IMG/VR virus record: IMGVR_UViG_3300046475_000120
Location: 1,183-65,182 of that record
Length of the DNA stretch: 64,000 nt
Source of the DNA: a virus
Lineage: Duplodnaviria; Caudoviricetes
Direction: 5' to 3' (one strand)
Shown piece by piece: positions 1-64,000 of this stretch (positions are counted from its first letter, which is position 1; the number at the start of each line of letters is the position of its first letter). Made by a program: the position numbers and the translations under genes. The notes under the pieces were generated by a model, which did not search any database, was not told the DNA's origin, and saw nothing but the letters and a program-made list of their open reading frames with translations.

Positions 1-2
1 AC

Positions 3-2939
3 CTGTCGAAACAGGTGGGGGGCGACAAGGCGGCATCCGAACTGCTGGCCAAATACGGCATCCCGGGTGCCAAGTACGCCGACGCCATGAGCCGCGGCGC
101 CGACGACAAATCGTTCAACTATGTCATCTACCACGACGATGCGGTCAAGATGATGCCGGACGACTTTACGGCGCACGACATCGCCGGCGGCGCGCCGGAT
201 GCGCCAGCCGATGACCCCGGGCGCATCGAGGCGGCCCGTGCAAGCCTCGCGCGCGTGCTGAAAACGCCGGTCGACGCCATCAAATCGGCGGCGTTCAACG
301 TCAAGATGGCGGTCATGCCGATGGCGGCTGGCGATCCGCACGCGATGAAGATCGCCAAGGATTTCGCCAACGACACCCGTAAGGCCACGGCGCAGTGGGG
401 CGCGTTCGACAAAATACTAAAAGACAACTACAGCACCGAGCAGCTGGAGGCGATGTGGAAGGCGGCCGACGCCGAGAACGACCTGCGCAGGAGCGGCAAG
501 ACGTCGGATACCGAAGGCCTGAATTCCCTGCCGGCCGACCAGCGCGAGACGGTCGAGGTGCTGCACCAGTACGGCGAGGCGCTGTGGAAGAAGGCGCAGG
601 ACGCCGGCATGGTCGATGGTGAGGGTGTGGCCTACTGGACCCCGCGCATGGCTGCGCACATCGTTGCCGACGGCACGGCCGAGGGCGTCACGGCGCCGAA
701 CGGCGAGTTTTCCAAGGAAGCGCGCAACCTGTCTACCACCGCCAAGTCGATGAAGCACCGCGCCTACGAGACGACGGACGAATCGGAAGCGGCATTGAAG
801 GAAAAACTGGGCGACAGCGCGGCGTACGTGAAAAACATCCGCGTGATGCCGCTGGCGATGGCGCAGCTCGAGCGGGCGATTGCCGGGCGCACGCTGGTCA
901 ACCAGGTCAAGGCGCACGGTAAAGTAGTGGGCGACGACCTGATCTCCGACAACGGCGGCCCGAACTTCGTCACGATCGACCACCCGGCGCTGAAACAGTG
1001 GCGCCCGAAGGCCGACTGGCTGCCGGCCGACATGGACAAGCTCAGTTCGCCGAAGTACGAGATCAAACCGGACGGCGTCTACAAGAACGGCGACAAGCTC
1101 GCTTCCTACAAGGTCGGCGCTGACGGCCAGGTGCTGCACCTGCGCCCGGTGATGGACGAGACGGGCAAGCCGGTGATGCAGTCATCGCCCCTGTACGTCC
1201 GAAAAGACTTTGCCGGCCCGTTGAAGGCGGTGTTCACCAGCGAGCCGAACAAGGTCTACCAGTCGATGATGGAACTGAAAGGCGCGGTCACGTCGATGAT
1301 CATGATCTCGCCGCTGACGCACAACCTGGTTATCTGGGGCAAGGCGATGCCGACCATGATCTCGACCATGGGATGGCGCAACAACCTGAAAAACGCCGGC
1401 AGCCTCGGCCTGCATGCGTATTTCGTCGGCAACAACGCGCGCAACGACCATGCCCTGATGAGCGAACTGGTCGGCGCCGGCATGGTGCCGGTATCGGGCC
1501 GCGGCATGAACCCGGACATCCCGGCGATCGCCAACGGCATCGCGCCCGGGCGCAGCATGGCCGCCAAGGCAGTCGGCGCGGTGCTCGACATGGCCAGCCC
1601 GAAGGCGGGCGAGATGGGGAGAAAGGCGGTCGACAAGGCCGGTGAAGTCTGGCATGAAAAACTGCTGTGGGACCGCGTGGCCGACATGCAGGCCGGCATG
1701 GCGGTGATGATGCGCGCGAGCCTGATGGACAAGGGGATCGACCAGTACACCGCGAACCGCATCGCCACCCACTTCGCCAACCGCTACGCCGGCATGATCC
1801 CGAAGGAGGCGATGAGCGAGGGCGCGCACATGCTGCTGAACCTGTCTCTGTTTTCGAAATCGTTCACCATGACCAACCTCGGCGCCTACAAGGACCTGAT
1901 CCACGGCCTGCCGGGCGACGTCCAGGCGCAGATCAAGATCCATGCCACCGCCGTACAGCGCCAGCTCGGGCGCGACGAGGTGGCGGCGTCGCGGGCCGGC
2001 GACCAGGCGCTCGCCACCGCCCAGCGCAGCGCGCGCGCCAAGGCGGCGATGGTGCTCGCGCTCGACATTGGCGCCATGACGACGATCGCCTCGATGACGC
2101 AGGCGCTGGTGCAGGGGCAAGGCTGGAACCAGATCAGCGACGATTTCAAGGAGCGCCTGAAAAAGCTCGGCATCAAGGGCAAGAACGATCCGCTGTCAGT
2201 GATCGGCCACCCGATCGACTCGCTGGCCTCGCTGTCGCAGACGGCCGACAACCCGCACGGCAAGGAAGACCGCGTGCGAATCGGCGTCGACGAGCACGGC
2301 AACTCCTACTATGCGCGCCTGCCGGTCGGCAAGGTCGGCGAGGAACTGAAACAGTATTCGAGCCCTGGCAGCGCGTTGCACCTGCTGCACAACAAGATGA
2401 GCACTTTTGTAAAACCGCTTGCCGATATCGCCAACAACCAGGATTTTTCCGGCCACAGCATCTACCAGCCGGGCGAGAACATGGTCAAACAGATCGCCGC
2501 GATGGCGTCCTACTGGGTGAAATCGCAGTTCCCGGTAGAGGAAATGTCATCGGCCGGCCACCTGCTCGACGGCACGGCCGACAAGATGGACAAGGCCAAG
2601 CTGCTCGGCATGGCGACCGGCCTGTCGGTGTCGAAAGTGACGGGCGGCGACGCGGTAGCCGAAATGCGCTGGCAGAGCCACGAGCACTCGGTGGCAATCC
2701 GCGACGTGCTGCCGCAGGTGCAGGAAGCGATGCGCCGCGGCGACGACGACAAGGCCGAAAAGATCATGGAAGACGCCGGCGCGACGCCGCAGGAAATCAA
2801 GTCGGCCATGAACAAGATCGACAACCCGGACCGCATCTCGCGCCAGTCGCAGCGCAATTTCGAGAAGCACGCGAGCGAAGAACAGAGCGCGCGATTGCAG
2901 AAACTGATCGACCGCCAGGACCAGGACGCTACCCGGTAA
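3..2939 (+). CDS. C-terminal part of a giant polyvalent internal virion protein (5'-truncated by the window edge)
   Basis: Frame is open from base 3; motif ASELLAKYGIPGAKYADAMSRG..NYVIYHDD recurs in large polyvalent phage proteins; directly followed by the lysis genes as in Bcep22-like phages. Confidence 0.75.
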   Translation: MSKQVGGDKAASELLAKYGIPGAKYADAMSRGADDKSFNYVIYHDDAVKMMPDDFTAHDIAGGAPDAPADDPGRIEAARASLARVLKTPVDAIKSAAFNVKMAVMPMAAGDPHAMKIAKDFANDTRKATAQWGAFDKILKDNYSTEQLEAMWKAADAENDLRRSGKTSDTEGLNSLPADQRETVEVLHQYGEALWKKAQDAGMVDGEGVAYWTPRMAAHIVADGTAEGVTAPNGEFSKEARNLSTTAKSMKHRAYETTDESEAALKEKLGDSAAYVKNIRVMPLAMAQLERAIAGRTLVNQVKAHGKVVGDDLISDNGGPNFVTIDHPALKQWRPKADWLPADMDKLSSPKYEIKPDGVYKNGDKLASYKVGADGQVLHLRPVMDETGKPVMQSSPLYVRKDFAGPLKAVFTSEPNKVYQSMMELKGAVTSMIMISPLTHNLVIWGKAMPTMISTMGWRNNLKNAGSLGLHAYFVGNNARNDHALMSELVGAGMVPVSGRGMNPDIPAIANGIAPGRSMAAKAVGAVLDMASPKAGEMGRKAVDKAGEVWHEKLLWDRVADMQAGMAVMMRASLMDKGIDQYTANRIATHFANRYAGMIPKEAMSEGAHMLLNLSLFSKSFTMTNLGAYKDLIHGLPGDVQAQIKIHATAVQRQLGRDEVAASRAGDQALATAQRSARAKAAMVLALDIGAMTTIASMTQALVQGQGWNQISDDFKERLKKLGIKGKNDPLSVIGHPIDSLASLSQTADNPHGKEDRVRIGVDEHGNSYYARLPVGKVGEELKQYSSPGSALHLLHNKMSTFVKPLADIANNQDFSGHSIYQPGENMVKQIAAMASYWVKSQFPVEEMSSAGHLLDGTADKMDKAKLLGMATGLSVSKVTGGDAVAEMRWQSHEHSVAIRDVLPQVQEAMRRGDDDKAEKIMEDAGATPQEIKSAMNKIDNPDRISRQSQRNFEKHASEEQSARLQKLIDRQDQDATR

Positions 2940-2947
2940 CCATTCGC

Positions 2948-2981
2948 GCCGGCGGCCAAGCCAACGCCGCCGGCCCCCTTT
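2948..2981 (+). terminator. GC-rich hairpin after the giant gene, possible terminator
   Basis: GCCGGCGGC (2948-2956) pairs with GCCGCCGGC (2966-2974); the U tract is weak. Confidence 0.4.
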
Positions 2982-3088
2982 AATAACCCGCCTGATTGCG
3001 GGCAGCAAAAGAAACAGGAGCAATTGTGATGCAATCAGAAACCTTCCACCGCCCATCGTTGCGCGCAACTGTAAATTCTCTGCGGCAA

Positions 3089-3136
3089 AATATTGGTATC
3101 AAAAGCGAGCCGAAATCGCTAGAATCCAACCATTCT
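3089..3136 (+). promoter_or_regulatory. Putative late promoter motif, copy A (lysis operon)
   Basis: AATATTGGT..AAAGCGAGCCGAAATCGCTAGAATCCAACCATTC; aligns with copies at 46867 and 59832. Confidence 0.65.
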
Positions 3137-3184
3137 GTAAATCATCACCCGCTTCGCTGCGGGGTAGTCAAAAGGGAAACCGAT

Positions 3185-3538
3185 ATGGCGACATCGCCAC
3201 GCCGCCGAGCTACCGTCGCACCGAGAAAGCAGTCCTTTCTCGACAGCATCAACTCGAACTTCATGCTGGTGTCGACGCTGGTGACCCTGTTGGTGAGCAT
3301 GGGGATGATCTACCAGCAATTCACCGAAGTTCGCAAGAACCAGGAAGTGCAAAGCGTCGAGCAGAAATCGGTCAATGCGCGCCTAACCGAGATCAGCAAC
3401 AAGCAGATCGGCGGCTTGCAGGACATCGCGGCGCTGAAAACGAATGTGCAGGGCATCGGTGAGAAGGTGCAGGCGATCGACGGGCGCGTTCTGGTGATCG
3501 AGCGGACCTTTATTGAGCCGGCCAAAAAGATGAGGTAA
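3185..3538 (+). CDS. Single-TM coiled-coil protein, holin/antiholin candidate
   Basis: RBS AAGGGA; basic N-terminus, TM FMLVSTLVTLLVSMGMIY, heptad-rich C-terminus; immediately upstream of the endolysin. Confidence 0.6.
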   Translation: MATSPRRRATVAPRKQSFLDSINSNFMLVSTLVTLLVSMGMIYQQFTEVRKNQEVQSVEQKSVNARLTEISNKQIGGLQDIAALKTNVQGIGEKVQAIDGRVLVIERTFIEPAKKMR

Positions 3539-3541
3539 GCC

Positions 3542-4057
3542 ATGACGCTCGACCAGTTGATCCAGATCATGCCGTATGCGCGAGCGCGAGCGCCATTGTT
3601 CATCGACGGCATCAATACGGCCATGGATGAATTCGAGATCAACACGCCGGCGCGCCAGGCATCATTCCTTGCCCAGATCGGCCACGAGTCGGGCCAGCTG
3701 CGCTATGTGCAGGAGCTGGCCAGCGGCGCCGCCTACGAGGGCCGCGCCGACCTCGGCAATACCCGCCCGGGCGACGGCGTGCGCTACAAGGGCCGCGGCC
3801 TGATCCAGATTACCGGGCGCGCCAACTATGCCGCCTGCGGCGCCGCGCTCGGACTCGACCTGATCAGCCACCCGGAACTGCTCGAACAGCCGGTCAACGC
3901 CTGCCGCTCGGCCGGCTGGTTCTGGGACGTCAAGAAGCTTAATGTCTGGGCCGATCTCGGCGACCAGGAAAAGGTCACGCGCCGTATCAACGGCGGTATC
4001 AATGGCCTGGCCGACCGGCTGGCGCTGTTCGACGTCGCACAGCAGGTGCTGGCATGA
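3542..4057 (+). CDS. Endolysin, glycoside hydrolase family 19
   Basis: FLAQIGHESG, YEGRADLGN, YKGRGLIQITGRANY, TRRINGG motifs. Confidence 0.95.
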   Translation: MTLDQLIQIMPYARARAPLFIDGINTAMDEFEINTPARQASFLAQIGHESGQLRYVQELASGAAYEGRADLGNTRPGDGVRYKGRGLIQITGRANYAACGAALGLDLISHPELLEQPVNACRSAGWFWDVKKLNVWADLGDQEKVTRRINGGINGLADRLALFDVAQQVLA

Positions 4058-4308
4058 AGGCAATGATCAAGATGATGATGACCGGGCCCGACGGCGAAAC
4101 GTTCGATCCGGCCCGCGTGATCGGCTATGGAACGGCAGTGGCCGGCGTCGGCGTGTTCCTCTACAACTCGGTGGCGGCCGTCATTCATACCCATACCTTC
4201 GATCCGCAAGCCTACGGGGCCGGTTTCGCGGCCCTGTGCGGCGGCGTGATGATGATCGGCATGGGTGTCGGCGCCAAGGGCCACACCGAACCGCCGGCGC
4301 CCCCATGA
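4054..4308 (+). CDS. Two-TM holin candidate
   Basis: 84 aa, two hydrophobic helices, ATGA overlap with the endolysin stop. Confidence 0.6.
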   Translation: MKAMIKMMMTGPDGETFDPARVIGYGTAVAGVGVFLYNSVAAVIHTHTFDPQAYGAGFAALCGGVMMIGMGVGAKGHTEPPAPP

Positions 4309-4424
4309 AAATCCTGATTTTCACTTGCGCGTACGTGCTCGGCATCCTGTCGGGCATCGGCTTCTGTCTATTCGCGGCATCGCGGTGGCTGCCGAAGCCT
4401 ACGAATATTGGCGGCAAGTCATGA
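4305..4424 (+). CDS. 39-aa single-TM peptide in the lysis cassette
   Basis: MKILIFTCAYVLGILSGIGFCLFAASRW; ATGA overlaps at both ends (translational coupling). Confidence 0.55.
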   Translation: MKILIFTCAYVLGILSGIGFCLFAASRWLPKPTNIGGKS

Positions 4425-4939
4425 TGGCCGGCCTGCTGCTGTTCTTCGGGCGCTATAAGCTGGTGCTCGAGATCGCCATCATCGGCGCTCTTGTCGCGTT
4501 CGGCGTGGTCCAGGTGCACCGCTTCCTCGAGCACGAGCGCGACATCGGTCGCACCGAAGTGCAAGCCAAGTGGGACAATCAGACCGCGCTCGACAAAGAT
4601 GCGAAAGCGGCGCGCGAGGCTGAATTCGCCGCACAACTGGCGCAAGCCACCAAGAACGGAGTTGAACGTGAAGCCACTATCCGCACTCTCGCTGGCGCTG
4701 CTGGCAATTCTGGTATCGGGCTGCGCGACGCCGTCGCCGCCGCCGTCAGCCGCAGCATGTCGAGCGATGCCGTCAATGCCCTACGTGACACCACCCGCGC
4801 CCTCGGGACAATCGTTACAGAGTGCGAAGGACGACGCCGAGCGGTGGCAGAAGATTTTGAGCGCGCCAACAGCGACAAGCAAACCCTGATGGATGCCTGG
4901 CCGCGCAACCCCGACCCGACAACGAAAGCGAAACAATGA
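4421..4939 (+). CDS. i-spanin (Rz-like)
   Basis: N-terminal TM followed by an Ala-rich coiled coil; follows the endolysin and contains an embedded lipoprotein gene. Confidence 0.85.
   Translation: MMAGLLLFFGRYKLVLEIAIIGALVAFGVVQVHRFLEHERDIGRTEVQAKWDNQTALDKDAKAAREAEFAAQLAQATKNGVEREATIRTLAGAAGNSGIGLRDAVAAAVSRSMSSDAVNALRDTTRALGTIVTECEGRRRAVAEDFERANSDKQTLMDAWPRNPDPTTKAKQ
4668..4889 (+). CDS. o-spanin lipoprotein (Rz1-like), embedded in the i-spanin gene
   Basis: GGAG RBS then GTG; signal peptide KPLSALSLALLAILVSG-C lipobox; Pro-rich mature part. Confidence 0.85.
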   Translation: MKPLSALSLALLAILVSGCATPSPPPSAAACRAMPSMPYVTPPAPSGQSLQSAKDDAERWQKILSAPTATSKP

Positions 4940-7470
4940 CCGCACCAGCAGACAACTATACGGCCGCCAGCGGCCAGCACATCTACGGAGGGCGCGCCGC
5001 GCCGGGCAGTAGCGGCTCCTACGGATGGGCATCGACCCTGTCGGACAACACCATGGCGGTAGTCGGTACAACGACGTTCGCCAGCTGGGCCCAGGCCAAC
5101 CTGCCTGCCGGCGCTTACCAGGGTACCAACCCGTTCGGCGCCATGGTCGACGCCTACAATGACCCGGCGTTTAATGACGTCACCGGCGAGCAGATTTATT
5201 ATGGCGGCGGCCACGGCGACGGCACCTGCAATGCCGTCATCAGGCACGCGCACGCGACCATGGGCTTTGCGGTTGCCTGCCTGCCGACGCCGCCAGCGAA
5301 ATACCCGCCAGTTTATGTCGGCTCGGGTGGACAACCGGGGCCGGTGACCTATCCGTCCGGCGCGCTCGGCAACGGCTTCTTCCGCGATGACCTGACCGAC
5401 CCGGCCGACGTTGCATACAACACGCCACGCACCCGCGCGTCTACCCACATGTACGCTGCCGCCTGCATGCGCAACGGCGTCGTCCATTATTTTTACCTGA
5501 CGTACGGCGAGTTCGATACCAATCTCGGCATCTGGCGCAACAGCAACTCGTTCAGCTTCGGCGCCCAGCTGATCGCGTTCCGTCCGCAATACGTCAATAC
5601 CAGCGATCCATTGTCATACATGCTGCAACAGGGCACCAGCGCGCTGTACGACAAGGTCACTGACCGCTTTTATGTCACGCTCGTTCCAGGCGACTCGGGC
5701 GGCGGCTGGCGCAGCGCCATCATGACGATCCGGGCCGGCGCGACCGCCGGCGCCAACCCGGTCATCGAGACGATTACCGAGAGCAACGACACCACCTTCG
5801 GGATTATTCTCGAAAGTTCCAACCTGTGCATGGTCGGGCGCAAAATCTTCCTGTTTGGACACCTGAGCGCCGACCGCGGCCTGATGAACCAGGGCATCGT
5901 GTTCAACATGGATACCAAGGCGATGCAGGCGTTTACCATCGTCGGAGATACCACCGGCTCGCGCTACATACCGAACAACAACCAGGAAACGATCCCTTCC
6001 TGGTTCGATGGCACCGTCATCAACCGCTGGAACTACACGCCGACCGAGGTGAACAAGGTCTACAGCGTCAATCCGATTTCCGAGGGCGGCGCCGGCACGC
6101 TGGCCGACCCGCTGCGCTTCCGCCAGACCGCGCGCCCGATCACCGGCGCCATCCCGTCCGCCGCCAACACGACCTATATCTATTCGCGCATGGTGTACAA
6201 CGCCACCGCCAATGCCGCCATCCTGTTGCCGAAATCGACGCAGCTGGCGGTGGCCATCCGCATGAGCAAGACGGCGCCGGCCATCCAGACCGCATTAATC
6301 GGTGATTCGCTCACCGACAAGAATCTCAACCTGAACTGGTCGCCGTTCCAGTGGATCAACGGTCTCGCCGGCGGCGTGCTGCAACTTGTGGCTAACGCCG
6401 GCGTGTCGGGAGACACGGTCGCCAACATGATCGCGCGGGTTGACAATGCCTATACCAACGCCAGTCCGGGATTGGCGGGAATCGGCGCGCTCGGGCGCAT
6501 CTTTGTTCGCGCCGGAACCAATAACGCGCGCGCCGGCACGTCGATCACCGACCTGGCGGCAGGCTATACCACGCTGCTCAACAAATTGGCCACCTATGCC
6601 AACCGCGTCGTCATCCTGTCGGTGCCACCGATCGGTCCGACCGAATCGGGCTATGCCGCCAAGAATGCGCTGACCCAGGATTACAACACCTGGCTGGCAT
6701 CGTTTGCCGCCGCCAACCCGAACCAGTTCCGTTTCATCAACGACTCGGGCAACCTGCGCGCCTCTGATGGCTCGCAGCTGCCGGGGTTCTTCCTGCCCGA
6801 TGGCGTTCACAATGCCGGCGCCGCGACCGTACGCGAAGGCATCGACGGCTATGCCGCCCTGGCCGCGTCGCTGGCAAGCTATGGCTATGCGCGCGCCACC
6901 CCGGATACCAGCCTCGCCGAGTGGTTCGGCAACCCGTCGTTCGCCGGTACCGGTGGCACTGCCGGCAGCGGCTTTGCCGGACCGGTCGTGACCGGACTGA
7001 CCATCGGCAGTTACGGATCCGGCTTTGCCGGCGCCCTTTCGATCGAGGCGGCCAGCGCCGGCGACCCGGATCAGACCCCATGGCAGGTAGTGACGCCGAC
7101 CCAGGTATCGCATACCGGCGCCGGCGAGGCGCTTCGCATCAGTGCACCGCTGGCCGGCCGCACCATCACTACCGCCGATCCGGCCGCATTCGAGATGATG
7201 GTAGAGATCGACCTGCGCGGCTTCGACACGACGTATTTTACCTCCATGAAACTGTATGTGCAGGGCAGCGCGGCCGCCCTGTCGGACGACCTGGAACTGA
7301 AACTCGGCGGCGGCCCGCTGACGCAGAAGGTCATGCTGCGCACCAAGATGCCGCGCCCGAACGCGACCGCCAGCACCTCGGCGACGCTGTTCTTCGACTT
7401 GCCATGTGCCGCCAGTTTTGCCGGCGCAATGGGCAACTTCCGCTTCCGCCATATTTCGATCCGGGGCTGA
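4936..7470 (+). CDS. 844-aa multidomain protein: beta-propeller-like region + SGNH/GDSL esterase + C-terminal beta-sandwich; probable virion fibre/depolymerase
   Basis: SGNH blocks IGDSLT, GVSGDT, AGTNN, PDGVH; YGGGHGDG propeller-type motif near the N-terminus; no signal peptide. Confidence 0.65.
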   Translation: MTAPADNYTAASGQHIYGGRAAPGSSGSYGWASTLSDNTMAVVGTTTFASWAQANLPAGAYQGTNPFGAMVDAYNDPAFNDVTGEQIYYGGGHGDGTCNAVIRHAHATMGFAVACLPTPPAKYPPVYVGSGGQPGPVTYPSGALGNGFFRDDLTDPADVAYNTPRTRASTHMYAAACMRNGVVHYFYLTYGEFDTNLGIWRNSNSFSFGAQLIAFRPQYVNTSDPLSYMLQQGTSALYDKVTDRFYVTLVPGDSGGGWRSAIMTIRAGATAGANPVIETITESNDTTFGIILESSNLCMVGRKIFLFGHLSADRGLMNQGIVFNMDTKAMQAFTIVGDTTGSRYIPNNNQETIPSWFDGTVINRWNYTPTEVNKVYSVNPISEGGAGTLADPLRFRQTARPITGAIPSAANTTYIYSRMVYNATANAAILLPKSTQLAVAIRMSKTAPAIQTALIGDSLTDKNLNLNWSPFQWINGLAGGVLQLVANAGVSGDTVANMIARVDNAYTNASPGLAGIGALGRIFVRAGTNNARAGTSITDLAAGYTTLLNKLATYANRVVILSVPPIGPTESGYAAKNALTQDYNTWLASFAAANPNQFRFINDSGNLRASDGSQLPGFFLPDGVHNAGAATVREGIDGYAALAASLASYGYARATPDTSLAEWFGNPSFAGTGGTAGSGFAGPVVTGLTIGSYGSGFAGALSIEAASAGDPDQTPWQVVTPTQVSHTGAGEALRISAPLAGRTITTADPAAFEMMVEIDLRGFDTTYFTSMKLYVQGSAAALSDDLELKLGGGPLTQKVMLRTKMPRPNATASTSATLFFDLPCAASFAGAMGNFRFRHISIRG

Positions 7471-7473
7471 TCA

Positions 7474-7971
7474 ATGTCCAACGAACGCGCCCTCGGCAAC
7501 CTTTACCTGCGCAGCAACATCCACGCGATGGGTGGTCATGTGCCGCCCCATACGCATAACTTCCCGCACGCTACCTTCATCTTCAAGGACTGGTGGCTGG
7601 TGCGTGGCGCCGACCACAACGGCAACCCGTTCGTCGCGCAGTTCTGCTCCCCCGAGTTCGACGAATTGCGTGCGATGTACGCAAAATATGAGCCGGAAAA
7701 GCTTACGCGCCCTGTTCGCTTTGCCGACGTCATCGTCAACGGCATGCCGCAGTTCGTCGTCAAGTTTATTGGCGCGTACGACGCTGTTCCAGACGGCGCC
7801 GAAGAAATCGTGTTCGACCCGATTGGTTATGCCGTTCTGATTACCGCCGAGGCTCAGCATGAACTGCTCTGCCTCGGCAATTCCGGAAACGCCGGCTGCG
7901 TCTACGCCCACCGCACGCCGCAGGGAGACATCGTGCAGGAATTTACCGGGTGGGAGAACGCCTATGTGTAA
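7474..7971 (+). CDS. Cupin-like protein
   Basis: PPHTHNFPH and AQHELL..YAHR metal-binding His pattern. Confidence 0.55.
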   Translation: MSNERALGNLYLRSNIHAMGGHVPPHTHNFPHATFIFKDWWLVRGADHNGNPFVAQFCSPEFDELRAMYAKYEPEKLTRPVRFADVIVNGMPQFVVKFIGAYDAVPDGAEEIVFDPIGYAVLITAEAQHELLCLGNSGNAGCVYAHRTPQGDIVQEFTGWENAYV

Positions 7972-8350
7972 CGTCCTCGTCTTCATCAAGCCGGACAACG
8001 AGCACGACGACCCGAAACAGGACTGGTCGAAGTACAAGGCCGGCGACGTCGTCGATATCGTCGAAAAAGACAAACTTCACTGGGGCGCCGCCGTCGAAGG
8101 GCCTGCCTCGCTCGGCTGGTGGCGCGCCGTCAGCGTGCCGGGCGTGCGCAAGGAAAAACTGGCGCACCTGCTCGAATCCGGCGCGTTGCCGCTCGTCAGC
8201 CTGATGCCGCTCAGCGCCGCGGAAGTAAAACACCAGAAACGGCTCTGGGCACTCGACCTGGCGCAGTTGAAAGCGTCGATGACGCTCGACGAACTGCTCG
8301 CCGCATCCTACCAAAAACCCCTACAACCCAACCTCAGCGTGATCGGATAA
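7964..8350 (+). CDS. Hypothetical protein (128 aa)
   Basis: GGGAG RBS, high GC3, coupled to the upstream gene. Confidence 0.7.
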   Translation: MCNVLVFIKPDNEHDDPKQDWSKYKAGDVVDIVEKDKLHWGAAVEGPASLGWWRAVSVPGVRKEKLAHLLESGALPLVSLMPLSAAEVKHQKRLWALDLAQLKASMTLDELLAASYQKPLQPNLSVIG

Positions 8351-8353
8351 GAC

Positions 8354-10360
8354 ATGGCAACTAAAACCATTGGACCCAGCGGCCGCGATTTCAGCACCAT
8401 GGCGGCATACGCCAGCTACCTCAACGCCCTCACGCTGACGGCGCCGGAAGTCGCGCTCGTCGACGGTACGGTCAACGACACGACTTCCGTCGTCATGAAC
8501 GGCTGGACAGGCGGCAGCACCACCAACACCGTGACCATCAAGGCGGCAACAGGGCAGGGCTGGAACGACAACGCCAGCGTGCAGACCAACGCCTTCCGCT
8601 TCAACGCGGCAAACGGCGCCGCCCTGATCAACAACGTCGGCTTCGCCACAGGATATGTATTCGGGAACAATGTGATCTTGCAGGGCCTGCAGATCCGGCT
8701 GGCGGCAAGTTCGCCGGCCAATACCTCAATAGCGATCCAGGCCGGCGTCAATCTCCTGCTGCGACAGTGTATCGTCGACTGTACCGGCACCCTGGTTCTC
8801 AGTAGTAACGGCACAGGCATCACGCTGGAAAACACGCTGATTCACCAGCGTGGCACTGGCAACGGTCTTCAACTGAGCCATGCCGGTTTTTCCTCCACCA
8901 ACAGCTCGATCGTCTCGAATGGCGGCGGCGGTACTGGCATCAAGCAGGCATATGCACAGGTGCCGGCGCCGATCGTCAAGAATACTGTCGTTTTCGGTTT
9001 TACCAGCGATTACCAGAATACCTCGAATGCCAGTTCAACCAACAACGCCACCGACAAGACGACGTTTGGCGGAACCGGATGGGATACGGCCGGCCAGGTC
9101 GGACTGACCTCTGCCGACTTCGTCAATGTCACGGCAGGCTCGGAAGACTGGCGCCCGTCGAGCACCTCGAAACTGAAAAATACGGGTGCCGTTACCAGCG
9201 TGACGGTCGATGCGGCCGGTACTTCTCGCCCGCAGGGCGGCAGCTACGACATCGGCGCGTGGGAACTGGTAGCGGCGGCCACTGCGCCGGCGGCACCGAC
9301 CATCGGCAGCGCCACCGCCGGCGCCACCTCGGCATCGGTCACCTTTACGGCGAACTCGAACGGCGGCTCGGCCATCACCAGTTTTACCGCCACTGCCTCG
9401 ACCGGAGAAACGGTGACCGGCATCACGGCATCCCCGGCCGTCTTTCCTACCCTGTCGGCCGGCGTCGCGCGCACATTCCACGTGCAGGCGATCAACGCCA
9501 TCGGCACCAGCGCCGCCTCGGGAGAATCGAACAGCGTGACGCCGACGGCGCCGAATGCCGCACCGACCTTCTCCGGCACCATCGCCGCGATCACCGGCAC
9601 CGGCGGCAGCGCCATTACGCCGGTCGACGTGCACGCGCTGTTTTCCGATACCGACGCGCTGACCTATGCGGCCAGCCCGGCCGGCACCGCTTGGCCTGCC
9701 GGCCTGGTCATCAATGCCGTGACGGGCGTCATCAGCGGCACGGTGGCAACCTCCACCACCACCGGCCTGAAAGTGCGCGCCACCGACACCGCGTCGCAAA
9801 CGGTCGACTCGAACGGCTTCTCGGTCACCATCGGCGCGCCTAGCTCGACCGTGTCCGGCGTGACGGTCTCGCCCGGAACGGCCAATGTTGCCGGCAGCGG
9901 GACGCAGGCGTTCACGGCAAGCGTGGCAGGAACCGGCAGCCCGTCGCAGGCGGTCAACTGGTCGACCTCGGCTGGCTCGATCAACAGCGCCGGCGTACTG
10001 ACGGCGCCAGCAGCCACCAGTGGCACCCAGACGGTGACGGTCACCGCCACCAGCGCCCAGGACGGCAGCAAGTCCGGCACGGCGACGGTGACGGTTGCCG
10101 CCGCCTCCGGCGTGACCTTTACCATCACGCGCACGATGAAAAACATTCAGGGCGGCCAGCGTATCAATACCCCGGTGCACGCCTGCATCATGGACATGAA
10201 CCGCAACCTGCTGGCGACGAAAACCGGCCTGTCTACCAATGCCGCGGGAGTCGTGCCGCCGTTCTCAGTCAATGGCCTGTCGGCCATCCCCTACCGTGTC
10301 GACGTCGTCGTTGATGCCAACCCGGCCGACTTCTCGGCCTCCGTGGAGACCCCAGCATGA
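8354..10360 (+). CDS. 668-aa fibre/spike: right-handed beta-helix + FN3 + cadherin/He_PIG-like Ig + Big_2 Ig + C-terminal transthyretin-like domain
   Basis: Asn-ladder beta-helix ending in RPQGGSYDIGAWE; APAAPTIGSATAG FN3 start; AWPAGLVINAVTGVISGT He_PIG motif; VTVSPGTANV..VNWST Big_2. Confidence 0.7.
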   Translation: MATKTIGPSGRDFSTMAAYASYLNALTLTAPEVALVDGTVNDTTSVVMNGWTGGSTTNTVTIKAATGQGWNDNASVQTNAFRFNAANGAALINNVGFATGYVFGNNVILQGLQIRLAASSPANTSIAIQAGVNLLLRQCIVDCTGTLVLSSNGTGITLENTLIHQRGTGNGLQLSHAGFSSTNSSIVSNGGGGTGIKQAYAQVPAPIVKNTVVFGFTSDYQNTSNASSTNNATDKTTFGGTGWDTAGQVGLTSADFVNVTAGSEDWRPSSTSKLKNTGAVTSVTVDAAGTSRPQGGSYDIGAWELVAAATAPAAPTIGSATAGATSASVTFTANSNGGSAITSFTATASTGETVTGITASPAVFPTLSAGVARTFHVQAINAIGTSAASGESNSVTPTAPNAAPTFSGTIAAITGTGGSAITPVDVHALFSDTDALTYAASPAGTAWPAGLVINAVTGVISGTVATSTTTGLKVRATDTASQTVDSNGFSVTIGAPSSTVSGVTVSPGTANVAGSGTQAFTASVAGTGSPSQAVNWSTSAGSINSAGVLTAPAATSGTQTVTVTATSAQDGSKSGTATVTVAAASGVTFTITRTMKNIQGGQRINTPVHACIMDMNRNLLATKTGLSTNAAGVVPPFSVNGLSAIPYRVDVVVDANPADFSASVETPA

Positions 10361-13300
10361 GCGTTCTCACCGCCTTCCAGTTGACGTCGCCTGCCACGCA
10401 GTCGGCGGCACCGTTCATGATGGGCCACGTGTTCAAGCGGGGCGACGTCCCCGCCGGCTCGTACCTGAAACTGGACATCTCCAATTATGCGGTCACTCCC
10501 CTGCGCCTGTGGAACGATGGCAGCCTGAAACACTGCGCCATCATGGGCCGGGTGCCGCTGACCGCCAACGTCCCCAAGCAGGTCAACCTGTCGGTCAGCG
10601 GTACGCCCAATGCCGCCCTAACGGCGCTGACAGCAACCGATATCCGCAACGCCGCGCCGACTGCGTCGTGGAGCGGCAATTTCGCCGGCACCAACCTGAC
10701 GGTGACCCTTGCATCCCTGCTGGCTACGCCCAAGCGGACGTTCATCAGCACGCCCGAGATGGTGGAGTGCCGCTACGCCGCGAAAGTGCCGGGCGACGCC
10801 TCCATGTACGTCACGTTCGACGTGCGCCTGTATGCCAACGGCTTGCTGTGGGTGCGCGTGTCGGCCGGCAACGGCTACCTGAACGGCAGCGAAAACATCA
10901 CCAAAAGCTACATCCCGACGGTGATCATCGGCACCACCACGGTGTGGAATTTCGGCGGCGTCGTGTTCAATCACTGGCCGCGCACGCGCTACGACCACCA
11001 GGCATTTATCGGCACCGATCCGCAGGTCATCCCGCGCCACGACACCGGCTACCTGAACCGCACCATGCTGGTGCCGAACTACTGGAAGGTAGGCCCGACC
11101 CAGGCACAGATCGATGCATGGATCCCGTACGGCCAGTACACCCCCGACACGGTGCTGGCATATACCCCGTACATGGGCAATGGGGGGGCCCAGGCGCAGA
11201 TCGGCTTGCTGCCAAAATGGGACGCCTTGTACTTTACCAGCCAGGGGCATCCTACGCTGTACAAGGCGGTGGTGGCGCATGCCCGCGCAATCAATGTTTA
11301 CGGTATCGTTTATCCCGACGCCAATACGCTCGACCCGATCCGTATTTCGGACTTCGCCACCTGGAGCTTTTTGGGCGACGGTGGCAGCGGCTCGACCGAT
11401 CTGACCAGTTACCTGCAAAACGGTAACCGCCTGTACTGGGATTGCGCGCACTTCCCTTCGGTAGGCTACTTGGCCTATATCCTGACCGCCGATTATTATT
11501 ATATGGAAAGCTGTGCATATAATACGTTGGCCTGCTATCTGGTTCCATCCTCCGCTTTTGGGCCTGGCACCGCACGTAAAATTTCGGGTCAAAATCGCGG
11601 CCAGGCATGGACGTACCGCAGCGTTTCGCAATCGGCTGCCATCTATCCAAGCGCCGTTGCATCGGCAGCAGCCGTGTTCAGCGATCATGCGCTGTGGCTC
11701 AAGACCGATGCGCAGACTAAGGCCAGTTACTATACGACGCCGTCATGGCCGGGGCAGTACATCGGTTATACGGATTCCTATTTCGACCGCAACTCCAACC
11801 ACGGCAGCATCGTGGCGGATGGGCAGATTGCGTGCGGGACAGCCCCATGGGAACACCACTTCTATACCGCCTCCGTCGGCCATGCGTATGATATTGAGCC
11901 ATACGATACTGCCGGCATGGCTAGTCTGATGGCTTTCCGCGACTATCTGGATGGCGCTCCGGTATGGATTATGGGCGGTACCGGTCCGAACGAATATAAC
12001 TTCGGTTACGGGTCGAATTACACCGTCAGCATTCGCATGCCGACACCGACGCCAAACCCGGAAGACGCCGTTCCGCATACAAAGTACATGGCAACCGACC
12101 CTGGCGTCATTTTTGCCGATACCTTCGGCACCGTCAGCGGCGCCATTTTGCCAAATGCCACTACCAACCAGTTGATGGCTGATCCGGTGGGCGGACCGCC
12201 TAGCAATACGACAGGCTATTTCGCCAACCTGTATCCGGCACTTGCGGCCGCTGTCGATCATGGCAAGCCAGGGGCTGCAGCAGCGTTCGGCCGGTTGATC
12301 GGGGCAGACAATTTTACCGATGTATCCACAGCAGATTACGCGGGCGACCCGATGTGGGGCATCATGCCGCGCAGCTACAGCCAGCCGGCCCTGCTGTTTA
12401 CGCCCACGACCTCGAACGCCATCGTGCCGACACCTGGCCCGTCCCTCGTCATGGATACCGTCTCGCTGCTCGGCAGCGGCGCGCTCGTCATGGACACCTA
12501 CCGCGGCCTTGGCATCCCGGCCTCCGACATCCCGACCGGCTTCCCGGTGCCGCCGTTCCTGCTCAACGACATCGCTGTCACCGACCCGGCCGGCACCGAG
12601 TACCGCGTCGACCTGGCCGTGCCTGCCGGGATCACCCTGATGATGGGCAACCATTCCGATTTCGAGGCGTTCGGCAACGACGGCATCTACAATACGACGC
12701 AGGTGGTCTACAAGAACGGCGTGGGCGACTCCGGCACGGCGCAGTTCGCCATCAACGCCAGCGCCGTATCGACAGTGACGGGCGTGACGGTATCTCCTTC
12801 GGCGGCCAGTGCATCGCAAGTCTTCACGGCCAGCGTGGCCGGCACTAACTCGCCGTCGCAGCAGGTGACATGGTCGCGTAGCGGCACGGCCGGCTCGATC
12901 AACGCCGCGACGGGCGCATTCCTGGCGCCAGGCCAGACGAATGCCATCCAGGTCATCACCATCACCGCCACCAGCGTGCAGGACGGCTCGAAAACCGGCA
13001 CGGCGACGGTCACCATCGCCGCCCTGGTCGCCGCCACGGTAACCGGCGTCACGGTGGCGCCGGCCACGCCGACAGTCACCGGCAGCGCCCAGCAGCAGTT
13101 CAGCGCGGGCGTAGCTGGCACCAACGGCCCGTCGCAGGCGGTGACCTGGTCGAGCACGATCGGCTCGATCAATTCGGCCGGCCTGTTCACCGCGCCGGCC
13201 ACCACCAGCGTGACGCAGAGCGGCACCGTGACCGCCACTTCGGTGCTCGATCCGACCAAGTCCGGCACGGCCAATGTCACCATCCCGGCCGCCGGTGTCA

Positions 13301-13962
13301 TCGCGCCGACCGTCTCGAGCGTGTCGGTGACGCCGCCGACGGCCACGATCGCCGCCGGCGACACGCGCCAGTACAGCGCCAGCGTGATCGGCGCCAACAA
13401 CCCGTCGCAGGCGGTGGTATGGGATGCCACTGCCGGCTTCATCGATGCCAATGGCCTGTTCACGCCGCCAAGCGCGACGCTATCGGTGCAGACCATCACC
13501 ATCATCGCGACGAGCTCGCTGGACGCCACCAAGAGCGGCACGGCGGTGATCCAGGTTGACGCGCTGCCGGGAGATGTCGTCGTCGGCAATGGCAACATGC
13601 TCGAAGTGGCCGCCGACGGCACCATCGTCGACCCGCTCAACAGCAATTACTACATGCGCGGCACCGAGTATTACATTTCGAAGGACCCCGATTCCATCAT
13701 GCTGTACGGACTCGACCTGACGAACTACCTGGCGCGCGCCGGTCACAACATCTCGATCGTGGCCGTCGAGGCGGTGCCGACCAGCGTCACGGTCAGCCGC
13801 GCCGCCACGGTTCAGGGTGCGCAGCTGGTGGTGCAACTGACGGGCGGCGTCGGCGCCCTGACCGCCTCGCTCGATGCTGCGGCGCGCTGCACCTACCGTT
13901 TTACGATGTCGAACGGCGACGTCGACGATTTTACTTTCTGGCTCGACATCATCGACCACTGA
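10357..13962 (+). CDS. 1201-aa fibre: RIFT-barrel/PL26 (YetA/RG-lyase)-like N-terminal module + 3 Big_2 Ig repeats + C-terminal KDPD fibre-tail adaptor
   Basis: PFMMGHVFKRGDVP..WNDGSLKHC RIFT-type start; QIGLLPKW; three VTV.P..V.W..G.I...GLFTAP repeats; SKDPDSIMLYGLDLTNYL adaptor motif. Confidence 0.65.
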   Translation: MSVLTAFQLTSPATQSAAPFMMGHVFKRGDVPAGSYLKLDISNYAVTPLRLWNDGSLKHCAIMGRVPLTANVPKQVNLSVSGTPNAALTALTATDIRNAAPTASWSGNFAGTNLTVTLASLLATPKRTFISTPEMVECRYAAKVPGDASMYVTFDVRLYANGLLWVRVSAGNGYLNGSENITKSYIPTVIIGTTTVWNFGGVVFNHWPRTRYDHQAFIGTDPQVIPRHDTGYLNRTMLVPNYWKVGPTQAQIDAWIPYGQYTPDTVLAYTPYMGNGGAQAQIGLLPKWDALYFTSQGHPTLYKAVVAHARAINVYGIVYPDANTLDPIRISDFATWSFLGDGGSGSTDLTSYLQNGNRLYWDCAHFPSVGYLAYILTADYYYMESCAYNTLACYLVPSSAFGPGTARKISGQNRGQAWTYRSVSQSAAIYPSAVASAAAVFSDHALWLKTDAQTKASYYTTPSWPGQYIGYTDSYFDRNSNHGSIVADGQIACGTAPWEHHFYTASVGHAYDIEPYDTAGMASLMAFRDYLDGAPVWIMGGTGPNEYNFGYGSNYTVSIRMPTPTPNPEDAVPHTKYMATDPGVIFADTFGTVSGAILPNATTNQLMADPVGGPPSNTTGYFANLYPALAAAVDHGKPGAAAAFGRLIGADNFTDVSTADYAGDPMWGIMPRSYSQPALLFTPTTSNAIVPTPGPSLVMDTVSLLGSGALVMDTYRGLGIPASDIPTGFPVPPFLLNDIAVTDPAGTEYRVDLAVPAGITLMMGNHSDFEAFGNDGIYNTTQVVYKNGVGDSGTAQFAINASAVSTVTGVTVSPSAASASQVFTASVAGTNSPSQQVTWSRSGTAGSINAATGAFLAPGQTNAIQVITITATSVQDGSKTGTATVTIAALVAATVTGVTVAPATPTVTGSAQQQFSAGVAGTNGPSQAVTWSSTIGSINSAGLFTAPATTSVTQSGTVTATSVLDPTKSGTANVTIPAAGVIAPTVSSVSVTPPTATIAAGDTRQYSASVIGANNPSQAVVWDATAGFIDANGLFTPPSATLSVQTITIIATSSLDATKSGTAVIQVDALPGDVVVGNGNMLEVAADGTIVDPLNSNYYMRGTEYYISKDPDSIMLYGLDLTNYLARAGHNISIVAVEAVPTSVTVSRAATVQGAQLVVQLTGGVGALTASLDAAARCTYRFTMSNGDVDDFTFWLDIIDH

Positions 13963-13976
13963 TGCCGGTTCTCTCC

Positions 13977-14030
13977 AGCCGCTGCTGTTGCGGCCTTGTC
14001 GCTGCCTGTTGCTCAGGTGGCGGCTTTTTT
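13977..14030 (+). terminator. Rho-independent terminator of the late operon
   Basis: AGCCGCTGC pairs with GTGGCGGCT (GU pairs allowed), followed by TTTTT. Confidence 0.6.
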
Positions 14031-14096
14031 ACGCCGATGGTTCTTTCGATATGTTAAAGTAATATTCCACTTTGTACACATAACGGGAGAACCAGC

Positions 14097-14390
14097 ATGC
14101 CTAAACTGATCAGCAACCTGACCGAACTCGACCCGGAAGACCAGCGCGCGCGCGGCAACGCCCTGCTCGACACGATGATCGCCGAACTGAACCTGAAAAA
14201 CGACGCCGCCCTGTCGCGCGCGCTCGACCAGAGTCCGCCGGTCATCTCCAAGATCCGCCATGGCCGCCTGCCGATCGGCGACACCATCATCATCAGCCTG
14301 CACGAGTTGTCGGACTGGCCGGTCAAGCGCATCAAGGAAGCACTCGGCCGGCGCTGCCTGAAAAGCTTTCATTACAATAGCGCCCGATAG
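14097..14390 (+). CDS. Small HTH regulator of the LKNDAALSRAL..PPVISKIRH family
   Basis: GGGAG RBS; HTH motif that I recall as multi-copy in Oxalobacteraceae chromosomes. Confidence 0.75.
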   Translation: MPKLISNLTELDPEDQRARGNALLDTMIAELNLKNDAALSRALDQSPPVISKIRHGRLPIGDTIIISLHELSDWPVKRIKEALGRRCLKSFHYNSAR

Positions 14391-14400
14391 TAATTATCAA

Positions 14401-14429
14401 TTAGTAATTAGCACCAGTGGTTCTATACT
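14401..14429 (+). promoter_or_regulatory. Sigma70-like promoter with a TAGTAATTA direct repeat
   Basis: TTAGTA-17-TATACT; TAGTAATTA at 14388-14396 and 14402-14410. Confidence 0.55.
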
Positions 14430-14526
14430 TCACTCCACCGCTGCTGCGACTCAGGAGTAATTCCCAGCATAGCCTGGCCGGCTTAACCGGCCTTCCTTCC
14501 TCTGCCGTTCCTTCACGGAGTGCGCC

Positions 14527-14667
14527 ATGTCCACGATCACCAAGCCGATTCCGAAAGAAGCCGTCCGGGAGTATCTGACAGGCCGCGCCAAAACGAAAGC
14601 GCCGGTCCCCTCGCAAGAAGAGATCCGGCGCCAGCTTGGCTTCCCGATGATCACGCCGACGCGCTAG
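14527..14667 (+). CDS. 46-aa peptide (TKP.KE.VR...P.P..EEIRRQLG family)
   Basis: GGAG RBS; MSTITKPIPKEAVREYL..PVPSQEEIRRQLGF resembles small hypothetical proteins I recall from Massilia-group genomes. Confidence 0.65.
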   Translation: MSTITKPIPKEAVREYLTGRAKTKAPVPSQEEIRRQLGFPMITPTR

Positions 14668-14819
14668 AAGCCGAACACCTGCCCCAGCTTCCACAGCAGC
14701 ACCACGATGACGCCGATGCACAGTACGCCGCGCCCGGCGCAGCGAAAGCCCTCGCGTTCGGCCAGAATCAGCATCGCGCCGATGACCAGCACCGCGCAGC
14801 CGGTGATCAGGTAGTTCAT
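14664..14819 (-). CDS. 51-aa two-TM membrane peptide
   Basis: MNYLITGCAVLVIGAMLILAE..VLCIGVIVVLLWKLGQVFGF; ATGA coupling to the upstream gene. Confidence 0.6.
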   Translation of the reverse strand: MNYLITGCAVLVIGAMLILAEREGFRCAGRGVLCIGVIVVLLWKLGQVFGF

Positions 14820-15106
14820 GGGAGGTCGATCAGGCTGATCTGGCGCGCGTCCTGCGGCACCAGAACATAGACATGCGTGCGCTTCGTCGCCGGGTCGCGG
14901 TCATCGCAGTCCGGCATCGACGATTTGACCGCCGCAGCCGTGGCCACCAGGCACACGCGCCAGTGCTGGCCCTTGAAGATGCAGCCAGCGCAGTCTCGGG
15001 AACCTTCATCGGCCACCCGCGCGCGAAACTGCATCGCTAACGGATCAAGCGGGGCGGCGCTCTGGCCTACCCACTTGTGGACGTCGACGAAGCGCGAGGA
15101 ACCCAT
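14816..15106 (-). CDS. Hypothetical Cys-containing protein
   Basis: Coupled ORF in the leftward operon, DCAGC..C motif. Confidence 0.6.
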   Translation of the reverse strand: MGSSRFVDVHKWVGQSAAPLDPLAMQFRARVADEGSRDCAGCIFKGQHWRVCLVATAAAVKSSMPDCDDRDPATKRTHVYVLVPQDARQISLIDLP

Positions 15107-15645
15107 TACGGGATGCTGGCGATGATGGATTCCAGGTCCACCTCTTCGAAGTGAGCCGTCATGCCGCGCACAAACGATGCGGCAATCGTTGCTTTGCGCA
15201 CCGCTTTGGCAATCGCCAGCTCGCGCGCGGCGCGCTGGTCAGACGACAGGCCGAGTGGAGGTTTCCACTGTTCGCCGCCGCAGTCGGTGTAGCCCAGCCG
15301 CATCAGCGTGGCGATGGCGCTCCGCTCTGGCACTGCGCGGCGCTTGTGCAGATAGCATTCAATGGCCGCCTTGAGAGGAAGTTTGACGTTGTTCCAGATG
15401 CGTGGCGGGATCGGGTTCGGTAGCGCTTCGACCAAGACCCATGCGGCATCATTAAGCGCACCATCGTTTTCGATTTCAGGGTATTCCGGCCCTGCCGGCT
15501 TGATACGGTATTCGCAATCGTCCTGAAAGGTCGGATGCTGGCTCATCACAAAATCATTCCATACGATATCACCCGGCTTGCGCCATTGAATCGTGTGGCC
15601 GTCGGCGAAGGCATGGATCGCTGCGCTATGCTTGCGTGGTTGCAT
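15106..15645 (-). CDS. Hypothetical protein
   Basis: 179 aa; DGHTIQWR..W.D..P.F..EYRIKP phage-type module. Confidence 0.65.
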   Translation of the reverse strand: MQPRKHSAAIHAFADGHTIQWRKPGDIVWNDFVMSQHPTFQDDCEYRIKPAGPEYPEIENDGALNDAAWVLVEALPNPIPPRIWNNVKLPLKAAIECYLHKRRAVPERSAIATLMRLGYTDCGGEQWKPPLGLSSDQRAARELAIAKAVRKATIAASFVRGMTAHFEEVDLESIIASIP

Positions 15646-16081
15646 TGTTTTTTCCTTTCGATGGAGTTTTTCCGAACAGCGCGTTGATCAGCGGATCGCC
15701 GCGCCGCGCCTTTGCTTCCCAGTGCCGGTTGCGGTCCCGCGCGCGCTTGATGTCCTCGCGCTCGGTGCCGCGGCGCTTTTCACGGTGGCGGTCCTGCATC
15801 TGCTTGGCCGTCATCGGCGTGAACTTGCAGGCGGCATCCTTGCCCGGCCCGGCAGCGATGAACGGGCGGTATTTCCCCGTTGTGTCAGGCTTGGCCCAGC
15901 GTGCGACATGGCATTCACGCTTGGCCGGAACGGGTTCGGCGCGCATCGCCTTGACGTGGCGCTTGACGGTGTGTTTCGATACGCCACTCTTGGCCGCGAT
16001 GTCGTCGTAAAAGCCCGGCAGCGCGGCCAGGATCAGCCGGCGCTGTTCGGCACGGCCTGCCTTGGTGTGGCCGAGAATCAT
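15626..16081 (-). CDS. HTH-containing protein
   Basis: YDDIAAKSGVSKHTVKRHVKAM helix-turn-helix. Confidence 0.65.
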   Translation of the reverse strand: MILGHTKAGRAEQRRLILAALPGFYDDIAAKSGVSKHTVKRHVKAMRAEPVPAKRECHVARWAKPDTTGKYRPFIAAGPGKDAACKFTPMTAKQMQDRHREKRRGTEREDIKRARDRNRHWEAKARRGDPLINALFGKTPSKGKNNATTQA

Positions 16082-16410
16082 TCTGGCACCTTACCTTTCG
16101 CATCGACCAACAGCGCGCTAATTTCGGAATTGCTCGGCCACGCGCCGAATCCGAACTCGGCATCATAGATTTTTTCGAGCATTTCCAGCAGCTTCGGAGC
16201 AGCCAGCAGCAGGCGCACGTTGTCGACTCGGTTTTCCGCGCCGAACACGTGGTATTCGCCATTGCCGACTACCTTGTTGCCGTCGACATCGACGATCATC
16301 GGGTTCTCAGAGTAACCTGCCCCTTTGTAGTCGAGCGCGACATCGCCCCGATCATCATCATCGATCGGATCGCATTTGGTGTAGCGCCATGGCGCGCGCC
16401 CGATGCTCAT
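16078..16410 (-). CDS. Hypothetical protein
   Basis: APW...NVRLLLAAPKLLEML motif typical of phage early proteins. Confidence 0.65.
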   Translation of the reverse strand: MSIGRAPWRYTKCDPIDDDDRGDVALDYKGAGYSENPMIVDVDGNKVVGNGEYHVFGAENRVDNVRLLLAAPKLLEMLEKIYDAEFGFGAWPSNSEISALLVDAKGKVPE

Positions 16411-17021
16411 GGCATCACCCGCTTGAATTCGACCACCCACACCCATGGGTTGGCGTCCCAGCTGCCGGCGCCGTTAATCGATTCCCACAGGCCGCGATAG
16501 GAAAGCACCGGATCCTTAGTGGTACCGGTGTGCTCGGTGTCGGCGGGGTCGGGGTGCCAACGCTCGAAGCCCTCATCGATACGCCGGATGCCTTCGGCGA
16601 TCGCATCGGCCGCGCTGCAATCGTTCAGACGCTCGACGCGGACCGATACCACCTCGAGCAGGATCCGGCTATACTGGCGGCGCATATGGATGGACGGAAT
16701 CCATTTCCTCACTTGGGGATATTCCCTGTCCGCGCGGTACCAGCACGACGATGGCGACTGTGTATCACCCATCGGCGAATGCGTCTCGCGTACCCACAGG
16801 CGATCACCTGGCTGGCCGTAAGGGCAGAGCCGCCAATGACCAGCCGCCATACCTACGCCGCTCGACGCTGGCCCATTGGGCATCCACTTGTCGCGGCACT
16901 GGCATATTTCAGTGATCGGCCACGACGGCAGGTCTTTCACCATCCGCCGCGTTTGCGTTTTGCTGCCATCAAGAAGCGCGCGGACCATCGCGCCTTGAAA
17001 TAGAATTGGACGCTCTTTCAT
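16407..17021 (-). CDS. ASCH/PUA-like phage protein
   Basis: MKERPILF..MVRALLDGSKTQTRR, CPYGQPGDRLWVRET, PSIHM, NPWVWVVEF. Confidence 0.85.
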   Translation of the reverse strand: MKERPILFQGAMVRALLDGSKTQTRRMVKDLPSWPITEICQCRDKWMPNGPASSGVGMAAGHWRLCPYGQPGDRLWVRETHSPMGDTQSPSSCWYRADREYPQVRKWIPSIHMRRQYSRILLEVVSVRVERLNDCSAADAIAEGIRRIDEGFERWHPDPADTEHTGTTKDPVLSYRGLWESINGAGSWDANPWVWVVEFKRVMP

Positions 17022-18271
17022 GCATCCCCCATCTTGCCGAACGCGGTCAGATCCGCTTCCACCATCGCGCGCACTTCATCGGGCGTATTGGTTTGCAGCA
17101 GATCCCACACGGCCATTTTCAGCGCATCGGCGGCGCGCTTATCGATGGCGCTGATGGTCGATTCGCCGGCCAGTTCGGGCGCGAATTCGAACAGTTCGCC
17201 TTCGACTGGTGTTTCGGCTGGCGTAGCGGGCGCTGGCGGCGCTGTTTCGACGGCGGCGTGCGCAACGTCATCCGGGATGCCGGATGGCGCTGGCGAGGCT
17301 TCTGCGGCCTCGCGCGCGGCAGTTGCTTCGGCCCGCTCGCGCGCAAAGTCGGCCTTTTCCTGTTCGAACGCGGCGCGTTCAGCGGCCACCCGCTCGGATT
17401 CGGCTTGCGCGGCGGCTTCGACCTGCTGGCGCTGCACCTCGATGGCGGCCACTTGTGCGTCCATCCGGCGCTTCGACTCGGCACGTTTTTCTTCGGCAGA
17501 TTGCGCCTGCCGCTGGCGCTCCGCTTCGGCCAGGTCGTGCTCGCGCTGCAGTGCGGCCAGCCTTTCAGCCTCGATCCGGTTCGCCTCGGCGGCCGCCGCC
17601 ACGCGCTGTTTTTCTGCTTCGATTGCGGCCAGCCGGTCCGCTTCCGCTTTCTCGCGCGCCGCGGCCTGGTTGCGCAGGTCGATCAGCACCGGCGCCGTGG
17701 CGTCCATCGCGGCAATCGCGTTCGGCAACAGTTCGGCGTATTCTTCCTTCGTCAGTACCTGCTCGGCCATGCGCACCAGTTCGGCCGTCAGTTCGGCAGC
17801 ACTAGCGCTAGCCATGCGCGCCGGCGTCGTCAGGATGGCATCGATCTTGACCCGGATGGCATAGATACGTGCTTCCTCGATGCGTTGACGCTCCGCTTCC
17901 TCGGCGGCCAGCTTGGCGTCGAAGCCGTCGCGCAGGCCAATCACGCGGTCTTCTTCCGGCGCGATCAGGCCGACCAGCCGCTTTTCCTCGGCGATGACGG
18001 CTTTGCTGAATGCCTGCGCATCCTCGCGCGCCGCCTTGCCGGTCTTTTCGATAGTGACCCGCGCGCCCTTCAAATTCATGCCGATGCGGTGCGCCTGCTC
18101 GCGCCCGGCGACGTCGACGACGGCCACGATGTCGGCCGACGATTTAACGAGCTCGCGCAGCTTGGTTTCGGTTTCGCTCGATGCGAGCGCCACGGCGGCG
18201 CGCTGCGGCAGGCTCAGTTCGCGCGTCTCGGTCGGCGCTTCGAATTCGGGGATGGCTTTCTGCTGGTTCAT
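17018..18271 (-). CDS. Long coiled-coil protein (DUF1351-like)
   Basis: Ala/Glu/Arg heptads; located next to the recombination genes. Confidence 0.65.
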   Translation of the reverse strand: MNQQKAIPEFEAPTETRELSLPQRAAVALASSETETKLRELVKSSADIVAVVDVAGREQAHRIGMNLKGARVTIEKTGKAAREDAQAFSKAVIAEEKRLVGLIAPEEDRVIGLRDGFDAKLAAEEAERQRIEEARIYAIRVKIDAILTTPARMASASAAELTAELVRMAEQVLTKEEYAELLPNAIAAMDATAPVLIDLRNQAAAREKAEADRLAAIEAEKQRVAAAAEANRIEAERLAALQREHDLAEAERQRQAQSAEEKRAESKRRMDAQVAAIEVQRQQVEAAAQAESERVAAERAAFEQEKADFARERAEATAAREAAEASPAPSGIPDDVAHAAVETAPPAPATPAETPVEGELFEFAPELAGESTISAIDKRAADALKMAVWDLLQTNTPDEVRAMVEADLTAFGKMGDA

Positions 18272-18300
18272 GCGTTCTCTCCTGTTTGTGGGTTGTGGGG

Positions 18301-19065
18301 TTACTGCTGCTGCAAAATCTGTTTCTTCCAGTCGGGCACGATGTTGTGCTCGGCGTTGAACTGGGCGACCACCTTTTTCAAATACTCTTGAGCCACCGCG
18401 CAGCGCGTCAGCATCTTTTGCTCGAGTACCATGTCGCGCGTGTACTCGATCATGCTCACGCGCGCGTGTGGAGCATGGTGCGATACCTTGTGCAGTTCTT
18501 CCGGCTCCCAGTTCGGGATCAAGTCGTCGGGCGTATCAACCATGCAGAACGCGACCTTGTGTTTTGGTACGTCCCACAGGTGCATGTAGCCGCGCCCCTG
18601 CCATTCGTAGACGGTGGAATGGCAGTCTTCCGACAGCAGCGGAAACGAGGTGATCGACCAGCACGATTTGACGTCGAGCGTGAATTCTGCTGGCTTATAG
18701 ATGTCGCATTCGCCCGACAGCAATTCCGTCATCTTGCGCTCGGTGTTCTTGGTGAATCGTTCGAACAACACTGCGTTCAGAAGGTCAATCGAGTTCTGCT
18801 CGCACTTCGCTCCTTTGTCCGTTTCGCGGCTGGAAAACGTCGCGTGGTAGCCGAACAGGAATTCGCTGGCATAGGCTTTCAGATACGTCTTGGCGCCCGC
18901 CGACAGCGTCCGGTCCCACAGCGGTTCAAGAATCGCCTGGTCTTCCGGCGTCTTTGATTTCTTGCGGTACAGCGTGCGCAGATCGTCGGTGTCCAGCAGC
19001 ATCGGGTCGATCGACTTGGCGTCGCCCATGATGCTCGCAAGGCTGGATGGATGGAAGCGCATCAT
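18301..19065 (-). CDS. PD-(D/E)XK exonuclease (YqaJ/lambda-exo-like)
   Basis: SGECDI..LDVKSCW, YEWQGRGYM; downstream of ERF. Confidence 0.85.
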   Translation of the reverse strand: MMRFHPSSLASIMGDAKSIDPMLLDTDDLRTLYRKKSKTPEDQAILEPLWDRTLSAGAKTYLKAYASEFLFGYHATFSSRETDKGAKCEQNSIDLLNAVLFERFTKNTERKMTELLSGECDIYKPAEFTLDVKSCWSITSFPLLSEDCHSTVYEWQGRGYMHLWDVPKHKVAFCMVDTPDDLIPNWEPEELHKVSHHAPHARVSMIEYTRDMVLEQKMLTRCAVAQEYLKKVVAQFNAEHNIVPDWKKQILQQQ

Positions 19066-19910
19066 TGCTCGGCATCCAGTCCGAGTTCCTTGCGCACCTG
19101 TGCCATCTGCGCTGGTGTCAGTGCGTAATAGGCGACCAGATCGTCATAGGTGTAATCCTTCGACTTGATGCTTGCCAGCGCTCGCGCCAGGTTGGCGCCA
19201 TCGATAGCATGCTTACCGGCCGGTTGCGACGGCGCATTCAATTCTGGCTGCGCCACCGCACCGCGCCCGTCATCATCGCCCTGTTCCTTCACGGCGATAC
19301 CGCACACGGCCAGCAGCGAGTAGCGCTCGCCGTAGGTGCCGGAAGAGCCGATCGCCTGCAATGCGTTCTTGGTGCCGGTCGGGTCGGCGGGAAACTTGAA
19401 CGTGGCAGATTGGGTATGCGCCTGCTCGTGCGTCAGCGTGCAGGTCATGATGATCATGTTGGCGTCCGGGCCGGTGCTCGGTTGCTCTGGCGACCAGCTG
19501 TGGCTGATACCGCAGTCGGCCAGCTTGGCGATGATCTGCTCGCAGATGTGTCCCAGCGTCGCATAGTCGTACTCGACTTTCGATCCCTTCGCCACGAACG
19601 AGGCGCCGGCGTCCTTGATGATGGTCGGCACCTGCTTTTTGAACTGAACCATGGCGCTGGCAAATGCCTGCTCGGCCTCGCGGCGCTGGTGGCGCTCGAG
19701 CAGGTCCATCAGCTTGCCGATTTCCTCGGTGGACGATCCGCGCGCTACGGCGGCGGCGATCAGGTCCATCGGTGTCGTCGGCTGCGCCACGGTGCGCATC
19801 GGCTCTTGGTGCTGCGCCGCTGCGCGCGGCTTGCGCACGCTCGGCAACTGGTCAACGCGCTGCTCGGCGTCAAGCACCAGCGGATCGGCTTTGGTTTGGG
19901 TCTTAGTCAT
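19062..19910 (-). CDS. ERF-family single-strand annealing protein
   Basis: YDYATL, QAIGSSGTYGERYSLLAVCGI..DDDG. Confidence 0.9.
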   Translation of the reverse strand: MTKTQTKADPLVLDAEQRVDQLPSVRKPRAAAQHQEPMRTVAQPTTPMDLIAAAVARGSSTEEIGKLMDLLERHQRREAEQAFASAMVQFKKQVPTIIKDAGASFVAKGSKVEYDYATLGHICEQIIAKLADCGISHSWSPEQPSTGPDANMIIMTCTLTHEQAHTQSATFKFPADPTGTKNALQAIGSSGTYGERYSLLAVCGIAVKEQGDDDGRGAVAQPELNAPSQPAGKHAIDGANLARALASIKSKDYTYDDLVAYYALTPAQMAQVRKELGLDAEQ

Positions 19911-20325
19911 CGGTATCTTTCGAAAGTGCGCGCGCCAGCAGTTCGTCTTCGAACAGGCCGATCTCGCGGGTGGAAAAAAAATTGAGGATGTTGCGCCCGG
20001 CGCGCGCGGTCAGCACCAGGCCGGGCTCGTCAACGGTCAGGTCGCCCGGCGCGAGAACGTCGGTCGATACCGGCACCGTGTCTTCGCTGTTGAACTCGAC
20101 GTCCTTGAGTGGGCGCAGGGACAGAATGTTGATCTCCGGCGGGCAGCCAGAATCGGCGTTTTCCATCGGGCCGGTTAGGATCGGCGGAAAGCCGGGCGAA
20201 TAGGAAAACTCGGCCTCGACCTCGAACTGGCACGAGTTGAAAAAGTCGCCGCCGAAGCCGGTGACCTTCGTTTCCTCGACCACCAGCACGGCGCGGTGGG
20301 TGCGCTTGTTAGTGTCGAGCTTCAT
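19903..20325 (-). CDS. Hypothetical acidic protein
   Basis: Coupled ORF, 140 aa. Confidence 0.6.
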   Translation of the reverse strand: MKLDTNKRTHRAVLVVEETKVTGFGGDFFNSCQFEVEAEFSYSPGFPPILTGPMENADSGCPPEINILSLRPLKDVEFNSEDTVPVSTDVLAPGDLTVDEPGLVLTARAGRNILNFFSTREIGLFEDELLARALSKDTDD

Positions 20326-20651
20326 TTGGCACGCTCGGCGAGCATGGCATCGGTCAGCGCGAAAGCGGCGCGCGCTTCCTCAGTTGCGCCGGTGCGCAGC
20401 GTGATGCGCATCGGACCTTCGCGGCCATCACCTTCCATCACGGCGTGGCATTCGCGCTTTTCTGCGGCGCTCAGGTTGCGCCATTTCGAGATAGCACAGT
20501 CGCCATGCCAGATCGCCTGCGGCCCGTCGACTTGCGACGACCCCCATGAGAAGCCGCGAGCGCGCAGCCAGTCCTCGGCCGCTCGCAACGCTTTAAACGT
20601 GCCTTTCTGGCTGAACTCGGCTACCGTCGCACCGCCTGTATTTGTACTCAT
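20322..20651 (-). CDS. Hypothetical protein, first gene of the leftward operon
   Basis: GGAG RBS; GTFKALRAAEDWL..GFSWG. Confidence 0.7.
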   Translation of the reverse strand: MSTNTGGATVAEFSQKGTFKALRAAEDWLRARGFSWGSSQVDGPQAIWHGDCAISKWRNLSAAEKRECHAVMEGDGREGPMRITLRTGATEEARAAFALTDAMLAERAK

Positions 20652-20690
20652 AAATTTCTCCAAAAGGTTGAAAACCGAACCGATTGGATA

Positions 20691-20718
20691 ATTGTAAATC
20701 AATCACAGCGGATTGCAA
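20691..20718 (-). promoter_or_regulatory. Leftward early promoter (PL-like)
   Basis: TTGCAA-16-TACAAT on the minus strand; GAGACG/CGTCTC inverted repeat at 20722-20754 upstream. Confidence 0.6.
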
Positions 20719-20752
20719 TAGGAGACGCAAAATAAATTGCGATCTTATCGTC

Positions 20753-21382
20753 TCACGTATTTATCTTGAGTACCGGCGTGGCCCATTCCAGCACCGCGTT
20801 TTCATGCTGGTGCGGCCCGTACAGGTTGAACGTCCCCGGCAGGTAGCCGCGCCGCACGCCGGCCAGCACCGCCGGGCCGTCCTTGATCTGGCAGTAGCAC
20901 AACCGCCCGACGATATCGTGTTCGACGCTGCGCGGTGCGGCGCAGAAGTACAGCCAGCCGTCAGCATATTCGAGTTCCGTGTGCGTGGTGCGCGCCTGCA
21001 CGGCAATGCCGCCCTCGGGCATGTCGTCGGGCGCGATCACGCGCGCCAGGTGCGTGCTGCCGTCCAGTTCGACGACCCCAAGCCCGTTCATGTGGCCGAC
21101 GATTGACGCGCGCCGCGCCGTGATGGTGCGCACTTCGATGCCGACGTTCTGCGCCACCTGGTACAGCGGCACGCCGAAGTATTCGGACCAGAACGCCGCC
21201 TCTTCGAGCGGCATGTTGCGGTTGCCAGACAAGGTCAGCGACAGCTGCGAATGGGTCTTGCCCATCTTGGTCGCCAGCGAGCGCAGGCTGACACCCTTGC
21301 CCTGCATCAGATTTTCAAAGAAAGTTCTGTTGACGGGCGCCATTGTCTCTGCTCCGGTGAGTGGCAAATCGGGCTGTTCCAT
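20753..21382 (-). CDS. CI-like repressor: XRE HTH + degenerate S24-like C-terminal domain
   Basis: GGAAGGAG RBS; SLRSLATKMGKTHSQLSLTLSGNR HTH; divergent from a Cro-like gene. Confidence 0.8.
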   Translation of the reverse strand: MEQPDLPLTGAETMAPVNRTFFENLMQGKGVSLRSLATKMGKTHSQLSLTLSGNRNMPLEEAAFWSEYFGVPLYQVAQNVGIEVRTITARRASIVGHMNGLGVVELDGSTHLARVIAPDDMPEGGIAVQARTTHTELEYADGWLYFCAAPRSVEHDIVGRLCYCQIKDGPAVLAGVRRGYLPGTFNLYGPHQHENAVLEWATPVLKINT

Positions 21383-21422
21383 TTTAATACTACTCCTTCC
21401 AAGGTAAATTGCTACACGATTA

Positions 21423-21451
21423 TTGACCAACAATGAAAATGAATATATCAT
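21423..21451 (+). promoter_or_regulatory. Rightward early promoter (PR-like)
   Basis: TTGACC-17-TATCAT. Confidence 0.75.
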
Positions 21452-21492
21452 CAAACGATCGAAGCAACATTTGCCTCCCTGAAAGGTGTGCC

Positions 21493-21813
21493 ATGGAACT
21501 GGATCAAATCCGCAGCGAACACGACATCGACGGCGCCGTTGCGCTGGCGCTGCGCAAGCGCGCGAAGCTGCCGCAGCACAAATTCTGGCCGACCGTCGGC
21601 GTCAAGCAGTCCGGCGGTTGCCTCTGCGAGAAAGGCAAGTCGCCAATCTCGGAGCCGGTCAAAAAGCTGATCTACGCGATCTATGTGGCCGGGCTGGTGC
21701 TCGACAGTTCGACCCCGGAAGGCGCGGCGCAGATGGCGCAACTGGCCGAACTGCAGGCCGCCGCCGAGCGCTCGCGCCGCCCGCGCAAGAAGTCACAATC
21801 CGTTGCTAATTAA
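21493..21813 (+). CDS. Cro-position XRE regulator (RsaL/BswR-like)
   Basis: [32 protein letters not shown] matches the FW..GV.QSGGS.YE.GR family. Confidence 0.7.
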
Positions 21814-21827
21814 CCACAGGACACCGC

Positions 21828-22292
21828 ATGTCATCCGTGAATAAAGCCATCATCATCGGGAATTTGGGGCGCGATCCAGAATTGCGCTACCTTCCGAGCG
21901 GCGACGCCATCGCCAACCTGGCCGTGGCCACCAGCTACAAGTCAAAAGACAAGAACACCGGCGAGCAAAAAGAACACGTTGAATGGCACCGCGTTTCGAT
22001 GTTCGGCCGTTTGGCTGAAATCGCCGGCCAGTACCTCAAGAAAGGCGCGTCGGTCTACATTGAAGGCCGCCTGCAAACGCGCAAGTACCAGAAGGACGGC
22101 GTCGACCACTACGCCACCGAGATCGTCTGCGAGCAGATGAAGATGCTTGGCGGCGCGCCGCAGCAAGCCGCACCAGCCCCCGCCGCCCAGCGCGAGCCGA
22201 CGCGCGAAGAAGCGCAGAACCGCCAGCGGCCTAAGCCAGCGCCGACGTCGCGGACCGACTTCACGCAGCACGACGATGATATCCCCTTCTAG
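21828..22292 (+). CDS. ssb: Single-stranded DNA-binding protein
   Basis: [31 protein letters not shown]-terminus. Confidence 0.97.
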
Positions 22293-22295
22293 ACC

Positions 22296-22748
22296 ATGAG
22301 CGACGACGAACAACCCGGCGCTGTCATGGGCGTCACCAGTGGCGTGAAAACCATGGCCGACGACACCCTGCGCATTTCCTTTGACGTGGAGCCACGCTTC
22401 GCGCAGCTGGCGTTCCAACTGTTCGGCACGCGCGGCACGCCGGTAGCCATCGCGCGGCTGTTGAAGTCGGCAGCGATCGAGCAGGACCGGCAGGAAACCG
22501 AGCGCAACGTCGGCGGCCAGCTCGCCCGGCTTGCGGGGCAGTTCTGCAATGCCGAACCGTTTCAGTCATGGCTACGCAAGACCTACGATCCGAAGCCGCG
22601 CACGCCAGCCGAAGCTGCCGAGATTATCAGGCTCGTGTGCAAGGTCGCATCGCGCGCCGACCTGGACCACGATGAAGCGGCGGCGTCGATCTTTCATCTG
22701 CAGTTCCGGCTTCCCTATAACGAGTGGCTGAAAGGCGGCATGCAATGA
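22296..22748 (+). CDS. Hypothetical phage protein
   Basis: FQSWL..AEIIRLVCKVASRADLD motif found in nin-region proteins. Confidence 0.7.
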   Translation: MSDDEQPGAVMGVTSGVKTMADDTLRISFDVEPRFAQLAFQLFGTRGTPVAIARLLKSAAIEQDRQETERNVGGQLARLAGQFCNAEPFQSWLRKTYDPKPRTPAEAAEIIRLVCKVASRADLDHDEAAASIFHLQFRLPYNEWLKGGMQ

Positions 22749-23005
22749 AGCGCTGCGACCATGCCAATTTCTGCGGCAAGCGCATGGCCCACGGCGACCG
22801 CGCCAACGGCTGCAATTCCATCGACCAGGAGCAATGCGATCCGGTGATGGGAAGCTCGACCACCGCCCCGGCCGGCGCCGACGATGCGCCATACCGCCGC
22901 TGCACCAACTGCTACCGGGTCAAAACGCGGCGCGAGTGGATGGCCGGCAGCGGCGCGCGGATGTGCGATTGCGGGTGTTTCAGCTACCAGCCGCTTCCCG
23001 CATGA
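22745..23005 (+). CDS. Cys-rich small protein
   Basis: ATGA coupling; CxxC motifs. Confidence 0.55.
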   Translation: MKRCDHANFCGKRMAHGDRANGCNSIDQEQCDPVMGSSTTAPAGADDAPYRRCTNCYRVKTRREWMAGSGARMCDCGCFSYQPLPA

Positions 23006-23460
23006 AGCAGGGCAAGCCAATGCAGCGCTCGCCAATGGCGCGAGGCACCAGTCAACTCAAGACTAAATCCCCGATGAACCGCGGCACGCCGCTGCGCGCG
23101 AAGTCGGCGATGAAGGCGAACGCCAAGCCGATCCGCAAGGTCAGCAAGACCAACGCCAAGCGCGAGAAGTCCGGCGAGGACAAGCTGTGCCGCGGCCAGC
23201 CTTGCTACCTGGCGATCCCGGGCTGCTGCCGCAACGACATCGCCAGCGTAGTGCCGGCCCATTCGAACCAGCTTCGGCATGGAAAAGGCAAGGGCATCAA
23301 GGCGCTCGACGTCTACACCGTTCCGGCCTGCCGGGATTGTCATAGCGAACTGGATCAGGGCAAGCGCTTCACCCGCGAGGAAAAATTCGCCATCTGGGAC
23401 AGTGCCTATGCGCGCTGGCTGCCGGTACGCGACCTGTTGCAATCTCCCAACAAGAAATAA
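23002..23460 (+). CDS. DUF1364/YbcO-like Zn-binding nuclease
   Basis: CRGQPCYLAIPGCC..VVPAHSN..GKGKGIKA.D..ACRDCH. Confidence 0.85.
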   Translation: MKQGKPMQRSPMARGTSQLKTKSPMNRGTPLRAKSAMKANAKPIRKVSKTNAKREKSGEDKLCRGQPCYLAIPGCCRNDIASVVPAHSNQLRHGKGKGIKALDVYTVPACRDCHSELDQGKRFTREEKFAIWDSAYARWLPVRDLLQSPNKK

Positions 23461-23475
23461 AAATCGAACCATCGG

Positions 23476-23653
23476 TTGATTTCCCTCAAACTCGCGCTAT
23501 ACTCACCTCTGTGGTTTCGCAAAGAGACCGCCGGCTGTGACGGTCGTTACCCAAGAACGCAATGAATCTTTCGATAAGCAACCCGCTGACCCTTCGCCAC
23601 TCCTGCGGCATCTTGGGACGTCACCAGTGGGTTGCTTTTCAAAGGGTTCATTG
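23476..23653 (+). promoter_or_regulatory. Promoter plus long structured leader RNA
   Basis: TTGATT-16-TATACT; stems 23560-23571/23641-23653 and 23576-23588/23625-23637 end at the ATG. Confidence 0.6.
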
Positions 23654-23836
23654 ATGCAAAAACATACCGCAAAAATCGAACAGTCGGCCCTCGACTACGT
23701 CTCCCTGCTGGCCCACGCCCGCATGATCCGCAACCACCTGATCGAAGACGCCCAGGCACGCGCCGAATTCGACGCCGGCCGGGTCCGGGTTTGCTTCAAT
23801 GCGCTGATGGTCAAGATGGGAGTGCGCATTGTCTGA
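23654..23836 (+). CDS. 60-aa hypothetical protein
   Basis: ATG directly after the leader stem; overlaps the MTase start. Confidence 0.55.
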   Translation: MQKHTAKIEQSALDYVSLLAHARMIRNHLIEDAQARAEFDAGRVRVCFNALMVKMGVRIV

Positions 23837-24989
23837 GCCCGCCTATTACAACGAATACGACCTGACCGCTGCCCAGTGGCTAGAAAACCTCATCAAAGCC
23901 GGCCACATTGCGCCTGGCGTTGTCGACCGAAGGAGCATTCTCGATGTGCGACCCAACGACCTGCTTGGATTTGCCCAATGCCATTTCTTTGCCGGCATCG
24001 GTGTCTGGTCCTACGCGCTTCGTGCCGCCGGCTGGCCAGATGATCGACCTGTTTGGTCTGGTTCCTGCCCTTGCCAACCTTTCAGCTCGGCAGGCGACGG
24101 AGCTGGGTTTGCTGACGAGCGGCATCTGTGGCCCGCTTTCGGGCACCTCGTCCGCGAGCGCAAGCCTGCAGTCATCGTTGGAGAACAGGTTGCGAGCAAG
24201 GACGTCGACCCTTGGATCGACCTTGTACACGCTGACCTGGAAGCCATGGGTTACGCCTTCGGGGGTATCCCGTTCCCGTCTGCGAGCGTCGGTGCGCCGC
24301 ACATCAGAGACAGGCTCTACTGGGTGGCCAACTTGCCGGTCAGCGGACGGAGAGAAAAACGTGCGGACGCTGGAAGGCGCCCAGCGGGAAATAGATCGAA
24401 AGGGTTCGCCGCAGGATCTTTGCATGGCGGCGTTGATGGCGGGCTGGCCGACAGTTACGGTGATGGACGCCAACCGGGGCAACAAGGACTCGCGGCTCTG
24501 GGACACCGGACGCCCACTGAATCAGATTGCGGCTCTGGCCGGCTGGTCAACTCCAATGGCGGGCACGCCAGCGCAGAACGGCAACAACGCAGCTGGCAAC
24601 AACGACAGTTCACGCAAGACGGTGGCCGTGGTGGCCTGGCACTTGCTGGTGGAAACATCAGGATGGCCGACGCCGACTTGTCAATCACCAAACTTGCTGC
24701 GCGGAAAGGGGCAGGACCCAGTGAAGCGCAAGGAGCAGGGCCATACGGTGAACCTGACGGACGCAATCAACTTCATCGAATTGAGCCAGCCGGCCCGACT
24801 AACGGTTTCTGGCGAGATGCTGACTGGCTCGGATGCCGGGATGGAAAGTGGCGGCCAGTTGAACCCGGCACATTCCCGCTGGTTAATGGGGCTACCGGCC
24901 GCGTGGGACGACTGCGCGGTTACGGAAACGCCATCAATGCTGAGCAAGCGAGAATCTTCATTGAGTGCGTGATGGAGTGCCAGCCGTGA
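23829..24989 (+). CDS. C5-cytosine DNA methyltransferase, alpha polypeptide (motifs I-VIII and X)
   Basis: FFAGIG (I), GSCPCQPFS (IV), GEQV (VI), PHIRDR (VIII), RLRGYGNAI (X); GGGAG RBS + TTG. Confidence 0.9.
   Translation: MSEPAYYNEYDLTAAQWLENLIKAGHIAPGVVDRRSILDVRPNDLLGFAQCHFFAGIGVWSYALRAAGWPDDRPVWSGSCPCQPFSSAGDGAGFADERHLWPAFGHLVRERKPAVIVGEQVASKDVDPWIDLVHADLEAMGYAFGGIPFPSASVGAPHIRDRLYWVANLPVSGRREKRADAGRRPAGNRSKGFAAGSLHGGVDGGLADSYGDGRQPGQQGLAALGHRTPTESDCGSGRLVNSNGGHASAERQQRSWQQRQFTQDGGRGGLALAGGNIRMADADLSITKLAARKGAGPSEAQGAGPYGEPDGRNQLHRIEPAGPTNGFWRDADWLGCRDGKWRPVEPGTFPLVNGATGRVGRLRGYGNAINAEQARIFIECVMECQP
23944..24972 (+). CDS. Overlapping +1-frame beta polypeptide of the C5 MTase (motif IX-like + four WPT modules)
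   Basis: AGGAG RBS 8 nt before the ATG; 342 codons open inside the alpha gene; QLNPAHSRWLMGLP motif IX-like. Confidence 0.8.
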   Translation: MCDPTTCLDLPNAISLPASVSGPTRFVPPAGQMIDLFGLVPALANLSARQATELGLLTSGICGPLSGTSSASASLQSSLENRLRARTSTLGSTLYTLTWKPWVTPSGVSRSRLRASVRRTSETGSTGWPTCRSADGEKNVRTLEGAQREIDRKGSPQDLCMAALMAGWPTVTVMDANRGNKDSRLWDTGRPLNQIAALAGWSTPMAGTPAQNGNNAAGNNDSSRKTVAVVAWHLLVETSGWPTPTCQSPNLLRGKGQDPVKRKEQGHTVNLTDAINFIELSQPARLTVSGEMLTGSDAGMESGGQLNPAHSRWLMGLPAAWDDCAVTETPSMLSKRESSLSA

Positions 24990-25348
24990 GCGAGCACTTG
25001 CACCAGGTGGCGATCACAAGCTGGGCCCGCAATCCGGCGGTGATCGCGCAGTATCCAGGCATCGACCTGCTGTTCTCTAGTCTCAACGGCGTCCATTTGG
25101 GAAAAAGTCAGGCCGGCAAGGCAAAAGCATCGGGCATGCTCGCCGGCGTCTACGACCTGATGTTGCCGGCACGCCGCGGCGAGTTCGTCGGCCTGGTGAT
25201 CGAGATGAAGTGGGCGAAAAACAAACTCACACCCGAGCAGGAATGGTTCGGCGCCCGCATGCGCGAAGAAGGATGGAAGACCGTAACAGCTTGGGATTGG
25301 ATCGCTGCGCGCGATGCAATCGTTGAATACCTCTCGATGCCGAAGTAA
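24986..25348 (+). CDS. VRR-NUC domain nuclease
   Basis: AGVYDL..GLVIEMK..LTPEQEWF. Confidence 0.9.
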   Translation: MSEHLHQVAITSWARNPAVIAQYPGIDLLFSSLNGVHLGKSQAGKAKASGMLAGVYDLMLPARRGEFVGLVIEMKWAKNKLTPEQEWFGARMREEGWKTVTAWDWIAARDAIVEYLSMPK

Positions 25349-25419
25349 GCGATGAATTTTGTAATGCCGCGCTTCGCGGCACCCGCTGGTCAACTCAAAT
25401 TAGATAATGGTGGTAATAA

Positions 25420-26454
25420 ATGAAGACTGCAGCAGGCACACTTGCGGCTCCTTTCCCTTACTTTGGCGGCAAAAGCGGCGCGTGCGAACTGGCATGGTCG
25501 CTAATGGGTAACCCGGCAAACTATGTCGAGGCGTTCGCCGGAAGCGCCGCAATGCTACTGGGGCGCCCGCATGATCCGGGCATCGAAACGATCAACGATT
25601 TCGACGGCTTCGTGGCCAACTTCTGGCGCGCGATTGTCGCTGACCCGAACGGCGTCGCCGAACATGCCGACTGGCCGTGCAACGAGATTGATCTGTTCGC
25701 CCGCCATTCATGGCTAGTTCGCCAAAAGGATACGCTGGTCGACGCTCTGCACGATCCCGACTACTTCGACGCCAAGATCGCCGGCTGGTGGTGCTGGGGC
25801 GCGTGCAACTGGATCGGATCTGGCTGGTGCGGGGGCGCGGGGCCGTGGGTTTGGGATGGTAAGCGCATCGTTGACCGTCGAAAACTTCCGCACCTCGGCG
25901 ATGCCGGGAAAGGTATAAATCGACAACTTCCGCACCTCGGCGATGCCGGGAAAGGTATAAATCGACAACTTCCGCACCTCGGAAATGCCGGGCAAGGTCG
26001 CGGCGAACTAATCGCCACATGGTTCAACAGCTTGCACGCCCGCATGCGCAACGTCCGTGTAGCTTGCGGCGACTGGTCGCGCGTGCTGAAAGATTCGGTC
26101 ACGACGCGCCACGGCATGACTGGTGTTTTCCTCGATCCTCCGTATGACAAGGGCGCGATGGACTACGGCAATGGCGGCATGGGGCTGGGCATATCGGCGC
26201 AAGTGCGCGCTTGGTGCGCTGCCAATGGCAACGACCCGCTGCTGCGCATTGTCCTGTGCGGCCACGCTGGCGAACACGACGACCTTCTTACCATCGGCTG
26301 GACCGAACACAAGTGGGCAGCGCGCAAAGGCTACGCGCTGACCGACGAAGCACTCGGCAACTCTGCATCAGAAACCGTTTGGGCCAGCCCACACTGCGCC
26401 GCCCAGATCAAGCCGCAATTCGACCTGTTTGCAGAAACCGTAACCGCAGCATAG
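25420..26454 (+). CDS. Dam-like (D12 class) amino-methyltransferase with an internal tandem repeat
   Basis: PFPYFGGKS, YVEAFAGSA, ETIND, FLDPPY. Confidence 0.9.
   Translation: MKTAAGTLAAPFPYFGGKSGACELAWSLMGNPANYVEAFAGSAAMLLGRPHDPGIETINDFDGFVANFWRAIVADPNGVAEHADWPCNEIDLFARHSWLVRQKDTLVDALHDPDYFDAKIAGWWCWGACNWIGSGWCGGAGPWVWDGKRIVDRRKLPHLGDAGKGINRQLPHLGDAGKGINRQLPHLGNAGQGRGELIATWFNSLHARMRNVRVACGDWSRVLKDSVTTRHGMTGVFLDPPYDKGAMDYGNGGMGLGISAQVRAWCAANGNDPLLRIVLCGHAGEHDDLLTIGWTEHKWAARKGYALTDEALGNSASETVWASPHCAAQIKPQFDLFAETVTAA
25885..25998 (+). repeat. 42-bp in-frame tandem repeat (LPHLGDAGKGINRQ), two exact copies plus one partial divergent copy
   Basis: CTTCCGCACCTCGGCGATGCCGGGAAAGGTATAAATCGACAA at 25885 and 25927; partial copy at 25969. 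Confidence 0.95.
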
Positions 26455-26505
26455 ACCCCTTCCGCCAGGAACTGGCGGATATACAAAACCACCCCCGGAG
26501 ACACC

Positions 26506-26814
26506 ATGAAAGAAAAAATCAACCTGACCGCCCCGGGATACACTCCGGCCCGCCTGATTAACGCCGTAGGAGTGGCCCTCGATGCAAAATCGGACAACCA
26601 CCTCGGCTACCTGCTCGGCTTCGATAATGGCGCCCTGTCGCGGATCCGCAACCGCAAGAGCGCGCTTCCCGACAGCCTACTTGTCATCATCATGGACGCC
26701 ACCGGCTGGCCGATCGATAAATTGCGCGAGCTGGCCGGCATGAAGGCGCCGACGCCGCGGCTGCCCCTGAAATCGAACCTGGTGGGGTTTTCCGAAAACC
26801 GGAGAGCGGCATGA
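26506..26814 (+). CDS. Small HTH regulator, paralogue of 14097-14390
   Basis: RLINAV..LDAKSDNHLGYLLGFDNGALSRIRNRKSALP..IMDATGWPIDKLREL aligns with the first copy. Confidence 0.75.
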   Translation: MKEKINLTAPGYTPARLINAVGVALDAKSDNHLGYLLGFDNGALSRIRNRKSALPDSLLVIIMDATGWPIDKLRELAGMKAPTPRLPLKSNLVGFSENRRAA

Positions 26815-27188
26815 GAACGGCCAACCGCAACCGCACCGAATACAGTTTTTCGACGCCGACCGCGCTGGCGCACATCGAGTACCTGCTGACCTACCTGCAG
26901 GCGAACCCTGGCAAGGCGGCGAGCGTGATTGGGCCGGCCTGCCGGATGACGCACCCGACTGCCTGCACCTACCTGGCACACCTGGCGCAGACGCAGCGCG
27001 CGCACTCTCTGGCGCCACCAAAAGGCAAGGGCTTGCGCTGGTACGCCGGGCCCAACGTTGCCGCCCAGCCGGCCCGCAAGAAGATCGCGGGCGAGCGCAT
27101 CGTCAACATCGTGCGCGCCAGCGACTGCCGCATGCCGAAGGTGTCGAACGATCCGCTGATGTCCGGGCTGTTCGGTGGCCGCCGGTGA
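26811..27188 (+). CDS. Winged-HTH protein
   Basis: LLTYLQANPGK.ASVIGPACRMTHPTACTYLAHL. Confidence 0.65.
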   Translation: MRTANRNRTEYSFSTPTALAHIEYLLTYLQANPGKAASVIGPACRMTHPTACTYLAHLAQTQRAHSLAPPKGKGLRWYAGPNVAAQPARKKIAGERIVNIVRASDCRMPKVSNDPLMSGLFGGRR

Positions 27189-27227
27189 GGTTATTGCGCC
27201 GGTGGTTCAGAAATAAAAATATTCGTG

Positions 27228-27257
27228 TTGACCGATCTCATCAGTCGGTCTCATAAT
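27228..27257 (+). promoter_or_regulatory. Sigma70 promoter with a palindromic operator in the spacer
   Basis: TTGACC-18-CATAAT with an upstream A-tract; GACCGA(27230-35)-N9-TCGGTC(27245-50). Confidence 0.7.
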
Positions 27258-27312
27258 TGGTACATCGGGCTTGTAATCCGATTCCACAAGTGGGCGGCAA
27301 AATGATTCAATC

Positions 27313-27410
27313 CAAAGCATTTTCAGAAGCGACATGGGCTTGCGCCTGTGCCTCCACTCGGACGTTCGCCCTGGCGGCCTTACTCCCCGCCTTCTTCTGA
27401 AAGTGCTTTG
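27313..27410 (+). promoter_or_regulatory. Long leader stem occluding the start of the replication operon
   Basis: CAAAGCATTTTCAGAAG (27313-27329) pairs with CTTCTGAAAGTGCTTTG (27394-27410): 17 bp, one GU, ending on the G of the GTG start. Confidence 0.7.
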
Positions 27411-27643
27411 TGAAAATCACCTATCAAGTGGCAGGGCCTGACCACGCCGGACGCTTTCTGGTCTTCTACGAGGTCGCCGGCCAGCGCACGGTCGTTACCG
27501 ACTGCGCCACCTATAACCAAGCACAAGGCGCCGCGAAGCGGCTTAACGACGAGGCCCGCGCGCGCAAGCGCAAGGCCACGCAGGAGCACGAGCGCGCCGA
27601 GTTTTATCGAATCCGTTTCAAAAATGACCGCGGCGGACGCTAA
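27410..27643 (+). CDS. Hypothetical protein (77 aa)
   Basis: GTG start; stop overlaps the initiator ATG (TAATG). Confidence 0.65.
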   Translation: MKITYQVAGPDHAGRFLVFYEVAGQRTVVTDCATYNQAQGAAKRLNDEARARKRKATQEHERAEFYRIRFKNDRGGR

Positions 27644-28752
27644 TGCACTTCTACCCTTTCCACATCGGGGATTTCCGATCAGGCACCATCAACATGACGC
27701 GGCAAGAGCGTTGGATCTATCGGGACATGATGGATTCGTACTATGACGATGAGAAGCCTCTTTCGGATGACCTGGACGTGCTTTGCGAAAAGCTTGGCGT
27801 GCGCGACGATATCGAGCGTGCGATCGTGCAGCGCCATTTGAGGTTCAAGTTCATCAAAGCGGACGATGGCTACCATCACGAAATCTGTGACAGGGTCATT
27901 GCGGAGTATCACGCGAAGTCGGTGACTGCGAAAGCAAACGGTAAGAAAAGCGCCGCGACTCGTTACCAGAACGGCGAATATATGCCTAACCCGGGAGTTC
28001 TGTACGCTGTTCGTGTCGGCCCTTCGCTGGTCAAGGTAGGCGTCTCTGCGAATATCAAGAGCAGGCTGCACCAGTTGCGCAACAAATACGGGGCGCAGGC
28101 ATATCTGGCGCACCAGGTTATGGTTTCCAAGATGGGTGATGCAGAAGCTGATCTTCTGGCGGCCTATGAGACTTCACGCAGCGGCGAGGAAATTCCAGTC
28201 GATGCAGAAGCGGAACCTTCGCTAGTCGCCTGCATGGACCGCATCGCGGTCGCATACAAGGTCGCATCTGGTCGCATGGCGGTCGCATCATCGTCGCCTA
28301 CTAACCAAGAACCAATAACCAATAACCAAAAAGATCAAACCCACTGTCCACCGTCGGCAGCCGCCGCCGACGAACGGCGCGGGACGAAGATCGAGCCTAT
28401 TGCTGGCGTACTTGATCTTGAACTACCTGTCGAGCGGGTGGCAAAACCGCGAGGTGATGCCGGCGTTGCGGTTCGGGCGGTGTTCACCTACTGGCAGGGT
28501 GTTATGGGAACGCAAGCGCATAAGCTGGAAGGGAAGCGGGAGCGGGCAATAAAGGGCCGGCTAAAAGATGGATATACCATCGAAGATCTTTGCGATGCTG
28601 TCGATGGGTGCAAATCATCACCGCATCACATGGGGCAGAACGACCGTAATACGGTCTACAACGATATTGAACTGATATGCCGTGATGGCCCGCATGTCGA
28701 TAATTTCCGTAATCGCGTTACAAAAACAAAACCTACAAAGGACTGGCAATGA
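27643..28752 (+). CDS. Replication initiator: DUF1376/YdaU N-terminus + inserted T5orf172/GIY-YIG-like domain + replisome-organiser C-terminus
   Basis: MHFYPFHIGDF..YRDMMDSYY; GVLYAVRVG..VKVGVS.NIKSRL; AIKGRLKDGYT.EDL. Confidence 0.85.
   Translation: MHFYPFHIGDFRSGTINMTRQERWIYRDMMDSYYDDEKPLSDDLDVLCEKLGVRDDIERAIVQRHLRFKFIKADDGYHHEICDRVIAEYHAKSVTAKANGKKSAATRYQNGEYMPNPGVLYAVRVGPSLVKVGVSANIKSRLHQLRNKYGAQAYLAHQVMVSKMGDAEADLLAAYETSRSGEEIPVDAEAEPSLVACMDRIAVAYKVASGRMAVASSSPTNQEPITNNQKDQTHCPPSAAAADERRGTKIEPIAGVLDLELPVERVAKPRGDAGVAVRAVFTYWQGVMGTQAHKLEGKRERAIKGRLKDGYTIEDLCDAVDGCKSSPHHMGQNDRNTVYNDIELICRDGPHVDNFRNRVTKTKPTKDWQ
28248..28340 (+). repeat. Iteron array and A-rich tract: putative replication origin
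   Basis: GGTCGCAT at 28248, 28260, 28270 and 28281, followed by AACCAA(G/T)A repeats. Confidence 0.75.
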
Positions 28753-29189
28753 ATATCGCTACCAATGCAGAGCCAATCATGGCTGCCCGCATGGCCGGTA
28801 AGAAGCCTGCCGATATGGTCATCGTGTCGCTGGTCGGCCCGGTCGTTACCGAAAACCCGATCGTCTTTGCCAAGGCCGAGGAAAAGTACGACTGGCGCTG
28901 GGTACGCGACCTGGATGTGTGCGTGCATATCAACGGTGAGGTGGACTGGCAGGAACTGCTGATGGCGATCGCACTGCAGCATCCGTCGTACTTGAGCCTC
29001 TGGGATGCTGGCGCGCAGTGGGGCGCTAGGGTGTACCTGATCCCGCGCGCCTCCGACATCGGCAAGCCGGTCAAGGCATGGAAATTTGAGATCGACTTTT
29101 CGCTGTGGCACGACTTCCAGAACGCCGACTTCATCGCCGGCCGCACCTATCAACGCGACAACAACGGGATGCCATATGCACTTGGTTAA
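28749..29189 (+). CDS. Hypothetical protein between initiator and helicase
   Basis: Coupled at both ends. Confidence 0.7.
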   Translation: MNIATNAEPIMAARMAGKKPADMVIVSLVGPVVTENPIVFAKAEEKYDWRWVRDLDVCVHINGEVDWQELLMAIALQHPSYLSLWDAGAQWGARVYLIPRASDIGKPVKAWKFEIDFSLWHDFQNADFIAGRTYQRDNNGMPYALG

Positions 29190-30117
29190 AGACACGATCG
29201 ACTTCAGTCAGTACATGAAGGAGCAGGAGTCGCACAATGTGCGACCGGCCTCCGACTGGCTGAAAGACACCATCGAAATGTTCTATCCGACCGGCACCAC
29301 GCCGCGCTCGCCGACGATGCTGTGGGAAAAGGCGAAGGGGAAGATGGCATTTCGCCCTGGTGAGGTAACGCTGTGGGCGGGTATCAACGGCCACGGCAAG
29401 TCGATGTTCAACTCGCAGGTGATGCTGGACCTGTGCTACCAGGCCGAGCGCGTGATGATCGCCAGCTTCGAAATGAAGCCGGCGCGCACTATGCACCGCA
29501 TGACGCGTCAGGTATGGGGCGCACGCGAGCCGACCGAGGAGGAAATCCGCGTGTTCCACCAGTGGACGGACGGGCGTCTGTGGATGTATGACCATGTCGG
29601 CGCCATTGAGTGGCGCAAGCTGCTGGCGGTGCTGCGCTACTGCGTCAAGGAATTTGGAATTACCCATTTCGTTATTGATAGCCTGATGAAATGCGTCAAG
29701 GGCGACGACGATTACAACGGCCAGAAGGATTTCGTCGGCGAACTATGCGCGTTTGCCATGCACCACCAGGTGCATGTTCACCTTGTCCATCACGTTCGCA
29801 AAGGTGAGAGCGAAAACAAGTCGCCTGGCAAGATGGACATCAAGGGCGCCGGCGCGATCACCGACCAAGTCGATAACGTGGCCATCGTCTGGAAGAACAA
29901 AGATGCGTTCGAAAAGAATGATGGCGATCCGACATGCATCTTAGCGATCGAGAAGCAGCGCAACGGCGAGTTTGAAGGCAAGCTCGGATTCTGGTTCGAC
30001 ATTGACTCCTACCAGTACCTTGAATCCTACGGTGGGAATCCCGCGATGTACGGAATCAGCGCAGCATATCCGGGTGGAATCAAGGGCTATTCGCAACAGG
30101 TTCGATATCATGAATAA
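29176..30117 (+). CDS. DnaB/T7-gp4-like SF4 replicative helicase (no primase domain)
   Basis: Walker A GINGHGKS, FVIDSL, HLVHHVRK, KQRNG. Confidence 0.9.
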   Translation: MHLVKDTIDFSQYMKEQESHNVRPASDWLKDTIEMFYPTGTTPRSPTMLWEKAKGKMAFRPGEVTLWAGINGHGKSMFNSQVMLDLCYQAERVMIASFEMKPARTMHRMTRQVWGAREPTEEEIRVFHQWTDGRLWMYDHVGAIEWRKLLAVLRYCVKEFGITHFVIDSLMKCVKGDDDYNGQKDFVGELCAFAMHHQVHVHLVHHVRKGESENKSPGKMDIKGAGAITDQVDNVAIVWKNKDAFEKNDGDPTCILAIEKQRNGEFEGKLGFWFDIDSYQYLESYGGNPAMYGISAAYPGGIKGYSQQVRYHE

Positions 30118-30123
30118 AATGTG

Positions 30124-30153
30124 TTGACAATTATTTAGCCGCTGGCAGATAAT
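30124..30153 (+). promoter_or_regulatory. Strong sigma70 promoter of the accessory early operon
   Basis: TTGACA-18-GATAAT with an AT-rich UP region. Confidence 0.75.
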
Positions 30154-30186
30154 AAGAACTCAATAAAACAAACGATGGAGGCTGCG

Positions 30187-30273
30187 ATGGAAACCAAGTT
30201 TTCGCGGATGGTCAACTGGCTGGCGCTGGCGGGCTGCTTCCTGCTGGTGCTGGCGATGGAGGTGCCGCAATGA
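30187..30273 (+). CDS. 28-aa TM peptide
   Basis: GGAGG RBS; WLALAGCFLLVLAM. Confidence 0.55.
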   Translation: METKFSRMVNWLALAGCFLLVLAMEVPQ

Positions 30274-30428
30274 TGGCGCTGGCGCAGATGGTATCGCTGC
30301 TGCTGGGAGCGATGACGGTGCCGGTCCAGGAAAAAGTAGCGGCGCCGGCGCGCACGGTGGCCGAGCTGCCGCCGGTGATCGAGGATGACGCCTGCGTGGG
30401 CGGCGATGTGGAGGCTAAAAATGGATAA
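30270..30428 (+). CDS. 52-aa peptide with a hydrophobic N-terminus
   Basis: GGAGG RBS, ATGA coupling. Confidence 0.5.
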   Translation: MMALAQMVSLLLGAMTVPVQEKVAAPARTVAELPPVIEDDACVGGDVEAKNG

Positions 30429-30597
30429 GATCATCCGCACCCTGCGCCGCGCCGCGCTGGCGATCCGCATCGACCACTACCAGCGCCAGCTCGACGGCAT
30501 TGCCATGCAGCGCGCCAACGACAACGCCGCGGCAGAATTCATCCAGGCGCGCCTCGAGCGGGCCAGGCACTGCGCGAAAGCGCTGGCGCAGCCATGA
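30421..30597 (+). CDS. Hypothetical protein (58 aa)
   Basis: GGAGG RBS, high GC3. Confidence 0.6.
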   Translation: MDKIIRTLRRAALAIRIDHYQRQLDGIAMQRANDNAAAEFIQARLERARHCAKALAQP

Positions 30598-30806
30598 ACG
30601 CCGCCATGCTCGAGCGCAGCGCGCAGTCGATCGAAGAACTGCTGCTGATCGTCGCGCAGCAAAAGCGCGAGATCGAGGCGCTAAATGCCATGCTCGATTG
30701 CGAGCGATCGCTGCGCAAGACCAGCAACGCGCGCCTGATCGCCGCCGGCCGCGTCTACCTGGCAAAGGCGGCCGAGCTCGATACCATCATCGCGGCTGCC
30801 GCATGA
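30594..30806 (+). CDS. Coiled-coil hypothetical protein (70 aa)
   Basis: ATGA coupling. Confidence 0.6.
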   Translation: MNAAMLERSAQSIEELLLIVAQQKREIEALNAMLDCERSLRKTSNARLIAAGRVYLAKAAELDTIIAAAA

Positions 30807-30874
30807 ACCCCGCGCGCGCTGAAATGACCTTTTACCTGGTGCTGCTGATCGCACTGGCCTGGATGTGGCTGTAA
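30803..30874 (+). CDS. 23-aa TM peptide
   Basis: MNPARAEMTFYLVLLIALAWMWL; ATGA coupling. Confidence 0.45.
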   Translation: MNPARAEMTFYLVLLIALAWMWL

Positions 30875-30893
30875 ATCTAAAAACGGAGAGAAC

Positions 30894-32054
30894 ATGAACG
30901 ATAGTGTGTTGGAAATAATGCGCGCGGCCGCGCTCGCAGATGGTGATGCCGATGTCGTCGAACTGATCGCCGCATACCGCGCGCTTGCCGCTTGTGCTGC
31001 GCCAGGTGTGCCAGGTGTGCAGAAATTGGCGCCGGAGCGGATTGTCGAGATCCACGGCGAATGGGCGCGCATATCGAATAACAGGCTCAAGCTGTGCACC
31101 ATGATTCAAGATGCAGTGCTTGGCCTCGCCGCTCCAGCCTCCCCCGAAGGGGATCAGCAGCAGGCAGGGGGTGCGGTGCGGGTAGACCGGGATAGCGCAT
31201 CGGACGAGACGGTGAGAATGCTGCAAATGCACGGCCGACATTCCGGCGATTCCCCGCTCGCGGTGCCAGTACAAGCCGACCGGGGCGAGCCACAAGGCTG
31301 GCGCGAGAAGGTGCGCAACATCGCAAATTGGCTTGATGGCGCAACCAACACAGTGCAGACCGGGCCGGATGATTACGGGTACGCAAGCCAGTTCGATCAC
31401 GATTTGGCGCAGGCCGCTGCGGAACTTGGTGCAATTGCCGATGCTCCTGCTCCCCTGCCGCTACCAGTAGGGCCGAGCGAGCAGCCGAGCTTCCTGCGGC
31501 CTACAAAGTGGACGTTACTGATGACCGGCGACAACCATGGGCTGGCTGCGGAATTTGGCTGCAAGTTCGAACATAGTCCCGCACACTACGAGCGAGTGGA
31601 TGTCGTCTCGATTGGCTCGCTTGCCGCTGCTCCTGTTGCCCCACCAGCCAGCCCGAACACTGCGCTGTGGATTCTCACGCACAACGGAAAACAAGTAACG
31701 GGCCAGCAGTTGAAGGATGTGTTCCTCGCCGCTGATACGCTGCGCACCGAGGCCGAGCAATTGCTGGCGGCTGAACGCCTAATGGCTGCAATCGACGCCG
31801 AATTGGCCGAGGAAGCTGCAACTGCCCCACCAGTAGCGCCAAGCCCCGATATCGCGTCGATGGTCAATCGTTTTCTTGGCTGGAAGCTGCCGACGAATTT
31901 CCAGCCTGATGCAGGAATATCATTCGTGCAGCCTCGATTCCCTAACTCGTGGCCTATCGGTACAAACCTGATGTCAGCAGATCAAGCAAAGGCTATGTTC
32001 GAATACTGCCTCGCCCTTCCAGGCTCTACCCCCACAACCCAAGGAGATTCGTGA
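30894..32054 (+). CDS. Modular hypothetical protein (386 aa)
   Basis: GGAG RBS; Ala/Pro linkers between modules; C-terminal MVNRFLGWKLP.NF.PD.GISF module. Confidence 0.7.
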   Translation: MNDSVLEIMRAAALADGDADVVELIAAYRALAACAAPGVPGVQKLAPERIVEIHGEWARISNNRLKLCTMIQDAVLGLAAPASPEGDQQQAGGAVRVDRDSASDETVRMLQMHGRHSGDSPLAVPVQADRGEPQGWREKVRNIANWLDGATNTVQTGPDDYGYASQFDHDLAQAAAELGAIADAPAPLPLPVGPSEQPSFLRPTKWTLLMTGDNHGLAAEFGCKFEHSPAHYERVDVVSIGSLAAAPVAPPASPNTALWILTHNGKQVTGQQLKDVFLAADTLRTEAEQLLAAERLMAAIDAELAEEAATAPPVAPSPDIASMVNRFLGWKLPTNFQPDAGISFVQPRFPNSWPIGTNLMSADQAKAMFEYCLALPGSTPTTQGDS

Positions 32055-32290
32055 TGAGCTTTCCGGCCTATGGAACAGCGCCGATTCGCTGCGACAAGCG
32101 GAAATGCGGATGGCGCGGCTATGAGACCGAGCGCGCATCGGTGCAGCACCCGACGATCAAATGCGCGACGCAAAGCGCATGCCCTTTGTGCAAGTCCACC
32201 AACTACTACTTCATGACCGCGAAGGAAATCGCCGCATGGAAGCCGGTCGCCCCTCTCGCTGCTAATCCCTCCACAGGAGCAGGGCAATGA
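32054..32290 (+). CDS. Zn-ribbon protein
   Basis: RCDKRKCGWRG..CPLCKS. Confidence 0.65.
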   Translation: MSFPAYGTAPIRCDKRKCGWRGYETERASVQHPTIKCATQSACPLCKSTNYYFMTAKEIAAWKPVAPLAANPSTGAGQ

Positions 32291-32667
32291 GCGCCGACGA
32301 ATTCTACTTGCAGGACAGCCGCGATTACGTCGGCAATGACATGCTGTTCTGGGCTGTTGATGGCAACGGCTATGTTACCGACATGCGCAAGGCCCACGTT
32401 TACACAAAGGCCGAGGCCGTCGCGCAACACCGGGTGCGTAACAGCGATATTCCGTGGCCGAAGGAATACATCGACGCCCGCACACGGCCGGCTGTCGACA
32501 TGCAGTACGTGAAGCGCGACGAGGCGCTGGCCGGTACCGGGATCGAACTGATCGTGCCGAAAAAGCCGCGGCCGGAAGTCGCCAGTTGCGGCGGCTGCGG
32601 CAAGTTCATCAAGGCCATCGAAATCTACGGCGACTGCCCGCACTGCGGCGCCGACAACCGACCATAA
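32287..32667 (+). CDS. Hypothetical protein with a C-terminal Zn ribbon
   Basis: FYLQDSR.YVGN.MLFW..GY.TD..KAH; CGGCG..CPHCG. Confidence 0.75.
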   Translation: MSADEFYLQDSRDYVGNDMLFWAVDGNGYVTDMRKAHVYTKAEAVAQHRVRNSDIPWPKEYIDARTRPAVDMQYVKRDEALAGTGIELIVPKKPRPEVASCGGCGKFIKAIEIYGDCPHCGADNRP

Positions 32668-32676
32668 GGATAATTC

Positions 32677-33720
32677 ATGTCTACCCCTACCCCCGCCATT
32701 AAGGCCACCGCAGACCGGCAACTGCGCGAGAAATTCGAGCAGTTGCAGTCAGCAAAGCACGCGCCGAAAATCGCGGCTGGCCTTCAACTTAAAAACGCCG
32801 ATGGCAGCTTCCAGGTATCGAGCATCGAAATGCGATTCCGCGCGTGGGCGGACGGCTACCGCGCTGCTCTCGCCCCTGCCGCTATTCAGGCAGCAGTACC
32901 AGCACAGCCGACCCAGCCGCAGCCTGATGCCACAGGCTGCGAGCGAATCCACCCGCCCGAATTGCCGAAGTTCATGCCAGATTTTCCGTTCGCCTCGATG
33001 CAAGATTGCTGGGATCACGCCGTGTTGACTGGATGGCGTGCCGCCCAGCCGCAGCAGGTTGAGGTCGCCCCGGCAGCACCAGTAGCGCCCGATCTGGCGA
33101 GCCTGTTGCAAGAGTTGCGCGAAGAGTACCAGACCGTCATCGACAGTGCTTACTGTCAAGCGGATGCGAATGAGGATTTGCTGGCTCGCGTTGCTGCCGC
33201 TCTCGCCCATCCAGTAGCCCAAGCCCCGGTTAGCGACTTGCAGGGGCAACTGAACGCGATGCGCTCGGCATTCCACCAGAACATGCTGCGCGCTTTTCCC
33301 GATAAATCGCACGAGGAAATAGCGGCTGAAATTGATCGCGCAGTACCCCAAGCCCCGGTCGAGCCACAACTTGACCCGGTAGCCGAGACGCTGATGCGTG
33401 CAGGTGAATCTCAAGATGATGCGATCCGCATGGCTGCGGCGGGGCGCGCAACTTTGGTCGAGCCGGTGAGCGAGGACAAGCGCGATGCAGAGCGGTTGCG
33501 GCCTGCCGACGAATATCACGAGGACTATCACGACGTTCTATGGTTCGCCTTCCCGAGCTTTTGCGAGCCGCCACAGTGCTACGTCGGCTCGCCACTGGAA
33601 GTATCGCCGGAATTTGACAGCGATCACTGGACGCACTTCATTCGCCTGGACTTCAACGACATCATCGGGCAAGCCGAGCGCCTCGCCGCTACCCCATCCA
33701 CTACGAAGGAATCGACATGA
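32677..33720 (+). CDS. Modular hypothetical protein (347 aa)
   Basis: Long ORF with PVAP linkers. Confidence 0.65.
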   Translation: MSTPTPAIKATADRQLREKFEQLQSAKHAPKIAAGLQLKNADGSFQVSSIEMRFRAWADGYRAALAPAAIQAAVPAQPTQPQPDATGCERIHPPELPKFMPDFPFASMQDCWDHAVLTGWRAAQPQQVEVAPAAPVAPDLASLLQELREEYQTVIDSAYCQADANEDLLARVAAALAHPVAQAPVSDLQGQLNAMRSAFHQNMLRAFPDKSHEEIAAEIDRAVPQAPVEPQLDPVAETLMRAGESQDDAIRMAAAGRATLVEPVSEDKRDAERLRPADEYHEDYHDVLWFAFPSFCEPPQCYVGSPLEVSPEFDSDHWTHFIRLDFNDIIGQAERLAATPSTTKEST

Positions 33721-42332: not shown

Positions 42333-42605
42333 ATGAAAATTTATCAGAAGCGTGTTCCGAAGTTCCACGCCGCGCAGTTCAAAAGCACGAGCGAATCGGT
42401 GCAGGAGCTGTGCGAAGTGATGGGCAATTATCGAAAGTGGACGCAGATGTCGGACTCGATGTCTTCGCCAGTACTCATTTTCACCGCGAACGATGGCAAG
42501 GAATATAGCCTGAAACACCGAGACTACCTGGTGCGCGATGAAACGGGCGCGCTGGCCGTGATGTACGAGCATACGTTCCAAGAGCAGTTCGAGGTCGCCA
42601 AATGA
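42333..42605 (+). CDS. Hypothetical phage protein
   Basis: AGGAG RBS; YQKRVPKFHAAQF..DYLVRDETG. Confidence 0.75.
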   Translation: MKIYQKRVPKFHAAQFKSTSESVQELCEVMGNYRKWTQMSDSMSSPVLIFTANDGKEYSLKHRDYLVRDETGALAVMYEHTFQEQFEVAK

Positions 42606-43021
42606 CCGCCCCGATGATCGACCTGTCGCGCCACCACTTCATGCGCCCGATTGGCGAGTTCGTGGCGTTCGGCACCTGGGTCCACAACGACGAGCAGGAA
42701 GCGGACGAGCCGGCCCTGGTGGTTGTCCCACGATACCGCCGGAGCGGTTTCAAACCTTGCGTTGTGGCATTGTCAGCGGCGTTCAAGTATGATGACCCGA
42801 AATATTGTGTTCGGTCAGCAAGAATCTTCCTCGAAAACCTCGGCATGGCCGATTCGATGTCGTCTTGCAACACGCTGGCCACGCTGATCCATGACCACCT
42901 GGAAGACCTGTTGAGCATGCCGCTGTCGCCGACGTCGCGCGTGCTGGTCGGTGAGGCGCAAGCCGACACGGGCGGCGGCATCATCCAGTTGTTCGACCAC
43001 GTGGCGACGCGCCAAGTTTAA
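42602..43021 (+). CDS. Conserved protein upstream of the portal
   Basis: PALVVVPRYR..ALSAAFKYDDP..TLIHDHLEDLLSMP. Confidence 0.75.
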   Translation: MTAPMIDLSRHHFMRPIGEFVAFGTWVHNDEQEADEPALVVVPRYRRSGFKPCVVALSAAFKYDDPKYCVRSARIFLENLGMADSMSSCNTLATLIHDHLEDLLSMPLSPTSRVLVGEAQADTGGGIIQLFDHVATRQV

Positions 43022-43042
43022 AACCACCGACGGGGAATCTCT

Positions 43043-45373
43043 GTGTTCGACATCAACGATCCAAGCACCAGCGAAGTCAAACCAAATTCCCCGCTCGAGC
43101 GGCAACTGAACAATGGTGGCGAGAACCCCGGCGTCGACACCGGCGATGACTTGAACCCGCTCGACCAGCAGCCGGCCATCGAGCGCTGGACCATGCTGCT
43201 GTCGTACTACCGCCAGGAACTCGAGCGCCAGGGCCCGAACCGCTGCCAGCAGGCGCTCGACGCCGCCTACTACGATGGCGACCAGTGGACCGACGAAGAG
43301 ATCCAGATTCTGAACGAGCGCGGCCAGACGCCGATCGTCTACAACGTCATCGCCACCACCTGCAACTGGGTGATCGGCTCGGAAAAGCGCGGCCGCACCG
43401 ATTTCAAGATTCTGCCGCGGAACGCCGACGATGCCAAGCCGGCCGAGTGCAAGACCAAATTTTTAAAATACCTGGCCGACGTCAACCGCGACCCGTTCCA
43501 CCGCTCGCGCGCCTTCGAGGACACGATCAAGGTCGGCATCGGCTGGATCGAGCGCGGCGCGCAGGACGCCGACGACGAGGAAATGATCTACATGCGCACC
43601 GAGTCGTGGCGAAACATGCTGTGGGACTCGGCCGACCAGAGCATCGACGGCAAGGGTCAGCGCTACCAGTTCCGTTCACGCTGGGTCGACTACGACATCG
43701 CCGCGGCACTGTTCCCGGACCGCAAGGATGTCATCGAACAGAGTTGTACAGGCGCCAACGCGGCCGGCAGTTACGACCTGCTCGACGGCGACATCGCCAT
43801 GGACCAGGCCGAATACGAGCGCGACAACACCATCGGTACGTCGGCCAACAAGCTGCACCGTCGCAAGCGCGTGCGCCTGATCGAGGCGTGGTATCGCATG
43901 CCGCAGATGATGGAGAAGCTGTCTGGCGGTATGTTCAACAACGAGATCTACGACGACAGCAACGAGAACCACAAGGCGGAAGTGGCCAGCGGCCGCGCGC
44001 GGATCAACCGCAAGCTCGGCATGCGCGTGCGCGTCGCCGTGCTCACCACTACCGCGCTGCTGTACGACGGCGAGAGCCCCTATAAACATAACCGCTTCCC
44101 GTTCACGCCGGTGTGGGGCTACAAGCGCGACGACAACGGCCTGCCGTACGGCATGATCCGCCAGCTGCGCAGCATTCAGGACGACATCAACAAGCGCGCT
44201 TCGAAGGCGCTGGCGATCCTGTCGAGCAACAAGACCATCATGGACGAGGACGCGCTGGCCGAGGGCTGGACGCTGGACGACTATGCCGACGAGGTGGCCA
44301 AGCCGAACGCGATCATCCTGAAACGGACCGGCAAAGAGATCAAGATGGACGTCGACCGCGACCTCGCGCCGGCCCACCTCGAACTGATGACCCGCAATAT
44401 CGGCATGGTGCAGCAGGTCGGCGGCGTGACCGACGAGCAGATGGGGCGCCACACCAATGCGACTTCCGGCAAAGCCATCCTCGCGCGCCAGGACCAGGGC
44501 TCGATGTCGACGGCTAAACTGTTCGACAACCTGCGCCTGGGCGTGCAGCTCGACGGCGAGATCGCCCTGAGCCTGATCGAGCAGTTCGTCACCGAGCAGA
44601 AGGAATTTCGGATCACCGGCATCCATGGCCGCCCGAGTTTTATCACCATGAACGACGGCCTGCCGGAAAACGACATCACGCGCTCGAAGGCCGACTTCGT
44701 GATCTCGGAAGCCGACTGGCGCGCGACGATGCGCCAGGCCGCCAACGATCAACTGGTCGAGATGATGAACAAGATGCCGCCGCAGGTGGCGCTGGTCATG
44801 CTCGACCTGGTGGTGGATTCGATGGATGTGGAGAACCGCGATGAAATAGTAAAACGGATCCGCGCGCTGAACGGCCAATCGGACCCGAACCAGGCCGAGC
44901 CGACGCCGGAAGAACAGCAGGCCGCCGCCGCCAAGGCGCAGCAGGACCAGATGAACCAGCAGGCGCAGCAGCTGCAACTGGACGAGCAGCAGGCCAAGGT
45001 CGGCAAGCTGCAGTCGGAACAGCAACTGCTGGCGGCCAAGGCCAAGCACGCCGACGCCGGCGCCGCGCTGGTCAACGCGCAGACGGTGGCGGCCAACATG
45101 ACGGGCGCCAACCTCGCCATGGAAGCGGCCACGCTGGTGATCCAGATGCCGACGATCGCAAAAGTGGCCGATGGGCTGTTGCAGCAGGGCGGATGGAGCG
45201 GGCCTGGCGCGCCAACGAACCTGACGGCCGCGCCGATGGCCGCCGCCGGTGTCACGCCGCGCCCCGGGTTCGGCGCGCCGCAGGTTGCACCGGCACAAGC
45301 CACGCCGCCAGCGCTTCCAGCACCTTCCGCACCGATGCCGGCAGGTCCAACCGCCCCGCCGGCAGGAGCATGA
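43043..45373 (+). CDS. Portal protein
   Basis: 776 aa; YYDGDQW, P.VYNVI, GMIRQLRSIQD.INKR.SK; position after TerL. Confidence 0.92.
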   Translation: MFDINDPSTSEVKPNSPLERQLNNGGENPGVDTGDDLNPLDQQPAIERWTMLLSYYRQELERQGPNRCQQALDAAYYDGDQWTDEEIQILNERGQTPIVYNVIATTCNWVIGSEKRGRTDFKILPRNADDAKPAECKTKFLKYLADVNRDPFHRSRAFEDTIKVGIGWIERGAQDADDEEMIYMRTESWRNMLWDSADQSIDGKGQRYQFRSRWVDYDIAAALFPDRKDVIEQSCTGANAAGSYDLLDGDIAMDQAEYERDNTIGTSANKLHRRKRVRLIEAWYRMPQMMEKLSGGMFNNEIYDDSNENHKAEVASGRARINRKLGMRVRVAVLTTTALLYDGESPYKHNRFPFTPVWGYKRDDNGLPYGMIRQLRSIQDDINKRASKALAILSSNKTIMDEDALAEGWTLDDYADEVAKPNAIILKRTGKEIKMDVDRDLAPAHLELMTRNIGMVQQVGGVTDEQMGRHTNATSGKAILARQDQGSMSTAKLFDNLRLGVQLDGEIALSLIEQFVTEQKEFRITGIHGRPSFITMNDGLPENDITRSKADFVISEADWRATMRQAANDQLVEMMNKMPPQVALVMLDLVVDSMDVENRDEIVKRIRALNGQSDPNQAEPTPEEQQAAAAKAQQDQMNQQAQQLQLDEQQAKVGKLQSEQQLLAAKAKHADAGAALVNAQTVAANMTGANLAMEAATLVIQMPTIAKVADGLLQQGGWSGPGAPTNLTAAPMAAAGVTPRPGFGAPQVAPAQATPPALPAPSAPMPAGPTAPPAGA

Positions 45374-45600
45374 CGATGGCCGCCCACAAGATGGCCATGC
45401 AGCATGTCTCCGGTTCGTCGAGCGTGAAAGCGATCGGCCACCATGGCGACGCCTTGCACGTTACCTTCACTAGTGGCAAGACGTACGTCTACCCGAACGT
45501 GACGGCGCAGCAGTTCGACGCCTTGCGCAGCGCGAAATCGGTAGGCAAGCACCTCAACGCGAACATCATGCCGGGGCGCACGGCAACGTTACTAAAATAA
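45370..45600 (+). CDS. KTSC domain protein
   Basis: SSSVKAIG..LHVTFTSGKTYVYPNV..FDAL..AKSVGKHLN. Confidence 0.85.
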   Translation: MTMAAHKMAMQHVSGSSSVKAIGHHGDALHVTFTSGKTYVYPNVTAQQFDALRSAKSVGKHLNANIMPGRTATLLK

Positions 45601-45630
45601 CCAACAACCACAACAGACAGGAGTTTGACG

Positions 45631-46620
45631 ATGAGCACGACCCAAGCAGCCGCACCTGACGCGCCAGCCGCACCGAATGCGTTCCTGACCGCCGAAGAAC
45701 TGGCCGTCCTGAACTACGATGAAAATGCCGACCCCCATGCAGGAGATGCAGATGCCCAAGCCGCCGCGCAACGACTTGCCGATGAAGGCGCTGGTGCGCC
45801 CCCTGTCGTGGATCCTGCTGTGCCTGTCGCCGCTGACGGCAAGCCTGCAGACAAGCCAGCCGCAGATGCCGCAGCAGCTGACCCGAAGGCTGATCCGGCC
45901 GCTGAACCAGCTCAGCCTGTCGCCGAACCGGCAGCAGAGAAGGCACCCGACCCAGCCGCTGTAGCGCCGGTCGCTCCCCCATCTGCCCCGCTGCTGGTGA
46001 TCCAGGCGCCGGCCGACGCCGACGAGCAGCTGAAAAAGATCGCCGCCGACAAGGATGCGCTGGCCGAGAAGTTCGACGCGGGCGACTTGACCGGCGCCGA
46101 GTTCAACAAGCAGCTCGATGCCTTCAACAAGGCCGAGCGCGGCATCGAGACGCTGGTCAACAACGCCGACCTGGCCGCTAAGCTCGAAGTGCAGCGCCGG
46201 CAGAACGAGTGGGACCGCCAGTGCGCCAGCTTTTTCGACGCCAACAAGCAATATAACGACCCGGCCCTGTTCGAGCAGTTCAATGACACCGTCAAGGCGG
46301 TAGCGATGATGCCGAGAAATATGAAGCTGACGGGCGACCAGGTGCTGGTGAAGGCGCACAACATGCTGCAGGCCGAACTGGGCAACCCGATCACGGCCCC
46401 GGCCACAGCGCCAGCCACGAAAGCGGAAGCCAAACTGCCGGCGCCGCAGCCGCAACTGCCGCCGAACGTGGGCGCGCTGCCGGCCGCCGACGTGACGGAC
46501 GCCACCGGCGGGCGCTTCGATGCCCTGAACCGCCTGGCCATGTCGGGCGACGTCGAGGGTTACGAGGCGGCGCTGTCCAAGCTGTCGCCGGCCGACCACG
46601 AAGCCTATATGCGCGCGTAA
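45631..46620 (+). CDS. Capsid scaffolding protein
   Basis: Acidic Pro/Ala-rich N-terminus, helical middle; located between portal and capsid. Confidence 0.8.
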   Translation: MSTTQAAAPDAPAAPNAFLTAEELAVLNYDENADPHAGDADAQAAAQRLADEGAGAPPVVDPAVPVAADGKPADKPAADAAAADPKADPAAEPAQPVAEPAAEKAPDPAAVAPVAPPSAPLLVIQAPADADEQLKKIAADKDALAEKFDAGDLTGAEFNKQLDAFNKAERGIETLVNNADLAAKLEVQRRQNEWDRQCASFFDANKQYNDPALFEQFNDTVKAVAMMPRNMKLTGDQVLVKAHNMLQAELGNPITAPATAPATKAEAKLPAPQPQLPPNVGALPAADVTDATGGRFDALNRLAMSGDVEGYEAALSKLSPADHEAYMRA

Positions 46621-46647
46621 TTTCAATCACTACCCGGAGAACCCGAC

Positions 46648-46845
46648 TTGGCCACCTTGAAGATGGAACTCAAACCCGGCGAGGCCTTGACCATCGGCGA
46701 CGTCGTCGTCACCCTCGAGGCCAAGTCGGGCCAGGTCGCGCGGCTGTCGATCGTGGCCGACAAGTCGGTGCAGGTGGCGCGCGTCGCGCACCCGGCCTCC
46801 GTGGCGGCGATCGCCTCGGGCGGCATCGCGCACAAGCCGTTCTGA
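46648..46845 (+). CDS. CsrA-like small protein
   Basis: LKPGEALTIGDVVVTLEAKSGQVARLSIVADKSVQVAR threads onto the CsrA beta pattern; same position as in Bcep22-like phages. Confidence 0.65.
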   Translation: MATLKMELKPGEALTIGDVVVTLEAKSGQVARLSIVADKSVQVARVAHPASVAAIASGGIAHKPF

Positions 46846-46866
46846 CCTGAAAATCTTTCCCCGTAA

Positions 46867-46914
46867 CAAAATGGTTGCAAAGGCGAACCGAAACTGAAAT
46901 AATCGCGCCATTCG
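46867..46914 (+). promoter_or_regulatory. Putative late promoter motif, copy C (capsid operon)
   Basis: AAATGGTTGCAAAGGCGAACCGAAACTGAAATAATCGCGCCATTC. Confidence 0.65.
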
Positions 46915-46963
46915 CGCAGGAAGTGCTGAATATTCATTCAATCCTTCATAGGAGCACTTCCGC

Positions 46964-48064
46964 ATGACTACCACCATCTTCGGCACCACCAATCCGATGA
47001 CGCAGAAAAAATGGGGAGCCGAGCTCGCCGTTGACGCTGCCAAGAAATCCTGGTTCGAGGACCGCCTGATCGGCACCTCGGACAACCACATCATCCAGCG
47101 CCGCACCGAGCTCGAGTCTGCCTCGGGCGACCGCGTCTCGTTCGACCTGTGCGTGCAGATGCGCAACAAGCCGACCTACGGCGACGCCGACCTGGCCGGC
47201 AAGGAAGAAAGCCTGAAATTCTACACCGACGAAGTGGTCATCGACCAGGTCCGTCACGGTGTCTCGGCCGGCGGCAAGATGACGCGCAAGCGCGTCGCCC
47301 ACGACCTGCGTGCTGTCGGCAAGGCCCGCCTCGCGGATTACTTCTCGCGCCTGATCGACGAGCTGTTCTTCATGTACCTGTCCGGCGCGCGCGGCATCAA
47401 CCAGGACTTCATCGAGTCCGACCCGGCCTACAACGGCTTTGCCGGCAACTCGTTCCAGGCGCCCGACACCGGCCACCTGCTGTACGGCGGCGTCGCCACC
47501 TCGAAGGCCTCGCTGGCCGCCACCGACAAGATGACGAAATCTGTCATCGAGAAGGCGAACAACATGGCATCGATGATGCAGGCGCGCAACCCTGACGTCG
47601 CCAACATGGTCGCCGTGCGCAACGGTTCGGAAGACCAGTACGTGTGCGTGATGACGCCCGACCAGGCGTACGACATGCGCAACGCCGACACCACCGGCTG
47701 GATGGACATCCAGAAGGCGGCGGTCACCAACGAAGGCCGGGCCAACCCGATCTTCCGCGGCGGCCTCGGCATGATCGGCGGCACCGTGCTGCAGCAGCAC
47801 CGCAGCGCGATCCGCTTCGGCGACTACGGCGCCGGTGCCAACGTGCCGGCAGCGCGCGCGCTGTTCCTCGGCCGCCAGGCGGGCGTCATCGCCTACGGCA
47901 CCGCCGGCGGCATGCGTTTTTCCTGGTCCGAAGAACTGAAAGATCACGGCAACAAGCCGGTGATCGCTTCGGGCTTCATCGCCGGCATGAAAAAGACCCG
48001 CTTCAACAACGCGGACTTCGGCGTGATCGCCATCGACACCGCAGCGAAGGATCCGAACTCGTAA
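46964..48064 (+). CDS. Major capsid protein (N4 gp56 / DUF4043 type)
   Basis: QKKW..L, GDRVSFDL..L.G.EE.L, RALFLGRQAG..AYG, DFGVIAIDT; strongest codon bias in the window. Confidence 0.93.
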   Translation: MTTTIFGTTNPMTQKKWGAELAVDAAKKSWFEDRLIGTSDNHIIQRRTELESASGDRVSFDLCVQMRNKPTYGDADLAGKEESLKFYTDEVVIDQVRHGVSAGGKMTRKRVAHDLRAVGKARLADYFSRLIDELFFMYLSGARGINQDFIESDPAYNGFAGNSFQAPDTGHLLYGGVATSKASLAATDKMTKSVIEKANNMASMMQARNPDVANMVAVRNGSEDQYVCVMTPDQAYDMRNADTTGWMDIQKAAVTNEGRANPIFRGGLGMIGGTVLQQHRSAIRFGDYGAGANVPAARALFLGRQAGVIAYGTAGGMRFSWSEELKDHGNKPVIASGFIAGMKKTRFNNADFGVIAIDTAAKDPNS

Positions 48065-48139
48065 TGTGACAGGCCCGGCGTCACAACCGGGCCAGTTGCA
48101 GACGAACGGCTTTTTCCCTCAATCTCAGGAGCAATAAAG

Positions 48140-48622
48140 ATGGCCACCATCCTCTCGAAGTTCGCAAAAAACCAGCTGGCGACGATCGTCGCTGACGGCG
48201 CCGGCGACATCGCCGTCAACGATTTTTACATGGACCTGACCGCCGCCCAGATCAATGCCGGCGACGTCATCGACATCGGCGTGCTGCCGGCGTACCATAC
48301 CGTCTCGGACGCGATCCTGATCGCCGACGACCTCGACTCGAACGGCACGCCGACCATCGCCCTCGACGTCGGCATCATGTCCGGCACGCCCGGTGACGCC
48401 GTCTCGGTGCGTACCTGCGGCGCGGAAATCTTCGCCGCCGCGAACACGGCCCAGGCCGGCGGCATCGCCCGCCCGACGCTGGCATCGGCATTCAAGATCC
48501 TGTCGACCCAGGCGGACCGCTCGATCGGCGTCAAGTTCGCCACCGGCTCGGCTACTGCCGCGGCCGGCCGCATCCGCCTGCGCGTGTTCATCCATCCGAG
48601 CGACCAGACCACCCAGTTCTAA
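48140..48622 (+). CDS. Capsid decoration/cement protein
   Basis: AGDVIDIGVLPAYHTVSDAIL..DDLD; follows the capsid gene. Confidence 0.75.
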   Translation: MATILSKFAKNQLATIVADGAGDIAVNDFYMDLTAAQINAGDVIDIGVLPAYHTVSDAILIADDLDSNGTPTIALDVGIMSGTPGDAVSVRTCGAEIFAAANTAQAGGIARPTLASAFKILSTQADRSIGVKFATGSATAAAGRIRLRVFIHPSDQTTQF

Positions 48623-48633
48623 GGGCGGCAGAC

Positions 48634-48675
48634 AACGCGCAGCGCCGGGGTTCGCCCTGACCTGCGCGTTTTTCG
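48634..48675 (+). terminator. Terminator after the head genes
   Basis: AACGCGCAG/CTGCGCGTT stem with an inner UUCG hairpin and T tract. Confidence 0.75.
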
Positions 48676-48714
48676 CATTTTTCGCATTTCACCACCATCC
48701 AATGGAGAGAAAAC

Positions 48715-49299
48715 ATGGATATCGAATGCAGGCTGCGCCGCCCCGGCGGATCGAAGATCGAGATCGGCAACACCGAATACCATTTCAAGCCCCTGTCTGA
48801 CGGCGCCCACGTCGCCGCCGTGGCCGACGAGCAGCACCAGGACCGGCTGCTCGGCATCCCCGAGGCCTATAAACTGTACCGCGGCAAGGCAACCGGCGCG
48901 CCCGCTCCCGTAACCATCGTCGGCAAGCCGCCGTTCGTCGCCGTCAAGCCGGGTCCTGTCAGCAACGAGGCGATCGCCATCGAGACCGCGATCCACCCGG
49001 CCAGCTTCGACATTCACGGCGTGACCTACGCGCTCGACGACATCATCGTGCTCGCGCAGAACGCCAACGGTTTCGATGCCACCAGCTGGCAGGATATCTC
49101 CGACGACATGCGCGCCGACCTGATCGACGAAGAACTCGACAAGCTGGCCGATGCCGGGGTACCGACGCCAGGCGAACAGGCCGAGCAGGCCGACCCGGCG
49201 CTGGTCGCGGCGCGCGAAAAATTCAAGACGAAATTCGGCAAGGCGCCGCACTACCGCTGGACGGTCGACAAGATCAAAGAGCAGCTGGCCGACGCATAA
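48715..49299 (+). CDS. Conserved virion-associated protein
   Basis: GGSKIEIG..YHF.P..HVA.V; C-terminal FGKAPH.RW..DKI. Confidence 0.75.
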   Translation: MDIECRLRRPGGSKIEIGNTEYHFKPLSDGAHVAAVADEQHQDRLLGIPEAYKLYRGKATGAPAPVTIVGKPPFVAVKPGPVSNEAIAIETAIHPASFDIHGVTYALDDIIVLAQNANGFDATSWQDISDDMRADLIDEELDKLADAGVPTPGEQAEQADPALVAAREKFKTKFGKAPHYRWTVDKIKEQLADA

Positions 49300-49323
49300 A
49301 GCAGCATCACCATGGAGTAGTCA

Positions 49324-51402
49324 ATGCAACAATATGCTGACGTCGTCACCGATCCGAAGGGCAACGTGGTGCCCGGTGCGCGCGTCAGCATCCTCAAGCA
49401 GGACGGCACGCTGGCCAGCCTGTTCGACAACGATGGCGTGACGCCAATCGGCAACCCGGTCACTACCGACCCGCTGGGCGGCTTTACGTTTCGCGCGGCG
49501 AGCGGCGTCTACCGGCGCCGCGTCACCATCGGCGCTTCCAGCATCGACATTCCCGGCGAGATCATCCTCGACACGCCCGGCGTCTCCGTCATCGCGGCGG
49601 CCGGTTACGTCTATCCCGAGCAGTATGCCTCGCTGCAGCTGGCGATCGCCGCCGCCGCCGGCAAGACGCTGGTGCTGAACGGCGCCTACACGGTCGACAA
49701 CTCGGCCGCCGATGGCCTGACGGTCGGCGTCGACAACATCACCATCGCCGGCACCGGCACCATCAGCTTTACGTCGATCGCCCATAACGGCCTGCGCGTG
49801 ACGGGCCAGGGCGTCAAACTGTCGCAGTTCACCGTCCGCGGTCCGGGCACGTTCGACACCTCCTCGGCCGGCGCGGTTTCGCCGGGCCTTGTGTACATCG
49901 ACGGCAGCGGGCGCACCAGCGCGATCAACTGCACGCTCGATAGCCTGAAAGTGTTCGAGCCGGGCAAGATGGGCATTGTCGTCTACAAGGCGGTGGGCGT
50001 CGATATCATCAAGCCGCAGGTGGAGAACTCGCAGCCGGTCGCCACCTGGGCGGGCACCAGCAACAACCACCTGATCCGCATCTACTCGAGCGCCTACGTC
50101 AACATCGACACGCCGCACCTGCGCGGCTTTGCCGAGGGCATCGTGGTCGGCGCCTACCCGTCTACCGACTACGTGTTCGACGATTTCCACGGTTCGACAA
50201 GCAACAAGGCGCGCCACATCAAGGTCTGGGGCGGCAGCGTCACCGGCCAGTACGATCACGCCGGCTATTTTTCCAACGACTGCGAGTACTACGACATCCA
50301 CGGCGTCACCCTTTGGCCGGCGTCGGACGCGGAAGGCGGCGAAGGCACGGCAGGATTGAAGCTCGAAGGGGGATATTTCAGCGCCACCGAGAACATCGTG
50401 CGCGAGGGCATCCAGCTGCGCAATCCGTACAACGCCAAGTGCAACGACAACCGCATCTTCCTGTATTCGGGACGCGGCACGGCGAACAACCCGTCCAAAT
50501 TCGGCATCCTGGCGCAGGACGTCATCTTCCAGCGCAACCTTGAGGCAATGGAAGTGGACCGCAACCTGATCTATGTGGTCGGCAATATCGAGGTCAATGC
50601 GGCCATCCAGATGCAGGGCGCGGTGTGGAGCGGCTACCAGTCGCAGATCCGCAACCTGTCGATGTGTGGCAACAAGGCCTATGGAGTCGGGCGCATGACG
50701 GTGGGCAACGGGTTCGGGTTCGTGGTGCACCAGGACATGCCGCTCGACGGCTCCGGCCACGTGACGGGCGCGATCGGCATCGGCGTCAAGGTGCGCGACA
50801 ACGTCGCCGAGCTGGCCAGTTTTACCGGCTACGCCAGCGGCTGCGGCAGCTATGGGCTCGAACTGCTGAACCTCGAGCAGGCCGACGTCGGCGGCAACAC
50901 CTTTCGCAACTTCACGCTCTCGGGCATCAACGAACTGGGCGTGCAGAATTCCCTGTTCGCCATGAATACCTTGGCCGGCAATCCGGCCGGCAGCACCCAG
51001 CGATTCGGCATCGTCGAGAACAGCGCCGACCTGACCTTGCACGTGGCCACGCAGAACAACACCTACGGCGTCAACAAGGCAACGAACGTCGACTACAAGT
51101 ATTTTCTTGCTGACGAGACAAGCCAGTGCGCCGACCTTGCGCCGCTGCTCAACCTGGGCGCGGCCAACAGCAACCAGTCGGTGGCGGCCTACAACGCCTG
51201 CCGTCTGGTGATCTGGTCGCCGACGACGGCATCGCTGACATTGACCTTTTCGACCTTGCGGCCGTGGGGCATCGGCCAGGAAATCGTCGTGCTCAACAAG
51301 GGAAGCCAGTCGTTCACGGTGGCCAATACCAGTAACGCCATCGCGCCCGGCAATTCGCTGAAATTCATCTGCACCGGGTCGAACACTTTTATTGCCTATT
51401 AA
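49324..51402 (+). CDS. Tailspike with a pectin-lyase-like beta-helix
   Basis: N-terminal virion-binding domain (GNVVPGARV..NPVTTD..G.F.F), YPEQY..LQLAI, then beta-helix repeats. Confidence 0.85.
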   Translation: MQQYADVVTDPKGNVVPGARVSILKQDGTLASLFDNDGVTPIGNPVTTDPLGGFTFRAASGVYRRRVTIGASSIDIPGEIILDTPGVSVIAAAGYVYPEQYASLQLAIAAAAGKTLVLNGAYTVDNSAADGLTVGVDNITIAGTGTISFTSIAHNGLRVTGQGVKLSQFTVRGPGTFDTSSAGAVSPGLVYIDGSGRTSAINCTLDSLKVFEPGKMGIVVYKAVGVDIIKPQVENSQPVATWAGTSNNHLIRIYSSAYVNIDTPHLRGFAEGIVVGAYPSTDYVFDDFHGSTSNKARHIKVWGGSVTGQYDHAGYFSNDCEYYDIHGVTLWPASDAEGGEGTAGLKLEGGYFSATENIVREGIQLRNPYNAKCNDNRIFLYSGRGTANNPSKFGILAQDVIFQRNLEAMEVDRNLIYVVGNIEVNAAIQMQGAVWSGYQSQIRNLSMCGNKAYGVGRMTVGNGFGFVVHQDMPLDGSGHVTGAIGIGVKVRDNVAELASFTGYASGCGSYGLELLNLEQADVGGNTFRNFTLSGINELGVQNSLFAMNTLAGNPAGSTQRFGIVENSADLTLHVATQNNTYGVNKATNVDYKYFLADETSQCADLAPLLNLGAANSNQSVAAYNACRLVIWSPTTASLTLTFSTLRPWGIGQEIVVLNKGSQSFTVANTSNAIAPGNSLKFICTGSNTFIAY

Positions 51403-51419
51403 TTCGCCAAGGGAACGCC

Positions 51420-52100
51420 ATGTCTATCGTAATTGACTACCAGCCGGTTGACGACGGCATCACCGGCCTGCCGAGCGTGCCGGTGTCCGACATCGTCGCG
51501 CGCGCCGGCAACATGCTGCTCGACGACGCACACGTACGCTGGGGCGTGCCGGAAATTATCCGCTGGATCAACGAGGCGATGGGCGCGATCGCCCACCTGC
51601 GCCCCGATGCGTTCGCCCACACCGGCGTGATGACGCTCGTCGCCGGCACCTATCAGTCGCTGCCCAACGGATCGATGCTGCTCTTGGACGTCACGCGCAA
51701 CATCGGCGCCGACGGCGCCACGCCAGGACGCGCGATCCGCACCACCGACCGCAAATCGCTCGACGACGCCAACCCGGACTGGCACGGCCTGCCGCAGTCG
51801 GGCACGATCCGCCACTTCATGCACGATCCGCGCACGCCCAAGGCATTTTATGTCTACCCGCCTGCGCTGGCGTCAACCAAGATCGAGATCAAGCACGTCG
51901 TCCTGCCGGCCGAGGTTGTCGCCGAGACCGACGTGCTGCCGATCGGCCTCGAATACATCGGCCCGGTGGTGAACTATGTCTGCTACCGCTGCAACCTCAA
52001 GGACAGCGAGTTCGCCAACGCGCAGGTGGGCAGCCTGTTCTACCAGGCCTTCAAATCCTCGCTCGGCCTGTCCGACGCCAGCGCCGCGGCGGCCGCATGA
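51420..52100 (+). CDS. Head-tail adaptor (DUF6682-like)
   Basis: RW..PEIIRWINEA..RPDA, FYVYPP. Confidence 0.8.
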   Translation: MSIVIDYQPVDDGITGLPSVPVSDIVARAGNMLLDDAHVRWGVPEIIRWINEAMGAIAHLRPDAFAHTGVMTLVAGTYQSLPNGSMLLLDVTRNIGADGATPGRAIRTTDRKSLDDANPDWHGLPQSGTIRHFMHDPRTPKAFYVYPPALASTKIEIKHVVLPAEVVAETDVLPIGLEYIGPVVNYVCYRCNLKDSEFANAQVGSLFYQAFKSSLGLSDASAAAAA

Positions 52101-52717
52101 AGTCGCTCGACCTGTTCCTGCCCAAGATCCACCAGTTTGCCCCCGGCGTGGGCGACCCGGTCGCCTACGAGTGGATCCGCGAGGCGGCGATCACGTTCTG
52201 CGAGCGCACCCGCTCGTGGCGCAGTTTTGATACCTATAACGTCAACGGCATCTACCCGGGCGACGTGCGCGCGCCCGCCGGCGCGGTGATCCACGAGATC
52301 GAGCAGGTCACCTACAACGACCAGCAACTGGAAGCGAAGTCGCCCGAGGAACTGGACCTATTGACTCCCGGCTGGCGCAGCGGCGCCGCGCGCGGCTGTC
52401 CGGCCTACTTCACCCAGCTCGATCCGAACACGGTGGCGGTCTCTCCGCTGGCGGCCGGGCGCGTGGTGGCATGGTTGATCCTAAAACCTGCCGCCGATGC
52501 CATGGCGCTGCCCGACTTTATCGCCGACCAGTACCGCCAGGCCATCGCCGACGGCGCCCTGATGCGCATTCTCGCGCTGCCGGGCAAGGAGTGGACCAAC
52601 CTGCAACTGGCATCCGGCGCCGGCGCCGCCTTCTCGCAGCGCCTGACGGTGCTGTCGAACAAGGGTTCGTCCGGCCAGCAGCGCGCGCACCCGCGCTCGA
52701 AATCGACATTTTTCTAA
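52097..52717 (+). CDS. Tail adaptor/tubular protein
   Basis: REAAITFCERTRSW, AIADGALMRIL..PGKEWTN. Confidence 0.8.
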   Translation: MKSLDLFLPKIHQFAPGVGDPVAYEWIREAAITFCERTRSWRSFDTYNVNGIYPGDVRAPAGAVIHEIEQVTYNDQQLEAKSPEELDLLTPGWRSGAARGCPAYFTQLDPNTVAVSPLAAGRVVAWLILKPAADAMALPDFIADQYRQAIADGALMRILALPGKEWTNLQLASGAGAAFSQRLTVLSNKGSSGQQRAHPRSKSTFF

Positions 52718-52726
52718 AGGATCGCC

Positions 52727-53692
52727 ATGGGTTCGCTTCTGAAACTGACCAACAACGCGCTCGGGCGCCTGAACGCTACCGTCAGCACGGTCGACACGAC
52801 GGTGACGCTGGTACCGGGCCAGGGCGCCAAGTTCCCCGCCATCGTCAATACCGGCGAGCACTACCCCGGCACGCTGGTACGCGCGAGCGACGGCGCCATC
52901 GAGATCGTCAACGTCACCGGCCGCAGCGGAGACGTGCTGACGGTGGCGCGCGCCCAGGAAAACACGACGGCGCTAGCGTTCGCCATCAACGACCGTTTTG
53001 AACTGCGCCTGACCGGCGGCGCCCTGCAAGGTGAACTGGACCGCATGGCCGGCCTGCTCGACGGCAAGGCCGATGCGTCGACGGTGGCGTCGAAAGCCGA
53101 CGGCGCAGCTACCACGGCGGCGCTGGCCGGCAAGGCCAGCACGGCATCGGTTGCCTCAAAGGCAAACAGCGCCGACGTGCTGGCACTGGTGGGCGGCGGC
53201 ATCGTCACCGGTTCGGTCGGCGTCAAGGCCGGCAGTGCGAACGGCACGCAGCGCCTGATGGTACCGATGTACCAGGCCGACGGTACGCTGCGCTTCCTGA
53301 TCGGGTTCGACAGCGACGACACGCCCGTCATGTGGTCGTACGGTTCGACCGGGGCCAATACCGGCAGCGTCCACTACGGCAACGGCAACGTCACGGCCAG
53401 CGGCACCGTCTCCGGCGCGGTCGTGACGCAGACTTCCGACGAGCGCCACAAGGAAAACTGGCAGATCTTGACCGATGCGCAGCTCGACGCGCTGGCCGAC
53501 ATGCAGCTGGCCGGCCTGTTCCAGTGGAAGCACAGCGGAGAATGGTCAATTGGCGGCTCGGCGCAGGAAATCCGCGCCATCGTGCCACAGGCGGTATACG
53601 AGGACGTCGACGGCTACCTGACGGTGAACTATGGCGGCCTGGGCTTCGCCATCCAGCAAGCGACACTGCGCCGCCTGTGGGGCAAGCGATGA
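52727..53692 (+). CDS. Short tail fibre with a peptidase S74 intramolecular chaperone
   Basis: C-terminal TSDERHKEN (Ser/Lys dyad), GGSAQEI..VPQAV, LTVNYGGL. Confidence 0.85.
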   Translation: MGSLLKLTNNALGRLNATVSTVDTTVTLVPGQGAKFPAIVNTGEHYPGTLVRASDGAIEIVNVTGRSGDVLTVARAQENTTALAFAINDRFELRLTGGALQGELDRMAGLLDGKADASTVASKADGAATTAALAGKASTASVASKANSADVLALVGGGIVTGSVGVKAGSANGTQRLMVPMYQADGTLRFLIGFDSDDTPVMWSYGSTGANTGSVHYGNGNVTASGTVSGAVVTQTSDERHKENWQILTDAQLDALADMQLAGLFQWKHSGEWSIGGSAQEIRAIVPQAVYEDVDGYLTVNYGGLGFAIQQATLRRLWGKR

Positions 53693-54174
53693 CTCTGCCC
53701 GCCTCCGGCGCCATCAGCCTGACCGACGTCATGGCCGAACTGCGCACGGTAAACCCGTCGCGCGCCTACCCGATCACGCTAGGCGACAGCGACGTGCGCG
53801 CGCTGGCGCAGGTTCCCTCCGGCCCCATCAGCCTGACGAGCCTGTACGGCAAGAGCGCGTATGTCCCGATGAGCGGGTCGATCCCGACGGTCAACGCAAA
53901 TGCCGCCGGCAACGTCGGCTTCCCCTATACGGCGCACGCCAACGTGTCGATCAGCCTGAGCGGCGGCAAGGCGCCGTTTTCCTATGCATGGTCGCACCTG
54001 TCGGGCGACGGCGGCATCACGGCTGCCAACGCCGCTACTGTCACCGCCAGTTTCGCCATCTCGCGCTACGCTGCCAGCGGCGACAATTTCAGCCAGGCGG
54101 TGCAGTGCATCGTCACCGACGTCACCGGCGCGCAATTTCCCTGCTCCGGCACGGTGAACCTGACGCTTACCTGA
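53689..54174 (+). CDS. Tail fibre tip/accessory protein
   Basis: MTLPASGAISL..V.AEL..ISL.SLYGKS gp38-like N-terminus plus Ig-like C-terminus. Confidence 0.7.
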   Translation: MTLPASGAISLTDVMAELRTVNPSRAYPITLGDSDVRALAQVPSGPISLTSLYGKSAYVPMSGSIPTVNANAAGNVGFPYTAHANVSISLSGGKAPFSYAWSHLSGDGGITAANAATVTASFAISRYAASGDNFSQAVQCIVTDVTGAQFPCSGTVNLTLT

Positions 54175-54184
54175 AAGGCACCGC

Positions 54185-55930
54185 ATGGCGACCCTGAAAC
54201 TGACCGCATTTTCCGGCGAGATCCCGCGCGAGCAGCCGCGATTGCTGCCGCCGACCGCCGCCCAGCATGCCGAAAACACGCGCCTGACCAGCGGCGGCCT
54301 GGTGCCGGTACGCCAGGCGCGGAACGTCTATACAATCAGCGGCCACACCGCCGGCGCCGTCAAGACCATCTATAAGCATGGCAGCGAATGGCTGGCGTGG
54401 GACACGGTGGTCAACGCCTGTCCCGGCCCGGTGGCGCAGGATCGGCTGTACTATACGGGCGACGGCGTGCCGAAAATGCGTGTGTCCGGCGTCAATTACC
54501 CGCTCGCCGTGCCGTTTCCCGCCACCGCGCTGACGGCGACGACCTCCGGCACGCCGACCGGACCCGTCACCGAGCGGCTCTACGTGCGTACCTTCGTCAC
54601 CTCGTTCGGCGAGGAATCGGAACCGTCTCCGGTAACGGCGCCGGTGAACTGGCAGTCCGGCCTGACGGTGACGCTGTCGGGATTTACGGCGGCGCCGTCA
54701 GGGCGCGGCATCACGCTCGAGCGCATCTACCGCTCGCAGGACAGTGCGCTTGGCACCAGCCTGTTTTTTATCGCCGAGCGCGCCGCCAGCACCGCCGATT
54801 TTGTCGACACCGTCGCGCCCGATGGCTTTGGCGAACTGCTGCCGTCGTCCGACTGGAACGCGCCGCCCGATGGCCTGCAGGGACTGTGCGCCGGCGCCAA
54901 CGGCATGCTGGCCGGCTTCGTCGGCAAGGACCTGTATTTCAGCGAGCCCTACCGCCCGCACGCCTGGCCGCAGAAATACATCCTGACGGTCGATTTCAAT
55001 ATTATCGCCGTCGGCTCGTTCGGCACCACCTTCGTCGTCATGACCGAGGGGCGCCCCTATATCGTCAATGGCAACACACCCGACTCGATGGTGCAGGAGA
55101 AAATCGAACGCAACCTGCCGTGCATCAACGCGCGCGGCGTCGTCGACCTCGGCTACGGCGTCGCCTACCCGTCCACCGACGGCCTCGTGATGGTGTCGAA
55201 CGCCGGCGCCGACGTCGTCACCAAGAACCTTATGGCGCGCACCGACTGGCAACTGACCCAGCCCGATACCTACGTCGCCGGCCAGTACGACGGGCGCTAT
55301 TTTGCCAGCTATTCGTACGTCGACGTCCTCAACCAGCCGGTGATGGGCACCTTCATCATCGACCTGACGGGCGAGCAGCCGTTCATCCTGCGCGCCTCTC
55401 GCTATGCCGATGCCTGCCATTACTCGCTGATCGACAGCGCCCTCTACATGCTGTCGGGCCTGACCATCTACGAGTGGGACGCGGTCGGCCAGCTGCCGGA
55501 AGTGCAGTCGTGGAAAAGCAAGAAATTCGTGCTCGCCGCGCCCGCCTCGTTCGGCGCCATGCTGGTCGAGGGCGACGACAGCCTCTCGGCCAACGACCTC
55601 GACGACATTGCCCAGGCCAACGCGGCGATCGCCACCGGCAACGCGGCGCTGTTCGCGCAGCCGTCGATCGGCGGCGAACTGAATGGCGCGGCATTCGGCC
55701 TGTACGTGATCAACGGCGACGCGCTGACGCCGGCAGTGCCTGAAAAATACGCCTCGATCGCCATCTTCGCTGACGGCGTGCTGGTCGACACGGTGAGCGA
55801 CCTGAACGTGGCCGTGCGCCTGAAACCGATTCCGCGCAACCGCTCGTGGCACGTCGAGGTGTCCGGCACCGCCGAGGTGTCGCAGATCTCGATGGCGACG
55901 ACGATGCGCGAACTGAACCAGATCGGATAA
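54185..55930 (+). CDS. Tail nozzle/stabilisation protein
   Basis: 581 aa; FSEPYRPHAWP, GVAYPSTDGL, WKSKKF. Confidence 0.8.
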   Translation: MATLKLTAFSGEIPREQPRLLPPTAAQHAENTRLTSGGLVPVRQARNVYTISGHTAGAVKTIYKHGSEWLAWDTVVNACPGPVAQDRLYYTGDGVPKMRVSGVNYPLAVPFPATALTATTSGTPTGPVTERLYVRTFVTSFGEESEPSPVTAPVNWQSGLTVTLSGFTAAPSGRGITLERIYRSQDSALGTSLFFIAERAASTADFVDTVAPDGFGELLPSSDWNAPPDGLQGLCAGANGMLAGFVGKDLYFSEPYRPHAWPQKYILTVDFNIIAVGSFGTTFVVMTEGRPYIVNGNTPDSMVQEKIERNLPCINARGVVDLGYGVAYPSTDGLVMVSNAGADVVTKNLMARTDWQLTQPDTYVAGQYDGRYFASYSYVDVLNQPVMGTFIIDLTGEQPFILRASRYADACHYSLIDSALYMLSGLTIYEWDAVGQLPEVQSWKSKKFVLAAPASFGAMLVEGDDSLSANDLDDIAQANAAIATGNAALFAQPSIGGELNGAAFGLYVINGDALTPAVPEKYASIAIFADGVLVDTVSDLNVAVRLKPIPRNRSWHVEVSGTAEVSQISMATTMRELNQIG

Positions 55931-55934
55931 GCGG

Positions 55935-56195
55935 ATGGACAAGTTTTCCAGCGACTTTTTGCAGATGAAGGAAAAGGTCGAGAATTTTACGGGCGAGCGC
56001 GGCGCGGCCAAGCGGCCCCTGTCGGCGGTGCGCCGCGGCGAACTGGCTGCGCTGGCGACCAGGCCCATGAAATCGGCGCAATTGACGGCCGCGCCCACCA
56101 TGGCCGACTTCAATGCGCTGCAGGCCGACGTCAAGGCGCTGATGGACGCGCTGGCGCAGGTGTCGAATGCGCTCGGCACGGCCAAGTTCCTATGA
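55935..56195 (+). CDS. Small tail-associated protein
   Basis: APTMADFNALQADV motif. Confidence 0.7.
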   Translation: MDKFSSDFLQMKEKVENFTGERGAAKRPLSAVRRGELAALATRPMKSAQLTAAPTMADFNALQADVKALMDALAQVSNALGTAKFL

Positions 56196-56286
56196 GGCAA
56201 TCAGTGATGGCGGGGCGGTAGGTAAATCGTTAGAATGGTGCCAATTCAAGACCGGGGGCAGCAATGAACGAAGGCATAGGCGGCGC

Positions 56287-56709
56287 GTGAGCACGGCACT
56301 GATTTACGGGCAGGAAGAACGCCTGCTGCCGTGGGCGGCGCGGGTGATCGGCTGCGAGCGGTTCCGCCGCGACGCCTACTGCATCGGGCTGGAAAAGCAG
56401 GGCGAACTGGTGGCGGTGGTCGTGTTCGACGATTTTACGAAAGCCGGCTGCCACATGAGCGTGGCCAGCGACGGTTCGGCGCACTGGCTCAGCCGCGGCT
56501 ACCTGGCAGCGCTGTTCGCTTACCCGTTCCTGCAATTAAAACTGCGGCGCGTGACGGCTCTGATTGCACAAAAGAACGAGCGATCGCGTTCCTTCTGCGA
56601 GCACATCGGGTTCAGGCAGGAGGGCGTCTGTCCGCACGGCTTGCCGGACGACGATCTGATCATCATGGGCATGCTGGCCGGCGAGTGCCGTTATCTACCG
56701 AGGGAGTAA
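56287..56709 (+). CDS. GNAT-fold acetyltransferase-like protein
   Basis: WLSRGYL..F.YPF.QL..RVT..KNERS..GF.QEG. Confidence 0.85.
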   Translation: MSTALIYGQEERLLPWAARVIGCERFRRDAYCIGLEKQGELVAVVVFDDFTKAGCHMSVASDGSAHWLSRGYLAALFAYPFLQLKLRRVTALIAQKNERSRSFCEHIGFRQEGVCPHGLPDDDLIIMGMLAGECRYLPRE

Positions 56710-56715
56710 CAAATA

Positions 56716-57552
56716 ATGGGCAAGGATACCACCGTCGAGGCGCCAAAGCCGGACCCGATGATCGGCCAGGCGGCAGCGGCGAACATCGAACTGGGCAACA
56801 AGTGGCTCGACCAGTCGAAGGAGCAGTACGCCGAAGGCCTGAAACGCCAGGACATCACCGATGCGCTGACCGGGAAAGTCGTCGACCAGCAGCTGGCGAC
56901 CCAGGCACAGGCCAACCAGTGGGCGCAGCAGGACCGGGCGCGCACTACCGGCATCTACCAGCCGATGCAGGACCAGTACGCCCAGGTCGCCAACAATTTC
57001 GATTCGCAGGCCAACCAGGACGCGGCGGCGGCCACCGCGCGCGCCGGCATTGCGACGTCGGCCGATGCGCAGCAGGGCGCGGCCGACCGCAACATGCTGA
57101 GCATGGGGATCAATCCGAACTCGGGGCGCTTTGCCGGCATTAACCGCGCCGGCGACACCGCTACTGCGCTCGGCGAGGCGGGCGCCGCCAACGCCGCGCG
57201 CGCCCAACTGCGCAGCCAGGCCATTTCACTCAAGGGCGACGCGATCAACATGGGTAATGGCCTCGCCTCATCGGCGGCGGCGGCCTACGGCATCGGCACC
57301 GGCGCCGGCAACTCGGCGGTGGGCAACAACCAGTCATCGAACGGCAATTTCTACGCCAACGGCGCCCAGATGAACGCCGGCTACCAGGGCAACATCGGCG
57401 CCAACACGGCTGCCGGCGGCATCCTGAACACCCAGTATGGCATCGATACCTCGGGCGCGAACGCGCGAAACGCCATCGGCGCGCAGAACAACGCGACCAC
57501 CATGGGCGGTATCGGTTCGCTCGCCGGCGCCGGCGTGTCGCTGTTCCTGTAA
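56716..57552 (+). CDS. Internal virion / DNA-ejection protein
   Basis: Ala/Gly/Asn-rich, MGK..APKPDP N-terminus, hydrophobic C-terminus. Confidence 0.7.
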   Translation: MGKDTTVEAPKPDPMIGQAAAANIELGNKWLDQSKEQYAEGLKRQDITDALTGKVVDQQLATQAQANQWAQQDRARTTGIYQPMQDQYAQVANNFDSQANQDAAAATARAGIATSADAQQGAADRNMLSMGINPNSGRFAGINRAGDTATALGEAGAANAARAQLRSQAISLKGDAINMGNGLASSAAAAYGIGTGAGNSAVGNNQSSNGNFYANGAQMNAGYQGNIGANTAAGGILNTQYGIDTSGANARNAIGAQNNATTMGGIGSLAGAGVSLFL

Positions 57553-57559
57553 GGGCGCC

Positions 57560-58312
57560 ATGAAAACGTCGATCGGCCAGATCATGCAGGCGCTGAACCG
57601 GCACGACAGGATCGCGCTGCAGCTCTCGGGCGGGCGAGATTCGATCGCCGTTCTCTACATGCTGCGCCTGTTCCTGAACCGCATCACGGTGTACTGGGTC
57701 AATACGGGCGCCGCGATGCCGGAGACGGTGGCGCTGATGGACAAGCTGCGCCAGTGGATTCCCAACTTCGTCGAGATTGCCGGCGACCAGCCGGGCCACA
57801 TCGAGCGTTTTGGCTACCCGTCCGACATCGTGCCGGCCAGCGCGACGCCGGTAGGGCGGCTGGTGGCGAGCATCGAAGCGCGCGCTCCTGCCATCCAGGA
57901 CCGCTACACCTGCTGCATCAACGTCATGATGCTGCCGATGCAAAAGCGGATGATGGCTGACGGCATCACCCTGATCATTCGCGGCCAGAAGAACGCCGAC
58001 AAACTGAAAGGGCCGAGCCGCTCCGGCATGCGCGAGTACGGCGCCGAACTGCTGTTCCCGCTCGAGCACTGGAGTTCGCGCGAGGTGATGGAGTATTTAA
58101 AGGCGGAAGGAGCGCCGATCCCGCGCTTCTACGAAATGCTCGACTCGGCGCCGGACTGCCTGACCTGCTCGGCGTACTGGGAAGAAGGCCACGCAGCCTA
58201 CCTGAAACGCTATCACCATCCGCAGTACCTGGAAGTGCAGCGCCGGCTCGACACGATCAACCAAGCGGTGGCCGTTCACATCGGCGCCTTCAACCAAGAG
58301 GTGAATTCATGA
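57560..58312 (+). CDS. PAPS-reductase-like protein in the ejection module
   Basis: LQLSGGRDS PP-loop, VNTG, CC, IRGQK, DCLTCSA. Confidence 0.85.
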   Translation: MKTSIGQIMQALNRHDRIALQLSGGRDSIAVLYMLRLFLNRITVYWVNTGAAMPETVALMDKLRQWIPNFVEIAGDQPGHIERFGYPSDIVPASATPVGRLVASIEARAPAIQDRYTCCINVMMLPMQKRMMADGITLIIRGQKNADKLKGPSRSGMREYGAELLFPLEHWSSREVMEYLKAEGAPIPRFYEMLDSAPDCLTCSAYWEEGHAAYLKRYHHPQYLEVQRRLDTINQAVAVHIGAFNQEVNS

Positions 58313-59793
58313 CTTTTAATATCGGCGGCAGCCTGGCCAGCGGCTTTTCGCAGGGACTCGACATCGGCAACCGCATCACCGACCTGATGAAGGAGGACGC
58401 CGTCGCCAAGGTGCGCGCCCAGGGCATCGCCGAGGCGCGCGCCATGCAGGCAGCAGGCACGCCGCAGGTGCAGGATAACGGCGACATGCAGAACCTGACC
58501 GCCAACCCGCAGGCAAGCGTCGACCCGGCCGCGCCGCCGGTCAACACCAGCCTTGCCGCGTCGCCGGCGATGGCGGGCGCCGCGGCGCCCGTAACCGCCG
58601 ATCCGGATGCGCCGCTGTCGGACACGCCGCAGGCTTCTCCCGCACCGGCCGGCCCCGCCACCGGCGGCGTGACGATCGCCGGCGGCAAGCGCTTCATGGT
58701 GGGCGACCAGGGTTTCGATGATCTCGCCTCGGCCCAGGCGCACGCCGCCAAACAGGCTCCCGACATCAACGAGATGATGCGCAAGACGCTGGTGCCTAAA
58801 ATGCAGGCGATCTACATGGACCAGGGCGACGTGGCGAAAGCCGATGCGTGGGGCCAGTGGGCGAAGTCGAAGGAAGGCGAACAGAAGATGGCCGACTGGG
58901 GCAAGGCGTTTTCGCAGGCGCAGGCGGGCAACTTCGGCGCCGCTGCCGACCAGCTGGCGAAGATGCACGCTGACCTGAACGACGGCATGACCTACCTCGG
59001 CCACGAAGACGTCAAGGATAAAAATGGCAACCTGACCGGCTTCAACATGACGTACAAGGACGACGCCACCGGCGAGCAGAAAAGCCAGTTCGTCGACAAG
59101 CACGCGCTGATCGACCAGGGCCTGACCGCGCTGAGCCCGCAGGCGATGTTCGACCAGACCTACAAGGCGCAGGCCGCATCCGACACGATGGCGGCGAAAG
59201 AGGCGATCGACAACCGCAACGACGCCCGCACCGCGGCGCGCCAGGCCGCCAATGCCGCCGCCGTCACCGCGCGCGAAGGTGTCCTGCAGGACAAGAAATT
59301 CAGCCAGGACAAGGAGATGGAGGCCGTCAAGAGCACCAACCGCATCGCCGAGGACGCAGCGAAGAAACAGATTGACGTCGGCGCGGTGGGCCCGACCTAC
59401 AAGGCCAAACTGGATGCCCAGGTGGCCGCGATGCGCCAGTACGGCATGAGCGAGGACGATATTCAGGGCTCGATCCCGGTGCTGGTCGGCGCCGACGGCA
59501 CCAAGAAGACTACCGACCCGACCGAGCGGCGCGCCATCATCACCACCGAACTGCTGAAAGACCCGCGCTTCGGCAAGAAGACCGAGGCGCAGCAGAAGGA
59601 CCAGGTCGACCAGCTGATGCGCGTGGGCGGCGTCGATGTCTCCGGTGGCGTCAAGATCCCGCGCCGCACCAACGGCACGCCACCACCGGCCGCCCCGGCA
59701 GCGGGCGCCACGCCACCAGCCGGCGCGCGCGTCGCCAAGACCGGCGGCATCCCGGTATGGGACCCGGCCACCAACAGCATGATCACCCGCTGA
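58309..59793 (+). CDS. Internal virion / DNA-ejection protein
   Basis: 494 aa, helical and Ala/Gln-rich; GSLASGFSQG N-terminus. Confidence 0.7.
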   Translation: MTFNIGGSLASGFSQGLDIGNRITDLMKEDAVAKVRAQGIAEARAMQAAGTPQVQDNGDMQNLTANPQASVDPAAPPVNTSLAASPAMAGAAAPVTADPDAPLSDTPQASPAPAGPATGGVTIAGGKRFMVGDQGFDDLASAQAHAAKQAPDINEMMRKTLVPKMQAIYMDQGDVAKADAWGQWAKSKEGEQKMADWGKAFSQAQAGNFGAAADQLAKMHADLNDGMTYLGHEDVKDKNGNLTGFNMTYKDDATGEQKSQFVDKHALIDQGLTALSPQAMFDQTYKAQAASDTMAAKEAIDNRNDARTAARQAANAAAVTAREGVLQDKKFSQDKEMEAVKSTNRIAEDAAKKQIDVGAVGPTYKAKLDAQVAAMRQYGMSEDDIQGSIPVLVGADGTKKTTDPTERRAIITTELLKDPRFGKKTEAQQKDQVDQLMRVGGVDVSGGVKIPRRTNGTPPPAAPAAGATPPAGARVAKTGGIPVWDPATNSMITR

Positions 59794-59831
59794 GCATGCC
59801 GCACTTGCAGGGCTGAAACTTTCGGCCCTGC

Positions 59832-59879
59832 AATATCGGTTCTATAAGGCGCCCGAAAAGGTTAGAATCGCACCATCCT
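59832..59879 (+). promoter_or_regulatory. Putative late promoter motif, copy B (giant protein)
   Basis: AATATCGGTTCTATAAGGCGCCCGAAAAGGTTAGAATCGCACCATCC. Confidence 0.65.
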
Positions 59880-59897
59880 GAATAGCCGAGGTTGCCA

Positions 59898-62800
59898 GTG
59901 CCGACGAATCCGAATCCCTTCATGCGCTCGTCGTTCGACGCTCTTGCCGACCAGACGGCGGCGCCGGTCGAGCCCGTCGCGGTGCCGCAGCCGGCCGAGA
60001 TGCCGGAGCCGATGGCCGCGACGCCGGGGCTGGCCGTTGCCGTTCCTGCCGCCCCAGCGGTTGCCGTCCAGTCGCCGGTCGGCAAGCCCGACGCGCTGGC
60101 GCCGCCGCCCGACCTGCGCGGCGTGTTCGAAGGTTCCGCCAAGGCGTTCAACGTGCCGGTCAACGTCCTGATGGCGCTGGCGCACCAGGAGAGCAATTAC
60201 AATCCCCTGTCGGTGAACACCAGTTCGGGCGCGCAGGGCATCATGAACTACATGCCGGCCACCTCGAAATCGCTCGGCATCAACCCGTTCGACCCGAACG
60301 AGGCGATCCCCGCCGCCGCCAAGCAGCTGCGCGAACGGCTGGACAACGGCGCATCGATGGCCGACGCGGTAAAAGAACACTTCGCCGGGCCGAACCGGGG
60401 ATTGTGGAAGGACAAGACGGCGGCGTACGGCGACCAGGTGCTGTCGAAGGCGGGCCAGATCGGCGCCCTGCTGTACCCGGCCAATGGTACTGCTGGTGAA
60501 GAAGACGACGACGAGGCCGATGGTCCTGCGAAACCGGGAGAGCCGGTCAACCAGAACCGTTTTTCGGCCGCCATGTCGCGCCCGGACTACTATGCCAATT
60601 TCATTGCCCTGAACCCGCGCGCAACGCCCGACGCGATCCAGAACGCGATGGCGCAGTACGATGTCGATGCCGCCGCGCGCACCAAAAATGCCACCTCGCG
60701 CGTGCAGGACAAGTTCGCCCAGATGTCCAGCCCGGAAGCGGCGTTCAACGCGAAACTGAACGCGAAGCTGCAGGGCGACAACGAAGGTCTGGCGCAGGTG
60801 CTGCCGGCCAACGCGCAGCCGGCCAACCCGGTCAGCCAGACGGTAGCGCCCTCGACGGCAGCCACCATCGGCGCGAATATCACCGGCGGGGCGCTGAGCG
60901 GCCTGACCGGCGCCATGGCGGCCGGCGCCTCATTGATCGGAGACGATGCCACCGCCAAGGACATCGACGGCGCGCGCGCCCAGGTCGAGGCGCGCATGAA
61001 GGAACTGGGGGGAGACACCATCCTCGGCAAGGCGGCTTCACTGGTGGGTGGCGTCGCTCCCGCGCTGGCCGCGCCGGAAGGCGCCATGGCGCAACTGGCA
61101 GTCAATGCCGGCCTGTTCGCCCTGCCGGCGGCGCGCGACACCTATCACGCACAGATCGCCAAGGGCGCCAGCCAGACGCTGGCCGTCATCCACGCAGCGG
61201 AAGCGGCCGGCATCAACCTGGCCATGCCGATGGTGGCCACGCGCGGGCTCGGCGCGGTAGCGAATAAACTCGGCGCCGAGGGGCTGACCGGGATCGGCGG
61301 CGCAGCGGCGGGCATCGGCCAGGCCGCAGTCGAGGGTGTCGGCTTTTCGGCGGCCAACACGGCGCTCGACAAGGGCACCGACGTGCTGGCCGGCCAGCAG
61401 AACGATGCGCCGTGGATCGACCCGAAGGACATGGCGGCGCAGGCGCTCGGCTTTGGCGCCCTGCGCGGCGCGCACGCGCTGGCCGGTTCTCCAGCTGCCG
61501 TGCAGGAAGCTATCCCATCACCGGCACCGGCCGAAGCCGTCACTGGCCCGCTGACTGCCGCCGTGCATGCTGCCGCGCCCGCCGAACCCGCTCCCCTGCC
61601 GCGCGGTGCCTCGGTGGCCGACCAGCTGCGCGCTCTGCGTCCGGTCGATGCGCCCGCCGGCCCGCTGACCGATGCCCTGCACGGCGCCGCCGCTGCGCAC
61701 GATGCCAACCCGATCGATGCGCCGGAAATCCCGCAGGCGCCGCCCGCACCCCCGCCGATCGAGTCGGTGCATATCGACGACCTGCGCGGCCGCCTGAAAA
61801 CGGCGGTGGCCGCGATCAAGGAAAACCGCACGCCCGAACTGATCGTCGAGCGCAACCTGGTGCAAAAAGAGATCAACGCGCGCTCTAAAGAGGCGGCCGA
61901 CGAAACGGCGCAGCTGGCCGAGCAACCAGCGTCGACCGGCCCGTTCGACACGCGCGAGGAAGCGGTAAAAATGGCACCGCGCCTGGCCGAGCAGACGGCG
62001 ACGGTGCACGAGGTGGTCAACAGGGACGGCAAATTCGTCCTGCAACCTGTGAAGGAAGACGGCAATGGCGCAGTTCTACCTGAAGGAACCGCTGACGGAA
62101 GCGGCAGCGCTGGAACTGCTGCAGGCGCAAAACCGGCTGACGGTGCAGGATATCCGGGACCTGCAGATGTTCCTGGCGTCGACGGAGCCGATGCCGGCCG
62201 ACCTGTGGGACAAGTACAACCTGATCGTGTTCGCTCAGAGCCAGCCAAAAAGCCAGTACCTGCACTGAGCGAGGCGGAAACCAACCCGTACGCGACGCGC
62301 CGGTTCGCCAGTGCCGACGCCGCGCGCTCGTTCATGGACAAGAACAAGGTCGATGCGAATGGCTTTGAAGTCGTGCCGCACGGGTCGAAACAGTTCAAGA
62401 TCAAGCCGAAGGATCCCGCTGTCGCCGCGCTTGACGCCGCCGCGCATGAGGCGGCCACCAGCCCGCAGAACGACCTGCCGGAGCCGACCGACGCGCAGAA
62501 GGAGGCGGGTAATTACAAAAAAGGACACGTTACTGTCCACGGCCTCGACATCACGGTGGAGAACCCGCGCGGCAGCGAGCGCTCCGGCACCAGCCCGGAC
62601 GGCACCGCCTGGTCGCATGAAATGTCGGACCACTACGGCTACATCAAGCGCACCATCGGCGCCGACGACGAGCACGTCGACACTTACATCGGCCCGAAGC
62701 CGGAATCGGACAAGGTATTCGTGGTCGACCAGATCGACCAGCCGACCGGGAAATTCGACGAGCACAAGGTGATGATGGGCTATCCCGACGAGAAATCTGC

Positions 62801-64000
62801 GATCGATGCCTACAAGTCGAATTTTGACGACGGCTGGAAGGTTGGCCCCGTCACTGAAATGCACATCGACGACTTCAAGGCATGGCTGCGCGATGGCGAC
62901 ACGAAGCAGCCAGTGGGAGAAATGCCGGAGCCAGTGGCCAAAAAAGTGCCGGAAGTGGCACCAAAGGCTGCACCAACGCCGAAAGCCGAGCGCCTCAACG
63001 AAGCGCGCGCCAAGCACCAGCGCCAGGACGAAGCCGTTGCAAAGGCAGCGGAGAACATCGCCAAGCGTAAGGCAGCGGCGGAACCTGTTGCAGAACCTGT
63101 ACCGGCCGAAAAAGTGTCACTCTCGCTCGGCAAGCTGCCCAACTCGGCCGAGCCGATCACGGTGCGCGATGGCGTGGTGCATATCGGCGAATACGGCGTG
63201 CAGGATTACGACACCGGGGCCGACGTCACGGTGCCGAACGACGCCACGCCGCAGCAGATCCGCGACGCGCTGACCAAGGCCGGTGCCATCGGGCGCGGCA
63301 ACCGTATCTTCGGGATGCCGAAGGAAGCCGACACCGGGACGACCAAGGCGCCGCGCGCAGGCAAGGCGAAATCGGAGTCGGCGCGCGCGCAGGAACTGTA
63401 CGACCGCATCGGCGACGAGATGGTGGCGCAGCACAGCGACAAGGTCGGCACCGAAGCGATGCGCGCGCACCTCGACAAACTGGTGAAGGAAGACCCGAAG
63501 AAGTTTATCCAGTTGGCCGAGAAGCACATGGCCGACGCCGAAAAAGAAGGCGTCACGCTCAACGACATCACTGACCCCAAGGATACCCGCACCATCGAAG
63601 TCGATGGCGTGCGCCGCCCGATCCGCACCAGCGATGGCGAACTGGTCGCGCCGACGTTCGACGGACAGAAGGAATTCTGGCGCAACTATGCGGGCGAGGT
63701 GGACGAGAAGGGCCGTCCGATCATCGACCGCCAGCACGACATCGGCAGCGAGCAGTCGCGCGCCATGATGGCTGACGGACCGCTGGCGCGCATGGAGGAA
63801 CCGAAGCGCGTCGTGATTATGGCCGAACTCAAGCGCATGCAGCGGCTGCAGGCCTCCGGCAAGATGACGGCGGAAGCCTACCGCCTCAAGGTCGACGAAC
63901 TGATCGGCAAGATCGGCGAACGCAACGAGGCGCGCGAAAACGCCAAGGCAGTCGACAAGAAGCGCGGCCCGGACTGGGTCGAGGAACGGCTGATGCGCGC
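59898..64000 (+). CDS. Giant polyvalent virion protein, N-terminal part (3'-truncated): lytic transglycosylase + inorganic-pyrophosphatase-like domain
   Basis: GTG start with GAGG RBS, open to the window end; ALAHQESNYNP..SSGAQGIMNYMP SLT motif; ENPRGS.R..HYGYIKRT.GADDEHVD.YIGP..DEHKVMMG PPase-like motif. Confidence 0.88.
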   Translation, partial: MPTNPNPFMRSSFDALADQTAAPVEPVAVPQPAEMPEPMAATPGLAVAVPAAPAVAVQSPVGKPDALAPPPDLRGVFEGSAKAFNVPVNVLMALAHQESNYNPLSVNTSSGAQGIMNYMPATSKSLGINPFDPNEAIPAAAKQLRERLDNGASMADAVKEHFAGPNRGLWKDKTAAYGDQVLSKAGQIGALLYPANGTAGEEDDDEADGPAKPGEPVNQNRFSAAMSRPDYYANFIALNPRATPDAIQNAMAQYDVDAAARTKNATSRVQDKFAQMSSPEAAFNAKLNAKLQGDNEGLAQVLPANAQPANPVSQTVAPSTAATIGANITGGALSGLTGAMAAGASLIGDDATAKDIDGARAQVEARMKELGGDTILGKAASLVGGVAPALAAPEGAMAQLAVNAGLFALPAARDTYHAQIAKGASQTLAVIHAAEAAGINLAMPMVATRGLGAVANKLGAEGLTGIGGAAAGIGQAAVEGVGFSAANTALDKGTDVLAGQQNDAPWIDPKDMAAQALGFGALRGAHALAGSPAAVQEAIPSPAPAEAVTGPLTAAVHAAAPAEPAPLPRGASVADQLRALRPVDAPAGPLTDALHGAAAAHDANPIDAPEIPQAPPAPPPIESVHIDDLRGRLKTAVAAIKENRTPELIVERNLVQKEINARSKEAADETAQLAEQPASTGPFDTREEAVKMAPRLAEQTATVHEVVNRDGKFVLQPVKEDGNGAVLPEGTADGSGSAGTAAGAKPADGAGYPGPADVPGVDGADAGRPVGQVQPDRVRSEPAKKPVPALSEAETNPYATRRFASADAARSFMDKNKVDANGFEVVPHGSKQFKIKPKDPAVAALDAAAHEAATSPQNDLPEPTDAQKEAGNYKKGHVTVHGLDITVENPRGSERSGTSPDGTAWSHEMSDHYGYIKRTIGADDEHVDTYIGPKPESDKVFVVDQIDQPTGKFDEHKVMMGYPDEKSAIDAYKSNFDDGWKVGPVTEMHIDDFKAWLRDGDTKQPVGEMPEPVAKKVPEVAPKAAPTPKAERLNEARAKHQRQDEAVAKAAENIAKRKAAAEPVAEPVPAEKVSLSLGKLPNSAEPITVRDGVVHIGEYGVQDYDTGADVTVPNDATPQQIRDALTKAGAIGRGNRIFGMPKEADTGTTKAPRAGKAKSESARAQELYDRIGDEMVAQHSDKVGTEAMRAHLDKLVKEDPKKFIQLAEKHMADAEKEGVTLNDITDPKDTRTIEVDGVRRPIRTSDGELVAPTFDGQKEFWRNYAGEVDEKGRPIIDRQHDIGSEQSRAMMADGPLARMEEPKRVVIMAELKRMQRLQASGKMTAEAYRLKVDELIGKIGERNEARENAKAVDKKRGPDWVEERLMR
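62065..62268 (+). CDS. 67-aa gene nested in the +1 frame of the giant protein
   Basis: AAGGA RBS 8 nt upstream; about 58 of 67 codons end in G/C versus about one third in the host frame over the same span. Confidence 0.7.
   Translation: MAQFYLKEPLTEAAALELLQAQNRLTVQDIRDLQMFLASTEPMPADLWDKYNLIVFAQSQPKSQYLH

What the first reader, a model, noticed from the sequence alone, without database searches (positions are those of the whole stretch)
23829..24989. C5 methyltransferase written in two fully overlapping frames, the second carrying four tandem TRD-like modules
Seen: frame A (386 aa) has motifs I, IV, VI, VIII and X but no motif IX. A +1-frame ORF (23944-24972, 342 aa) lies entirely inside it, has its own AGGAG RBS and ends in a motif-IX-like QLNPAHSRWLMGLP. 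It also carries four repeated modules starting GWPTC, GWPTV, GWSTP and GWPTP. The frame-A sequence over these modules is low-information Gly/Arg-rich filler. Established: M.EcoHK31I is an alpha/beta enzyme with motif IX in an overlapping frame, and Bacillus phage multispecific MTases (SPR, phi3T, rho11) use tandem TRDs. Inference: this locus combines both features, giving a cassette-expandable multispecific anti-restriction MTase in about 1 kb of dual-coding DNA.
Basis: partly seen in the sequence, partly recalled or inferred. Interest (0 to 1): 0.8.

Follow-up and report, generated by a model that had tools for sequence, protein, structure and literature searches.

The report
Two-frame phage methylase with swappable modules
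One 1.16-kb stretch of this phage genome encodes two proteins in overlapping frames, the catalytic half of a cytosine methylase and a second protein built from exchangeable modules that probably chooses the DNA targets; activity has not been tested.

Summary
Observation confirmed. Frame A (alpha, 23829-24989) is a C5 cytosine methyltransferase core with motifs I, IV, VI, VIII and X. Its residues 171-321 are unconserved and predicted disordered.

Frame B (beta, +1, ATG 23944 to 24972, AAGGAG 8 nt upstream) is a real second gene:
- It is open in all 87 beta-selected loci, in 79/80 prophage loci from different species and in 79/80 loci chosen by alpha's N-domain alone.
- Its ATG is kept in 57/60 relatives.
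- Its sequence is under purifying selection from residue ~63 onward.

Only about 340 nt (alpha 101-168 and 322-366) are constrained in both frames. In the middle only beta is, although alpha stays open (60/60).

New here: the four GW(P/S)T-led modules are cassettes.
- 239 relatives carry 1-7 modules of about 20 types in 195 arrangements.
- A type rarely repeats within one protein (19 observed, 57 expected).
- Near-identical genes differ by single cassettes with sharp boundaries.

This fits tandem target-recognition domains, but the modules show no similarity to a Bacillus phage multispecific enzyme, and multispecificity is untested.

The closest precedent is M.EcoHK31I. This scan has already reported the two-frame layout in other genomes. 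I rate it a new variant of a known kind.

The parts
23829..24989 (+). alpha gene (frame A, 386 codons, TTG start that overlaps the stop of the upstream ORF). It is the catalytic subunit of a C5 cytosine methyltransferase.
   Evidence: ORF. phrog_363 E 7.5e-82 over aa 4-384. PF00145 aa 77-169. Profile matches M.HhaI 71-174. The AF2 model matches M.HhaI, M.HaeIII and DNMT1 by Foldseek, E 1e-6 to 1e-7.
23829..24338 (+). alpha N-domain (aa 1-170), with motif I at 23988-24002, IV at 24069-24086, VI at 24180-24191 and VIII at 24297-24314
   Evidence: pLDDT about 90. Column identity 0.56-0.92. Codon-position pattern is alpha-only up to about aa 100.
24339..24791 (+). alpha linker (aa 171-321): unconserved Gly/Ala/Arg-rich read-through of the beta module array, kept free of stops
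   Evidence: Column identity 0.01-0.2. pLDDT about 30. Only 13% of substitutions are synonymous in this frame, against 57% in beta. The frame is open in 60/60 relatives, where beta-synonymous shuffles expect 1.9 stops.
24792..24989 (+). alpha C-terminal block (aa 322-386): a conserved segment, then motif X (GNAI, 24924-24935) and a terminal helix
   Evidence: Column identity 0.64-0.94. Helix 371-384 has pLDDT about 90. Dual-frame constraint over aa 322-368 (z=45).
23930..23946 (+). ribosome-binding site AAGGAG (23930-23935), 8-nt spacer and beta start codon ATG (23944-23946), all inside alpha codons 34-40
   Evidence: Sequence. In 60 non-redundant relatives the D-V codons read GAT-GTN, which makes the ATG, in 57. 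The upstream Asp uses GAT in only 21/60. Arg-Ser is AGG/CGG-AGY, giving GGAG, in 40/60.
23944..24972 (+). beta gene (frame +1, 342 codons), nested in alpha; the proposed DNA-recognition subunit
   Evidence: ORF. phrog_1008 E 4.7e-34 and phrog_31772 E 3.6e-41. At least 7965 hits among 90%-identity clusters. 17,618 50%-identity clusters at E<=1e-3, and 7,802 at E<=1e-30. The ORF is conserved.
23944..24129 (+). beta leader (aa 1-62): kept open, but its sequence is not under selection in this frame
   Evidence: +1-frame identity is no higher than the controls (z 5.3 against 4.5 for +2). The middle base of the beta codon (alpha's third base) is the most variable. pLDDT <50. Phage N15 lacks this part.
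24130..24315 (+). beta N2 domain (aa 63-124, pI 12): a helix plus beta-hairpin, overprinted on alpha motifs VI-VIII
   Evidence: Excess +1-frame conservation z=29. Dual-constraint codon pattern. pLDDT 77-84, helix 70-89 and hairpin 95-117. pI.
24316..24435 (+). module 1 (starts GWPTC; type A)
   Evidence: The same type occurs as first, inner or last module in other proteins.
24436..24534 (+). module 2 (starts GWPTV; type E, D)
24535..24654 (+). module 3 (starts GWSTP; type C, B)
   Evidence: Nearly invariant core found at positions 1/3, 2/2, 2/3, 3/4 and 4/4 in other proteins.
24655..24786 (+). module 4 (starts GWPTP; type G, F); this type is usually the last module
24787..24972 (+). beta C-domain (aa 282-342) with the motif-IX-like block QLNPAHSRWLMGLP..W, overprinted on alpha's C-terminal block
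   Evidence: Column identity 0.74-0.89. hhalign places beta 291-325 on the block just before motif X of single-chain Mycobacterium phage Fushigi gp80 (E 9e-4). The block is present in all alpha-selected loci that could be checked.

Best explanation
The locus is a pair of overprinted genes that most likely encode the two subunits of one orphan phage C5 cytosine methyltransferase.

Alpha (frame A) is the catalytic large domain. It has motifs I, IV, VI and VIII. A roughly 150-residue disordered tether follows, which has no selected sequence of its own. Alpha ends in a conserved block with motif X that packs back on the N-domain.

Beta (frame +1) is translated from its own AAGGAG-ATG inside alpha codon 39. 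It has four parts:
- a free-riding leader;
- a basic helix-hairpin domain;
- an array of four different cassettes of about 35-45 residues, each led by GW(P/S)T;
- a C-domain with a motif-IX-like block.

Shown here: both ORFs are kept by selection, which frame is selected in each part of the gene, the conserved start signals, and the cassette nature of the modules, including their exchange by recombination.

Inferred: alpha and beta assemble as in M.EcoHK31I. Beta supplies what the small domain (TRD plus motif IX) supplies in single-chain enzymes. Each cassette type is an autonomous target-recognition unit, so this enzyme would methylate up to four target motifs and protect the phage DNA from several restriction systems. 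I put this last step at about 0.45.
For: 1. Both frames are open in every relative. This holds for 87/87 beta-selected loci, 79/80 prophage loci from different species and 79/80 loci selected only by alpha aa 1-170. The +2 frame is never open for more than 63 codons.
2. Shuffle tests. The +1 frame has 0 stops against 2-7 expected. The alpha frame through the middle has 0 stops in 60/60 against 1.9 expected, and the third frame averages 3.9 stops and is open in 0/60.
3. Start signals. The ATG is kept in 57/60 through GAT at Asp39, against 21/60 GAT at Asp33. GGAG is created by AGG/CGG-AGY codons in 40/60.
4. Frame-specific selection. Excess +1 identity is z=29 over alpha 101-168 and z=45 over alpha 322-368, but z=1.5 in the pre-beta control. 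Codon-position patterns agree. Within module types, differences per site are 0.186, 0.131 and 0.473 at beta codon positions 1, 2 and 3. Of these changes 57% are synonymous in beta and 13% in alpha.
5. Structure. Alpha aa 1-170 and helix 371-384 have pLDDT about 90 and a C5-MTase fold, while aa 187-335 are disordered.
6. Motif IX. The beta C-domain aligns to the block immediately before motif X of a single-chain phage C5 MTase.
7. Cassettes. 748 modules from 239 proteins fall into about 20 types and 195 architectures, with 1-7 modules per protein. The same type is found first, inner or last. A type repeats within one protein 19 times against 57+-6 expected. 21 pairs have flanks >=95% identical but different module strings. 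At nucleotide level L019 and L030 are nearly 100% identical except for exactly one module, and L009 and L019 differ over the whole array with sharp edges at its ends.
8. Precedents. M.EcoHK31I has its beta gene inside the alpha gene in another frame, with motif IX in beta (PMC2836561, PMC3404938). Bacillus phage MTases have tandem TRDs that give several specificities (PMC8936443).
9. Context. The gene lies in a complete 65-kb phage genome next to a D12 adenine MTase, and none of the ORFs scanned beside it (22296-26454) matches a restriction endonuclease family.
Against: - No protein-level evidence exists for beta, for an alpha-beta complex or for any methylation specificity.
- Beta has no Pfam, PDB-sequence or Foldseek match. 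Its AF2 model is non-globular (pTM 0.29).
- The motif IX assignment rests on one weak hhalign hit (probability 23%) plus the sequence pattern.
- The modules show no similarity to the TRD region of M.SPBetaI.
- The repeat-avoidance statistic ignores shared ancestry among proteins.
- Some module pairs have a preferred order, for example type F is almost always last. This could point to one composite domain rather than independent units.
- In M.EcoHK31I the TRD is in alpha, so the analogy is partial.
Confidence: 0.7

Rival explanations
1. Beta is a real subunit, but the modules are not independent target-recognition domains. Together they form one composite DNA-binding or clamp region, or a variable spacer. 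The enzyme then has a single specificity, or a relaxed one, and cassette exchange changes that one specificity or serves another purpose such as evading an inhibitor.
For: There is no homology to known TRDs. All modules share the GW(P)TP lead-in, like a structural repeat. Some ordered preferences exist, for example C-F 13:0, D-F 12:0 and D-H 12:0. Module 3 (beta 198-237) has pLDDT below 50 for almost its whole length.
Against: Proteins with a single module exist, 9 of 239, so one module suffices for a viable gene. Many type pairs occur in both orders, such as B-A 23:16, E-A 13:11 and G-D 11:9. Repeats of a type are avoided. Single-cassette replacements occur between otherwise identical genes. 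Each type is under strong purifying selection.
Confidence: 0.3
2. Beta is a real protein whose function is independent of alpha, for example a regulator or an anti-defence factor that merely shares DNA with the methylase gene.
For: Beta has no detectable methyltransferase domain. It has its own strong start signals.
Against: Beta always co-occurs with alpha at the same register in every locus examined. Its variable array lies exactly where single-chain enzymes have their variable region, between motifs VIII and X. Its C-domain resembles the pre-motif-X block of a single-chain enzyme. Alpha lacks any detectable motif IX or selected variable region of its own.
Confidence: 0.07
3. There is one polypeptide made by two programmed frameshifts (A to B after motif VIII, then B to A before motif X). 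Alternatively the gene is a frameshifted pseudogene or an assembly error.
For: Reading A, then B, then A would give the canonical motif order I-VIII, variable region, IX, X.
Against: Beta is under purifying selection upstream of any such shift site (alpha 101-168, z=29) and has a conserved ATG and SD. The alpha frame is kept open across the middle in 60/60 loci. The motif-IX-like block (through WDDC, ending about 24916) and alpha's conserved R-V-G-R-L-R-G-Y-G-N-A-I block (from 24900) overlap in nucleotides, so no single reading contains both. The same layout is present in about 250 independent loci.
Confidence: 0.03
4. Frame B is an accidental long ORF in GC-rich DNA with no product.
For: The gene is 61% G+C. 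The first 62 beta codons show no selection of their own.
Against: The ORF is open in Vibrio and E. coli phages at 51-57% G+C, where shuffles give P(0 stops) <0.004. Purifying selection acts in frame B within the modules. The start codon is conserved.
Confidence: 0.01

Closest known systems
M.EcoHK31I (E. coli, YGGCCR), a two-polypeptide C5 methyltransferase (Lee, Kam and Shaw 1995, as described in PMC2836561 and PMC3404938)
   Same: [quoted passage not shown] Alpha carries motifs I-VIII and X. Beta carries motif IX, which here is a motif-IX-like block.
   Different: In M.EcoHK31I the TRD is in alpha and beta holds only motif IX. Here beta is nearly as long as alpha (342 against 386 aa) and holds the whole selected variable region plus an extra basic domain, while alpha's middle is an unselected tether. 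This gene is an orphan phage gene, not part of an R-M pair.
M.AquI (CYCGRG), a split C5 methyltransferase (PMC3404938)
   Same: Two polypeptides, with the variable region and motif IX partly or wholly on the second chain.
   Different: M.AquI is described as two subunits split within the variable region, with motif X on the small subunit. Here the genes are nested and motif X stays in alpha.
Multispecific C5 methyltransferases of Bacillus phages (SPR, SPbeta, phi3T, rho11, H2; Trautner laboratory papers cited in PMC8936443 and PMC12707154)
   Same: They are orphan phage enzymes with several modules in tandem between motif VIII and motif IX. Module size is tens of residues. My recollection, not checked here, is that their TRDs are about 40-50 aa and work independently of order.
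   Different: Those enzymes are single polypeptides in one frame. There is no detectable sequence similarity between beta and M.SPBetaI. The modules here share a GW(P)TP lead-in, come in about 20 types and are encoded under a second, open reading frame. Specificities are unknown.
Nested ORF annotated in Escherichia phage K1H (ADA82326, 'putative Mte8-like protein', ORF28 inside ORF29 'C-specific methylase')
   Same: It is the same beta family and the same nesting.
   Different: It is only an annotation with no function assigned. Of the other five phage records inspected, four annotate alpha alone and phiKX2 only part of the +1 ORF.

Membership tests
C5 cytosine DNA methyltransferase (Pfam PF00145) | Catalytic core with motif IV (PCQ), VI (ENV-like) and VIII (QxRxR-like), recognised by the family HMM | tested here: met
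   PF00145 E 5.7e-11 over alpha aa 77-169. The profile aligns to M.HhaI 71-174, E 1.5e-13.
C5 cytosine DNA methyltransferase (Pfam PF00145) | C5-MTase large-domain fold | tested here: met
   The AF2 model of alpha (aa 1-170 at pLDDT about 90) matches M.HhaI, M.HaeIII, DNMT1 and DNMT2 by Foldseek at E 3e-7 to 1e-5.
C5 cytosine DNA methyltransferase (Pfam PF00145) | Canonical order I-II-III-IV...VIII-TRD-IX-X in one chain | tested here: not met
   No motif IX or selected variable region is found in alpha. HhaI residues 33-70, which hold motifs II and III, have no counterpart between alpha's motifs I and IV.
M.EcoHK31I-type heterodimeric C5 MTase | Beta ORF lies wholly inside the alpha gene in a different frame | tested here: met
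   Beta 23944-24972 lies within alpha 23829-24989, frame +1.
M.EcoHK31I-type heterodimeric C5 MTase | Alpha carries motifs I-VIII and X | tested here: met
   Motifs read. The terminal GNAI and helix are conserved (0.94) and confidently modelled.
M.EcoHK31I-type heterodimeric C5 MTase | Beta carries motif IX | tested here: inconclusive
   The pattern L-N-P-x4-R-W-L-M-G-L-P-x2-W is invariant or nearly so. hhalign places it on the pre-motif-X block of single-chain Fushigi gp80, E 9e-4, probability 23%. Pfam and PDB searches find nothing.
M.EcoHK31I-type heterodimeric C5 MTase | TRD located in alpha | tested here: not met
   Between motifs VIII and X, selection acts on the beta frame only.
M.EcoHK31I-type heterodimeric C5 MTase | Both polypeptides are required for methylation | not testable with these tools
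   Needs expression and methylation assays.
M.EcoHK31I-type heterodimeric C5 MTase | Sequence homology to M.EcoHK31I alpha and beta | not tested
   The sequence is not in any collection I could address by reference.
Multispecific Bacillus-phage C5 MTases | Several modules in tandem between motifs VIII and IX | tested here: met
   Four modules lie at beta 125-281, between the overprint of motif VIII and the motif-IX-like block. Relatives have 1-7 modules.
Multispecific Bacillus-phage C5 MTases | Modules homologous to the known TRDs | tested here: not met
   hhalign of the beta profile against M.SPBetaI: probability 0.06%.
Multispecific Bacillus-phage C5 MTases | Modules are autonomous, order-independent and non-redundant | tested here: inconclusive
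   The sequence data are compatible: the same type occurs at any position, both orders are seen for many pairs, repeats number 19 against 57 expected, and single-cassette swaps occur. Function was not assayed.
Multispecific Bacillus-phage C5 MTases | One recognition sequence per module | not testable with these tools
   Needs 5mC motif calling on module deletion or swap variants.

The most novel reading that the evidence does not exclude
A very large family of proteobacterial phage C5 methyltransferases (at least 7,800 clusters at 50% identity) encodes its DNA-recognition subunit in the +1 frame of the catalytic gene. That subunit is built from about 20 interchangeable target-recognition cassettes, which recombine at GW(P)TP junctions and must each stay stop-free in the second frame. 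Phages could then assemble combinatorial multispecific protection against host restriction. This would be a Gram-negative analogue of the Bacillus phage multispecific enzymes, unrelated to them in sequence, on a two-frame, two-subunit chassis.
Probability: 0.4. Interest if true: 0.85.

Novelty: new variant of a known kind. Interest (0 to 1): 0.72.

Why it matters
- Overlap size: if true, this is one of the longest and most widespread same-strand gene overlaps in bacteria-infecting viruses, about 1 kb across thousands of lineages. Its constraint map is clear, with two dual-coded islands flanking a region where one frame is only kept open.
- Annotation: standard pipelines call either alpha or beta, label beta 'hypothetical', or flag a frameshift. 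Five of the six deposited phage records inspected annotate only one of the two ORFs.
- Testability: the cassette finding gives a concrete experiment. Natural gene pairs that differ by a single module, such as L019 and L030, predict a one-motif difference in 5mC pattern.
- Application: a catalogue linking module type to motif would let phage methylation specificity, and so restriction evasion and host range among laboratory strains, be read from sequence. It would also offer a modular scaffold for programmable cytosine methylation, the use for which M.EcoHK31I was engineered (PMC2836561).

Tried and rejected
- Pfam on beta and on its C-terminal 94 aa found nothing, even at E<=10.
- A PDB sequence search with the beta profile gave 0 hits at E<=10.
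- Foldseek of the beta model against PDB gave only noise, E>=1. The model is non-globular, so this says little.
- The ESM Atlas returned only unnamed viral 'hypothetical protein' clusters.
- hhalign of beta against M.SPBetaI found no similarity.
- Pfam does not cover the motif IX/X end of single-chain Fushigi gp80 either, so Pfam cannot confirm that block as motif IX.
- Literature searches for a description of this phage family, for 'Mte8' and for overlapping or embedded cytosine methylase genes found no paper describing it. The library lacks most subscription journals. The original EcoHK31I and Trautner papers are not held.
- Single-linkage clustering of modules merged everything through the shared GWPTP lead-in. 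I replaced it with thresholds of >=45% identity and >=75% coverage plus Louvain communities. Type boundaries are still fuzzy in places, for example one search placed some B-like modules with an extension in type F.
- Regex detection of alpha and beta was too strict. I replaced or checked it with BLAST and by eye.
- Rejected readings: accidental ORF, pseudogene or assembly error, and double programmed frameshift (see the rival explanations).
Full report
**1. What is in the sequence**

Frame A (alpha) runs from TTG 23829 to the stop ending at 24989 (386 codons). The TTG overlaps the stop of the upstream ORF (ATTGTCTGA) and follows GGGAG. Alpha carries FAGIG (aa 54-58), PCQPFS (81-86), GEQV (118-121), PHIRDR (157-162) and GNAI (366-369).

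Frame B (beta) is +1 relative to A. It is open from 23884, has ATG at 23944 preceded by AAGGAG with an 8-nt spacer, and stops at 24972 (342 codons). It contains four segments led by GWPTC, GWPTV, GWSTP and GWPTP, and ends with QLNPAHSRWLMGLP..WDDC.

**2. Database identity**

Alpha:
- It matches phrog_363 'DNA methyltransferase' end to end (E 7.5e-82).
- Pfam PF00145 covers aa 77-169 only.
- A profile of 52 relatives aligns to M.HhaI 71-174.
- The AF2 model has aa 1-170 and helix 371-384 at pLDDT about 90, while aa 187-335 are at about 30. Foldseek returns M.HhaI, M.HaeIII, DNMT1 and DNMT2.

Beta:
- It has no Pfam family but matches phrog_1008 and phrog_31772.
- It has at least 7,965 hits among 90%-identity clusters, none with a Pfam domain; the few that carry a name are 'hypothetical protein'.
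- It has 17,618 clusters at 50% identity with E<=1e-3, and 7,802 with E<=1e-30.
- In phage K1H the nested ORF was deposited as a 'putative Mte8-like protein' inside the 'C-specific methylase'. Of the other records inspected, epsilon15, N15, Fayden and RcCWillis annotate alpha alone and phiKX2 only part of the +1 ORF.

**3. Is beta a gene?**

*The frame is open.*
- All 87 loci gathered by beta similarity hold both ORFs in the same +1 relation.
- So do 79 of 80 prophage loci from different bacterial species. These are mostly Alpha-, Beta- and Gammaproteobacteria, plus one Nitratidesulfovibrio.
- So do 79 of 80 IMG/VR loci selected only by alpha aa 1-170. The exception is cut by a contig end. There the +2 frame is never open for more than 63 codons.
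- The ORF is open in phages with only 51-57% G+C (Vibrio phage Fayden, N15, K1H).

*Shuffle tests.* Shuffling alpha's synonymous codons gives 2-7 stops in the +1 frame where none is observed. P(0 stops) is mostly below 0.05 per locus, and the +2 frame has 7-23 stops.

*The start is conserved.* In 60 non-redundant relatives alpha's Asp39-Val40 reads GAT-GTN, which creates the ATG, in 57. Asp33 uses GAT in only 21. The Arg-Ser codons eight bases upstream are AGG/CGG-AGY, creating GGAG, in 40 of 60.

**4. Which frame is selected where**

I used three tests:
- a null model that keeps each alpha protein but shuffles its synonymous codons;
- substitution rates by codon position;
- gapless comparisons within module types.

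| Region | What the tests show | Frame selected |
|---|---|---|
| Alpha 2-37 (upstream of beta) | No excess +1 identity (z=1.5) | Alpha only |
| Alpha 40-100 (beta 2-62) | Excess no larger than the +2 control (z 5.3 against 4.5). Alpha's third base is the most variable. | Alpha only; beta's leader is open but not sequence-selected. It is predicted disordered and N15 lacks it. |
| Alpha 101-168 (beta 63-130) | +1 identity 0.453 against 0.247 expected (z=29). Both wobble positions are damped. | Both |
| Middle (alpha 171-321) | Within module types, differences per site are 0.186, 0.131 and 0.473 at beta codon positions 1, 2 and 3. 57% of changes are synonymous in beta and 13% in alpha. | Beta only |
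| Alpha 322-368 | +1 identity 0.686 against 0.319 expected (z=45). All three positions vary at only 0.14-0.20 per site. | Both, strongly |

In the middle the alpha frame still has no stop in 60/60 loci. Beta-synonymous shuffles expect 1.9 stops, and the third frame averages 3.9 stops and is never open. Alpha's N-domain and its motif X end must therefore stay on one chain.

So 'fully overlapping' is correct for the ORFs. Dual constraint, however, is limited to about 340 nt.

**5. Frameshifting and artefacts are excluded**

A single chain read A, then B, then A would not need any of the following:
- beta's conserved start;
- selection on beta upstream of motif VIII;
- an open alpha frame through the middle.

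In addition, the motif-IX-like block in beta and the RVGRLRGYGNAI block in alpha overlap in nucleotides, so no one reading contains both.

**6. What beta is**

By AF2 it is not a compact globule (pTM 0.29). Residues 70-117 form a confident helix plus hairpin (pLDDT 77-84), and parts of the modules and the C-domain reach pLDDT 70-83. The helix-hairpin domain (aa 63-124) is very basic, with pI 12.

The C-domain aligns by hhalign to residues 217-258 of the single-chain Mycobacterium phage Fushigi methylase. That block lies directly before Fushigi's GNGV motif X (E 9e-4, probability 23%). This is the only homology-based support for calling it motif IX. Pfam does not cover that end of Fushigi either.

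Beta's variable array sits where single-chain enzymes have their variable region.

**7. The modules (the new part)**

I cut beta proteins at each W-x-T-[PTCVAS] lead-in lying between the hairpin and the C-domain.

- Counts: 239 distinct proteins gave 748 modules, with a median length near 39 residues and 1-7 per protein (mode 3).
- Types: clustering at >=45% identity over >=75% of the length gives about 20 types and 195 different architectures.
- This window: it reads A-E-C-G in the labels.
- Position: the same type appears as first, inner or last module. (labels) places the window's first type at 1/4, 2/3, 2/4, 3/3, 4/4 and 5/6 and its third type at 1/3, 2/2, 2/3, 2/4, 3/4, 3/6 and 4/4.
- Order: many type pairs occur in both orders, although a few types prefer the last place.
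- Within one protein: modules are not similar to each other beyond the lead-in (3 of 11,543 similarity edges). TRF finds no tandem DNA repeat in the gene.
- Repeat avoidance: a type recurs within one protein 19 times against 57+-6 expected on shuffling (4 against 45 in the smaller set).
- Different arrays in the same backbone: 21 protein pairs have both flanks >=95% identical but different module strings.
- Sharp boundaries: L019 (EFO) and L030 (FFO) are essentially identical except across the first module. L009 (NG) and L019 drop to background identity exactly from the first module to the end of the array.

These are exchangeable cassettes. Every cassette must also be stop-free in alpha's frame.

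The pattern is what is described for the tandem TRDs of Bacillus phage multispecific methylases (PMC8936443). There is no sequence similarity to M.SPBetaI, and no specificity data exist. I therefore treat 'one module, one target motif' as the leading inference, at about 0.45, and not as a finding.

**8. Context**

The window belongs to a complete 65,182-bp phage genome with direct terminal repeats. Upstream lie a YbcO-type nuclease gene and a small ORF. Downstream lie a 127-codon ORF and a D12-class adenine methyltransferase. Among the ORFs scanned (22296-26454) none matches a restriction endonuclease family, which is consistent with an orphan, self-protective methylase.

**9. Comparison with what is known**

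- M.EcoHK31I is the one experimentally shown case of a beta chain encoded inside the alpha gene in another frame. There beta holds only motif IX and alpha holds the TRD (PMC2836561, PMC3404938). Here beta holds the whole selected variable region, and alpha's middle is a tether.
- M.AquI is split, but motif X lies on its small subunit.
- I found no paper in the held library that describes this phage family.
- This scan has already reported the two-frame layout on other genomes and reached the same reading. My tests agree with those notes.

**10. Verdict**

- Observation: confirmed.
- Interpretation: partly supported.
- Kind: a new variant of a known kind, namely an EcoHK31I-like nested two-subunit C5 methyltransferase whose nested subunit is a cassette array.
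- Confidence: two real overlapping genes, about 0.93. Two subunits of one methylase with beta as the recognition subunit, about 0.7. Cassette-based multispecificity, about 0.4-0.45.

Noticed in passing
window 23829-24070 (alpha aa 1-80): Alpha seems to have a rearranged N-terminus. Only about 22 residues separate motif I (FAGIG) from motif IV (PCQ), and M.HhaI residues 33-70, which hold motifs II and III, have no counterpart there. Instead a highly conserved, confidently modelled strand-helix-strand (YYNE.D..AA.W... then VD.RSI.DV, pLDDT >90) precedes motif I. It looks like motifs II and III moved ahead of motif I.
   Followed up: partly
L087:1265-1579 (Mycobacterium phage Fushigi, inside gp80 'DNA methylase'): This single-chain actinophage C5 methylase also has a 104-codon +1-frame ORF over its motif VI-VIII region. 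The ORF encodes an LLPTPLARD segment resembling the GWPTP..D module lead-in. Overprinting of this region may therefore reach beyond the proteobacterial family.
   Followed up: no
window 25878-25998: A 42-nt tandem repeat (2.9 copies, 94% matches) lies inside the neighbouring D12-class adenine methyltransferase gene (25420-26454). It gives three copies of a 14-residue LPHLGDAGKGINRQ unit.
   Followed up: no
L041, L048, L060 and L084 (IMG/VR loci): In some relatives the alpha ORF runs on to about 500-560 codons, well past the end of beta. This suggests a C-terminal fusion of alpha to another domain.
   Followed up: no
L090 (Variovorax sp. prophage): In this locus the alpha ORF is cut at its N-terminus and starts only at the equivalent of aa 61, while the beta ORF is intact. 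It may be a decaying copy or an assembly problem.
   Followed up: no
window 24965-25348: A 127-codon ORF overlaps the end of alpha by 25 nt. It has no Pfam hit, although by eye its sequence looks VRR-NUC-like.
   Followed up: partly

Follow-up and report, generated by a model that had tools for sequence, protein, structure and literature searches.

In the stretch of phage DNA analyzed here, which comprises 64,000 nucleotides and is referred to as the window, the segment 62065–62268 lies within the gene of a giant virion protein and looks, as far as sequence comparison can tell, like a real gene missed by annotation. The segment is likely to be a separately translated gene in a dual-coding stretch, whose two frames would serve different ends: the giant frame would specify a disordered linker of a 2,700-residue ejection protein, and the +1 frame a separate 67-residue protein, the latter probably being translated from its own Shine–Dalgarno (SD) sequence and ATG on the same late mRNA as the giant. 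The frame sharing is unusually clean, since one frame bears all the amino-acid constraint and the other avoids stops by the exclusion of T at one codon position.

The host gene and the reading frame embedded in it

The source record is 65,182 bp long and has a 127-bp direct terminal repeat, the window corresponding to its bases 1183–65182. When the record is circularised, the giant ORF extends to 2,700 codons and continues across the terminal repeat; an annotation of the linear record would therefore split the giant gene in two (59892–63998 and L092 129–4118). The gene is preceded by those for the terminase, the portal, the major head protein, a tail fibre and an internal virion protein and, next in the same upstream series, by an acyl-CoA N-acyltransferase gene, a PAPS-reductase-like gene and genes for virion proteins. 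The same order is found in Burkholderia phage Bcep22 and its relatives, in which the giant gene is called DarB-like. In addition to the domains listed in Table 1, the giant protein displays a weak ART-PolyVal match and, at residue 1435, an HExxH motif that has no Pfam match and is conserved in L001, the closest relative. The presence of SLT, InPase and ART-PolyVal-like domains and of HExxH within the 2,700 residues of a protein of the late virion module is what has been described for the polyvalent proteins of phages and conjugative elements (Iyer et al. 2017, PMC5512222). Judged by domain content and gene order, the host gene is that of a polyvalent ejection protein, belonging to an uncultured phage whose late gene order matches that of the Bcep22-like podoviruses.

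Table 1. Coordinates of the host gene, of the candidate nested gene with its surroundings, and of nested ORFs in other giant genes (positions without a prefix are those of the window)
Feature	Position	Strand	Basis or remark
Giant polyvalent virion gene, first 1,369 codons	59892..63998	+	ORF reading; DarB-like by PHROG
SLT (lytic transglycosylase) domain, giant residues 79-161	60126..60374	+	Pfam PF01464, E 3e-12
Small alpha/beta module directly before the linker, faint DUF2188-like match	61920..62054	+	sequence, Pfam
TGA closing the +1 frame 12 nt ahead of the nested ATG	62050..62052	+	sequence
Shine–Dalgarno-like AAGGAAG, 5-7 nt before the nested ATG	62053..62059	+	sequence; SD recurs in family
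Candidate nested gene, 67 codons + TGA, +1 frame of the giant	62065..62268	+	composition, selection, family
Linker in the giant frame, residues 725-793 (~68), Gly/Ala/Pro/Asp-rich	62064..62270	+	sequence not conserved, frame open
Small "NPY...F-x-I-K-P" module after the linker, also in L001 and L006	62277..62411	+	
InPase (type I pyrophosphatase-like) domain, giant residues 867-999	62490..62888	+	Pfam PF18823, E 1e-56
64-codon nested ORF (also among L042-L087, 35 loci)	L051:2501-2695		inside giant virion genes
64-codon nested ORF, unannotated in gene p69	KT898134.1 50936-51127		Aeromonas phage phiARM81mr
107-codon +1 ORF, Bcep22 gp75 (AY349011)	L091:14338-14661		sub-threshold TnpV match, E 0.045
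54-codon +1 ORF, Bcep22 gp75 (AY349011)	L091:12559-12723		in linker of DarB-like gene
Gene-like +1 ORF, 152 codons, nested GC3 0.83	L015:3512-3970		no Pfam match above threshold
Gene-like +1 ORF, 111 codons, nested GC3 0.83	L025:4487-4822		no Pfam match above threshold
+1 ORF before InPase	L015:2702-2932		weakly like the 64-codon family (E 0.04)

The original prediction, made from the letters of the window, had placed at 62065–62268 a hidden 67-residue ORF in the +1 frame of the giant gene, and the sequence bears this out: the ORF is complete, has its own start and its own stop and lies wholly within a longer ORF of the same strand in another frame, which is the architecture of an embedded gene pair. 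The AAGGA ribosome binding site assigned to it is also present, as part of AAGGAAG, although the spacer counted from AAGGA is 7 nt and not the 8 nt originally given. As had been counted, 58 of the 67 nested codons end in G or C, and the G+C content of the nested frame by codon position is 0.65/0.32/0.85. The predicted fall of the giant frame to about one third of G/C-ending codons over this span, and its subsequent recovery, are equally real: GC3 of the giant frame is 0.32 over the nested span as against 0.80 overall, returns to 0.83 in the first window past the nested stop and is never below 0.55 in any other 198-nt window of the giant gene. Across the span the giant frame does read as a Gly/Ala/Pro/Asp linker, and the PPase-like domain, expected about 200 nt downstream, begins with the InPase match 222 nt past the nested stop. 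A promoter-like site at 61945–61972 was dropped from consideration, not being conserved in L001.

Relatives, selection and alternative readings

The nested ORF belongs to a family of eight members including that of the window, the seven others being 31–75% identical to the window ORF in alignments and the weakest member, at 18% identity, having been joined through the profile only; these eight distinct members amount to roughly 5–6 independent lineages. L001, a 9.7-kb Logan contig encoding 69 residues about 74–75% identical to those of the window, was the single relative in an index of 5.8 billion proteins. An HMM search of 1.84 billion representative proteins added three members of 66–71 residues, a profile search one more, and two divergent ones came from six-frame HMM scanning of 80 IMG/VR loci that had been retrieved by way of their InPase domain. 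No further members emerged from viral, genome and metagenome contigs queried with single proteins and alignments, from tblastn against GenBank phages, or from a search of phages and IMG/VR with the linker region of the giant, and protein and locus searches yielded no free-standing copy of the family. The distribution is sporadic, the family being present in 2 of 50 whole records of InPase giants.

In all eight members the ORF lies in the +1 frame inside a long open giant frame that reads as a Gly/Ala/Pro/Asp-rich stretch; in L001, as in the others, the giant frame passes straight through. Nested-frame GC3 is 0.78–0.93 across the family. Each member starts with ATG preceded by GGAG, GAGG or AGGA at −16 to −5, the SD standing 5–9 nt before the ATG; by comparison, such a motif precedes 6.3% of 539 background ATGs of the same giant genes. 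Each member also ends in His-TGA. The last His is a constraint of the nested frame, for the same bases read in the giant frame give Ala/Thr-Leu and vary. The ATG of L001 is placed 6 nt (two codons) further upstream, and there a 6-nt insertion moves the SD along, so that the spacing is kept. With its frame switch, SD, ATG and His-TGA end found again in seven further sequences, the arrangement of the window is more than a chance product. The small ORF had been called by the gene callers of public collections in six assemblies.

The premise of the original prediction that selection acts on the nested frame is supported by the comparison of the two frames. The window and L001 are 82% identical over 198 ungapped nt, and pN/pS is 0.45 (0.38 after JC correction) in the nested frame, about 1.5 (1.59) in the giant frame and about 1.0 in the third frame; the corresponding values for the pair L003/L006 are 0.67, 1.87 and 1.03, so that the nested frame is below 1 and the giant frame above 1 in both pairs, it being understood that these are two pairwise comparisons of about 66 codons each and that overlapping frames in principle bias dN/dS. 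At the protein level the window and L001 agree in 75% of the nested-frame residues, as against 63% of those that the giant frame encodes over the same bases. In the same pair the modules of the giant that flank the segment have pN/pS of 0.45 and 0.52 with identities of 64% and 44%, the giant frame giving 0.45 over 108 aligned codons that include the module at 61920–62054; the nested protein, with its 75% identity, is better conserved than either module, and the constraint on it is accordingly no weaker than that on these folded parts of the giant.

The giant frame, open in all eight members, bears a constraint of a different kind. A T at a nested third position would begin a stop codon of the giant frame, and in the eight ORFs 12 such T are observed, where the codon usage of these genes would lead one to expect about 46. 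Upon synonymous redrawing of the nested codons from the same usage, the giant frame stays open in 13–48% of the trials per locus, the product over the loci being 1.5e-5. The comparison thus shows the nested frame to be under amino-acid selection and the giant frame to be constrained only to stay open, by the near-absence of T; both frames are accordingly maintained by selection, as in an embedded gene pair.

Other origins of this arrangement are conceivable. The giant ORF might really consist of three genes, its open read-through frame being an accident of high G+C; indeed, in several contigs the gene callers broke up the giant ORF on either side of the small gene, and a gene having few T-ending codons often leaves the −1 frame open, with the per-locus probabilities of 0.13–0.48 seen in the redrawing. 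The upstream part, however, is devoid of stop codons in 8 of 8 loci, it invariably shares its frame with the downstream part, and the latter lacks both an SD and a start of its own; because of this shared frame and of the lack of downstream start signals the three-gene reading is disfavored. Furthermore, the depletion of T at the third position goes beyond codon bias, the joint probability that all frames are open, about 1.5e-5, not yet taking the match of frames into account, so that the reading must be regarded as very improbable. Scarcely credible, in turn, is that the segment is no gene at all and represents either an assembly error or the relic of an in-frame segment shifted by two compensating indels. 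A recent compensated frameshift would indeed yield such a composition switch, but independent assemblies show the same arrangement, as do lineages diverged to as little as about 30% identity, and these independent, divergent copies exclude both an assembly error and a recent compensated frameshift. A relic, moreover, is hard to reconcile with a nested frame still under purifying selection and with the SD, ATG and stop found in each copy; a search of proteins of 126–2,000 residues retrieved no longer protein having the segment in frame, which is weak evidence in the same direction. The least probable of these readings is recoding, in which ribosomes of the giant would shift by +1 and terminate at 62268, the outcome being a shortened form of the giant that ends in a 67-residue tail. 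Upstream of the nested ORF, a stretch of the +1 frame is free of stops in L001 and L005; on the other hand, the frame is closed 12 nt before the ATG in the window and 14–20 codons before it in L003 and L004, and frameshift entry from the giant is unlikely in view of this closure in three loci. No conserved slippery site was seen, and initiation explains the conserved SD–ATG more simply. A separately translated gene in a dual-coding stretch is thus the reading retained here.

Directly after the nested gene, L001 contains about 150 extra bases with respect to the window (L001:785–931). These hold a 48-codon +1 ORF in the same frame as the nested gene, ending in ...LRLH-TGA, through which the frame-switched composition continues; it may be a decayed partial duplicate. 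A resemblance of this ORF, and of the 54-codon ORF of Bcep22, to the C-terminal half of the family was not borne out by the family HMM.

Nested frames in other giant genes and comparable systems

A scan of the fetched giants for GC3 frame switches flagged similar segments in many loci. Among them is a second family, an intact 64-codon +1 ORF with a GAGG SD and a His-TGA end, present in 35 loci of Aeromonas-type proviruses. The pN/pS values of its nested, giant and third frames are 0.40, 1.19 and 0.94, respectively, and its model has the same three-helix layout as the family of the window (see below); homology between the two families is unsupported (hhalign probability 0.6%). The two ORFs nested in gp75 of Bcep22 lie in linkers, have an AGGAGG SD and a nested GC3 of 0.85–0.89. 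The ORF at L015:2702–2932 has a stop seven codons before its terminal ...ARH-TGA and may be a decaying copy. Taken together, the unconstrained linkers of polyvalent proteins appear, from these sequences, to have served repeatedly as lodging sites for small genes.

Small genes set out of frame in much longer ones are known from other systems. In Bacillus subtilis, comS, the gene of a small regulatory protein, lies out of frame in the very long multi-module srfAB; the organism and the pathway are different, the host gene encodes a non-ribosomal peptide synthetase, and there is no sequence relation to the nested gene described here. A closer parallel is offered by the embedded spanin genes Rz/Rz1 of phage lambda (PMC5295617), which occur in Bcep22-like phages as well (PMC9144972): there, too, a larger phage late gene wholly encloses, in its +1 frame, a small gene that is complete and has a start of its own, and the stretches constrained in one frame coincide with unconstrained linker in the other. 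Rz1, however, is a lipoprotein that binds Rz, whereas the present 67-residue sequence has neither Cys nor hydrophobic N-terminus, as an o-spanin would, lacks a signal sequence and a lipobox, and is unrelated to Rz1 in sequence; furthermore, unlike Rz, the host protein is a multi-enzyme ejection protein encoded by 2,700 codons. The out-of-frame HNH insertion ("ShiLan domain") of actinophage DNA methylase genes (PMC11855218) is similar in that a whole gene is inserted out of frame, the host frame crosses it without meeting a stop, the added residues forming an extra loop or linker, and the distribution is sporadic. There the mobility is explained by the homing endonuclease that the insertion encodes, whereas the nested product of the window has no HNH or other nuclease motif.

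Nested or overlapping genes go unmentioned in the text of the founding paper on polyvalent proteins (PMC5512222), and no paper on genes nested in the linkers of these proteins was found in the searchable literature. In some phage genomes one fifth of the sequence goes to giant polyvalent or DarB-like proteins, each of which annotation treats as the product of a single gene. Should separately translated small genes be a regular feature of their linkers, phage gene counts as well as virion and infection proteomes would be incomplete, knock-outs and truncations of the giant gene would give confounded phenotypes, and it may be another frame that has shaped the sequence of the "disordered linkers" in these proteins.

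Predicted product and possible role

The 67-residue product is mildly acidic and contains no hydrophobic segment. From the eight-sequence alignment AlphaFold2 predicts a three-helix bundle (helices 12–21, 27–38 and 45–59; mean pLDDT 79), in which the N-terminus and the C-terminal tail are poorly ordered. Pfam, PHROGs and PADLOC returned nothing meaningful for the product; the TnpV profile (PF14198) was unmatched, and there was no Pfam family at E<=1 for P0002 or at E<=0.1 for P0006 and P0007. The sequence search of the PDB gave only a weak match to HopAB1 (E 0.047). With the model as the query, Foldseek found nothing in the PDB at E<=0.001 and the best hit of VIA-align wide had a Z of 4.3, which is within the noise for helical bundles, while the ESM Atlas provided a low-confidence model having only sigma-factor-like helical neighbors. 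The predicted three-helix bundle with its flexible, His-ended tail is more suggestive of a factor that binds proteins than of an enzyme or a DNA-binding protein.

The original prediction went further, proposing that the product is a cognate inhibitor or chaperone of the PPase-like domain or of another toxic domain of the giant. An antidote, inhibitor or chaperone dedicated to a specific neighboring domain would not lack potential targets, because the giant contains potentially harmful domains (the ART-PolyVal match and the HExxH at residue 1435), and the position of the gene is suggestive, inasmuch as it precedes InPase in the window, with the small module in between, and directly so in L005 and L019. 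The neighborhood, however, is not constant: the enzymatic domain that follows is ddrB-ParB-like and not InPase in L003 and even in L001, to which the window is most closely related, in L036 another domain intervenes, and the upstream modules of the giant differ in every lineage. Also in the analogous 64-codon family, phiARM81mr retains the nested gene but has after it a domain different from that of the proviruses. The constant linkage to one cognate domain that marks toxin–immunity and enzyme–inhibitor cassettes is therefore absent, the domains both before and after the nested gene being variable, and inhibition of the PPase-like domain in particular is disfavored; altogether this role is unlikely, and less probable than that of an accessory factor lodged in the linker.

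Lodging, the preferred reading, finds its basis in the sporadic occurrence of the family, in the variation of the neighboring domains and in the presence of unrelated nested genes in equivalent linkers of other giants; the linker would be a permissive site for small accessory genes. The nested gene would then be an accessory gene that is expressed late and that the giant gene carries along, and its product a small protein-binding factor that is not the partner of one adjacent domain. That the product is made in fixed linkage with the giant protein, also part of the original prediction, is plausible by way of the shared late mRNA. A bolder view, which we consider a long shot, is that small genes missed by annotation are widespread in the linkers of polyvalent proteins and that the His-ended three-helix proteins of both families are dedicated co-factors of the giants. 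Were this so, the His-terminal tail might restrain the HExxH peptidase of the giant, or its packaging, until virion assembly, and the nested position would couple synthesis in cis to the nascent giant protein. The more specific idea that the C-terminal His plugs the HExxH peptidase is weakened by p69 of phiARM81mr, which has no HExxH.

Just downstream of the nested gene and its linker, close relatives have exchanged domains. The window has InPase where L001 has the ParB-like domain, the swap being located after about position 62411, and after the nested stop InPase of L051 is replaced by another domain in KT898134. The linkers may be recombination joints for the exchange of cassettes in polyvalent genes.
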